In this document: positions 1 through 14,223 of the stretch, piece after piece
Numbering within the stretch: position 1 is the first letter of the stretch
Layout: each line of letters begins with the position of its first letter
Source of the DNA: a virus
Virus genome (UHGV): UHGV-0099328
Reading direction: 5' to 3' (one strand)
Length of the DNA: 14,223 nt
Made by a program: the position numbers and the translations under genes
The notes under the pieces: model-generated
What the model was told of the DNA's origin: nothing
The model's database searches: none
Seen by the model: only the letters and a program-made list of their open reading frames with translations

Positions 1-155
1 GCTCCGGATGAATATGATGATCTCATATCAGGAACTTGTTCGCACCTTCCTTAGCGCGACCTCCTGCCACCCGCTTTCACGAAGGTCATGTGTAGAAGGC
101 CGCAGCGTAACTATCACTGATGAATTCAGGATAGCCAGTGGCTACGGCTCAGTTA

Positions 156-231
156 TGGTGCTGTTTAACGGACTTGAACCGCTACCCATTCGCTTACAAG
201 GCGACCGCTCTACCATTGGAGCTAAAACAGC
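156..231 (-). tRNA. tRNA-Thr (anticodon UGU), phage-encoded
   Basis: Reverse complement folds as a canonical cloverleaf: acceptor GCTGTTT/AAACAGC 7/7 bp, D-stem GCTC/GAGC, anticodon loop CTTGTAA with U33 and anticodon TGT, T-stem AGCGG/CCGTT, T-loop TTCAAGT, discriminator A and encoded CCA. Anticodon stem has one mismatch. Isotype is from hand folding only. Confidence 0.6.
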
Positions 232-236
232 ATGTT

Positions 237-311
237 TGGCGGGACAGCGTGGACTCGAACCACGATAAGAAGGTTAACAGCCTTCCGTAATCACCTTTAT
301 ACGACTGACCC
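237..311 (-). tRNA. tRNA-Asn (anticodon GUU), phage-encoded
   Basis: Reverse complement gives a cloverleaf: anticodon stem GAAGG/CCTTC 5/5 bp, loop CTGTTAA (anticodon GTT), T-stem CGTGG/CCACG with T-loop TTCGAGT, 3' CCA encoded. Anticodon loop and T-arm resemble E. coli tRNA-Asn as recalled. Acceptor stem has one T-T mismatch and the D-stem is only 3 bp, so function is uncertain. Confidence 0.55.
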
Positions 312-374
312 AAATAAAAAAAGCCACCGTTGCAACTTAAGAGTCACTAACGGCAGCTTACCTTCTAATTATGG

Positions 375-893
375 CTAAATGGATAATTGCATGTCAAGGC
401 TTTTAACAGCAACATGCTTAACTTTCTCAACACGTTTACGCATTTTGAAAGCATTTTGCATTGGCTGGTACAAAACAAATAACGATGCTTTCAGGATGTC
501 GTCAATTTCGTTTCTACAGGTTGCCAGTGAAGGTTTTCTCCATCCCTCGCCACCACGTCCACACATCTTGCGTGGCTTTGCAGTCGCGTGATAGTAGGAT
601 GCAATTGCTCGCTTAGATGAACCATGAGCGTAGTAGCTGAGGAGGATGCCAAAGGCTTTCTTGTCAATGCACATGACGGAATCGACGACCTGAGAAATCA
701 ACATTCCATCATCATCATTGCACATTGGCCTTGTCATAACTCTTCCCGGCTCTACGCTCTCCATGAACTTCGCTATTACGCTGCTCATGCGCTTTTCCAG
801 ACGACCTGAATAAACCCATGCGCCCCACAGTTCAAGCCAGCCATTCAGCCACTCATGCTGTTCTTTGGTGAGGTTTAGTTCTCTTATGCCCAC
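375..893 (-). CDS. Q: Late-gene antitermination protein Q (non-lambda Q family, resembling DLP12 QuuD / phage 82 type)
   Basis: 172-aa ORF immediately downstream of NinI with 10-nt overlap. Motifs WGAW and [11 protein letters not shown] match the QuuD-type Q proteins as recalled and do not match lambda Q. Position after the nin genes is the canonical Q position. Confidence 0.75.
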
Positions 894-1555
894 GCGCCTT
901 CTCCCTGTACCTGAATCAATGTGAGGTTTCCGCAGAACACTGCGCCGGTATCGATATACATTTGGTTGGCAAATTTAAGTGGTTTCACTGCTGGCGTATG
1001 ACCAAAGATAAACGTGTCCGCGCCTTTAATTTCTTTCACGATCCCGTCTTGTGAGTTGCTGATTCGTTCGCGGTTCCAGATTACCTGCTGATGATCAACT
1101 GGCTTTCCAAATTCGTATTCGTCACAAGGATAATCGGCGTGGCAGATGACATATTTTTTACCTTTGCTCACCAGTTCGATGATTAACGGAAGTTCTTCTG
1201 CTTTATGGGCAAGAGCTTTAGCCAGAATTTCTTTGTCGTAATCGAGATTAAAGAACCAGACACCGCCATTAAGCAGCCAGTGATTGACGTTTCCACGCTC
1301 TGATAAGCCATCAATCATCATGTGCTCATGGTTTCCACGTACAGCTCTGAACCAGGGGAATGTGATTAATTCCAGGCATTCAACGTTCTCTGCACCACGA
1401 TCAACCAAATCGCCCACCGAGATAAGCAGGTCTTTTTTGTTGTCGAATCCAATCGTATCCAGTTTGTTCATAAGGTTCGTGTAGCATCCGTGCAGGTCGC
1501 CAGCTACCCAAATATTTCGGTATTTGCTGCCATCAATTCTTTCGTAGATATTCAT
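884..1555 (-). CDS. ninI: Serine/threonine protein phosphatase NinI (lambda PPase)
   Basis: 223-aa ORF with metallophosphatase motifs GDLHG, GDLVDRG and GNHE; near-identical over its length to lambda NinI as recalled. Start ATG overlaps the NinG stop (ATGA). Confidence 0.9.
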
Positions 1556-2163
1556 GCAGCCTCACTTCTGCTGTTTCGCAGTTTTTTAAGTTTCTGTTGA
1601 TACTCCGCCTTGATGGTCCTGCACTCTTCGACAGTCCAGCGATGGCGGTTATGGTTTGATTCGATTTCGTCTACTGCTTCCTGCCCGATGCGGTTAATCA
1701 GTTCGACGCGATACGGAACGAGATTTCCGCTTTTGTGCTGGTTGCACACCACGCATTGCTTGTGAATATTGCGTTCATCAAATCGGAGTTGAGGCGCCGC
1801 AGCAGTTGTCCGGTAATGCCCGGCATCCCACTGAGCAGACGTGAGCGTTCCGCACGAGATACATGGTAAGTCGCGGTCTCTTTCTCTGATGAAGGCGTTT
1901 ACGGCTTGTTGGGCTTGTTTAATCCAGTAACTGCGGGGCTTTAAGGCGAGTTTTCGAATCTTAAGTTTATCTTTCTGTTTCTGATCCTCTCGTCGTCGTT
2001 TCTTCTCTGCTGCTTTTTCCGCTTTTTCGCGTTCTTTACTTCGTCGTTCGAGTGCTATCTTGGTTCCACACTCTGGAGAGCACCACCACTGATTAGCGAA
2101 TGCAGGGTGAAACCATTCCCGACATTCATCGTTTTTACATCGTCTTCGCGCTGGTTTAGCCAT
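1552..2163 (-). CDS. ninG: NinG (Rap) recombination-associated endonuclease
   Basis: 203-aa ORF with a Cys-rich N-terminus and highly basic central region; matches lambda NinG as recalled. Sits in the lambda ninF-ninG-ninI order. Confidence 0.85.
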
Positions 2164-2326
2164 CGTCTTCTTCCTCGTACATTGAGCTATTCGGATCGCT
2201 CATCAGTTCTGCGCAGCAGTGCTCACACACGTGAACTTCCAGCACATGCAGCTTCTGACCGCAGTTAGCGCACGTTAAAGCCCGCTCGACGCTTTCTTGT
2301 TCGTAACTTCGATTTTGGTCAATCAC
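2156..2326 (-). CDS. ninF: NinF-like small Cys-rich protein
   Basis: Not in the supplied ORF track (under 60 aa). Hand translation from a GTG start gives a 56-aa peptide, [56 protein letters not shown], whose stop overlaps the NinG start. Packed between NinE and NinG as in lambda. Confidence 0.55.
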
Positions 2327-2505
2327 CTTGTTTTCCTCGCACGTTCTCTAAGCCACCGGATATCCCACAGGTGAGCCGTGTAGTTGAAGGTTTTTACGTC
2401 AGATTCTTTTGGGATTGGCTTGCGTTTATTTCTGGAGCGTTTCGTTGGAAGGTATTTGCAGTTTTCGCAGATGATGTCGGTGATACTTCGTCGCTGTCGC
2501 CTCAT
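2323..2505 (-). CDS. ninE: NinE
   Basis: 60-aa basic ORF whose ATG overlaps the NinB stop (GAATGA); matches lambda NinE as recalled. Confidence 0.75.
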
Positions 2506-2912
2506 TCATACCTCCTGTCGGTAAATCTGACACCCTGACCAATAGCCCAGGCTGTTGTGTACTCGATAAGACTTGCCATACGCTTCACACTCATCTGCGC
2601 GCTGCTTTCGCGAATGTTGACGTATTCGCCTTCAAGCCCGGGCAAAACATCAGCTTCCTGCTTTGTTGCCACTGCATGACCGCTGATCAACAAAACCTTC
2701 CATTGTTCTGGTTTTAACCATTTATCGCGCCACTGAACTTGCCTAGCGATATCTGCGACCATCGCGTGAAATTTTGCGTTCTGGTCAAGGTTGCGCTTGT
2801 AGTCAGTAATGCGGATGGTGACTGGCTTGTCTTTATCGAGTGGTGTTGCGAGGATGGCATTTATTGCGGCTTGCTGTTGTTGCTTAGTTCGGAGGAAGAT
2901 TGTTTGCTTCAC
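2502..2912 (-). CDS. ninB: NinB-family recombination protein (Orf family)
   Basis: 136-aa ORF with a GTG start preceded by AAGGAG at 6-nt spacing. Conserved block [27 protein letters not shown] parallels lambda NinB (RSLDQNRKLWACLGDVSRQVEWHGRWL as recalled); diverged from lambda. Confidence 0.75.
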
Positions 2913-2923
2913 TGAATACTCCT

Positions 2924-3115
2924 TTATTTTTTATGCCTGTAACCCCATTCTTCCAGCAACCTTGCGGCGTACCACCCAAGAAACAAAGGAAAGAACATTA
3001 CAATGAGATATTCCCCGCCACGGTCAATGTTCGAAATTGACCAGATTACGATGTAACCAGTGCAGGACAGGAATATTACAAACCCCAAAAAGCTACTTCG
3101 TCGACTCATGCTCAC
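2924..3115 (-). CDS. Hypothetical small membrane protein
   Basis: 63-aa ORF with two hydrophobic segments; its start overlaps the stop of the upstream 94-aa ORF (ATGA). Same strand as the nin operon. Confidence 0.45.
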   Translation of the reverse strand: MSMSRRSSFLGFVIFLSCTGYIVIWSISNIDRGGEYLIVMFFPLFLGWYAARLLEEWGYRHKK

Positions 3116-3396
3116 TCCTTCACTTTGATTCCAGCGGCGCGGATGGATTCATCGATATCGTCACGGTCGTACACAGCAATAGCATCACTGACAAACCATA
3201 CAGGCAACTCAATTTCAATAGCTGCTCGCGATGCCTGCCACGTTTGCCAGTGGCCTTGAACATCGTCCATCACGTATTGACCACCAATATCACCACTGCC
3301 AATTTCATGGTGATTTTCAGGGTAACGGATAAGGTCTGATGATTCGCCTCCACGTCGCAACCAACTTTCTTCAAACTGCTTTCTTGATTCGTCCAT
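3112..3396 (-). CDS. Hypothetical acidic protein (nin-region accessory gene)
   Basis: 94-aa ORF, acidic and soluble-looking, on the operon strand between the replication and nin genes. No family recognised. Confidence 0.5.
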   Translation of the reverse strand: MDESRKQFEESWLRRGGESSDLIRYPENHHEIGSGDIGGQYVMDDVQGHWQTWQASRAAIEIELPVWFVSDAIAVYDRDDIDESIRAAGIKVKE

Positions 3397-3413
3397 CGAT
3401 ACTTACCCTCAGT

Positions 3414-3620
3414 TCAACTCACAAAACGCCACGCCATTTTGGCTACAGCGACAGGCATAACACCGATAATCACCCAGACAAATGCAGCGCCAAACAACGT
3501 ATACCATGGTTCTTTACCGTCATTCACAAGACGAATGTAGCTATGCAGAACAATAAAAAACGTCAGAAGAATCCATCCAACGCCAACGAATTTGAGTGCG
3601 ACGAGCATAAACTCAACCAC
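3414..3620 (-). CDS. Hypothetical small membrane protein
   Basis: 68-aa ORF with two predicted transmembrane segments, first gene after the tR2-like terminator. Confidence 0.45.
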   Translation of the reverse strand: MVEFMLVALKFVGVGWILLTFFIVLHSYIRLVNDGKEPWYTLFGAAFVWVIIGVMPVAVAKMAWRFVS

Positions 3621-3630
3621 GATTTACTCT

Positions 3631-3667
3631 CCCCCAAATAAAAAGGCCTGCGATTACCAGCAGGCCT
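3631..3667 (-). terminator. Intrinsic terminator after the helicase gene (lambda tR2 position)
   Basis: On the minus strand: AGGCCTGC-tggtaatc-GCAGGCCT (8-bp GC-rich stem) followed by TTTTTATTT. Lies between the helicase stop and the first nin-region ORF. Confidence 0.6.
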
Positions 3668-3695
3668 GTTATTAGCTCAGTGATGTAGATGGTCA

Positions 3696-5132
3696 TCAGA
3701 ATCCTCCTTTCTTCTTGGACTGCGGTTCCTCGCGTTCACGTCGGCGCATTTCAGCAGACTGTTGGTCTGTGTCATAAATAGCGCCATTTGCCTGAATGCA
3801 ATACACCGTGCCGGTATTGCCATGACGATTGAGACGAAGGATTAGTTCAGTTTCACCAGGTGGAACACTGTCATCAAAAGCGCCTTCACGATGGATCCCG
3901 ACCCAATAATCGCAATCCTGTTCAATCTGCCCTGTATCTCGTGAGTCACTTGGTAATGGGCGTTTATTGGTTCTGCTTTCCAGTGCGCGGTTAAGCTGCG
4001 TCAGAAGCACAACAACGCAATCAAGCTCTTTGGCAAGGTTCTTCAGTCCTTTGGTGATCATGCCGTAAGCAAGGTCGTTGCGATCGGCCTTCTCAGCGGT
4101 CATTAGTGTCAGGTAATCGACCAGAATCATGCCAACACATCCTTTTTCTCGCTTGATTCGACGGCTTTCGCTGACGATTTGAGCCAGAGATAATCCCGGC
4201 GTGTCGTCGATGTAAAGCAGGTCTATTTCACTCAAGCGATTGGCTGTTTCTATCGCCCTGTTGAAGTCACCATCGTAATCACCCTGATAGCCGTCATCGG
4301 CGTCATTTGTCGCCGGAAGGTAAAAAATATTCGGGTTAACACCAGACTTCTGCCCTACCAGTTTTTCCAGTATCTGATCACCTGGCATTTCAAGGCTGAA
4401 CATCAATGCGGGCTTTTTCTCATGCACTGCGCAATTGATTGCCATCTGGCTGTATAGCGTCGTTTTCCCCATCTTAGGGCGAGCGCCAATGACAAACAGA
4501 GAGCCTTTCACCAGACCTTTCGGTGACAGCATCCTGTCCAGCGATGGGATCCCTGTGCTCATTCCCCGTTGTTCGCCTGATGGGTCAAATCGCTTCTCAA
4601 GGTCGCTAACCCAGTCTTCCATGACCTCACCAAATGAGCGAAGGCCGCGACGCGATCCGGTTTTTGCATGGTCTGTCAGTTGCGTGAAAATCGCCTGAAT
4701 AGCTTCGTACTTCTGCGTTGCAGTCATTCCGTTGCGGGAATAGAGCAATTCCGTCGCTTCAGTCATGCGGTTGATGGCGTAGCGTTCCATTGCGGTTTCA
4801 CGAACCTGCATTGCATAGGCAACGATGTTTGCTGCGCTTGGCGTGTTCTTTGCGATCTCAGAGATATAAGCAAAACCGCCAACAGACGCCGTTAACGATT
4901 TGCGCTCCAGTTCATCGAAAAGCGTCAGGCCATCTACTGGCTTTTGCTCCCGGTGCATTCTGGTTATTTCTTCGAAAAGGATTTTGTGTGGTCGGCTGTA
5001 AAATGAATCAGGCTTCAGCATCGCCAGAACTTTCTGGACGCGCTCACTGCTGTCATCATCCAGAAGCAATCCACCAATCACCGCCTGCTCTGCCTCGATG
5101 CTATGGGGCGGCGCATAAAAATTATCGGTCAT
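3696..5132 (-). CDS. Replicative DNA helicase, DnaB family (P22 gp12-like)
   Basis: Walker A GARPKMGKTT and DnaB-like architecture. ORF track starts at 5147 (GTG), but ATG at 5132 with upstream GAGGG is preferred, giving an 11-nt overlap with the initiator gene. Confidence 0.9.
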   Translation of the reverse strand: MTDNFYAPPHSIEAEQAVIGGLLLDDDSSERVQKVLAMLKPDSFYSRPHKILFEEITRMHREQKPVDGLTLFDELERKSLTASVGGFAYISEIAKNTPSAANIVAYAMQVRETAMERYAINRMTEATELLYSRNGMTATQKYEAIQAIFTQLTDHAKTGSRRGLRSFGEVMEDWVSDLEKRFDPSGEQRGMSTGIPSLDRMLSPKGLVKGSLFVIGARPKMGKTTLYSQMAINCAVHEKKPALMFSLEMPGDQILEKLVGQKSGVNPNIFYLPATNDADDGYQGDYDGDFNRAIETANRLSEIDLLYIDDTPGLSLAQIVSESRRIKREKGCVGMILVDYLTLMTAEKADRNDLAYGMITKGLKNLAKELDCVVVLLTQLNRALESRTNKRPLPSDSRDTGQIEQDCDYWVGIHREGAFDDSVPPGETELILRLNRHGNTGTVYCIQANGAIYDTDQQSAEMRRREREEPQSKKKGGF

Positions 5133-6012
5133 CGTGTTCACCCTCACGAACTTTCAGGTAGGTATTATCGTTAAGCAGGAAATCAAATCCCTTTTTGTGC
5201 CAGACGGTTCCGCGTTGATGGTTTGGGCGTTCTTCGAACATCCATCGGCAATTTTCGCCTACGTAGCTCAAATAATTTCTCCAGTCCTGCATCGTGAACC
5301 CATGCCCGTCAAGCTGGCGGGTTATCACTCCGGCTTTGCGCCAGAACGTTCGGATCTGGTTTTTACGCTTGTCATTCAGTGCGCGGATTCTTGGCGCTTC
5401 AGGAAGGATTTCGTGGTAAGCATCGACAACATCCTGACAGCTGACGGAAGGTTTTTTCTTGTCAGACTTTTTATCTGCTGTGGCACTCTCTAATACGTCA
5501 GTATTAGAGATATTATTTATATTATTGTTTATGGACAACCGTTGGACAACCGTTGGACAATCTCCGCTGAGAGCCACGCCATTACTGGTGTTTGCGTTGG
5601 ACAACCGTTGGACAACCGTTGGACAATTTTTTGCCTGAAAATCGTCATATTTAACGATTGTAAACAGGCTAAATTTCTTCCCCATCGAGCAAATATTAAG
5701 CATCCCTTTCGACTCAAAAGTCCGTAATAAGCTCCGAACTTTGTTGTCGGGGATGAATGTTTCTCTGACCAGCGACGGGCGTCCAGTTATCATCTGACCG
5801 CGATCAACAGTTATCGGACCGATATCCGTATTGACGACAGTAGATTCGTGATTAGCCTTGAGGATTAAGTGAAGCCAAAGATGTACTGCCTGAGAGTCCT
5901 TATAGAGCCTGCTGTCCATAAACTGGCGGTGTATAGAGACATACCCCATACTGGATGCCTCCTGATGTTGTACAGGGTTATGCCTGTAATCAGCTAACTT
6001 AACGACGCCCAT
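5122..6012 (-). CDS. Replication initiator protein (lambda O / P22 gp18 analogue) containing the origin
   Basis: 296-aa ORF directly upstream of the helicase, with AGGAG 7 nt before the ATG. Origin iterons lie inside the coding sequence (repeated peptide CPTVVQRLS), as in lambda O. Confidence 0.8.
   Translation of the reverse strand: MGVVKLADYRHNPVQHQEASSMGYVSIHRQFMDSRLYKDSQAVHLWLHLILKANHESTVVNTDIGPITVDRGQMITGRPSLVRETFIPDNKVRSLLRTFESKGMLNICSMGKKFSLFTIVKYDDFQAKNCPTVVQRLSNANTSNGVALSGDCPTVVQRLSINNNINNISNTDVLESATADKKSDKKKPSVSCQDVVDAYHEILPEAPRIRALNDKRKNQIRTFWRKAGVITRQLDGHGFTMQDWRNYLSYVGENCRWMFEERPNHQRGTVWHKKGFDFLLNDNTYLKVREGEHDDR
5529..5630. repeat. Replication origin iterons: two clusters of about three 11-bp direct repeats (GGACAACCGTT) flanked by an AT-rich tract
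   Basis: Seen directly: atGGACAACCGTTGGACAACCGTTGGACAAtc at 5531-5562 and GTTGGACAACCGTTGGACAACCGTTGGACAAtt at 5596-5628, separated by about 35 bp, with an AT-rich stretch at 5495-5530. Classic lambdoid ori architecture. Confidence 0.75.
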
Positions 6013-6160
6013 GTTTCACTCCTGCTTTGGCTAGTCTGTAAACACCAACAAGGCGCTCTGCGAACGCCCTGTTATTTGCTGCGGCTACCACTAATCCCTC
6101 AGGTGAATCAGGGTGTCGAATCTCTTCTTTTTCCTGGTATTTCTTACGACGTTTTGTCAT
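5999..6160 (-). CDS. Hypothetical small basic protein between cII and the initiator
   Basis: Not in the ORF track (53 aa). ATG at 6160 preceded by AGGAG; translation MTKRRKKYQEKEEIRHPDSPEGLVVAAANNRAFAERLVGVYRLAKAGVKHGRR. Its stop overlaps the initiator start. Confidence 0.3.
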   Translation of the reverse strand: MTKRRKKYQEKEEIRHPDSPEGLVVAAANNRAFAERLVGVYRLAKAGVKHGRR

Positions 6161-6164
6161 AATT

Positions 6165-6237
6165 ACTCCTGTGGATTGATCCAGTCTTTCTACATCAGGC
6201 CTCGAAGAATTCGCCGTTCTTCGGGGCTTTTTCTTTT
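6165..6237 (+). ncRNA. oop: Candidate oop-like antisense RNA ending in an intrinsic terminator over the cII 3' end
   Basis: Plus-strand hairpin CGAAGAA-ttcgccg-TTCTTCG (6203-6223) followed by GGGCTTTTTCTTTT, antisense to the cII stop region. Lambda has oop RNA in the same relative position. The 5' end is not defined; the promoter is only guessed near CATAAT at 6158-6163. Confidence 0.4.
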
Positions 6238-6473
6238 GTCAGCATTCTGGCTACTTTCTTAGCCAGTTCCGCCAACTCCTCGTCTTCAACACCCCATTCA
6301 AGAACAGCCAGAAGCATTCCCATTTTGGGGATGAAGCTGTCTTTCCATCGCGAAATTTGCGATTCATTAATCCCTAACGCATCAGCAACCTTTCGCTGAC
6401 CACGTACAGCAATTCGATTCAGGATGTTGCTTGTAATTGCATTCGCTTTCTTGCGAGTACTTGTATGTTGCAT
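6195..6473 (-). CDS. cII: CII-family transcriptional activator (P22 C1-like)
   Basis: Start assigned to the internal ATG at 6473, which carries the lambda-like leader TAAGGAAATACTTACAT; the ORF track extends to 6533. Motif SQISRWK...IPKMGMLLAVLEWGV matches lambda CII (SQISRWK...IPKFSMLLAVLEWGV), while the N-terminus differs from lambda. Confidence 0.8.
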   Translation of the reverse strand: MQHTSTRKKANAITSNILNRIAVRGQRKVADALGINESQISRWKDSFIPKMGMLLAVLEWGVEDEELAELAKKVARMLTKEKAPKNGEFFEA

Positions 6474-6552
6474 ATGTAAGTATTTCCTTAGATAACAATT
6501 GATTGAATGTATGCAAATAAATGCATACACCATAGGTGTGGTTTAATTTGAT

Positions 6553-6584
6553 GCCCTTTTTCAGGGCTGGAATGTGTAAGAGCG
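6553..6584 (-). promoter_or_regulatory. nutR (boxA + boxB)
   Basis: On the minus strand: boxA CGCTCTTACACATTCCA and boxB GCCCTGAAAAAGGGC (perfect 5-bp stem) immediately downstream of cro, matching lambda nutR as recalled. Confidence 0.75.
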
Positions 6585-6591
6585 GGGTTAT

Positions 6592-6801
<210 letters not shown>

Positions 6802-6808
6802 TTAGTAC

Positions 6809-7606
<798 letters not shown>

Positions 7607-7692
7607 GTCCGCAGCAAGAGACTTTATACGCATCTAGATGTAGGAAATAAAAAAGAAGATCCCTACAATAAAAATAAGGAAATCATTAAGAT

Positions 7693-8598
7693 ATGTCGAT
7701 TAACAGCAATAGCGAATCCCTGCATCAAATGCAGCTTTTCCCTGTAGTAGAGGTTGTTTCTGATGATATTCCTATGGGCGTTCTCAATGATGGAACTCCT
7801 TACCTAACTCTCTACGGTCTCGCAAAGTTATGCGGCATTGATGACACGCCACTGAGGGTGTTCACATCAAACTGGAACACAGAGAAAAACAAACCCAGAG
7901 GTCAAAAAGTAGCTGCGTATTTAGCTGAGAAAGGGTTTCATAACGTCGAAAAGCTATACACTCGCGTTTTAAATAGCTCAAACGTGGAAACTCATGCTTA
8001 TCCTGACTATGTTTGCATGGCTATCCTCCGTTACTACGCTCTAGATGCCACCAATTTTGATAGGTCAGTCGCAATAGGTAATTTTGTTCGCTTGGCTGAG
8101 TACACGCTTAAGCGAATGATTTATGAAAAGTCAAATTACAACCCAAATGCTTCAATAGATATCTCATTCGAGAACTATAGAGCAAGGATTAAGCTAAACG
8201 ATCAGATACCGACAACTCATTTTGCAGTATTCAGAGAGATAGCTGACATTGCCATGAACCTGATCGGAGGAGGATTCCCAATGGATGACACCACATCTTT
8301 GGATGGAAGTGTTGGAATTCACTGGGGAAAGTATTGGACAGCTAATGGGCTATCTGAGAAATTCGGGGAAAGGGTGCAGTACCCACATTTATTCCCCGAA
8401 AATTACAGGCAGTCAGCTGCAAATAAGCATATAACAGCTTGGATTTATCCTATTGAGGCACTTGGCGTGTTCAGAAAATGGCTACACGATAATTACGCAA
8501 TGGAAAAACTGCCAAATTACCTTGGGAACAAAAAGATTAGTAACGCCTCCGAGCTATTAGAGTCGATAAAAAAACCAGCACTCCCAAATAAGCATTGA
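7693..8598 (+). CDS. Hypothetical protein in the rexA-rexB position; candidate prophage defence / superinfection-exclusion factor
   Basis: 301-aa ORF immediately downstream of and co-oriented with cI, followed by an intrinsic terminator and then oL/pL. It is unrelated to RexA or RexB and looks AT-rich compared with cI. The N-terminal segment PMGVLNDGTPYLTLYGLAKLCGIDDTP loosely resembles KilA-N/Bro-N DNA-binding domains (from memory). Confidence 0.7.
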   Translation: MSINSNSESLHQMQLFPVVEVVSDDIPMGVLNDGTPYLTLYGLAKLCGIDDTPLRVFTSNWNTEKNKPRGQKVAAYLAEKGFHNVEKLYTRVLNSSNVETHAYPDYVCMAILRYYALDATNFDRSVAIGNFVRLAEYTLKRMIYEKSNYNPNASIDISFENYRARIKLNDQIPTTHFAVFREIADIAMNLIGGGFPMDDTTSLDGSVGIHWGKYWTANGLSEKFGERVQYPHLFPENYRQSAANKHITAWIYPIEALGVFRKWLHDNYAMEKLPNYLGNKKISNASELLESIKKPALPNKH

Positions 8599-8610
8599 TC
8601 TCCACCACAA

Positions 8611-8636
8611 CCCGGCATCTGCGCCGGGTTTTCTTT
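8611..8636 (+). terminator. Intrinsic terminator ending the cI operon (lambda timm position)
   Basis: CCCGGC-atctgc-GCCGGG hairpin followed by TTTTCTTT, 13 nt after the stop of the 301-aa gene. Confidence 0.65.
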
Positions 8637-8786
8637 GCCTAACGCCCCCAAAAAACGCATAACCAATTGTATTTATTTCAAAATTAATAGATACAACTCA
8701 CTAAACATCGCAATTCAGATCTCTCGATCACCTTCCCAATCCACACAACCCTGCAAAAAATAAATCTATATAAAAAACATACAGAT

Positions 8787-8856
8787 AACCATCTGCGGTG
8801 ATAAATTATCTCTAGCGGTGTTGACATAAATACCACTGGCGGTGATACTAAGCACA
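8787..8856 (+). promoter_or_regulatory. oL3-oL2-oL1 operators and pL promoter
   Basis: 17-bp operator sites at 8787-8803, 8807-8823 and 8831-8847 (AACCATCTGCGGTGATA, TATCTCTAGCGGTGTTG, TACCACTGGCGGTGATA). pL -35 TTGACA (8821-8826) and -10 GATACT (8844-8849) with 17-bp spacing. Confidence 0.85.
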
Positions 8857-8888
8857 TCAGCAGGACGCACTGACCACCATGAAGGTGA

Positions 8889-8919
8889 CGCTCTTAAAAA
8901 TTAAGCCCTGAAGAAGGGT
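8889..8919 (+). promoter_or_regulatory. nutL (boxA + boxB)
   Basis: boxA CGCTCTTAAAAATTAA followed by boxB GCCCTGAAGAAGGGT. The boxB stem closes with a G-U pair where nutR in this window (and lambda, as recalled) has G-C. Confidence 0.75.
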
Positions 8920-9117
8920 AGCATTCAAAGCAGAAGGCTTTGGGATTGGATGAATGAGCAGGCTGATGCTCGACCAATGTATAAACAGCGCTCATGGCAA
9001 GCAGTAACCAATCTGCGCCTCAAGACAGCGTCACTGGTAGTGCGGGCGCTCTAACCAGTAAGCCGGGGTTCAGCGCCGGCCATCCAATCACCAAAGCTAA
9101 CTGACAGGAGAATCCAG

Positions 9118-9450
9118 ATGGATGCACAAACACGCCGCCGCGAACGTCGCGCAGAGAAACAGGCTCAATGGAAAGCAGCAAATCCCCTGTTAGTTGGGGT
9201 AAGCGCAAAACCAGTTAACCGCCCTATTCTCTCGCTGAATCGAAAACCGAAATCACGAGTAGAAAGCGCACTGAATCCGATAGACCTTACGGTGCTGGCT
9301 GAATACCACGAACAGATTGAAAGCAACCTGCAGCGTATTGAGCGCAAGAATCAGCGCACATGGTACAGCAAGCCACGCAGTGAAATAGGTGTGACTTGCT
9401 CAGGCCGCCAGAAGCAACGCGGAAAATCAATTCCAGCTTATTACGATTGA
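9118..9450 (+). CDS. N: Antitermination protein N (lambda type, variant C-terminus)
   Basis: 110-aa ORF starting MDAQTRRRERRAEKQAQWKAANPLLVG (arginine-rich boxB-binding motif), preceded by AGGAGA. The last 25 or so residues diverge from lambda N as recalled. Confidence 0.9.
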   Translation: MDAQTRRRERRAEKQAQWKAANPLLVGVSAKPVNRPILSLNRKPKSRVESALNPIDLTVLAEYHEQIESNLQRIERKNQRTWYSKPRSEIGVTCSGRQKQRGKSIPAYYD

Positions 9451-9458
9451 GGTGAGCC

Positions 9459-9596
9459 ATGCTCAAGAAAGTCAAGCGCCGACTTTACAAAGAAGGTAGA
9501 TATTCATGCCAGTTGCCAAAATGCGACACAACAAAATGGAGTGTCGATGATTGGTGTAACTGGATAGATAGATACGGAACTTGGTGGGATAAATAA
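9459..9596 (+). CDS. Hypothetical small Cys-rich protein
   Basis: Not in the ORF track (45 aa). ATG at 9459 preceded by TTGAGGTGAG; translation MLKKVKRRLYKEGRYSCQLPKCDTTKWSVDDWCNWIDRYGTWWDK with three Cys and five Trp. Confidence 0.35.
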   Translation: MLKKVKRRLYKEGRYSCQLPKCDTTKWSVDDWCNWIDRYGTWWDK

Positions 9597-9650
9597 CAGG
9601 TAACTTAAGCGTATTTACTTTCGCAGCAAACCACTTATTTGAGGTGAGAT

Positions 9651-10121
9651 ATGACAAAATCATGGAGCGTACCTTTTCCTGAATCAGAAACTGAACATGA
9701 TGGAATGCCTGTTTTCTGGAGATTCCAGGCGACAGTTGAAGAAGATGGGATAAAAATATTCGCACTTCAATATATAGCTTTTCATCAGACAGAGCATTAT
9801 GCATGGTTGGTTCCTGCGCATTGGATTGTTAATTTTAAACCAGCACCAAATCAGTGGTTACAGGAATGGAAACAAAGGAGAAATAGATATGCAATTAAGA
9901 AAGTAGCAAAAAATGCAGAAAGATCTTTTGCATTCCCAACGAAGAAACTTGCTATTGAAAGTTTATTGCGCCGGAAGAAATACCATTTAATGAGAATAAA
10001 ACAAGATTTGGCTGTTGTATCAACTCTTGTTGATGGGATGAAAAATATTGATACATCAACACCAGATATTGAATATAACTTTGGACACAACCAAGAAACA
10101 GAAAACTGGGTGTTTTATTAG
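9651..10121 (+). CDS. Hypothetical protein in the ral/sieB position between N and cIII
   Basis: 156-aa ORF with the same TTGAGGTGAG ribosome-binding motif as the upstream small ORF. AT-rich; no similarity to lambda Ral, SieB or Ea10 as recalled. Confidence 0.65.
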   Translation: MTKSWSVPFPESETEHDGMPVFWRFQATVEEDGIKIFALQYIAFHQTEHYAWLVPAHWIVNFKPAPNQWLQEWKQRRNRYAIKKVAKNAERSFAFPTKKLAIESLLRRKKYHLMRIKQDLAVVSTLVDGMKNIDTSTPDIEYNFGHNQETENWVFY

Positions 10122-10225
10122 TACGAATAAGCACTGTGTATTCATTCCAACGAGTGAATACACGGAGCAATGTCGCTCGTAACCAAACAGGAGCCGACTT
10201 GTTCTGATTATTGGAAATCTTCTTT

Positions 10226-10250
10226 GCCCTCCAGTGTGAGGGCCTTTTTA
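10226..10250 (+). terminator. Intrinsic terminator upstream of cIII
   Basis: GCCCTC-cagtgt-GAGGGC hairpin followed by CTTTTTAT. Confidence 0.5.
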
Positions 10251-10311
10251 TATGCATACCAATAACGCTTCACTCGAGGCGTTTTCGTTATGTATAAATA
10301 AGGAGCACACC

Positions 10312-10476
10312 ATGCAATATGCCATTGCAGGGTGGCCTGTTGCTGGCTGCCCTTCCGAATCTTTACTTGAACGAATCACCCGTAAATTACGTGACGGATG
10401 GAAACGCCTTATCGACATACTTAATCAGCCAGGAGTCCCAAAAAATGGATCAAACACTTATGGCTATCCAGACTAA
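10312..10476 (+). CDS. cIII: CIII (FtsH/HflB inhibitor)
   Basis: 54-aa product [54 protein letters not shown] starting at the internal ATG, preceded by AGGAG; matches lambda CIII as recalled. The ORF track's upstream extension is rejected. Confidence 0.85.
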   Translation: MQYAIAGWPVAGCPSESLLERITRKLRDGWKRLIDILNQPGVPKNGSNTYGYPD

Positions 10477-10588
10477 ATTCACTATCGCCACTTTTATTGG
10501 CGATGAAAAGATGTTTCGTGAAGCCGTCGACGCTTATAAAAAATGGATATTAATACTGAAACTGAGATCAAGCAAAAGCATTCACTAA
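10445..10588 (+). CDS. kil: Kil (host-killing FtsZ inhibitor)
   Basis: 47-aa product [47 protein letters not shown], overlapping the cIII 3' end in another frame as in lambda. Confidence 0.75.
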
Positions 10589-10663
10589 CCCCCTTTCCTG
10601 TTTTCCTAATCAGCCTGGCATTTCGCGGGCGATATTTTCACAGCCATTTTCAGGAGTTCAGCC

Positions 10664-10960
10664 ATGAACGCTTATTACATTCAGGATCGTCTTGAGGCTC
10701 AGAGCTGGGCGCGTCACTACCAGCAGATCGCCCATGAAGAGAAAGAGGCAGAACTGGCAGACGACATGGAAAAAGGCCTGCCCCAGCACCTGTTTGAATC
10801 GCTATGCATCGATCATTTGCAACGCCACGGGGCCAGCAAAAAAGCCATTACCCGTGCGTTTGATGACGATGTTGAGTTTCAGGAGCGCATGGCAGAACAC
10901 ATCCGGTACATGGTTGAAACCATTGCTCACCACCAGGTTGATATTGATTCAGAGGTATAA
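10664..10960 (+). CDS. gam: Gam (RecBCD inhibitor), short GamS form
   Basis: 98-aa [26 protein letters not shown]... matching lambda GamS as recalled. Confidence 0.9.
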
Positions 10961-10965
10961 AACGG

Positions 10966-11751
10966 ATGAGTACAGCACTCGCAACGCTGGCAGGGAAGCT
11001 GGCTGAACGTGTCGGCATGGATTCTGTCGACCCACAGGAACTGATCACCACTCTTCGCCAGACGGCATTTAAAGGTGATGCCAGCGATGCGCAGTTCATC
11101 GCATTGTTGATCGTCGCCAACCAGTACGGCCTTAATCCGTGGACGAAAGAAATTTACGCCTTCCCTGATAAGCAGAACGGCATCGTTCCGGTGGTGGGCG
11201 TTGATGGCTGGTCCCGCATCATCAATGAAAACCAGCAGTTTGATGGCATGGACTTTGAGCAGGACAATGAATCCTGTACATGCCGGATTTACCGCAAGGA
11301 CCGTAATCATCCGATCTGCGTTACCGAATGGATGGATGAATGCCGCCGCGAACCATTCAAAACTCGCGAAGGCAGAGAAATCACGGGGCCGTGGCAGTCG
11401 CATCCCAAACGGATGTTACGGCATAAAGCCATGATTCAGTGTGCCCGTCTGGCCTTCGGATTTGCTGGTATCTATGACAAGGATGAAGCCGAGCGCATTG
11501 TCGAAAATACTGCATACACTGCAGAACGTCAGCCAGAACGCGACATCACTCCGGTTAACGATGAAACCATGCAAGAGATTAACACTCTGCTGATCGCCCT
11601 GGATAAAACATGGGATGACGACTTATTGCCGCTCTGTTCCCAGATATTTCGCCGCGACATTCGCGCATCGTCAGAACTGACACAGGCCGAAGCAGTGAAA
11701 GCTCTTGGATTCCTGAAACAGAAAGCCACTGAGCAGAAGGTGGCAGCATGA
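10966..11751 (+). CDS. bet: Bet (Red-beta single-strand annealing protein)
   Basis: 261-aa ORF matching lambda Bet essentially throughout as recalled; its stop overlaps the exo start. Confidence 0.95.
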
Positions 11752-12428
11752 CACCGGACATTATCGTGCAGCGTACCGGGATCGACGTGAGAGCTGTCGA
11801 ACAGGGGGATGATACATGGCACAAATTACGGCTCGGCGTCATCACCGCTTCAGAAGTTCACAACGTGATAGCAAAGCCCCGCTCAGGAAAGAAGTGGCCT
11901 GACATGAAAATGTCCTACTTCCACACCCTGCTGGCTGAGGTTTGCACCGGTGTGGCTCCGGAAGTTAATGCTAAGGCGCTGGCCTGGGGAAAACAGTACG
12001 AGAACGACGCCAGAACTCTGTTTGAATTCACTTCCGGCGTGAATGTTACCGAATCCCCGATCATCTATCGCGACGAAAGTATGCGCACCGCCTGCTCTCC
12101 CGATGGTTTATGCAGTGACGGCAATGGCCTTGAGCTGAAATGCCCGTTTACCTCCCGGGATTTCATGAAGTTCCGGCTCGGTGGTTTCGAGGCCATAAAG
12201 TCGGCTTACATGGCCCAGGTGCAGTACAGCATGTGGGTGACACGAAAAGATGCCTGGTACTTTGCCAACTATGACCCGCGTATGAAGCGTGAAGGACTGC
12301 ATTATGTCGTGGTTGAGCGGGATGAAAAGTACATGGCGAGTTTTGACGAGATGGTGCCGGAGTTCATCGAAAAAATGGACGAGGCACTGGCTGAAATTGG
12401 TTTTGTATTTGGGGAGCAATGGCGATGA
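11748..12428 (+). CDS. exo: Exo (Red-alpha 5'-3' exonuclease)
   Basis: 226-aa [54 protein letters not shown]... matching lambda exonuclease as recalled. Confidence 0.95.
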
Positions 12429-12607
12429 CGCATCCTCACGATAATATCCGGGTAGGCGCGATCACTTTCGTCTACTCCATTACAAAGCGAGGCTGGGTAT
12501 TTCCCGGTCTTTCTGTTATCAGAAATCCACTGAAAGCACAGGGGCTGGCTGAAGAGATAAATAATAAACGAGGGGCTGTATGCACAAAGCATCTCCTGTT
12601 GAATTAA
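12425..12607 (+). CDS. Small hypothetical protein (lambda orf60a-like)
   Basis: 60-aa product [29 protein letters not shown]... from the ATG overlapping the exo stop. Position and sequence recall the lambda b-region small ORF. Confidence 0.5.
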
Positions 12608-13065
12608 GAACGAGTATCGAGATGGCACATAGCCTTGCTCAAATTGGAGTCAGGTTTGTGCCAATACCAGTAGAAACAGACGAAGAATTTCATACGTTAG
12701 CCGCATCCCTTTCACAAAAGCTGGAAATGATGGCGGCGAAAGCAGAAGCAAACGAGAGAGAGACCCGGCATGACAACAACAGAATGCATTTTTCTGGCAG
12801 CGGGCTTCATATTCTGTGTGCTTATGCTTGCCGACATGGGACTTGTTCAATGACACCTCAGCAAGAAAACGCCCTTCGCAGCATTGCCCGTCAGGCTAAT
12901 TCTGAAATCAAAAATGCCAGACAGCAGTTTCCGGATAAAAACGTCGATGACATTTGCCGTAGCGTACTGAAGAAGCACCGCGAAACGGTAACGCTGATGG
13001 GATTCACACCGACTCACTTAAGTCTGGCAATCGGTATGTTAAACGGCGTCTTTAAGGAACGGTGA
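12580..13065 (+). CDS. Hypothetical protein (lambda orf63/orf61-like, apparently composite)
   Basis: 161-aa ORF with GAGGGG 5 nt upstream of the ATG. N-terminal and C-terminal segments each resemble separate small lambda ORFs as recalled. Confidence 0.5.
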   Translation: MHKASPVELRTSIEMAHSLAQIGVRFVPIPVETDEEFHTLAASLSQKLEMMAAKAEANERETRHDNNRMHFSGSGLHILCAYACRHGTCSMTPQQENALRSIARQANSEIKNARQQFPDKNVDDICRSVLKKHRETVTLMGFTPTHLSLAIGMLNGVFKER

Positions 13066-13163
13066 ACATGAAAAGCAAAATCATCAGGGAGCTACAGGCT
13101 CCTTTTTTATTATTCGCATTCACCCTCAAGCGTATTAACCAACAATTCAGGGATTAATGAAAG

Positions 13164-13385
13164 ATGGCAGATATCATTGATTCAGCATCAGAAATTGAAG
13201 AATTACAGCGCAATACAGCAATAAAAATGCGTCGCCTGAACTACCAGACTGTATCCGCAACTCATTGTTGTGAGTGTGGCGATCCGATAGATGAACGAAG
13301 ACGCCTGGCAGTTCAGGGTTGTCGGACTTGTGCAAGTTGCCAGGAGGATCTGGAGCTTATCAGTAAACAGAGAGGTTCGAAGTGA
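13164..13385 (+). CDS. TraR/DksA-family C4 zinc-finger protein (lambda orf73-like)
   Basis: 73-aa ORF with CCECG-x17-CRTCASC four-cysteine motif and an acidic N-terminal helix, typical of TraR-like RNA polymerase-binding proteins. Confidence 0.75.
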   Translation: MADIIDSASEIEELQRNTAIKMRRLNYQTVSATHCCECGDPIDERRRLAVQGCRTCASCQEDLELISKQRGSK

Positions 13386-13455
13386 TTCCACTGTCGCCAG
13401 GCCATGCCTACGGGATGTTTATGGAACGTTTTAACGAGTTATCGGAGTTACGCAA

Positions 13456-13806
13456 ATGCGCATGAATGTTTTCGAAATGGAAGGGTTTCTTCGCGGGAAA
13501 TGTGTACCACGAGATCTGAAAGTGAATGAAACAAATGCTGAGTATCTGGTGCGTAAATTCGATGAAGTACGTGCTGAGGCTCGCAACGAGGGTATTAACT
13601 ATACCGCAAGCCGTCTTGCTGCGGCTTTCAATCACGGATTTATCAATAAGTCTTTACGTGAAGTTTTCGACGTTACACGCATGATTCTGTCAGCGAAAGA
13701 AGAGTTGGCTAATGAACCACACCCGATTGATGGCCTGTCCGGTGAATATGCGGAGAAATCCCTAGAAGAATGGGCGGAACAGATTCGCAAAGGAGGCAAC
13801 CAGTGA
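13456..13806 (+). CDS. Hypothetical protein (ea8.5 position)
   Basis: 116-aa ORF with an upstream in-frame stop fixing the start; no family recognised. Confidence 0.55.
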   Translation: MRMNVFEMEGFLRGKCVPRDLKVNETNAEYLVRKFDEVRAEARNEGINYTASRLAAAFNHGFINKSLREVFDVTRMILSAKEELANEPHPIDGLSGEYAEKSLEEWAEQIRKGGNQ

Positions 13807-14223
13807 GCAAGATTGACTATCAAGAACTGCGCGAGGCGGCGGAACAGGCAACGCAAGATGAATGGGTAGCATATATTTTGCCGGGTCATAACGGCATTTA
13901 TCCTGCGCGCACGTCTGAGGGTAGGCATTGCGGATACTTTATTGACTGGCCTGGCGTCTGTCAGGGGCGGGAGAGCATCAGCATCAGAACCTACGCAGTG
14001 AATTGCAATGACGCATGGCTAAACACCGAAGGTGATGACATCTCCGGCTCATACGTTAAGTACAAAGACCATCAGGAAGTGGTTGCCGCTCTTGAGGCCA
14101 AGTGCGCGGCGCTGGCTGCTGAGAATGCGGGAATAAAGTCTGCAATTCCAAAATCACGGGATATTGAGGATGACAATGACAATATGGATGACGTATCTCT
14201 CGCGGAAGACTTCGGGTTCAATC
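13803..14223 (+). CDS. Hypothetical protein, partial (Ea22-like), continues beyond window end
   Basis: Not in the ORF track (no stop inside the window). GTG at 13803 preceded by AGGAGG at 6-nt spacing; translation VSKIDYQELREAAEQATQDEWVAY... runs open to position 14223. An in-frame ATG at 13770 is an alternative start. Confidence 0.5.
   Translation, partial: MSKIDYQELREAAEQATQDEWVAYILPGHNGIYPARTSEGRHCGYFIDWPGVCQGRESISIRTYAVNCNDAWLNTEGDDISGSYVKYKDHQEVVAALEAKCAALAAENAGIKSAIPKSRDIEDDNDNMDDVSLAEDFGFN

Follow-up and report, generated by a model that had tools for sequence, protein, structure and literature searches.

A phage-21/Sf6-type tRNA-Asn/tRNA-Thr module behind the presumably Q-controlled late terminator of the virus genome UHGV-0099328

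[quoted passage not shown] They lie on the minus strand, near the start of the 14,223-base stretch of DNA that we analyzed as a whole (the window, to which all positions refer). The pair is already known, being a long-described and routinely annotated module of the phage-21/Sf6 type. We favor, with a little more than even confidence, the explanation that both are functional tRNAs in the late leader of a lambdoid prophage and that they supply codon demand of the late genes; the observations that carry this reading are the integrity of the two genes, their conservation and covariation, and the order of promoter, terminator and tRNAs. The pair offers a clean example of tRNA genes behind a Q-controlled terminator, and a test case for whether temperate coliphages keep tRNAs for codon demand or for escape from tRNA cutting by PARIS or HepS.

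ARAGORN called exactly two tRNA genes in the entire window: tRNA-Thr(UGU) at 156-231 (minus strand, 76 nt) and tRNA-Asn(GUU) at 237-311 (minus strand, 75 nt, discriminator G73). Both encode their CCA end, both were also found with the Rfam model, and a 5-nt spacer (AACAU, 232-236, minus strand) separates them. Searched with Infernal against RF00005, tRNA-Thr scored 61.2 bits (E 1.6e-12) and tRNA-Asn 55.3 bits (E 6.4e-11), compared with a curated gathering score of 29 bits, and each gene aligned to model positions 1-71 of 71. The original prediction had folded a Thr-UGU and an Asn-GUU tRNA by hand at 156-311 and had proposed tRNAscan-SE or ARAGORN as a check; ARAGORN, which we ran, returned both loci at the same coordinates.

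The anatomy of the two genes agrees with these calls. The tRNA-Thr has G1-C72, C2-G71 and A73, and an anticodon arm with C31-G39 and the segment U36AAGCG41; the corresponding features of tRNA-Asn are G31-C39 and U36AACCU41. Both anticodon loops are 7 nt long with U33 and a purine at position 37 (CUUGUAA in tRNA-Thr, CUGUUAA in tRNA-Asn), and the T-loops, GGTTCAAGTCC and GGTTCGAGTCC, are of the GGTTCRA type. Residues of identity type are present in both sequences, namely G34U35U36 and G73 in tRNA-Asn and G1-C72, C2-G71 and G35U36 in tRNA-Thr, which we take to be the E. coli identity elements of these tRNAs. Separately, the D-loop of tRNA-Thr (window 214-218) has a C at position 14, where nearly all tRNAs have A; relatives have C, U or G at this position and never A, and the next two residues (AA) are kept. 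Such a pattern points to a bulged base or to a D-loop of unusual geometry.

Three oppositions in the predicted stems do not form standard pairs: U4.U69 in the acceptor stem of tRNA-Asn, U13.U22 in the same tRNA, and G27.A43 in tRNA-Thr. The acceptor-stem mismatch had been noticed from the letters alone, and it exists, as U4.U69; it had been read as a sign that the Asn gene may be a degenerate copy. We analyzed an alignment of 22 distinct versions of the module, drawn from IMG/VR and from phage records. Standard pairs filled 92.3% of the pair cells, both sides changed in 14 of 42 pairs, and none of 500 shuffles reached the observed values; when pairing partners were slid along the alignment as a control, the paired share fell to 30-50%. 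Compensatory changes were found in four of the seven acceptor pairs of tRNA-Thr and, in tRNA-Asn, at 6:67, 7:66, 27:43, 28:42 and 29:41. The bodies of the tRNAs are conserved among relatives and the 5-nt spacer is variable. U4.U69 itself is unpaired in 22 of 22 versions, and the loci L020, L040 and L085 have the same acceptor stem, with its mismatch, on an Asn body of clearly distinct sequence. Because U4.U69 is constant in all versions while neighboring pairs and the anticodon stem show compensatory change, the idea of a degenerate Asn copy is contradicted; judged from this alignment, we take U4.U69, U13.U22 and G27.A43 to be conserved traits and not decay.

These data bear directly on the view that at least one of the two genes is a degraded pseudo-tRNA or what remains of an attachment site, to which we give next to no credence. 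The U4.U69 opposition, together with G27.A43 and the non-A position 14 of tRNA-Thr, could be read in its favor, as could the broken phage/host chimeric Thr genes that occur in some relatives. However, both genes score well above threshold across the full-length model, and the odd pairs are family-wide rather than scattered, in the very stems that show compensatory changes. An origin of the 3' halves as attachment-site remnants had also been considered at the outset; the module lies in the middle of the prophage, between Q and the lysis genes and far from any integrase (about 16 kb away in a related prophage), and with both genes complete this candidate was ruled out.

Upstream of the pair lies an open reading frame (375-893, minus strand) that encodes a late antiterminator Q of the phage-21 type (Pfam PF06530, Phage_antitermQ, 90.1 bits), and its homologues carry the Q annotation in Sf6, BTP1 and E. 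coli prophages; the placement of the tRNAs directly downstream of Q, as first proposed, thus stands. A promoter scan detected the late promoter PR' at 368-397 (minus strand; TTGACA-18 nt-CATAAT, 11 of 12 consensus matches). It overlaps the 3' end of Q and aligns with the annotated PR' of Sf6, and by homology the late transcript would start near position 361. RNA folding revealed a tR'-type intrinsic terminator at 316-357 (minus strand), an extended GC-rich hairpin and, after it, seven consecutive U, the last of them 4 nt upstream of tRNA-Asn. The fold of 312-372 (minus strand) has an energy of -21.5 kcal/mol (z -4.6), and none of 200 shuffled sequences was as stable. A simple terminator scan of positions 1-1000 reported none, as its rules miss the hairpin and U-run that folding reveals. 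The promoter scan found no second promoter ahead of the tRNAs, only PR' and a weak site within Q. The homologous stretch of Sf6 is annotated with PR', qut and the late leader terminator tR', and that of phage 21 is a short transcript ('aRNA') ending exactly at the start of tRNA-Asn. Because the module sits after Q, PR' and a strong terminator, late and Q-dependent expression of the tRNAs is to be expected.

Two observations on the upstream flank of the family were made in passing. A Q of the window type was missing within 800 nt upstream in 13 of 57 family loci. In the IMG/VR loci L077, L087 and L098 an open reading frame of 163-170 aa, which by eye resembles a homing endonuclease of the HNH/AP2 type, ends 54-193 nt before tRNA-Asn.

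Upstream of Q we found a NinI-like phosphatase, NinG, a DnaB-type helicase, an O-like initiator and cII, and the cI repressor and bet/exo recombination genes lie on the strand opposite to Q; the early region is lambda-like. Directly downstream of cI, a 301-aa open reading frame (7693-8598, plus strand) corresponds to the abortive-infection defence protein BstA (PADLOC BstA, E 1.3e-105; PHROG 6287, E 6e-133), in the slot that rexAB occupies in lambda. In BTP1, bstA forms one operon with cI (PMC7067206).

The 156-nt module is 97.4% identical to its counterparts in phages 21, Sf6, SfI and BTP1 and about 97% identical to those of HK446 and others; in 58 phage records the match extends over at least 80% of the module. 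The stretch of Q plus tRNAs was present in about 135 of 5,426 complete E. coli genomes, where PGAP annotates tRNA-Asn and tRNA-Thr, and the Sf6 record labels both tRNAs 'similar to phage 21'. Among species-representative genomes, the Asn core was found in Escherichia sp., E. albertii and Shimwellia. RNA sequencing of BTP1 lysogens has shown both tRNA genes to be expressed, with the late operon following directly (PMC7067206).

Several relatives have an altered second tRNA. In ST64T (L128:601-677), and identically in phage L, the acceptor and T arms of Thr type are retained; the gene was not recognized by ARAGORN, and by hand folding its loop would hold C33 instead of U33. This tRNA has been reported as Leu-UAA by tRNAscan (PMC8022706). 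The IMG/VR loci L025 and L087 and phage JLK-2012 (L139:2963-3038) have a chimeric Thr gene in which a phage 5' half is joined to a 3' half resembling host thrU. The host part extends from the anticodon arm on, the acceptor stem is unpaired, and ARAGORN makes no call. By their sequence, these chimeras look like products of recombination between a prophage tRNA and chromosomal thrU. The exact tRNA-Asn was also found on two short contigs placed in MAGs of Segatella copri (L133) and Collinsella (L136), that is, in bins of Bacteroidota and Actinomycetota; L133 has a lysis cassette of the S21/R21 type after tRNA-Asn, and the placement of both contigs is probably mis-binning.

Downstream of the pair, the window holds only the beginning of the late leader and then an insertion sequence. 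Positions 51-155 (minus strand) are the first 105 nt of the leader that lies between tRNA-Thr and the holin gene, assigned by identity to E. coli NS-NP030, and positions 1-50 (minus strand) are the 50-bp end of an IS5-family insertion sequence including its inverted repeat, GGAAGGTGCGAA. The latter was assigned by identity to repeats: a stretch 100% identical to these 50 bp occurs in more than 2,000 E. coli records, from chromosomes and plasmids, and reaches 43 copies in a single genome. E. coli ER1709 has it next to a coding sequence named 'IS5-like element ISKpn26 family transposase' by PGAP, in an element of 1,196 bp with a 4-bp target duplication. The transposase gene is expected about 19 nt past the edge of the window, co-oriented with late transcription. 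Homology of the window to phages and to E. coli begins abruptly at position 51, and lambda and many lambdoid phage records likewise match from this position. E. coli NS-NP030 is 100% identical over window 51-420 and has the empty site, ...GATGTTG TTAG CGCGACC... Because NS-NP030 is uninterrupted there and homology starts at 51, we assign TTAG at 51-54 as the 4-bp target site; compared with NS-NP030, the insertion point lies 105 nt past tRNA-Thr and 137 nt short of the holin ATG. A 32-nt pattern spanning the IS/leader junction had no match in IMG/VR contigs or species-representative genomes, and window 1-420 in one piece was absent from the 5,426 complete E. coli genomes. The insertion may have disconnected the tRNA module from the late genes in UHGV-0099328. 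We infer that it need not be polar on these genes, since Q-modified polymerase resists terminators.

The nature of this flank bears on a further question. The original prediction likened the arrangement to that of Stx-converting phages, in which tRNAs flank late-expressed cargo, and expected any cargo just outside the window. The first half of the comparison holds, as the tRNAs do follow Q in the late leader; a flank of toxin-like cargo is not supported, and the window edge and the sequence just past it belong to the end of an IS5-family element instead. That the tRNAs mark and flank a slot for cargo (morons), in the manner of Stx phages, with a toxin or other late cargo just beyond the window, is in our judgment highly improbable. 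The position would be right for such a slot, after Q, PR' and tR' and ahead of the lysis genes, and two of 49 relatives with enough flanking sequence do have cargo (tciA/tciB) there: phage JLK-2012 and one related locus combine the same tRNA-Asn with a chimeric tRNA-Thr, a tRNA-Gly, tciA, tciB and more accessory genes. Against this, 44 of the 49 go directly to the lysis cassette, with the holin starting 16-245 nt past tRNA-Thr. An E. coli prophage with an identical module has a lambda-family holin 242 nt past tRNA-Thr, followed by endolysin and spanin, and the window itself has the normal pre-holin leader for 105 nt until the IS5-family end runs off the edge. For the relatives, Stx-like cargo was rejected on the strength of the 44 direct lysis cassettes. 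Because its neighbor is an insertion sequence, the tRNA pair, real but ordinary, gives no reason to expect a toxin gene nearby.

In the explanation that we favor, the pair would work as follows, with Q-dependence and processing extrapolated from the biology of phage 21, lambda and Sf6. Transcription would initiate at PR' and, without Q, would stop at the tR' hairpin, 4 nt ahead of tRNA-Asn. RNA polymerase modified by Q would read through and produce a precursor comprising leader, tRNA-Asn, tRNA-Thr and the mRNA for lysis and virion proteins. Host RNase P and 3' trimming would then release both tRNAs, with CCA already encoded, so that they would appear just in the phase in which most phage protein is produced. 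Once charged, as we presume they are, they would raise the decoding capacity for Thr ACA/ACG and Asn AAC/AAU, and the presumed benefit to fitness would come mainly from the demand of late genes for Thr codons read by minor host tRNAs only. At a later time the IS5-family element has inserted 105 nt past tRNA-Thr and parted the module from what lies downstream.

Because the window is without late genes, codon demand was assessed in two complete relatives, and 40 K-12 genes (14,676 codons) served as the host sample. The late genes of the lambda-like E. coli prophage whose module is identical use ACG at 26.5 per 1000 codons versus 12.1 in the host, the largest absolute excess of any codon, and ACA at 10.0 versus 5.6 per 1000, so that ACA plus ACG is twofold up. 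A tRNA-Thr(UGU) with cmo5U34 reads ACA and ACG, two codons for which the host itself has only single-copy tRNAs. Asn codons were not enriched in this prophage (36.8 late versus 36.3 host per 1000), and host tRNA-Asn is multi-copy and not obviously limiting. CGG (4.2-fold), AGG and AGA have higher ratios of late to host usage in the same prophage, yet they are without a phage tRNA. The late genes of the P22-like phage SPN9CC use ACA at 15.1 and Asn codons at 48.3 per 1000; of the 25 Asn codons in its coat gene, 24 are AAC. The same point on codon use has been made for phage L (PMC8022706). A comparison of the anticodons with late codon use, as initially suggested, therefore comes out in favor of the Thr gene (ACA plus ACG) and not of the Asn gene: codon demand is a good explanation for Thr and a poor one for Asn.

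The genes that follow the module differ widely among relatives. It precedes at least four lysis cassettes (lambda-S, S21/R21 and two of P22 type) and the virion genes of both siphoviruses (lambda-like) and podoviruses (P22-like). With such varied cassettes and virion sets behind it, the module is not tuned to one set of late genes, and any benefit must be generic. The position of the tRNAs between the terminated leader and the first late gene in many phage backgrounds would also fit a role chiefly as punctuation in RNA processing, whereby cleavage by RNase P detaches the Q-loading leader and sets the 5' end and stability of the late mRNA. We consider such a role quite improbable. The anticodons and identity elements are conserved beyond what punctuation alone requires. 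We also count against it that lambda has no tRNAs at the late-leader site. P22 likewise manages without tRNAs there (PMC8022706).

Another account is counter-defence. The pair would then serve mainly to keep late translation going in defended hosts, the chief candidate for the defence being the PARIS effector AriB, with the Thr-tRNA nuclease HepS perhaps as another. This account is possible, but we think it on balance unlikely. AriB targets three host tRNAs, among them Thr(UGU) and Asn(GUU), with Lys as the main target; in tRNA-Lys the change of U39 to A abolishes cleavage by AriB and that of A41 to C lowers it, and T5 variants of the three tRNAs neutralize PARIS (PMC12409363). PARIS also protects against lambda (PMC9122126). 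HepS is an anticodon nuclease of Gifsy-1 that is triggered by a J tail protein of lambda type and cuts Thr tRNAs including UGU (PMC13043305), and the trigger, the lambda J tail protein, is made late.

Beyond sharing anticodons with two AriB-targeted host tRNAs, the phage pair differs from them at the relevant positions. The host arms read U36AAUC followed by A41 in tRNA-Thr and by C41 in tRNA-Asn, and those of the window read UAAGC followed by G and UAACC followed by U. Thus, U39 is lost and position 41 is changed in both tRNAs (G39/G41 in Thr, C39/U41 in Asn); the D-loops are, in addition, without the host U16 context. In T5, the Thr variant used for co-expression in the rescue experiments has UAAGC followed by A and so shares UAAGC with the window tRNA-Thr, and C31-G39, in place of the A31-U39 of the host, is common to the tRNA-Thr(UGU) of P1, N4, T5 and the window. 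P1 (an Asn-Thr tandem) and N4 (Asn-Ser-Thr) hold both species in very small tRNA sets.

Several points weigh against counter-defence as the main role. The module is without tRNA-Lys(UUU), and all combinations reported to rescue included the T5 Lys variant (PMC12409363). No tRNA-Lys was found in the window, and only two tRNAs are annotated in the related complete prophage region and in the phages that we examined. As 35-43% of all positions differ from the host isoacceptors, the changes at 39 and 41 are weak evidence, and the tRNA-Asn of P1 retains the susceptible UAAUCA. The Asn and Thr genes of P1 and N4 are mutually similar, and the window tRNA-Thr is about 80% identical to theirs, so the Thr gene that they share, and the co-occurrence of both species in P1 and N4, may be inherited from a common ancestor rather than independently selected. 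For HepS, recognition seems to be through the anticodon itself, and this is the same in the phage copy. Tallies of anticodon stems over 120 diverse Asn-Thr tandems from IMG/VR were set aside, their hosts being not identified, and we found no paper connecting lambdoid late-leader tRNAs to PARIS. It is a shade more doubtful still that the module represents, as its anticodon arms might suggest, a portable late counter-defence of lambdoid and P22-like phages, with Asn and Thr tRNAs resistant to AriB and possibly buffering the loss of Thr tRNAs to HepS. If true, late translation would be partly shielded in hosts with tRNA nucleases borne by satellites or prophages, and this would explain why it is Asn and Thr, and not rare-codon tRNAs, that recur among the very few tRNAs of 21-like phages, P1 and N4.

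Among known systems, the window stands closest to phages 21, Sf6, SfI, BTP1 and HK446 and to many E. coli prophages. All share the order of Asn then Thr and the 5-nt length of the spacer, after Q, PR' and tR'; BTP1 moreover has bstA beside cI together with the same tRNA module. The window differs from the phage 21/Sf6 type by a few point differences, among them a compensated acceptor pair 5:68 in tRNA-Thr (U5-A68 versus G5-C68 in most relatives), and by the IS5-family element that breaks the leader 105 nt downstream. Phage L and ST64T have the same leader of Q, PR' and tR' and an identical tRNA-Asn, but the D and anticodon arms of their second tRNA are replaced. The likeness to Stx phages is smaller. 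In 933W, the tRNA genes downstream of Q/PR' and upstream of stx2 are presumably ileZ, argN and argO (Ile/Arg), and we assume that its Q is of a different type from that of the window and that toxin cargo follows its tRNAs. In contrast to this arrangement, the tRNA species of the window are Asn(GUU) and Thr(UGU) and not Ile/Arg for rare codons, and accessory or toxin genes of the Stx-phage kind are absent between the tRNAs and the lysis genes both in 44 of the 49 relatives and in the E. coli prophage whose module is identical. T5 has the same two anticodons, with U39 lost in both tRNAs and UAAGC in the Thr arm, but the window genes are only 51-59% identical to those of T5, are not accompanied by tRNA-Lys, and belong to a temperate phage in which their expression would be late and Q-dependent. 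Asn then Thr is a recurring unit in otherwise unrelated coliphages: a pair identical to that of P1 (L137) was found in eight IMG/VR loci and near-identical pairs in a few more, and N4 (L138) has both genes in its cluster. The P1 tandem and the N4 cluster resemble the window in having Asn(GUU) before Thr(UGU), with a tRNA-Thr of similar sequence and C31-G39, whereas their tRNA-Asn is visibly divergent from that of the window, with another acceptor stem and D arm, and stands in another genomic context.

Follow-up and report, generated by a model that had tools for sequence, protein, structure and literature searches.

Mosaic early region of a lambdoid prophage, built from blocks with different phage relatives

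The 14,223-nucleotide stretch of DNA analysed here (UHGV-0099328; hereafter the window) is a mosaic of blocks that have different relatives among known phages, and very probably represents the early and regulatory part of a prophage of the lambdoid group, resident in a bacterial chromosome and put together as lambdoid phages and prophages recombined repeatedly with one another. A sequence-only reading had proposed a mosaic in which lambda-type immunity and Red modules meet P22-like cII and replication genes and a QuuD-type Q. With the last two labels corrected to a right operon of the P22 group and a Q outside the lambda family, the modular structure is borne out by segment-wise BLASTN comparison with lambda, HK630, Sf6, P22, HK620, Huey, CL707, DLP12, vB_EcoP-611R6, Stx2 phage 86 and one E. 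coli prophage: identity is patchwise, with blocks of 95–100% that stop abruptly at stretches without alignment, and lambda alignment is confined to positions 51–165, 891–1546, 1552–2498, 3627–3697, 6471–7606, 8609–8944, 9089–9374 and 10131–13385. No single reference phage matches uniformly; in none of 50,697 phage records and 5,426 complete E. coli genomes does any one place account for 80% of the window (best, 64%). Full identity occurs only with a draft bacterial assembly (GCA_013061345.1, across 2580–14223), which is presumably the origin of the window and was not counted as a reference phage.

The window joins six or more blocks that differ in their nearest relatives: a right operon of Sf6 type (cII, orf53, an iteron-bearing initiator, a DnaB helicase, nin genes, a phage-21-family Q with pR'/qut/tR', and tRNA-Asn/Thr); an HK620/611R6-type insert of NinB and three small ORFs; the lambda immunity core of cro, oR, cI and oL; a bstA defence gene where rexAB would stand; N of Sf6 type with a leader variant of its own; and a left arm of lambda/Stx2-86 type spanning orf156, cIII, kil, gam, bet and exo. 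The blocks, their breakpoints and their genes are observed in the alignments, and from them we infer a recombination history, of which the order and number of events cannot be reconstructed from the present data. The earlier label 'P22-like' suits the right operon at the level of the P22 group; the donor type is that of Sf6 and HK620, and P22 itself is distant.

At the Q end, the outermost 50 bp of an insertion sequence of the IS5 family (1–50, followed by TTAG; 88.9% identical to the IS5B end in DLP12) interrupt the late-operon leader (51–165, minus strand, downstream of the tRNAs), where homology to Sf6, lambda (91.5%) and Huey (96%) begins at position 51. With this end placed between the tRNAs and the lysis genes, the prophage may no longer be inducible. 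The tRNAs, tRNA-Thr(TGT) at 156–231 and tRNA-Asn(GTT) at 237–311, both on the minus strand and downstream of tR', were found by ARAGORN and match the Rfam tRNA family (61.2 and 55.3 bits); Sf6 carries the identical pair, labelled in its record as 'similar to phage 21'. Extensive mosaicism has been described for the early operons of P22-like and lambdoid phages, Asn/Thr tRNAs following Q included (PMC2629481). A promoter scan and reading of the sequence located the late promoter pR', the qut region and a tR' hairpin with a T run (314–397, minus strand). The promoter (TTGACA-18-CATAAT, 397–368) is the top promoter-like match in the window, at 11 of 12 positions, its spacer contains the Q stop codon, and the corresponding stretch of Sf6 is labelled in its record as a phage-21-like pR'/qut/tR'.

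The late antiterminator Q (172 aa, 375–893, minus strand) belongs to the phage-21 family (Pfam PF06530, 1.3e-25) and, with pR' and both tRNAs, matches Sf6 at 97–99%. Protein comparison gave no match to lambda Q or P22 gp23, and the expectation of a Q of non-lambda family followed by tRNA-Asn and tRNA-Thr holds. Its designation as QuuD-type is right only at the level of the shared Pfam family: the protein is 29% identical to DLP12 QuuD over 82 aa and 98.8% identical to Sf6 gp59, and BLASTN found no DNA-level match between DLP12 and the Q region. The phage 21 Q structures (PDB 6JNX and 6P18, also PF06530) are matched at E 3e-91; over its first 102 residues the protein is almost the same as the solved Q21 chain, whereas its C-terminal third, from residue 103, is a diverged allele, and it is 10 residues longer. 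Judged by its sequence, Q is an allele of phage 21 Q. The NinI–Q pair recurs in identical form in eight other genomes, where it accompanies four or more different replication modules and head genes of several types. Antisense to Q, on the plus strand at 568–600, a conserved cII-type promoter motif (TTGCGTGGCTTTGC, 13 nt, TAGGAT) resembles lambda paQ in its geometry, and invariant codons preserve its putative half-sites in 29 of 31 distinct Q homologues.

Beyond Q on the minus strand lie NinI phosphatase (884–1555; 95.5% aa identity to lambda), NinG (1552–2163; 96.6%), NinF (2156–2326) and NinE (2323–2505), all assigned by Pfam. This block (884–2505) is common to lambda (97.0%) and Sf6 (97–98%), and ninH is absent from the gap between NinG and NinI. 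Within the interval given in the earlier reading (375–6473), NinI, NinG, NinF and NinE (891–2498) are 97% lambda-like, and the interval holds at least seven further breakpoints. NinB (2502–2912) is of HK620 type (95.6% aa identity to HK620 NinB, 37% to those of lambda and P22), and is followed by three small ORFs of 63 aa (2924–3115), 94 aa (3112–3396) and 68 aa (3414–3620) with no assigned function, which match PHROG 343 and PHROG 1165, both function-unknown families. All four, on the minus strand, match HK620 or vB_EcoP-611R6, the latter being the sole match in the phage collection for positions 2915–3413 (99–100%). A conserved linker with ninA and the tR2 terminator (3627–3697, minus strand; hairpin 3644–3667, positive in the terminator search) is common to lambda (98.6%), P22 (92.9%), Sf6, HK620 and STEC1587.

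The replication module, also on the minus strand, comprises a DnaB-family helicase (3696–5132, 478 aa from the ATG at 5132; Pfam DnaB and DnaB_C), which is 99.6% identical to HK620 P, 99.0% to Sf6 gp44 and 31% to P22 gp12, and an initiator of 296 aa with an origin within its gene (5122–6012; PHROG 345, 'replication initiation O-like'), which is 99.3% identical to Sf6 gp43 and 66% to HK620 O. Within that gene, positions 5528–5626 hold two clusters of three 11-bp iterons (TTGTCCAACGG), of which the cluster at 5528–5560 has a degenerate third unit; an AT-rich stretch (5490–5527) adjoins them, and the Sf6 record places its rep_origin at the homologous site. Described earlier as an O/gp18-like initiator with a DnaB-family helicase, the pair is indeed non-lambda and its helicase DnaB-type, but the gp18 likeness is marginal (25% over 116 aa, E 0.004), protein comparison gave no match to lambda O, and Pfam Phage_rep_O, present in both lambda O and P22 gp18, was not found in the initiator. 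The P22 c1/18/12 module has the same order of cII-type activator, small ORF, initiator with internal origin, DnaB-type helicase and ninA/tR2, but its replication genes have no DNA-level match in the window; P22 DNA aligns only over cII (80%), some nin genes and the ninA/tR2 linker. Next come orf53 (5999–6160, minus strand; no assigned function, 100% identical to Sf6 gp42, PHROG 1331) and the cII–orf53 linker (6151–6229), where HK620 and P22 alignments resume at 6151 and where a plus-strand oop-like terminator (6197–6229) was identified by terminator search and from Sf6 and P22 annotations.

The cII gene (6195–6473, minus strand, 92 aa; Pfam Phage_CII, 3.5e-42) is of P22/Sf6 type, its product being 97.8% identical to those of Sf6 and HK620, 84.8% to P22 C1 and 51% to lambda CII. 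Its leader, with nutR (boxA and boxB) and tR1 (6471–6586, minus strand), is a 116-bp overlap of the lambda (6471–7606) and Sf6 (3613–6586) alignments, both at 99–100%, and is identical to lambda until the cII ATG, where the lambda junction falls exactly. Both the view that a lambda leader precedes a divergent CII and the placing of a junction there are confirmed. By alignment, pRE (6451–6483, plus strand) consists of a cII box within cII (TTGCGAGTACTTGT, 6451–6464), a 13-nt spacing and a −10 of AAGTAT (6478–6483) in the shared leader; spacing and −10 are those of lambda, and the position is that of the annotated CII site of CL707, P22 and Sf6.

The immunity core (6592–7606) carries cro (6592–6792, minus strand; 100% identical at the protein level to lambda), oR1 (6819–6835), oR2 (6843–6859), oR3 (6866–6882), a pR promoter match and cI (6893–7606, plus strand; CI 98.7%); oR1 and oR3 each have one substitution, both common to CL707. 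The position of rexA–rexB (7607–8608) is taken by bstA, a plus-strand abortive-infection gene of 301 aa (7693–8598; PHROG 6287, 6e-133; PADLOC BstA, 1.3e-105). There follows a plus-strand stretch (8609–8944, 91.1% to lambda) with the timm terminator (8609–8630, terminator match), oL3 (8787–8803), oL2 (8807–8823), oL1 (8831–8847), pL (promoter match and alignment) and nutL (boxA 8889–8897, boxB 8905–8919; sequence and alignment).

In the variable part of the N leader (8945–9088, plus strand), lambda, Sf6 and the window align as three different versions, and among the compared records only the STEC1587 prophage has the window's. The antiterminator N (9118–9450, plus strand, 110 aa; Pfam N36) is 98.2% identical to Sf6 N and 93.3% to lambda N. 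The junction proposed for the 3' end of N is seen only in comparison with lambda, whose DNA alignment stops at 9374; the Sf6 N region is 98% identical on to 9653. Next, orf156 (9651–10121, plus strand; no assigned function, PHROG 1636) lies in a segment (9623–10130) that occupies the lambda sieB and ral position and is 99.7% identical to Stx2 phage 86 and 98% to Huey. A plus-strand linker with a tL2-like terminator (10131–10253; terminator 10226–10243, positive in the terminator search) is common to lambda (96.7%), Sf6 (97.5%), HK620 and STEC1587, and lambda ea10 is absent after it. The left-arm block (10254–13385, plus strand; 97.4% to lambda, Pfam) encodes cIII with an RNA thermometer (10312–10476; Rfam Lambda_thermo, 88.5 bits), kil (10445–10588), gam (10664–10960), bet (10966–11751; Bet 99.6% to lambda), exo (11748–12428; Exo 97.8%), orf60a, a DUF1382 fusion ORF of 161 aa (12580–13065) and a DksA/TraR-like gene (13164–13385). 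The genes described earlier as tracking lambda, from cI and cro with oR, oL and nut to exo, are lambda-like, with N closer to Sf6. From orf156 to the DksA-like gene, Stx2 phage 86 is closest, at about 98% over 9623–13385 in 100-bp bins and above lambda in most bins at 10601–11000 and 12501–13400. The plus-strand ea22-type region that ends the window (13386–14223, including a 116-aa ORF at 13456–13806) is variable and has no lambda match.

Each breakpoint coincides with a start or stop codon or falls in a short conserved linker, and exchange may have occurred within the nutR/cII leader, the ninA–tR2 linker, the tL2 terminator and the cII–orf53 spacer. Three linkers coincide with annotated 'boundary sequences' of Sf6, namely bsq4 (10131–10253), bsq5 (6153–6185) and bsq6 (3627–3697); terminator-like hairpins lie within bsq4 and bsq6, and the oop-like terminator adjoins bsq5. 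Homologous exchange in linkers cannot explain every junction, as no common flanking sequence was found at 7606/7607, 8608/8609, 2914/2915 or 13385/13386 in the references compared. Illegitimate recombination with selection for intact genes would suit these, together with 3413/3414, as they fall at gene ends (7606/7607 at the cI stop), and the segments missing at ninH and ea10 are exactly gene-sized. That most junctions arose in this way is possible but the less favoured account, given that four lie inside linkers of 31–123 bp shared at 93–100% (6471–6586, 3627–3697, 10131–10253 and 9623–9653), that Red Exo and Bet are among the phage's own products, and that relaxed homologous recombination by Rad52-like recombinases has been published as a route to such mosaics (PMC3945230).

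Several lambdoid prophages commonly share an E. coli host (a median of three matching places per genome across the 5,426 complete genomes) and the sole 100% match is a draft contig, so a chimeric merger of co-resident prophages during assembly deserves consideration. It is nevertheless highly improbable, since all junctions other than that of IS5 are crossed by one or more independent sequences, some of them finished genomes or phage genomes. Sf6 covers 51–2520, 3613–6586 and 9076–9653; HK620 covers 2161–2911 and 3414–5532; 611R6, 2480–3697; CL707, 6186–8944; STEC1587, 5982–9413; and Stx2-86, 9623–13385. An independent E. coli-type draft contig, L096, covers 9623–14223 at 98.9%, bridging 13385/13386.

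Among the closest known systems, Sf6, a P22-like Shigella phage (Lederbergvirus), shares the right operon and N, with the same pR'/qut/tR', tRNA pair and boundary sequences, but has 434-type immunity, Erf/Abc2 recombination genes, ninH, IS911 in ninG and another ORF set between helicase and NinE, whereas lambda immunity, bstA, Red genes and HK620-type NinB are found in the window, which lacks ninH. Lambda shares cro, oR, cI, oL, pL, nut, the cIII thermometer, kil, gam, bet, exo and NinI/G/F/E at 91–100% DNA identity; rexAB, sieB, ral, ea10, cII, O, P, ren, NinB, NinC, NinD, NinH, Q and qut are non-lambda or missing in the window. CL707, a wild lambda-immunity phage known for 5 kb of its immunity region only (EF120459), and the STEC1587 prophage have lambda cI/cro with the same oR1/oR3 variants, a 100% identical bstA-type gene in place of rexAB, and a P22-type cII joined at the same leader. 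CL707 differs in its cII allele (82–90% over 6201–6400) and lambda-like N leader, and STEC1587 in its initiator and helicase, its canonical phage-21 Q allele and its genes after N.

Joining lambda cI/cro to a heterologous cII and Q had been thought to alter regulatory wiring, changing pRE activation and late-gene timing. The divergence of CII, the different family of Q and the position of the lambda junction between the −10 and the cII box of pRE would fit such a change. We consider it unlikely, as the cII box lies within the imported cII at the lambda spacing, pR'/qut/tR' travel with Q, the putative paQ-like cII site is held by the Q gene itself, and lambda immunity is combined with P22-type cII in both CL707 and the complete E. 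coli genome that carries the STEC1587 prophage. The claim is unsupported because every module carries its own cis sites. We infer that function may be kept in this way, with operators accompanying cI and cro, nut N, iterons the initiator, the cII box cII, and qut Q. Lambdoid early regions are typically assembled from blocks matching different phages, and the window follows this ordinary lambdoid pattern rather than representing a novel kind of system.

The window is a lambdoid early region laid out in reverse relative to the usual lambda map, as judged from its open reading frames (ORFs) and from Pfam, PHROG, tRNA and Rfam scans, and it preserves the lambdoid order of recombination genes, cIII, N, pL/oL, repressor, oR/pR, cro, cII, replication, nin, Q and pR'. 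From the left, the end of an IS5-family element (1-50) is followed by tRNA-Thr and tRNA-Asn, then by tR', qut and pR', and by Q (375-893, minus strand). NinI, NinG, NinF, NinE, NinB and three small ORFs separate Q from a DnaB-family helicase (3696-5132), beyond which lie an initiator with internal iterons (5122-6012), orf53, cII (6195-6473), cro (6592-6792), oR and cI (6893-7606, plus strand). A 301-aa gene (7693-8598), oL, pL, nutL, N (9118-9450) and orf156 come next, with cIII, kil, gam, bet, exo and further small ORFs filling the remainder up to 14223.

This region had been read as a mosaic in which lambda-type immunity and Red modules are joined to a P22-like cII and replication module and a QuuD-type Q. 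We compared it by local BLASTN and a 100-bp identity table with lambda, HK630, Sf6, P22, HK620, Huey, CL707 (a wild phage of lambda immunity), DLP12, vB_EcoP-611R6, Stx2 phage 86 and the best-matching E. coli prophage, STEC1587. The lambda alignment is confined to nine intervals: 51-165 (91.5% identity), 891-1546 (97.0%), 1552-2498 (97.0%), 3627-3697 (98.6%), 6471-7606 (98.2%), 8609-8944 (91.1%), 9089-9374 (97.9%), 10131-10253 (96.7%) and 10254-13385 (97.4%). Sf6 aligns at 97-98% over 51-1546, 1552-2520, 3613-6586, 8849-8944, 9076-9653 and 10131-10249; HK620 covers 2161-2911 and 3414-5532, vB_EcoP-611R6 2480-3697, CL707 6186-8944 and STEC1587 5982-9413. Stx2 phage 86 aligns over 9623-13385 at about 98% by 100-bp bins, outscoring lambda over most bins of 10601-11000 and of 12501-13400 and falling below it in several at 11301-12200. 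By megablast, coverage of the window in one place stayed below 80%, reaching at most 55% (HK630) among 50,697 phage records and 64% among 5,426 complete E. coli genomes, and neither collection offers one best reference for the whole. Uniform identity to a single reference phage, which would have refuted the mosaic, was not seen, so the mosaic is real. The sequence-only reading was sound in outline, but it gave the donors wrong labels and over-read the functional consequence.

Several exchanges fall at sequences shared between phages. The stretch 6471-6586 is common to lambda and Sf6 and so places their exchange within 116 bp, which bears out a junction at the conserved cII leader. Four further shared linkers were found: 3627-3697, with ninA and a tR2 hairpin at 3644-3667, corresponds to bsq6, a feature annotated as a boundary sequence in the Sf6 record; 10131-10253, with a tL2-like hairpin at 10226-10243, to bsq4; 6151-6185, with an oop-like terminator just beyond it, to bsq5; and 9623-9653 ends at the orf156 ATG. 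The hairpins within the bsq6- and bsq4-type linkers are terminator-like. The other breakpoints are no more than a few bases away from a start or stop codon: 890/891 (NinI stop, Q start), 1546/1552 (with ninH absent as a unit), 2498-2505 (the NinE/NinB overlap), 7606/7607 (the cI stop), and 2914/2915, 3413/3414, 8608/8609 and 13385/13386. The proposed junction at the 3' end of N holds relative to lambda but not relative to Sf6, in which N is unbroken to 9653. A literature search on Sf6 boundary sequences found nothing and one on CL707 only unrelated papers, and for both we rely on GenBank annotation, with Degnan et al. (2007) and Casjens et al. (2004) as background.

A patchwork of this kind could also be produced by misassembly. 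The interval 2580-14223 is 100% identical to contig AATQFA010000002.1 of draft assembly GCA_013061345.1, presumably the source of the window, and because that contig comes from a draft assembly we checked every junction. Since, the IS5 one apart, each has at least one independent record running across it, misassembly is unlikely to be the origin of the mosaic. At the IS5 junction, positions 1-54 are made up of the last 50 bp of the element, with 88.9% identity to IS5, and a TTAG after them; this end lies in the late leader, with the tRNAs on one side and the lysis genes expected on the other, and the insertion could be polar on late genes.

As had been proposed, cro, cI, bet and exo track lambda closely, the proteins being 100%, 98.7%, 99.6% and 97.8% identical to their lambda counterparts. 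Lambda-type CI and Cro, together with an oR and an oL of three 17-bp operators each, which differ from those of lambda by single substitutions in oR1, oR3 and oL2, place the phage by sequence in the imm-lambda group. From the cI stop to the timm terminator (7607-8608), rexA-rexB is swapped exactly for the 301-aa gene, which begins 87 bp beyond the end of cI and encodes BstA (PADLOC, 1.3e-105; PHROG 6287, 6e-133); the corresponding gene of CL707 is 100% identical. In prophages BstA acts in abortive infection; its gene typically lies downstream of the repressor gene and is paired with a cognate DNA element for self-immunity, aba, which spans the bstA start (PMC8585504). Reading through 7590-7800 identified no aba element and no BTP1-like CCCGCC repeats; close to the bstA start there is a 6-bp hairpin (7720-7734).

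N is 98.2% identical to Sf6 and 93.3% to lambda. In the middle of its leader, 8945-9088 forms a hypervariable cassette flanked by nutL and the ribosome-binding site of N, both of them conserved. In this cassette the sequences of lambda, Sf6 and the window are mutually unrelated and differ in length. The long lambda form of Gam is broken (10543-10695), its upstream frame stopping after 50 codons, and the only intact gam is a 98-aa short ORF (10664-10960) like the 'gam alternate' of Stx2 phage 86. Further along, a single 161-aa ORF (12580-13065) fuses a DUF1382 part, like lambda orf63, to a PHROG 303 part, which lambda and Stx2 phage 86 encode in separate genes. The fusion is common (246 index blocks).

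The replication module departs from the donor suggested for it. The initiator is 99.3% identical to Sf6 gp43 and 66% to HK620 O, has no match to lambda O in protein comparison, and matches P22 gp18 only marginally (25%, E 0.004) and only over its C-terminal 116 aa. It had been described as O/gp18-like, which fits its internal origin but not its domain content: lambda O and P22 gp18 match Phage_rep_O (PF04492) at 1e-36 to 1e-38, whereas the initiator gave no match to this family at E 0.01. A search of solved structures with it returned no match. In the lambda-style origin inside the gene, six 11-bp units (TTGTCCAACGG) form two groups of three at 5528-5626, and an AT-rich run comes next. The helicase gene, which overlaps the 3' end of the initiator gene, encodes DnaB domains (PF00772, 7e-31; PF03796, 3e-60) and a protein 99.6% identical to HK620 P. 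P22 can be set aside as the replication donor, given the marginal gp18 match, 31% identity between the helicase and gp12, and no DNA alignment over genes 18/12. Similarity to HK620 ends at 5532/5533, exactly at the iteron/AT-rich boundary and the sole intragenic breakpoint among the junctions we list: the iterons change as one unit with the DNA-binding N-terminal half of the initiator, and the helicase-proximal C-terminal half stays with the helicase.

For cII, the description of a lambda leader ahead of a divergent, P22-like protein proved correct. The leader is identical to lambda through the cII ATG, and to Sf6 from nutR boxA onward. The protein, which carries its family domain PF05269 (3.5e-42), is 97.8% identical to Sf6 and HK620, 84.8% to P22 C1 and 51% to lambda CII. 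Mixing this cII and a heterologous Q with lambda immunity had been expected to alter the regulatory circuit; the sequence points the opposite way. First, the cII box of pRE, the cII-activated promoter, is TTGCGAGTACTTGT at 6451-6464, within the imported cII gene; it has the TTGC-N6-TTG(C/T) form at -35, and the -10 (AAGTAT, 6478-6483) lies 13 nt past it in the shared leader, so that the lambda geometry is kept. Second, Q comes with a pR', a qut and a tR' of its own, and this pR' is the best promoter-like match in the window. Third, the combination of lambda immunity with a P22-type cII is also present in CL707 and in the finished STEC1587 genome. Each module travels with its own cis sites, which explains why such exchanges are tolerated.

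Shuffling is also visible around Q. The exact NinI protein occurs in at least eight other enterobacterial genomes (L098-L105), each with the same NinI-Q pair, the adjacent Q having the same length and Pfam family as that of the window (172 aa; 168 aa in L105). In these genomes the pair neighbours at least four replication modules (lambda O/P, O with an IstB-like loader, an O-like initiator with DnaB, and O with a Toprim primase-helicase) and three types of head genes (P22-like, lambda-like and Mu-F-type), which is a direct picture of module shuffling. Identical NinI is listed in 4,066 index blocks. Elsewhere in the nin region, 2915-3413 holds two small ORFs of 63 and 94 aa between NinB and a 68-aa ORF, and vB_EcoP-611R6 is the only record in the phage collection that matches this interval.

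Q itself is 98.8% identical to Sf6 gp59 and has no protein match to lambda Q or P22 gp23. The label 'QuuD-type' is right at the level of the Pfam family, since Q falls in PF06530 (90.1 bits against a cut-off of 26) with QuuD (179 bits), but does not extend to orthology: identity to QuuD is 29% over 82 aa and no DNA aligns to the Q region of DLP12, which also removes DLP12/QuuD as its source. Its match to the solved chains of phage-21 Q (6JNX and 6P18, E 3e-91) makes phage-21-type the accurate name.

Within Q, at 568-600 on the plus strand and antisense to the gene, lies a motif consisting of TTGCGTGGCTTTGC (TTGC-N6-TTGC), a 13-nt spacing and TAGGAT. It resembles lambda paQ (TTGCGAGCACTTGC, 13 nt, TAGTAT) and occupies a similar relative position, in a gene for an unrelated Q protein. 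An IMG/VR scan for Q (80 loci, all 98-100% identical) was unfit for measuring conservation, and we instead made a codon alignment of 32 Q homologues of 60-99% protein identity from species-representative genomes. Invariant GCA and CGC codons preserve the half-sites in 29 of the 31 distinct Enterobacterales homologues across this identity range. Codon 105 is GCA in 30/30 and codon 108 CGC in 30/31; the first base of codon 106 is A in all 30 sequences with Ala105, despite a varied residue (K, R, S, I, N, T). In the -10, T-A-N-N-N-T results from the third base of codon 98 (A in 30/31 distinct homologues) combined with the TA of Tyr-100 (kept in 30/31). In contrast, Pro-107 is split among CCA, CCT and CCC (11/10/9) and Lys-109 between AAG and AAA (14/14), and a single codon is used in only 4 of the 81 conserved-residue columns. 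The homologue from Phaseolibacter (L131) is without both half-sites and the -10 position, together. The motif is absent from Stx2-86 q and quuD, the Sf6 record holds no annotation of it, and the literature searched contains no description of it.

An antisense TTGC-N6-TTGC, a -10 hexamer 13 nt on and more conservation than the protein calls for coincide here, the sequence marks by which a CII-dependent antisense promoter in Q (lambda paQ, P22 a23) would be recognised. Together they constitute good comparative evidence for a putative cII-type antisense promoter inside phage-21-type Q genes. That these genes hold their own conserved, cII-activated antisense promoter, a functional analogue of paQ within a coding sequence unrelated to lambda Q, we consider an evenly balanced proposition.

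Two other features of the Q gene deserve mention. It is an intragenic mosaic (375-600; L003 3310-3540): codons 1-102 are almost identical to the phage 21 Q chain (6JNX) and to the STEC1587 allele, while the diverged C-terminal third and the adjoining pR'/qut are only 68-85% identical in those comparisons, and the switch point adjoins the paQ-like motif. A second island of synonymous conservation covers codons 63-69 (687-707; GGA ATG TTG ATT TCT CAG GTC), identical in 28-31 of 31 sequences per codon and flanked on both sides by freely varying codons.

It is established that lambdoid phages are modular mosaics, that they exchange at conserved linkers and that other genes replace rexAB in phages of lambda immunity, and every block here is 94-100% identical in DNA to an already sequenced phage or prophage. 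The window is a standard lambdoid mosaic of known modules; as a finding it matters little, and it is of use as a clean example that has been mapped in full. New knowledge could come only from the paQ-like site, which merits a small follow-up. Its conservation suggests that antisense control of Q by cII may have evolved or been retained independently in two unrelated Q families. If phage-21-family Q genes do hold such a promoter, a cII-to-Q brake on late genes would travel with each Q module and survive module exchange.

Follow-up and report, generated by a model that had tools for sequence, protein, structure and literature searches.

The window analysed here, a 14,223-nt stretch of the virus genome UHGV-0099328, belongs to a lambdoid prophage, of which it spans the immunity and early region. 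cI and N lie on the plus strand, and the rightward pR operon occupies the minus strand in the order cro, cII, O, DnaB-type helicase, tR2, three small ORFs termed A, B, and C, ninB-ninG, metallophosphatase, and Q. The three ORFs are consecutive and same-stranded (minus strand, 3414-3620, 3112-3396, and 2924-3115), as the first-pass annotation had described them. The replication module contains neither a lambda-type P nor ren, and the nin block is composed of NinB, NinE, NinF, NinG, the metallophosphatase, and Q, in agreement with the earlier reading that ninC, ninD, and ninH are absent. The principal features are:

6893-7606, plus strand: cI, leftward gene
9118-9450, plus strand: N (Pfam N36)
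6792-6592, minus strand: cro, first gene of the rightward pR operon
Minus strand: cII (Pfam Phage_CII)
6012-5122, minus strand: O-like initiator gene
3696-5147, minus strand: DnaB-type replicative helicase gene, upstream flank (Pfam DnaB, E = 7e-31; DnaB_C, E = 3e-60; phrog_19)
3696-3613, minus strand: 27-aa hydrophobic ORF (MTIYITELITGLLVIAGLFIWGRVNRG), overlapping the helicase stop and crossing the tR2 hairpin into the start of ORF A
3667-3644, minus strand: tR2-like intrinsic terminator, 8-bp stem with six G-C pairs and a T-run (terminator scan)
3627-3635, minus strand: Shine-Dalgarno site of ORF A, GGGGGAGAG, 6 nt ahead of the GTG start
3620-3414, minus strand: ORF A, 68 aa, GTG start, predicted two-helix membrane hairpin, phrog_1165 (profile match, hydropathy, AlphaFold)
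3406-3410, minus strand: Shine-Dalgarno site of ORF B, GAGGG, 9 nt ahead of the ATG
3396-3112, minus strand: ORF B, 94 aa, acidic, soluble, phrog_343 / PF26207, PGAP 'phiTE_015 family'
3120-3115, minus strand: Shine-Dalgarno site of ORF C, AAGGAG, within the last codons of B, 5 nt ahead of the ATG
3109-2924, minus strand: ORF C, two hydrophobic segments, 61 aa when read from the ATG (hydropathy, homologs)
2502-2912, minus strand: ninB, downstream flank (Pfam NinB, E = 4.6e-53)

Several further elements were recorded in the window. A 301-aa ORF just downstream of cI and on the same strand (7693-8598, plus strand) has no Pfam match and encodes a strong homolog of BstA (PADLOC PDLC02356, E = 1.3e-105), a prophage abortive-infection defence protein; lambda carries rexAB at this position. 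Genes for tRNA-Thr(TGT) and tRNA-Asn(GTT) are located immediately downstream of Q (156-311, minus strand), and a lambda cIII thermoregulator RNA element is present at 10299-10357 on the plus strand (Rfam RF01804, 88.5 bits). Between cII and the O-like gene lies a 53-aa ORF without a Pfam match (5999-6160, minus strand), at the position where the small ORF hkaW is annotated in HK620.

The tR2-like hairpin, with a folding energy of -17.9 kcal/mol (RNA fold), has a T-run that leads directly into the Shine-Dalgarno site of ORF A, and the equivalent sequence in HK620 and Sf6 is annotated as tR2, which bears out the proposal of a tR2-like terminator ahead of the trio. At the other end, ninB starts 11 nt past the ORF C stop with an AGGAG site in front. 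A consensus scan of 2400-4000, from which weak or unusual promoters may escape, detected no sigma-70-like promoter site, and an Rfam scan found no RNA family in the trio region, so an RNA explanation for this region was dropped. With the genes positioned behind tR2 and no promoter-like site, expression would therefore probably occur only upon read-through of tR2 by N-modified polymerase. A, B, and C would accordingly be made during infection or induction and not in the lysogen, a timing deduced from the consensus scan.

The first-pass annotation had placed the trio where lambda has ren. In lambda, ren is a dispensable member of the pR operon, located where the replication genes give way to the nin genes (PMC8022706), and the trio resembles it in dispensability and in this border position. 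The placement is nevertheless imprecise, as the slot occupied by A, B, and C is downstream of tR2, whereas phage H-19B has the order P, ren, tR2, A, B-like gene, ninB, with ren upstream of the terminator and coexisting with A. That the ORFs functionally replace lambda ren, protecting against Rex exclusion, is suggested by the missing ren of the window and by their location between the replication and nin genes, and it is hardly credible: the simultaneous presence of ren and A in H-19B largely refutes it, mEpX1 also carries a Ren-like gene adjoining the same region, and A, B, and C match no Ren-named family in PHROGs or Pfam.

A second name attached to this neighbourhood is NinA, and some records label ORF A or its neighbour ninA. 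The 27-aa hydrophobic ORF of the window is the counterpart of the ORF that annotations of P22-like phages (HK620, SPN9CC, and Sf6) call 'NinA'; whether it is a real gene is doubtful. ORF A is distinct from it in reading frame and product, and its identification as P22-type NinA was rejected.

ORF A aligns over its full length with phrog_1165 (residues 1-68 covering all 68 profile positions, E = 9.8e-38), a family listed as 'unknown function'. Two hydrophobic stretches reach KD19 values of up to 2.4, and the AlphaFold model (pLDDT 91.3) comprises helices 2-33 and 38-67, giving two membrane-length helices joined by a short loop. The model thus describes ORF A as a predicted two-pass inner-membrane hairpin, in line with the 68-aa two-TM protein proposed at first reading. 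The arrangement GGGGGAGAG-N6-GTG precedes A in 157 related loci, with a one-base variant in 24 others. Homologs form 61 clusters; all 33 aligned full-length homologs are 68 aa long and free of indels, and dN/dS is 0.26-0.40 against alleles at 63% nucleotide identity, the variation between alleles being confined to the N-terminal two-thirds.

ORF A is present in 107 phage records, all of them Escherichia or Salmonella lambdoid phages and many Stx-converting. An unnamed 68-aa phrog_1165 ORF is located between tR2 and ninB in HK620, H-19B, mEp213, SPN9CC, and Stx2a-converting phages. The copies in HK620, H-19B, mEp213, and HZ41 are 92-96% identical to ORF A of the window and share with it the GTG start and a Shine-Dalgarno site straight after the tR2 T-run. 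The neighbours differ: in HK620, A stands alone directly ahead of ninB, unlike in the window, and in H-19B it follows ren and tR2. The A-type ORF was left unannotated in the original HK620 and H-19B records. Opposite the trio, two 100-aa antisense ORFs are found, one facing B and C (3037-3339, plus strand) and one facing A (3339-3641, plus strand). In 73 of 76 A alleles, the frame antisense to A stays open over 67-69 codons, probably as a codon-usage effect of a hydrophobic gene.

ORF B, with a pI of 4.58, 20 D+E against 10 K+R, and no hydrophobic segment, conforms to the 94-aa acidic soluble protein anticipated for the middle ORF; without a signal peptide, it would stay in the cytoplasm. It matches phrog_343, again listed as 'unknown function', on profile positions 36-125 of 135 (E = 1.2e-27). 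The assignment to PF26207 rests on domains precomputed for ORF B homologs, one copy of which PGAP names 'phiTE_015 family protein'. The family is very large, the B profile retrieving 1793 representative clusters (50% identity level) at E <= 0.001, a number that falls to 236 at E <= 1e-10, and ORF B occurs in 67 phage records, Klebsiella, Enterobacter, and Pseudomonas phages among them. The Sf6 gene 48 protein, an unnamed HK022 ORF (33319-33633), and a Gally ORF labelled by its annotators 'similar to P22 EaD' belong to the same phrog_343 / PF26207 family, and the lambdoid members share with ORF B the position just upstream of ninB.

Alignment divides ORF B into three conserved islands (residues 1-9, ~50-65, and ~86-94) separated by two variable cassettes, V1 (~10-49) and V2 (~66-85). 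The islands common to ORF B and its family read MDESRKQFE, W..WQASRAAIEIELP, and IRAAGIKVKE, and the window copy carries the residues of the invariant or near-invariant alignment columns (F8, W50, W53, S56, R57, P65, G89, and K93) together with the commonest V1 cassette and a short V2 cassette. The AlphaFold model of B has a pLDDT of 67. In Skate (L240, 1087-1464) and Bas77 (L242, 1087-1434), the B domain is fused to an additional N-terminal segment of ~35 aa (MRWAIKHKSGRTLF...) that window B lacks, which accounts for the 135-position PHROG profile and for database entries of 125-138 aa. In VLCpiS13d (L241, 700-978), the ~35-aa segment heads a separate protein instead of a B fusion. With the B profile as query, no PDB sequence matched at E <= 10, a family-model scan of 74 distant B relatives gave no match, and literature searches (phiTE_015, PF26207, L0091 together with 933W, and small membrane proteins of the nin region) found no paper.

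The B stop TGA occupies 3114-3112 and the C start ATG lies at 3109, 2 nt past the stop, so that the junction reads TGAGCATG. The earlier description of an ATGA overlap between the two genes is wrong; use of an alternative GTG at 3115 would form a GTGA overlap with the B stop and give a 63-aa C. ATG 3109 is the start kept in relatives and picked by gene callers: all four C database clusters begin at its equivalent, with lengths of 56-61 aa, and a divergent C homolog retains the ATG and not the GTG register. Hydropathy peaks of 2.1 and 1.7 (KD19) define two hydrophobic stretches, by which ORF C is a predicted two-pass hairpin. Of the 63-aa two-TM protein described initially, the two hydrophobic stretches are retained and the length is not, as the conserved start gives 61 aa.

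AAGGAG precedes C in 97 of the 103 B-C junctions listed and AAGGGG in the remaining six, with B-C spacing identical in 95 loci and C-ninB spacing in 85. The 2-nt gap and a Shine-Dalgarno site within B make tight translational coupling of B and C plausible. A and C are probably inner-membrane hairpins whose two ends both face the cytoplasm, because basic residues flank the ends and the A loop is only ~4 residues long.

ORF C is far more restricted than its neighbours. It has no match in PHROGs, forms four protein clusters among 5.8 billion proteins, and occurs in four of 50,697 phage records; among 5426 complete E. coli genomes, 195 carry it at >=95% identity. No annotated feature covers it in any of the 10 RefSeq genomes sampled across the ranking. 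The only divergent homolog found (P0124, in locus L229) stands alone, 20 nt past a helicase gene, and is 72% identical in amino acids and 75% in nucleotides, with 61 codons, the ATG, and the Shine-Dalgarno site kept. Comparison of the two gives a dN/dS of 0.19, and third codon positions account for 22 of the 47 differences.

These data bear on the proposal that at least one of the ORFs is not a gene but an open frame in linker DNA, C being the main candidate. Its lack of annotation fits this proposal, as do the open antisense frames over A and the >=95% identity of C wherever it occurs in E. coli, although the latter is by itself uninformative on selection. The divergent C homolog, with its intact frame and low dN/dS, argues against it; so do the constant 68 codons of A, free of indels at a dN/dS of ~0.3, and the 1793 clusters of the B family, leaving the proposal very improbable. 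Conserved Shine-Dalgarno sites, fixed lengths, dN/dS, and the large B family together indicate that A, B, and C are all coding. The Shine-Dalgarno sites and their spacings are kept across more than 100 related loci, and the refuting condition set at first reading, a lack of conservation and ribosome-binding sites in relatives, does not apply. ORF C looks like a systematically missed small gene.

Comparison of related loci reveals a mosaic in which pairwise identity jumps abruptly between ~100% and ~45%, with switch points within A and B. Conservation extends over the helicase end, tR2, and the beginning of A. Two allele types exist for the first two-thirds of A, whose last third then makes up a single conserved block with the 17-nt A-B spacer and the initial two-thirds of B; a variable segment of B near its C-terminus follows; and the end of B, the whole of C, and ninB are again conserved. 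In phage Gally, similarity is left only in the three B islands. The 332 parsed B genes include no fewer than 22 types of V1 and 28 of V2, in at least 54 combinations, and the V1 type of the window combines with 20 different V2 types. The alignments thus indicate that recombination breakpoints lie inside A and B and that B cassettes reassort freely. Across 80 unique A-B haplotypes, both A alleles occur with all major V1 and V2 types, and therefore there is no allele-specific co-adaptation of A and B. That short conserved 'boundary sequences' serve as recombination points is an accepted concept for lambdoid mosaicism (PMC3029335), and the same idea appears in the Sf6 record.

A rival reading is that of an A-B module with C optional. 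In such a module, the membrane hairpin would recruit or be regulated by soluble B through the A C-terminus and the B N-terminus, for exclusion or envelope modification in lytic growth. The 17-nt spacer, identical in 154 loci, and inheritance of the stretch from the last third of A across the spacer to the B start as one ~100% block are consistent with this organisation, as is the position of C, always 2 nt past a B gene. The conserved block is equally explicable as a recombination linker, and V1 and V2 types occur in free combination with the variable part of A.

The 821-bp region gives partial matches in 2021 of 5426 complete E. coli genomes and reaches >=80% coverage in only 88; among phage records, 416 match partially and two at >=80% coverage. 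Loci were then considered from IMG/VR anchored on A, B, and C separately; these derive from related prophages and are not independent observations. B is missing from 11 of 80 A-anchored loci, in which A directly precedes ninB as in HK620, and A is missing from 13 of 80 B-anchored loci. Of 62 C-anchored loci, 61 also contain a B gene. The expectation that the trio is conserved as a unit thus fails (88 of 2021 matching genomes at >=80% coverage, with A, B, and the C homolog each found separately), and with A alone, B alone, and a C homolog alone, the genes do not constitute an obligate multi-gene module. The one exception to this independence is C, which in the E. coli phages sampled did not occur without B.

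An unbiased sample anchored on ninB comprises 74 usable slots, of which 62 contain B, 38 A, and 17 C, and eight contain none of A, B, C, or D, where D stands for a 60-aa product that has two hydrophobic segments and no relationship to A or C. The association of A with B in these slots is not significant (odds ratio 2.4, p = 0.22); that of C with B, 17 slots to 0, gives p = 0.057. When any membrane-protein gene is counted (A, D, or Sf6 gp46), it is present in 48 of 62 B-positive versus four of 12 B-negative slots (p = 0.0045), a value that depends entirely on the eight slots without any such gene, the remaining slots having no association. In the fetched loci, a small ORF with two hydrophobic segments, from the unrelated families A and D, is positioned immediately upstream of 192 of 234 B genes, in a sample partly anchored on A and C.

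Outside the lambdoid phages, B relatives are located among early genes, such as those for Lar-like proteins. Those of Skate, Bas77, VLCpiS13d, and PA5oct have no adjoining membrane protein; the FBPa19 relative is flanked by ORFs without a two-segment hairpin, one downstream ORF having a single hydrophobic segment. Together with the HK620 copy of A that stands without B, these relatives weigh against the A-B module. It is kept alive because of the fixed A-B spacing, the dependence of C on B, and the recurrence of three unrelated membrane families (A, D, and Sf6 gp46) upstream of B genes, all of which run counter to the view of separate genes. We regard the module as possible, and rather unlikely.

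The same interval accommodates further arrangements. In L016 (3569-4150; also in L111, L184, L031, L110, and others), D and a second B gene with different cassettes follow C, giving the order A, B, C, D, second B, ninB. The Sf6 slot holds gp46, with one hydrophobic segment, gp47, and the B relative gp48. No mutual similarity is detected among A, C, and D, and their derivation as paralogs was ruled out. The tR2-ninB interval is thus a cassette hot-spot, with B-family genes as its commonest occupant. The presence/absence polymorphism between near-identical phages, HK620 with A only, and the eight of 74 slots empty of A, B, C, and D support the initial suggestion of accessory rather than core nin functions.

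Family, structure, and defence-system searches yielded no functional assignment for the three ORFs. Scans against Pfam, NCBIfam, and PADLOC returned sub-threshold noise only (T4SS_pilin, SET_TTL, and Acyl_transf_3), PADLOC giving no match for any of the three at E <= 0.1, and all source names for the A, B, and C families are 'hypothetical protein'. A small hairpin membrane protein beside a small acidic protein resembles some toxin-antidote pairs, and the window carries a defence gene elsewhere, the BstA homolog at 7693-8598. A module of toxin-like, toxin-antitoxin, or abortive-infection type, in which a small membrane protein would be the toxin and its soluble partner the antidote, is very unlikely all the same, given that A, B, and C have no PADLOC match, that the putative partners are found separately and without allele-specific pairing, and that the genes, for which no promoter of their own was detected, lie behind a terminator in a lytic operon.

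HK97 gp15, T4 Imm, and P22 SieA are short inner-membrane proteins from dispensable phage genes that block superinfection. The likeness of A and C to them is one of function by analogy only, as no sequence or fold similarity was found. Expression of HK97 gp15 and P22 SieA takes place from the prophage; A and C, in contrast, are situated behind tR2, and no promoter was detected for them. A role of A and C as holins was rejected, their genes being upstream of Q in the early operon and not in the lysis cassette downstream of Q.

Taken together, A, B, and C are probably three separate, dispensable accessory genes in the tR2-ninB recombination hot-spot of the lambdoid rightward early operon. They are previously sequenced, uncharacterised mosaic genes of an ordinary kind, from families already catalogued as 'hypothetical'. 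As separate accessory genes, each would most likely provide an independent lytic-phase function in interaction with the host or competing phages: V1 and V2 may allow B to bind a variable partner, and A and C may act on the envelope. A more specific proposal is that B is a combinatorial specificity protein, its three-island scaffold displaying two exchangeable cassettes that recognise variable host-defence or rival-phage targets, in lambdoids perhaps at the membrane with the preceding A, D, or Sf6 gp46, and with C as a young, overlooked add-on; we offer it as speculative and distinctly improbable in this full form.

The reading of a ren-replacing three-gene exclusion module is thereby removed, and the ORFs take their place as ordinary mosaic accessory genes of the tR2-ninB hot-spot. 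ORF C emerges as a conserved, selected small membrane-protein gene mostly omitted by RefSeq annotation. ORF B, a member of a very large phage family with shuffled cassettes, is a reasonable candidate for counter-defence and host-takeover screens.

What the first reader, a model, noticed from the sequence alone, without database searches (positions are those of the whole stretch)
7693..8598. Unknown 301-aa gene replaces rexA-rexB directly downstream of cI: candidate lysogen-expressed anti-phage defence
In lambda the segment between cI and the timm terminator holds rexA-rexB, an abortive-infection/exclusion system co-transcribed with cI from pRM. Here that slot holds a single unrelated 301-aa ORF on the cI strand, followed by an intrinsic terminator and then oL/pL. 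Its composition looks AT-rich, as is usual for acquired accessory cargo. The N-terminal third loosely resembles KilA-N/Bro-N DNA-binding folds. A roughly 300-aa KilA-N protein immediately downstream of a prophage repressor is the arrangement reported for BstA-family abortive-infection proteins. That family assignment is a hypothesis from context and weak motif memory, not an established match.
Basis: partly seen in the sequence, partly recalled or inferred. Interest (0 to 1): 0.8.

Follow-up and report, generated by a model that had tools for sequence, protein, structure and literature searches.

The report
Known BstA phage-defence gene beside cI

Summary
The ORF at 7693-8598 (+) is real. It lies 86 bp after a lambda-type cI and is followed by the Timm terminator, oL/pL, nutL and N. 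A 1002-bp cassette (7607-8608) replaces lambda rexA-rexB, running from the cI stop codon up to the Timm hairpin.

The protein is a full-length BstA: PADLOC BstA E 1.3e-105, PHROG 6287 E 6e-133, and 42.5% identity to BstA-BTP1 over 99% of its length. It is identical to hypothetical protein CL70704 of phage CL707.

The primers and coordinates Owen et al. 2021 used for bstA-Ec (E. coli NCTC10963) fit the window exactly: 7607-8658, 1052 bp, same register. That fragment gave phage resistance and cognate self-immunity in their experiments. The gene is therefore already known.

The KilA-N resemblance is only weakly supported, by fold and not by Pfam.

One addition goes beyond the paper. In 36 of 66 distinct bstA loci an exact direct repeat of 6 nt or more, spaced 56-57 bp, is present (about 4 expected); in about 31 of them it brackets the start codon. 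The repeated word differs between clades, mirroring the essential CCCGCC repeats of aba-BTP1. In the window the copies are GATCCCTACA (7658-7667) and AATCCCTGCA (7715-7724). This predicts where the unmapped aba-Ec element lies.

The parts
6893..7606 (+). cI repressor, lambda immunity type (237 aa)
   Evidence: 98.2% DNA identity to lambda cI and 3 amino-acid differences. Pfam HTH_3 plus Peptidase_S24.
6858..6886 (+). pRM, the presumed lysogenic promoter for cI-bstA. Position transferred from the CL707 annotation.
   Evidence: CL707 record features, mapped with offset 6185. The oR1-3 operators lie at 6819-6882, each 1 mismatch from lambda. Use by bstA is inferred, not shown.
7607..8608 (+). Cassette that replaces lambda rexA-rexB
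   Evidence: Lambda homology stops at 7606 and resumes at 8609.
7607..8658 (+). Stretch equivalent to the bstA-Ec fragment tested by Owen et al. 2021 (NCTC10963 1520919-1521970, 1052 bp)
   Evidence: Both primer 3' parts match exactly at 7607-7630 and 8637-8658. Length is the same, 1052 bp. The paper's Table S1 coordinates map in register to 7696-8592.
7658..7724 (+). Predicted anti-BstA (aba-Ec) self-immunity DNA element
   Evidence: Inferred by analogy with the 63-bp aba-BTP1 and from the family-wide 56-57 bp repeat geometry. Function not tested.
7658..7667 (+). aba repeat copy 1, GATCCCTACA (non-coding, 35 nt before the ATG)
   Evidence: The pattern RATCCCTRCA occurs only at the two copies in the window (0.10 expected).
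7715..7724 (+). aba repeat copy 2, AATCCCTGCA (codons 8-11 of bstA), 57 bp after copy 1
   Evidence: It lies in the part of the protein predicted to be disordered (residues 1-12).
7676..7682 (+). Shine-Dalgarno-like AAGGAAA
   Evidence: Read from the sequence. AAGGA(A/T)ATCA is conserved upstream of the start in many bstA loci.
7693..8598 (+). bstA coding sequence (301 aa plus stop)
   Evidence: All 28 invariant family residues are present.
7729..8142 (+). N-terminal domain (about residues 13-150): beta strands plus a helix-turn-helix (helices 40-47 and 51-59)
8161..8565 (+). C-terminal BstA domain (about residues 157-291)
8609..8636 (+). Timm intrinsic terminator
   Evidence: -15 kcal/mol, z -3.8. 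The equivalent site is annotated Timm in CL707. Lambda homology starts here.
8787..8849 (.). oL3, oL2, oL1 and pL
   Evidence: Operator matches and the promoter scan.
8889..8919 (+). nutL boxA and boxB
9118..9450 (+). N antiterminator

Best explanation
The gene is bstA, the E. coli allele family called BstA-Ec. It is a prophage-encoded abortive-infection defence gene and sits in the accessory slot between cI and the Timm terminator.

Most likely course of events:
1. In the lysogen bstA is read together with cI from pRM and the transcript stops at Timm. This is inferred.
2. When an unrelated phage infects, the two-domain BstA protein goes to the replicating phage DNA and blocks its replication. 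The cell dies without releasing progeny. This was shown for BstA-BTP1. Resistance was shown for BstA-Ec.
3. When the resident prophage is itself induced, a short DNA element that overlaps the bstA start codon (aba) switches off its cognate BstA. This was shown for the whole bstA-Ec fragment. The element has not been mapped within it.

I predict that aba-Ec is window 7658-7724, bounded by the direct repeats GATCCCTACA and AATCCCTGCA, which lie 57 bp apart. I suggest that BstA recognises these paired words. This last step is inference.
For: Family membership:
- PADLOC BstA E 1.3e-105 and PHROG 6287 E 6e-133.
- 42.5% identity to BstA-BTP1 over 99% of length.
- Homologues carry PF26567, and all invariant residues are present.

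Link to the tested locus:
- Both primers match exactly, the length is the same 1052 bp, and the register is the same.
- The paper reports defence by BstA-Ec and cognate immunity of P22 bstA-Ec.

Context:
- Same strand as cI, 86-bp gap, no terminator or promoter in between, strong Timm hairpin directly after.
- In 8 of 9 representatives of diverse clusters an HTH/S24 repressor-type gene lies directly upstream on the same strand.

aba prediction:
- aba-BTP1 spans -29 to +34 and has essential terminal CCCGCC repeats 56 bp apart.
- 36 of 66 unique loci have an exact repeat of at least 6 nt at spacing 56-57. Shuffles gave 3.6 (maximum 9). Other spacings averaged 4.8.
- The best 10-nt match was 7.23 of 10 within a locus, 5.48 at other spacings and 5.76 between loci.
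- 7 of 10 protein clusters at 60% identity show the repeat, against 0.96 at control spacings.
- Klebsiella and Pseudomonas phages fit the same geometry.
- The window pair was found independently.
Against: - Nothing here measures expression or phenotype for this window.
- Nucleotide-level identity to NCTC10963 could not be checked inside the fragment, because that record is not in the collections.
- Owen et al. found BstA-Ec slightly less active than BstA-BTP1 against coliphages.
- The window repeat is short: 6 nt exact, 8 of 10 matching.
- In the window's own protein cluster only 2 of 15 loci have 6 exact bases. Most share only GATC plus a few more.
- A sliding-window test did not single out the predicted recognition helix as co-varying with the repeat word, so direct read-out by the helix-turn-helix is unproven.
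- The mechanism of replication arrest is unknown in the literature. The C-terminal domain gave no informative fold match.
Confidence: 0.92

Rival explanations
1. The protein is a Bro-N/KilA-N type antirepressor or regulator of the prophage switch, not a defence protein.
For: The weak BFVD hits are enriched in proteins named Bro-N, KilA-N, antirepressor or 'repressor domain'. A helix-turn-helix is predicted, and some homologues give weak HTH Pfam hits. The gene sits next to cI.
Against: The full-length, very strong matches are to BstA models. There is no Pfam KilA-N, Bro-N or ANT hit in 59 family members. The equivalent fragment gave phage resistance experimentally.
Confidence: 0.03
2. The gene is a BstA homologue that is silent or decaying in this prophage and contributes nothing.
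For: Nearby there is a +1 frameshift in the long form of gam. The prophage is a mosaic that has no full-length match among complete E. coli genomes.
Against: The ORF is intact and has every invariant residue. Exactly this protein is recorded on 645 contigs. The gene is at least 99% identical in 10 complete genomes. The cI, operators, Timm and pL are all intact.
Confidence: 0.04
3. The gene is BstA, but the self-immunity element aba-Ec lies elsewhere in the 1052-bp fragment, and the 57-bp repeat at the start codon is not its functional boundary.
For: aba-Ec was never mapped. The window repeat is short. Copy 2 overlaps codons, so part of its conservation could reflect the protein. The terminator scan also flags a weak hairpin at 7720-7734.
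Against: The position and spacing mirror the mapped aba-BTP1. The geometry recurs across 7 of 10 clades with different words. Copy 1 is non-coding.
Confidence: 0.3

Closest known systems
BstA-Ec of E. coli NCTC10963 (Owen et al. 2021, Cell Host Microbe, PMC8585504)
   Same: Both cloning primers match the window exactly. The fragment length is the same (1052 bp) and so is the reading register. Global identity to BstA-BTP1 is 42.1% here, against 41.7% reported for BstA-Ec. The position after the prophage repressor is the same.
   Different: Base-by-base identity inside the fragment could not be verified. The rest of the prophage may differ.
Hypothetical protein CL70704 (ABO40695.1) of lambda-immunity phage CL707 (GenBank EF120459)
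   Same: The protein is 100% identical. The immunity region is 98.4% identical over 2.8 kb, with the same cI, Timm, oL/pL and nutL layout.
   Different: CL707 diverges from the window after N and carries an IS10 downstream. The deposited record gives the protein no function.
BstA-BTP1 with its aba element (Salmonella phage BTP1)
   Same: Two-domain architecture, position after cI, own terminator, and a direct repeat bracketing the start codon at 56-57 bp.
   Different: Protein identity is only about 42%. The repeat word is CCCGCC(A) rather than (G/A)ATCCCT(A/G)CA. The aba elements are reported not to cross-protect.
Lambda RexA-RexB
   Same: Same genomic slot, between cI and Timm, on the cI strand. 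Both are lysogen-expressed abortive-infection systems.
   Different: No sequence homology. One protein instead of two. According to the paper the mechanisms are not comparable: replication block versus membrane depolarisation.

Membership tests
BstA abortive-infection family | Full-length sequence homology to BstA-BTP1, covering both domains | tested here: met
   PADLOC BstA E 1.3e-105 over positions 4-281 of 292. PHROG 6287 E 6e-133 over 3-304 of 304. 42.5% identity over 99% of length.
BstA abortive-infection family | C-terminal BstA domain (PF26567) | tested here: met
   The representative of the window protein's own 90% cluster, and nearly all homologues, carry PF26567.1. RefSeq name. The local Pfam copy returned no hit.
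BstA abortive-infection family | N-terminal KilA-N(-like) DNA-binding domain | tested here: inconclusive
BstA abortive-infection family | Located directly downstream of the prophage repressor on the same strand, with its own terminator | tested here: met
   cI ends at 7606, bstA starts at 7693, Timm lies at 8609-8630. The same arrangement holds in 8 of 9 diverse relatives.
BstA abortive-infection family | [quoted passage not shown] | tested here: met
   Sequence feature only: 10-nt copies at 7658 and 7715, 57 bp apart. The geometry is family-wide. Function was not tested.
BstA abortive-infection family | Blocks replication of heterologous phages by abortive infection | not testable with these tools
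   Phage resistance is reported for the equivalent NCTC10963 fragment; abortive infection and the replication block were shown for BstA-BTP1.
Lambda RexA/RexB exclusion system | Homology to rexA and rexB | tested here: not met
   No lambda homology in 7607-8608. PADLOC returned only BstA and one weak HTH model.
KilA-N (PF04383) / Bro-N (PF02498) domain families | Sequence match to the Pfam model | tested here: not met
   No hit at E up to 10 for the window protein, and none at E up to 1 in 59 family members.

The most novel reading that the evidence does not exclude
Every bstA locus carries its self-immunity element as a pair of clade-specific words held 56-57 bp apart across the start codon. 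In this window the words are GATCCCTACA and AATCCCTGCA, giving aba-Ec at 7658-7724. These paired words would be the address that each BstA protein reads to recognise its own prophage. This would explain why aba elements are cognate. Owen et al. 2021 mapped only aba-BTP1 and did not report the shared geometry, and two full-text searches found no later work on aba.
Probability: 0.55. Interest if true: 0.5.

Novelty: already known. Interest (0 to 1): 0.25.

Why it matters
As a gene, it adds nothing new. BstA is in PADLOC, PHROGs, Pfam and RefSeq naming, and this allele family was tested experimentally in 2021. The result matters mainly as a check that the first-stage reader can identify a defence gene from context alone.

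The small forward step is the comparative result on aba. A conserved 56-57 bp spacing with clade-specific repeat words gives a concrete, cheaply testable model for two things the original paper left open: where aba-Ec and other aba elements lie, and what makes them cognate.

Tried and rejected
- Pfam and NCBIfam scans of the protein gave nothing. The relevant Pfam family appears only in the precomputed annotations.
- A profile search of PDB sequences found no solved relative.
- The afdb50 library was unavailable.
- I looked for a specificity code linking the predicted recognition helix (residues 48-62) to the repeat word.
  - Some cases looked suggestive. DEAPLR[ML] goes with GATCG words in two different clusters. 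L077 shares both helix and word with another cluster.
  - However, L012, L013 and L023 break the pattern.
  - A sliding-window correlation showed no peak at the helix: rho about 0.17, against peaks near 0.4 at residues 16-30 and 139-156.
  - I therefore make no claim about a specificity code.
- The hairpin at 7720-7734, flagged as terminator-like, is weak (-7.2 kcal/mol, z -2.2). By eye the stem is weakened or lost in the close relatives I compared (L008, L009). I treat it as incidental.
- Dam GATC sites sit in both repeat copies in many relatives. They are absent from copy 2 of the window and from aba-BTP1, so this is not a general feature.
- The Degnan 2007 paper on CL707 is not in the library.

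Full report
OBSERVATION

The window is the early region of a lambdoid prophage, and its + strand is lambda's leftward strand. The ORF at 7693-8598 (+) encodes 301 aa. It starts at the first possible start codon after an in-frame stop.

cI lies upstream at 6893-7606 (+). Its DNA is 98.2% identical to lambda cI and the protein has three substitutions. It carries HTH_3 and Peptidase_S24.

Lambda homology ends at the cI stop codon (7606). It resumes at 8609, which corresponds to lambda 35826 at the end of rexB. A 1002-bp cassette therefore stands where lambda has about 1400 bp of rexA-rexB.

Immediately after the ORF comes a strong hairpin with a T-run at 8609-8630 (-15 kcal/mol, z -3.8). The equivalent site is annotated as Timm in phage CL707. 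Further downstream are:
- oL3 (8787-8803), oL2 (8807-8823) and oL1 (8831-8847);
- pL (8821-8849);
- nutL (8889-8919);
- N (9118-9450).

The gene is 41.9% GC, against 46.8% for the window.

WHAT IT IS

The protein matches the PADLOC BstA model end to end (E 1.3e-105). It also matches PHROG 6287, 'BstA abortive infection system, replication inhibitor' (E 6e-133). By tblastn it is 42.5% identical to BstA of Salmonella phage BTP1 over 99% of its length, and 42.1% in a global alignment.

It is 100% identical to hypothetical protein CL70704 of the lambda-immunity phage CL707. The CL707 immunity region is 98.4% identical to the window over 2.8 kb. RefSeq names the identical protein WP_000026554.1 'BstA C-terminal domain-containing protein'. 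The exact sequence is recorded on 645 contigs. Alleles at 90% nucleotide identity or more occur in 33 of 5426 complete E. coli genomes.

Owen et al. 2021 (PMC8585504) defined the BstA family and tested a homologue from E. coli NCTC10963, which they called BstA-Ec. Several details tie that fragment to the window:
- The 3' parts of their cloning primers are GTCCGCAGCAAGAGACTTTATACG and the reverse complement of GCCTAACGCCCCCAAAAAACGC. They match window 7607-7630 and 8637-8658 exactly.
- The fragment they moved into P22 is NCTC10963 1520919-1521970, which is 1052 bp. That equals 7607-8658.
- Their Table S1 match coordinates map in register to codons 2-300 of the window ORF.

In their hands that fragment conferred resistance to Salmonella phages, and cognate self-immunity when carried by P22. 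The gene is therefore already known and characterised. I could not check the interior of the fragment base by base, because that record is not in the collections.

STRUCTURE AND THE KILA-N QUESTION

An AlphaFold model built from 59 homologues has mean pLDDT 86.4 and a low pTM of 0.48, as expected for two loosely packed domains. Residues 1-12 are disordered. The N-terminal domain has beta strands followed by a helix-turn-helix (helices 40-47 and 51-59).

Foldseek against viral models gives weak hits enriched in Bro-N, KilA-N and antirepressor proteins. The 'KilA-N-like' label is thus supported only at the level of a loose fold resemblance.

HOW IT MOST LIKELY WORKS

Expression (inferred). bstA is read with cI from pRM, and from pRE during establishment, and the transcript ends at Timm. 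The evidence is the shared strand, an 86-bp gap with no promoter-like or terminator-like site, and the terminator directly after the gene. Owen et al. report high expression of bstA-BTP1 in lysogeny and assume a shared promoter.

Defence (shown elsewhere, not here). BstA relocates to infecting phage DNA, stops its replication and aborts the infection.

Self-immunity (shown elsewhere). Each bstA locus carries a cognate DNA element, aba, that suppresses its own BstA when present on replicating DNA. Only aba-BTP1 was mapped. It is 63 bp long, covering 29 bp upstream plus the first 34 bp of the gene. Its terminal CCCGCC direct repeats are essential.

THE ABA ELEMENT IN THE WINDOW AND ACROSS THE FAMILY

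I collected 80 bstA loci from viral contigs and added the window, CL707 and BTP1. After removing duplicates there were 66 distinct start-codon regions.

An exact direct repeat of at least 6 nt at a spacing of 56 or 57 bp occurs in 36 of the 66. Shuffled sequences gave 3.6 (maximum 9). Other spacing pairs averaged 4.8 (maximum 17).

In about 31 of the 36, the first copy lies 17-41 nt before the ATG and the second lies 15-39 nt after it. The word differs between clades:
- ATCCCT
- GATCCC
- GATCGC
- CCCTAC
- CCCGCCA
- CCACCA
- TCACCA
- GCACCA
- TGGGCA
- TGGTCA
- TGAACA
- AGAACAGCT
- GAGCAGC
- GCAGCACCCC

Further support:
- The best 10-nt match averages 7.23 of 10 within a locus. It is 5.48 at other spacings and 5.76 between loci.
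- After grouping proteins at 60% identity, 7 of 10 clusters show the feature, against 0.96 at control spacings.
- Klebsiella phage RCIP0114 and Pseudomonas phage D14H also fit.

In the window the copies are GATCCCTACA (7658-7667) and AATCCCTGCA (7715-7724). They are 57 bp apart and match at 8 of 10 positions. These are the only two matches to RATCCCTRCA in 14 kb, where 0.10 are expected. The repeat finder extends the pair to 14 nt at 79% identity.

Copy 1 is non-coding. Copy 2 lies in codons 8-11, within the disordered N-terminal tail. I therefore predict that aba-Ec is about 7658-7724.

The paper reports neither this family-wide geometry nor the position of aba-Ec. I found no later work on aba in the library.

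Caveats: the window repeat is short. Within the window's own protein cluster most loci share only GATC plus a few more bases.

WHAT REMAINS UNRESOLVED

BstA proteins are mosaic. Residues 1-62, together with aba, recombine independently of the C-terminal domain. This is compatible with an N-terminal specificity module, but equally with simple physical linkage.

A search for co-variation between the predicted recognition helix and the repeat word was inconclusive. How BstA stops replication is unknown, and my fold searches add nothing to that question.

VERDICT

The gene is already known, so interest is low. The one new element is an in-silico model of the aba architecture, with a specific and testable prediction for this locus.

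Noticed in passing
window 7658-7724; loci L003-L087 around the bstA start codon: Family-wide direct repeat at a fixed 56-57 bp spacing that brackets the bstA start codon. The word is clade-specific. The ATG floats inside the frame: copy 1 lies at -17 to -41.
   Followed up: yes
L015, L018, L027, L077, L066 compared with the window (protein residues 1-62 against 151-301): BstA proteins are mosaics. L015 has a window-type C-terminal domain (85% identity) but an L027-type N-terminus (65% identity over residues 1-20, 87% over 48-62). L077 has a BTP1-type C-domain (83%) but an L066-type segment at 48-62 (87%, against 33% to BTP1).
   Followed up: partly
window 9651-10121 (+): A 156-aa ORF with the lowest GC in the window (35.7%), just after N in the pL operon. 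It matches PHROG 1636 (unknown function, E 3e-112) and has no PADLOC hit. It is a second possible accessory cargo gene. CL707 carries a different gene at this position.
   Followed up: partly
window about 10645 (gam, 10543-10960): Relative to lambda there is a 1-base insertion upstream of the internal Met. It frameshifts the long 138-aa form of Gam and leaves the 98-aa short ORF (10664-10960) intact.
   Followed up: yes
window 156-311 (-): tRNA-Thr (TGT) and tRNA-Asn (GTT) genes lie directly downstream of the Q antiterminator gene (375-893, - strand).
   Followed up: no
window 3696-6012 (-): The replication module is a DnaB-like helicase (483 aa) plus an O-like/DnaD-like initiator, not lambda O/P. 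The phage has lambda immunity but a non-lambda replication module, and replication is the process BstA targets.
   Followed up: no
window 7639-7667 and 7720-7734: Repeat copy 1 is the 3' arm of a small inverted repeat (TGTAGG, 17 nt, CCTACA). Copy 2 overlaps a weak hairpin, CTGCAT-CAA-ATGCAG (-7.2 kcal/mol). In several other loci copy 1 also sits inside a palindrome, for example GTGCCGATCCCGGCAC in L032.
   Followed up: partly
window 7658-7661; relatives L008-L035: In the two enterobacterial clusters closest to the window both repeat copies usually contain a Dam site (GATC), 57 bp apart. In the window only copy 1 does (copy 2 is AATC), and aba-BTP1 has none.
   Followed up: no
E. coli genomes H63-H83: 23 complete genomes carry a bstA allele of about 93.5% identity. 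Its similarity to the window begins only at nucleotide 54 or 84 of the gene. The aba-bearing 5' end has therefore been exchanged while the gene body is conserved.
   Followed up: no

Follow-up and report, generated by a model that had tools for sequence, protein, structure and literature searches.

The window, which is the whole stretch of DNA that was analysed, comprises 14,223 nucleotides of the virus genome UHGV-0099328 and contains the early-left (pL) operon of a lambdoid prophage. Between the antiterminator gene N and cIII lie two small genes on the forward strand, a 45-codon gene (ORF45) and a 156-codon gene (ORF156), at the positions where an earlier note, made from the letters of the sequence, had placed them. 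The features of the region are as follows.

8821-8849, + strand: pL promoter (TTGACA, 17-nt spacer, GATACT) in a lambda-type OL, located by a consensus scan
8889-8919, + strand: nutL, with boxA CGCTCTTAA and boxB GCCCTGAAGAAGGGT, read from the sequence in a lambda-identical block
9118-9450, + strand: antiterminator N, 110 aa (Pfam N36, 1.6e-26)
9447-9456, + strand: junction copy 1, TTGAGGTGAG, with the N stop codon TGA (9448-9450) and the Shine-Dalgarno (SD) core GAGGTGA for ORF45
9459-9596, + strand: ORF45, 45 aa, basic and Trp-rich (Pfam DUF5484, PHROG 1871)
9623-9650, + strand: relic N 3' end and junction copy 2, recognised from alignments to true N 3' ends
9651-10121, + strand: ORF156, 156 aa, equivalent to HK97 Gp45 and 933W L0079 (phrog_1636)
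10131-10253, + strand: lambda-homologous spacer (lambda 34045-33923)
10264-10283, + strand: second terminator-like hairpin, just 5' of cIII
10299-10357, + strand: cIII thermoregulator RNA element (Rfam RF01804, 88.5 bits, E 9e-22)

Comparison with lambda reveals that positions 9375-10130 are without a lambda counterpart and stand in for lambda 35103-34046, a segment consisting of the 3' end of N, sieB, orf28 and ral; ea10 is absent here in the same comparison. The claims that the ral/sieB slot holds a non-lambda replacement and that the 3' end of N diverges from lambda are both borne out by this comparison. Since the divergence sets in at 9375, within N, the non-lambda segment begins somewhat earlier than the position 9459 given before. 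Positions 9089-9374 match lambda N codons 1-86 at 97.9%, and N is lambda-like through codon 86, after which it continues into a variant C-terminus ending in KSIPAYYD. On the right, 10131-10253 matches lambda 34045-33923, and from 10254 onwards the sequence corresponds to lambda cIII and kil. The GC content falls from 0.50-0.55 in N to 0.33-0.40 over 9425-10170, so that the module is AT-rich, as had been noticed. Neither ORF resembles Ral, SieB or Ea10, again in agreement with the earlier observation: tblastn of both ORFs against the lambda segment gives no match, and Pfam and PHROGs assign ORF45 and ORF156 to other families.

The block at 8749-8944, which is 97.4% identical to lambda 35689-35494, contains pL, and pL is the sole sigma-70-like site found on either strand between 8700 and 10500 by a simple consensus search; a promoter of the AT-rich segment that is weak or not of the sigma-70 type could escape such a search. 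Both genes follow pL and nutL, and the scan gives no further promoter-like site, which agrees with the proposal of early expression from pL. The element at 8889-8919 we take to be nutL, as in lambda and in line with the Nutl feature in NC_001416. In the spacer downstream of ORF156 (10131-10253) there is an inverted repeat near 10137-10162; farther on, a T run comes after a hairpin of terminator type at 10226-10243, and the homologous hairpin of HK97 is annotated as a putative terminator after gene 45. The cIII thermoregulator marks the start of the conserved right flank, consisting of cIII, kil, gam, bet and exo. Two antisense ORFs, at 9472-9804 and 9952-10257, find no family support and neither is retained as a gene; the former also spans a recombination joint. 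Elsewhere in the same prophage a BstA abortive-infection gene occupies the rexAB slot.

ORF45 matches Pfam PF17583 (DUF5484) with 46.7 bits against a gathering cutoff of 27, residues 5-42 aligning on model positions 3-41 of 43, and is assigned to phrog_1871 at 1.4e-22. Its full-length identity to T-even gp55.4 (T2/RB32) is about 50%, and annotated gp55.4 is known from more than 1000 T-even-like phages. The gp55.4 proteins (T2, T6, RB32, JS10 and others; DUF5484, PHROG 1871) have the same length as ORF45, 43-45 aa, and share with it the pattern KR.L.K.G.Y....PK.DT..WSV.DW...ID..G.W. Residues K6, R7, L9, K11, G13, Y15, P20, K21, T24, W27 and W32 are invariant among the lambdoid, T2, RB32 and Klebsiella-phage members. 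The genetic settings differ: gp55.4 belongs to the 55.x cluster of T-even phages, close to nrdH and gene 55, whereas the lambdoid ORF45 lies at the N stop junction. The product is a 5.7-kDa basic peptide, and the two proteins of the locus are both hydrophilic, with GRAVY values of -0.59 and -1.2. ORF45 had been described as rich in Cys and Trp, of which the Trp-richness stands and the Cys-richness does not: the lambdoid copies contain three Cys only, and T2/RB32 gp55.4 and the Klebsiella-phage homologues have other residues at all three positions. Since conservation is lacking, with no Cys at all in gp55.4 of T2 and RB32, the Cys content is no feature of the family. A small zinc-binding protein or zinc finger was also considered for ORF45 and rejected, because there are only three Cys, none of them conserved in the family. 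According to a preprint, the gp55.4 transcript is among those for early-to-middle infection functions whose abundance persists when T2 infection is arrested by Tmn.

With only 45 codons, and with some copies truncated or fused at the 3' end, ORF45 might be taken for a chance ORF in the spacer 3' of N. NCBI's annotation pipeline would then omit it, and indeed it is unannotated in all 40 RefSeq E. coli genomes among the matches listed and in phi458. This explanation is nevertheless extremely improbable. Apart from the score above the DUF5484 gathering threshold and the full-length identity to an annotated protein, the substitution pattern is frame-specific, with a pN/pS of 0.17 in frame, compared with 1.86 and 0.80 in the other two frames, and ORF45 has a strong SD at the correct spacing and is intact in 73 of 75 loci. 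Judged by these features of its sequence, ORF45 is a genuine gene. Conserved though it is, and a homologue of T4-type gp55.4, this 45-codon gene is unannotated in every RefSeq E. coli genome inspected.

ORF156 is 99.4% identical to HK97 Gp45 (AAF31125) and 100% identical to many Stx-phage copies, and matches phrog_1636 at 2.7e-112 over residues 1-156 of 156. The likeness to HK97 Gp45, 933W L0079, Stx2-phage 86 orf57 and PHROG 1636, at 99.4-100% identity, extends over all 156 residues, and also includes the position of the gene, between N and the terminator, cIII and kil, with the same upstream SD junction. In HK97, 933W and Stx2-86 the gene abuts N, whereas here ORF45 and the relic N end intervene. 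The protein consists of an acidic N-terminal part with a three-stranded β-sheet, a basic helical centre with a pI of 10.9 (calculated by segment) and an acidic tail. The AF2 model has a pLDDT of 95.7 with a 73-sequence alignment and of 60 with a 20-sequence alignment. Structure comparison yields 14 BFVD matches, all to uncharacterised phage proteins, and sequence profiles find no relative in the PDB; the predicted fold is a confident one with no solved relative. The family comprises 87 representative proteins in the profile search, from which two long proteins (P0073 and P0087) were rejected as repeat or low-complexity false positives. ORF156 and 72 relatives give no useful match in Pfam, NCBIfam or PADLOC. 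Homologues are widespread in temperate and apparently virulent phages, all of them uncharacterised. In NX263, Bas81, LIET2 and VLCpiS10a they lie among early or DNA-metabolism genes, and no lysogeny genes are found in the examined regions of these four phages. In two lambdoid contigs a 43%-identical homologue retains this position, with an N-like gene on one side, called in only one of the contigs, and the kil/recombination genes on the other.

The earlier note had pointed to a motif preceding both ORFs, and this motif is present as described: TTGAGGTGAG occurs exactly twice in the whole window, at 9447-9456 and 9639-9648, and each copy ends two bases 5' of an ATG, that of ORF45 and that of ORF156, respectively. 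As a bare 10-mer it is weak evidence, because at least two matches, with one mismatch allowed, also arise in 46 of 200 shuffles. The surrounding sequence suggests a different origin from the shared module or coordinated translation that had been deduced from the motif. Junction copy 1 is exact in 61 of 73 ORF45 loci, and the remaining loci differ only inside the SD. Junction copy 2, which provides the SD of ORF156, overlaps a relic N 3' end at 9625-9642, AGC AAA CCA CTT ATT TGA, encoding SKPLI-stop. This relic, 20 nt derived from a different N allele, comes directly 3' of ORF45. The relic junction sequence, CAGCAAACCACTTATTTGAGGTGA, is identical to the true N 3' end of HK97 and to the N 3' end in lambda-type-N prophages where N abuts ORF156. 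It is found in about 65 of 75 ORF45 loci irrespective of the next gene, and the same element lies upstream of orf28-ral in lambda and phi458. In Bas106 and in 8 of 75 loci ORF45 runs on into the relic and ends in RIYFRSKPLI-stop. These alignments show that the two copies of TTGAGGTGAG are homologous and not a coincidence; the repeated motif is an N stop codon embedded in the SD of the next gene, present twice, the second time as a relic.

The relic is the left boundary of a variable cargo slot, at which alternative genes are exchanged: in this window ORF156 lies 3' of it, in lambda and phi458 orf28-ral does, and elsewhere there are other genes. This arrangement could have arisen when ORF45 was inserted into the N-stop/SD junction, duplicating about 25 nt of it, after which homologous recombination at the relic may have swapped the downstream gene. 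The genome papers of HK97/HK022 and HK620 reportedly describe mosaic 'boundary sequences' at lambdoid gene junctions. Those are likewise short conserved sequences at a gene boundary, flanking alternative, unrelated cassettes, but the boundary here is, concretely, a duplicated N 3' end with its stop codon and the next SD. The recombination joint of the N-cIII cargo slot is located by this duplicated junction, which helps the automatic delimiting of accessory cassettes in thousands of prophages.

Whether ORF45 and ORF156 belong together can be judged from the arrangement of the two genes in lambdoid IMG/VR loci, for which the best 80 were sampled; since all 80 ORF156 loci of this sample encode the identical protein, the co-occurrence fractions are approximate. 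ORF45 lies 3' of N in 78 of 78 loci among the matches listed, always with the variant N 3' end, and downstream of it there is ORF156 in 14 of these 78 loci, Ral in 35 and neither of the two in 30. Conversely, ORF156 lies directly 3' of N in 73 of the best 80 loci (40 with a 933W-type N and 33 with a lambda-type N), and ORF45 is present in only three of the 80. Among 5426 complete E. coli genomes, ORF45 DNA is found in 145 and ORF156 in 598, and a contiguous stretch of N, ORF45 and ORF156 in approximately 50. Individual genomes illustrate the possible orders: N-ORF156 in 933W, Stx2-86 and HK97, N-ORF45-Ral in phi458, and N, ORF45 and ORF156 here, with the relic N end and SD junction retained between the latter two. 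An Nmad5 gene separates ORF45 from ORF156 in E. coli A21005, and Ral does so in one IMG/VR locus (L067).

These counts bear directly on the earlier suggestion of a two-gene pair, possibly a small defence/toxin pair. A single functional module (toxin-antitoxin, defence pair or counter-defence complex), co-translated by means of the motif, would agree with the adjacent and co-directional arrangement seen here, in some 50 E. coli genomes and in Bas106, and with the strong SD that both genes share at identical spacing. Such a module is largely refuted by the co-occurrence counts and must be considered highly unlikely. The genes assort independently, in 14 of 78 loci in one direction and 3 of the best 80 in the other; they are separable by other genes, and the motif is accounted for as an N-end relic. 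Moreover, no DUF5484 gene adjoins the ORF156 homologues of other phages, nor does anything like ORF156 adjoin T-even gp55.4. In PADLOC ORF45 has no match, ORF156 matches only Cas1_II below threshold (E 0.018) and 73 family members give no hit; nor does the consensus scan of 8700-10500 show a promoter of the pair's own that would be active in a lysogen, pL being the only site. The 14 of 78 ORF45 loci that also contain ORF156 leave room for occasional functional cooperation. Two adjacent genes sharing a motif at a defence hotspot, a tempting false lead, thereby reduce to ordinary lambdoid mosaicism.

The earlier description of this position as a known hotspot agrees with the 'Ral' accessory region of Silas et al. 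(bioRxiv 10.1101/2023.04.06.535777), which ranks second of approximately 200 manually inspected accessory regions in their Supplementary File 2. Neither ORF45 nor ORF156 is among the 200 accessory genes screened in that work, and orf184 from the Ral region is a different protein of 107 aa. The slot follows the pattern of an accessory region, having conserved flanks (N and cIII/kil) and variable content, which in related genomes alternates between ORF156, orf28-ral, Ea10, Nmad5 and others. Lambda orf28-ral occupies the same slot as ORF45 and ORF156, is expressed early from pL and, like ORF156, is preceded by the same relic-N/SD junction of about 30 nt. In sequence, however, ORF45 and ORF156 show no similarity to Ral or orf28: neither ORF matches the Ral family (Pfam PF11058) or, by tblastn, lambda ral. 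SieB, whose gene next to N is replaced by the non-lambda segment, is not similar to them either; NC_001416 places sieB on the opposite strand to N; ORF45 and ORF156, by contrast, run in the same direction as pL, and the scan shows no promoter belonging to them. As a locus, this is an ordinary mosaic cargo slot of modest residual interest.

Taken together, the N-cIII interval is probably a variable cargo slot of the lambdoid early-left operon which here holds two independent accessory cassettes. Transcription would start only at pL (8821-8849), so that both genes would depend on pL and N, and RNA polymerase loaded at nutL and modified by N would pass through ORF45, ORF156 and the hairpins at 10226-10283 into cIII. 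The SD of ORF45 (GAGGTGA) includes the N stop codon, a geometry from which ORF45 may be translated by ribosomes terminating on N, i.e., by translational coupling. ORF156 corresponds to HK97 gene 45, which normally lies directly 3' of N, with N's own stop/SD junction in front of it. The outcome that the earlier note had named as refuting its reading did not occur: ORF45 is conserved and has a coding signature, and ORF156 matches no characterised housekeeping protein.

As to function, no paper was found on either gene, nor any that gives a function for a member of the HK97 Gp45/L0079 family or for DUF5484/gp55.4, and for both proteins searches of PADLOC, Pfam (beyond a DUF), NCBIfam and the PDB yield no hits. 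Tentatively, both proteins may be soluble accessory factors of the early lytic cycle, repressed in the lysogen. For ORF156 the most likely mode of action, put forward with little confidence, would be binding to nucleic acid or to a host or phage DNA-handling protein, as a counter-defence factor or a helper in DNA metabolism; the proposals of nucleic-acid binding and counter-defence are drawn only from charge distribution, position and neighbours. ORF45 presumably binds a conserved enterobacterial target, which is an equally cautious suggestion. A more specific picture is possible, though doubtful: ORF156 would be the first characterised representative of a widespread phage family with a fold not represented in the PDB, acting early in counter-defence or host takeover via DNA, RNA or a DNA-handling host protein, and ORF45/gp55.4 would be something separate, a miniprotein common to T-even and lambdoid phages that inhibits a conserved target in enterobacteria.

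ORF156 might instead serve the phage itself, as a DNA-metabolism or modification-associated helper or as a regulator of replication, recombination or partition-like machinery, rather than counteract the host. Its strongly basic centre and its location upstream of kil, gam, bet and exo in lambdoid phages are consistent with this, as are several neighbours of its homologues: a ParB-like gene adjoins the homologue in Bas81, NX263 and VLCpiS10a and lies in the same operon in one further locus (L188); Dam or other DNA methyltransferases are found near distant homologues; genes for DNA polymerase A, a PD-(D/E)XK protein, an exonuclease and dCTP deaminase are likewise found nearby; and in E. coli A21005 the Nmad5 gene is directly 5' of ORF156. 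These associations are however few and heterogeneous, the ParB/methyltransferase neighbourhood being anecdotal, and early operons are full of DNA-handling genes anyway, with no single partner conserved. In addition, ORF156 is dispensable in lambdoid phages, since lambda lacks it and many prophages have Ral or another gene instead. A role of this kind is conceivable but uncertain. The location of the two genes in the sieB slot also suggests that ORF156, ORF45 or both could be prophage defence or superinfection-exclusion genes expressed in the lysogen, functional analogues of the replaced sieB. The BstA gene in the rexAB slot, which marks this prophage as rich in defence cargo, is in line with that. 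Yet the idea is improbable: there is no promoter-like site besides pL, which the repressor shuts off, and the two genes are co-linear with pL, unlike sieB in NC_001416. Moreover, phages that are virulent or seem to be so, to which lysogen defence is useless, also have ORF156 homologues and gp55.4, none of 73 family members matches PADLOC, and both proteins are hydrophilic.

Gene 45 of HK97 is tractable for study and represents a broad and uncharacterised phage family whose fold is predicted with confidence. ORF156 occurs in approximately 11% of the complete E. coli genomes, many Shiga-toxin phages carry it too, and it would be expressed directly after N; if it is a counter-defence or DNA-handling factor, it would have a bearing on Stx-phage biology.

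The insert between N and cIII is ordinary lambdoid mosaicism and carries two catalogued, uncharacterised genes, ORF45 (45 aa) and ORF156 (156 aa). What interest remains attaches to a well-defined recombination joint, to a 45-codon gene that annotation systematically misses and to the predicted fold of the HK97 Gp45 family. The + strand is organised as the early-left operon of a lambda-immunity prophage, in which the earlier note had placed both ORFs correctly:

6893-7606, +: cI-like repressor gene
7693-8598, +: 301-aa gene in the rexAB position, BstA abortive-infection homologue (phrog_6287, 6e-133; PADLOC BstA, 1.3e-105)
8821-8849, +: pL, within a lambda-type OL/pL between the 301-aa gene and nutL
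8889-8919, +: nutL, intact
9118-9450, +: N
9459-9596, +: ORF45
9651-10121, +: ORF156
10226-10243 and 10264-10283: two terminator-like hairpins, after ORF156
10299-10357: cIII thermoregulator RNA
3' of the hairpins, +: cIII, kil, gam, bet and exo, in that order

In a direct comparison, 8749-8944 corresponds to lambda 35689-35494, 9089-9374 to lambda N codons 1-86, 10131-10253 to lambda 34045-33923, and the sequence from 10254 onward to lambda cIII and kil. No lambda counterpart is found in this comparison for 9375-10130, which replaces the N 3' end, sieB, orf28 and ral. The N 3' end thus diverges from lambda, as had been noted, but the foreign segment starts within N at 9375 and not at 9459; its AT-richness is borne out by a drop in GC from ~0.52 in N to 0.33-0.40 over the insert. 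The leader that runs from nutL to the start of N (8945-9088) is also non-lambda and stands in place of lambda 35493-35390. The boxB stem of lambda is closed by G-C, that of the window (GCCCTGAAGAAGGGT, 8905-8919) by G-T. Relative to lambda and 933W, the ssb-like gene ea10 is cleanly missing at 10253/10254; this junction, flanked by the two hairpins, is that of Stx2-phage 86.

The motif TTGAGGTGAG occurs exactly twice in the window, at 9447-9456 before ORF45 and at 9639-9648 before ORF156, each time two bases upstream of the ATG. The earlier note had correctly seen this repetition, but what it took as the sign of a coordinated unit is an N-stop/Shine-Dalgarno junction with a relic second copy. 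In HK97, 933W and prophages in which a lambda-type N abuts ORF156, the N frame ends GGC AGC AAA CCA CTT ATT TGA (GSKPLI-stop), and the TGA falls within TTTGAGGTGAGATATG, from which ORF156 takes its Shine-Dalgarno sequence and start codon. N of the window ends ...CCA GCT TAT TAC GAT TGA, with its stop (9448-9450) inside the copy that serves ORF45, and upstream of the second copy stands AGC AAA CCA CTT ATT TGA (9625-9642), by its sequence a relic of the last codons of the other N allele. The two copies can be aligned over ~27 nt with two small indels and are therefore homologous, not convergent. The same relic and Shine-Dalgarno sequence precede orf28-ral in lambda and phi458. The relic is present in ~65 of 75 ORF45 loci, regardless of the following gene, and several breakpoints fall directly after TTTGAG; in phage Bas106 and eight other loci ORF45 continues into it, ending ...RIYFRSKPLI-stop. 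The simplest reading, consistent with every alignment, would be that ORF45 inserted into the N-stop/Shine-Dalgarno junction and duplicated it, and that the relic may serve as left-hand homology for the exchange of downstream cargo.

Gene neighbourhoods, counted in best-80 samples of matching loci, indicate that ORF45 and ORF156 are not a pair. ORF45 lies 3' of N in 78/78 lambdoid IMG/VR loci sampled, including those where identity in the N-terminal part of N falls to ~40%, which implies that ORF45 moves together with the variant N 3' end. It is followed by ORF156 in 14 of these loci, by Ral in 35 and by neither of them in 30; in one locus Ral comes first and ORF156 after it. ORF156 directly follows N in 73 of its 80 best loci (933W-type N in 40, lambda-type in 33), and only three of the 80 contain ORF45. 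The neighbourhoods inspected never showed an ORF45-type gene beside distant ORF156 homologues or an ORF156-type gene beside T-even gp55.4. A contiguous N-ORF45-ORF156 stretch is found in ~50 of 5426 complete E. coli genomes, and in E. coli A21005 an Nmad5 gene lies between the two, just upstream of ORF156. In the loci sampled the genes mostly occur apart, and the proposal of a two-gene module or toxin couple is not upheld.

ORF45 scores above the Pfam threshold for DUF5484 (46.7 bits vs 27) and matches phrog_1871. Its tblastn matches comprise 1037 phage records, ~1026 of them T-even-like phages (of Escherichia, Klebsiella, Shigella, Yersinia and others; ~45-55% identity), where the homologue is annotated as gene 55.4. 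The alignment has the invariant scaffold KR.L.K.G.Y....PK..T..W....W. Of the Cys/Trp-rich character described earlier, two Trp positions belong to this scaffold, but the Cys content is not conserved; a zinc finger is ruled out because T2 and RB32 gp55.4 lack these Cys residues. The frame is intact in 73/75 prophage copies, and pN/pS (codons 1-38) among the 75 is 0.17 in this frame but 1.86 and 0.80 in the two others. By this conservation and coding signature, ORF45 is a genuine gene of the gp55.4 family. Its DNA is present in 145/5426 complete E. coli genomes, and NCBI's pipeline annotates no CDS under the match in any of the 40 RefSeq E. coli genomes listed, so that a small gene recognised by Pfam is systematically passed over. 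Some prophage copies (P0038) end in-frame in ...SEYTEQCRS, a sequence lying just 3' of ORF156 in the window (compared region 10048-10182), which implies deletion of ORF156 with one breakpoint within the ORF45 3' end; P0036 and P0039 have other junctions at the same place. The last 30 residues of the annotated DNA polymerase I of Pectobacterium phage Possum (L008, 1501-1590) weakly match ORF45 residues 13-42 (43% identity, E 5e-3); either chance or a fused or mis-joined gp55.4-like ORF might explain the match.

ORF156 is, by sequence identity, HK97 gene 45 (Gp45, 99.4% identical); 933W L0079 and Stx2-phage 86 orf57 are 100% identical. It also occurs in phi24B, BP-4795, Min27 and many Stx1a/Stx2a phages, and in 598/5426 complete E. 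coli genomes. Closer relatives (55-85% identity) are found in Pectobacterium, Cronobacter, Brenneria, Rosenbergiella and others, and the phrog_1636 match spans its full length. A profile search of 1.84 billion representatives returned 87 proteins, two of which were rejected as repeat or low-complexity false positives; these and fragments of close relatives aside, most are 130-160 aa long, and most share the pattern ...G...ET...K...RFAF.TK..A...L..RK...L.HL...F-D. For 73 members of the family, searches of Pfam (E<=1e-3), NCBIfam and PADLOC gave no match, and all PHROGs holding these members are labelled 'unknown function'. An AlphaFold2 model from the 73-sequence alignment (pLDDT 95.7, pTM 0.82) gives a confident predicted fold with no solved relative. 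Residues 19-55 form a three-stranded antiparallel sheet; the rest comprises two short helices, a short strand at 83-86, a single long helix spanning 98-130 and an extended, conserved C-terminal tail.

The proposed early expression from pL agrees with the finding of no other promoter-like site on either strand of 8700-10500. Transcription would start at pL and, because nutL is intact, N-modified polymerase should, by analogy with lambda, transcribe past both ORFs and the hairpins and reach cIII. Since the ORF45 Shine-Dalgarno sequence contains the N stop codon, ribosomes finishing N would be placed to reinitiate on ORF45, a coupling suggested by geometry; the relic junction would be an ordinary strong Shine-Dalgarno sequence for ORF156. 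Both genes should be off in the lysogen and switched on within minutes once infection or induction begins. For both, an accessory role early in the lytic cycle is favoured over prophage-encoded defence, because both proteins are hydrophilic, no independent promoter was seen for either gene, and homologues occur in phages with no lysogeny genes in the regions fetched. Counter-defence is a possible candidate role. The position is indeed a hotspot: the 'Ral' region ranked second of ~200 manually inspected accessory regions, and neither gene is in the 200-gene screen of the same study (Silas et al., bioRxiv 10.1101/2023.04.06.535777).

For ORF156, a putative binding of nucleic acid or DNA machinery is weakly indicated by the basic helical core and by recurrent DNA-handling neighbours of the family (ParB-like, Dam or other methyltransferases, polymerase, exonucleases, Nmad5). 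ParB-like and DNA methyltransferase genes repeatedly adjoin or lie near distant homologues (L098 and L017, both 3989-4798; L015 4436-5194; L188 1-1968 and 4424-4936; L016 2465-3181; L005 3054-3677). Together with the Nmad5 (nucleotide-modification-associated) gene in A21005, they might point to a link with DNA modification or a partition-like process.

The BstA homologue takes the rexA/rexB position, with the repressor gene on one side and OL/pL on the other; a BstA_C protein and an ORF156 homologue 3' of N are also paired in a related lambdoid contig (L180). The long-form Gam is seemingly split, an ORF at 10543-10695 ending in a different frame from that of the 98-aa short Gam (10664-10960); the identical split in Stx2-phage 86 is annotated as two gam CDSs.
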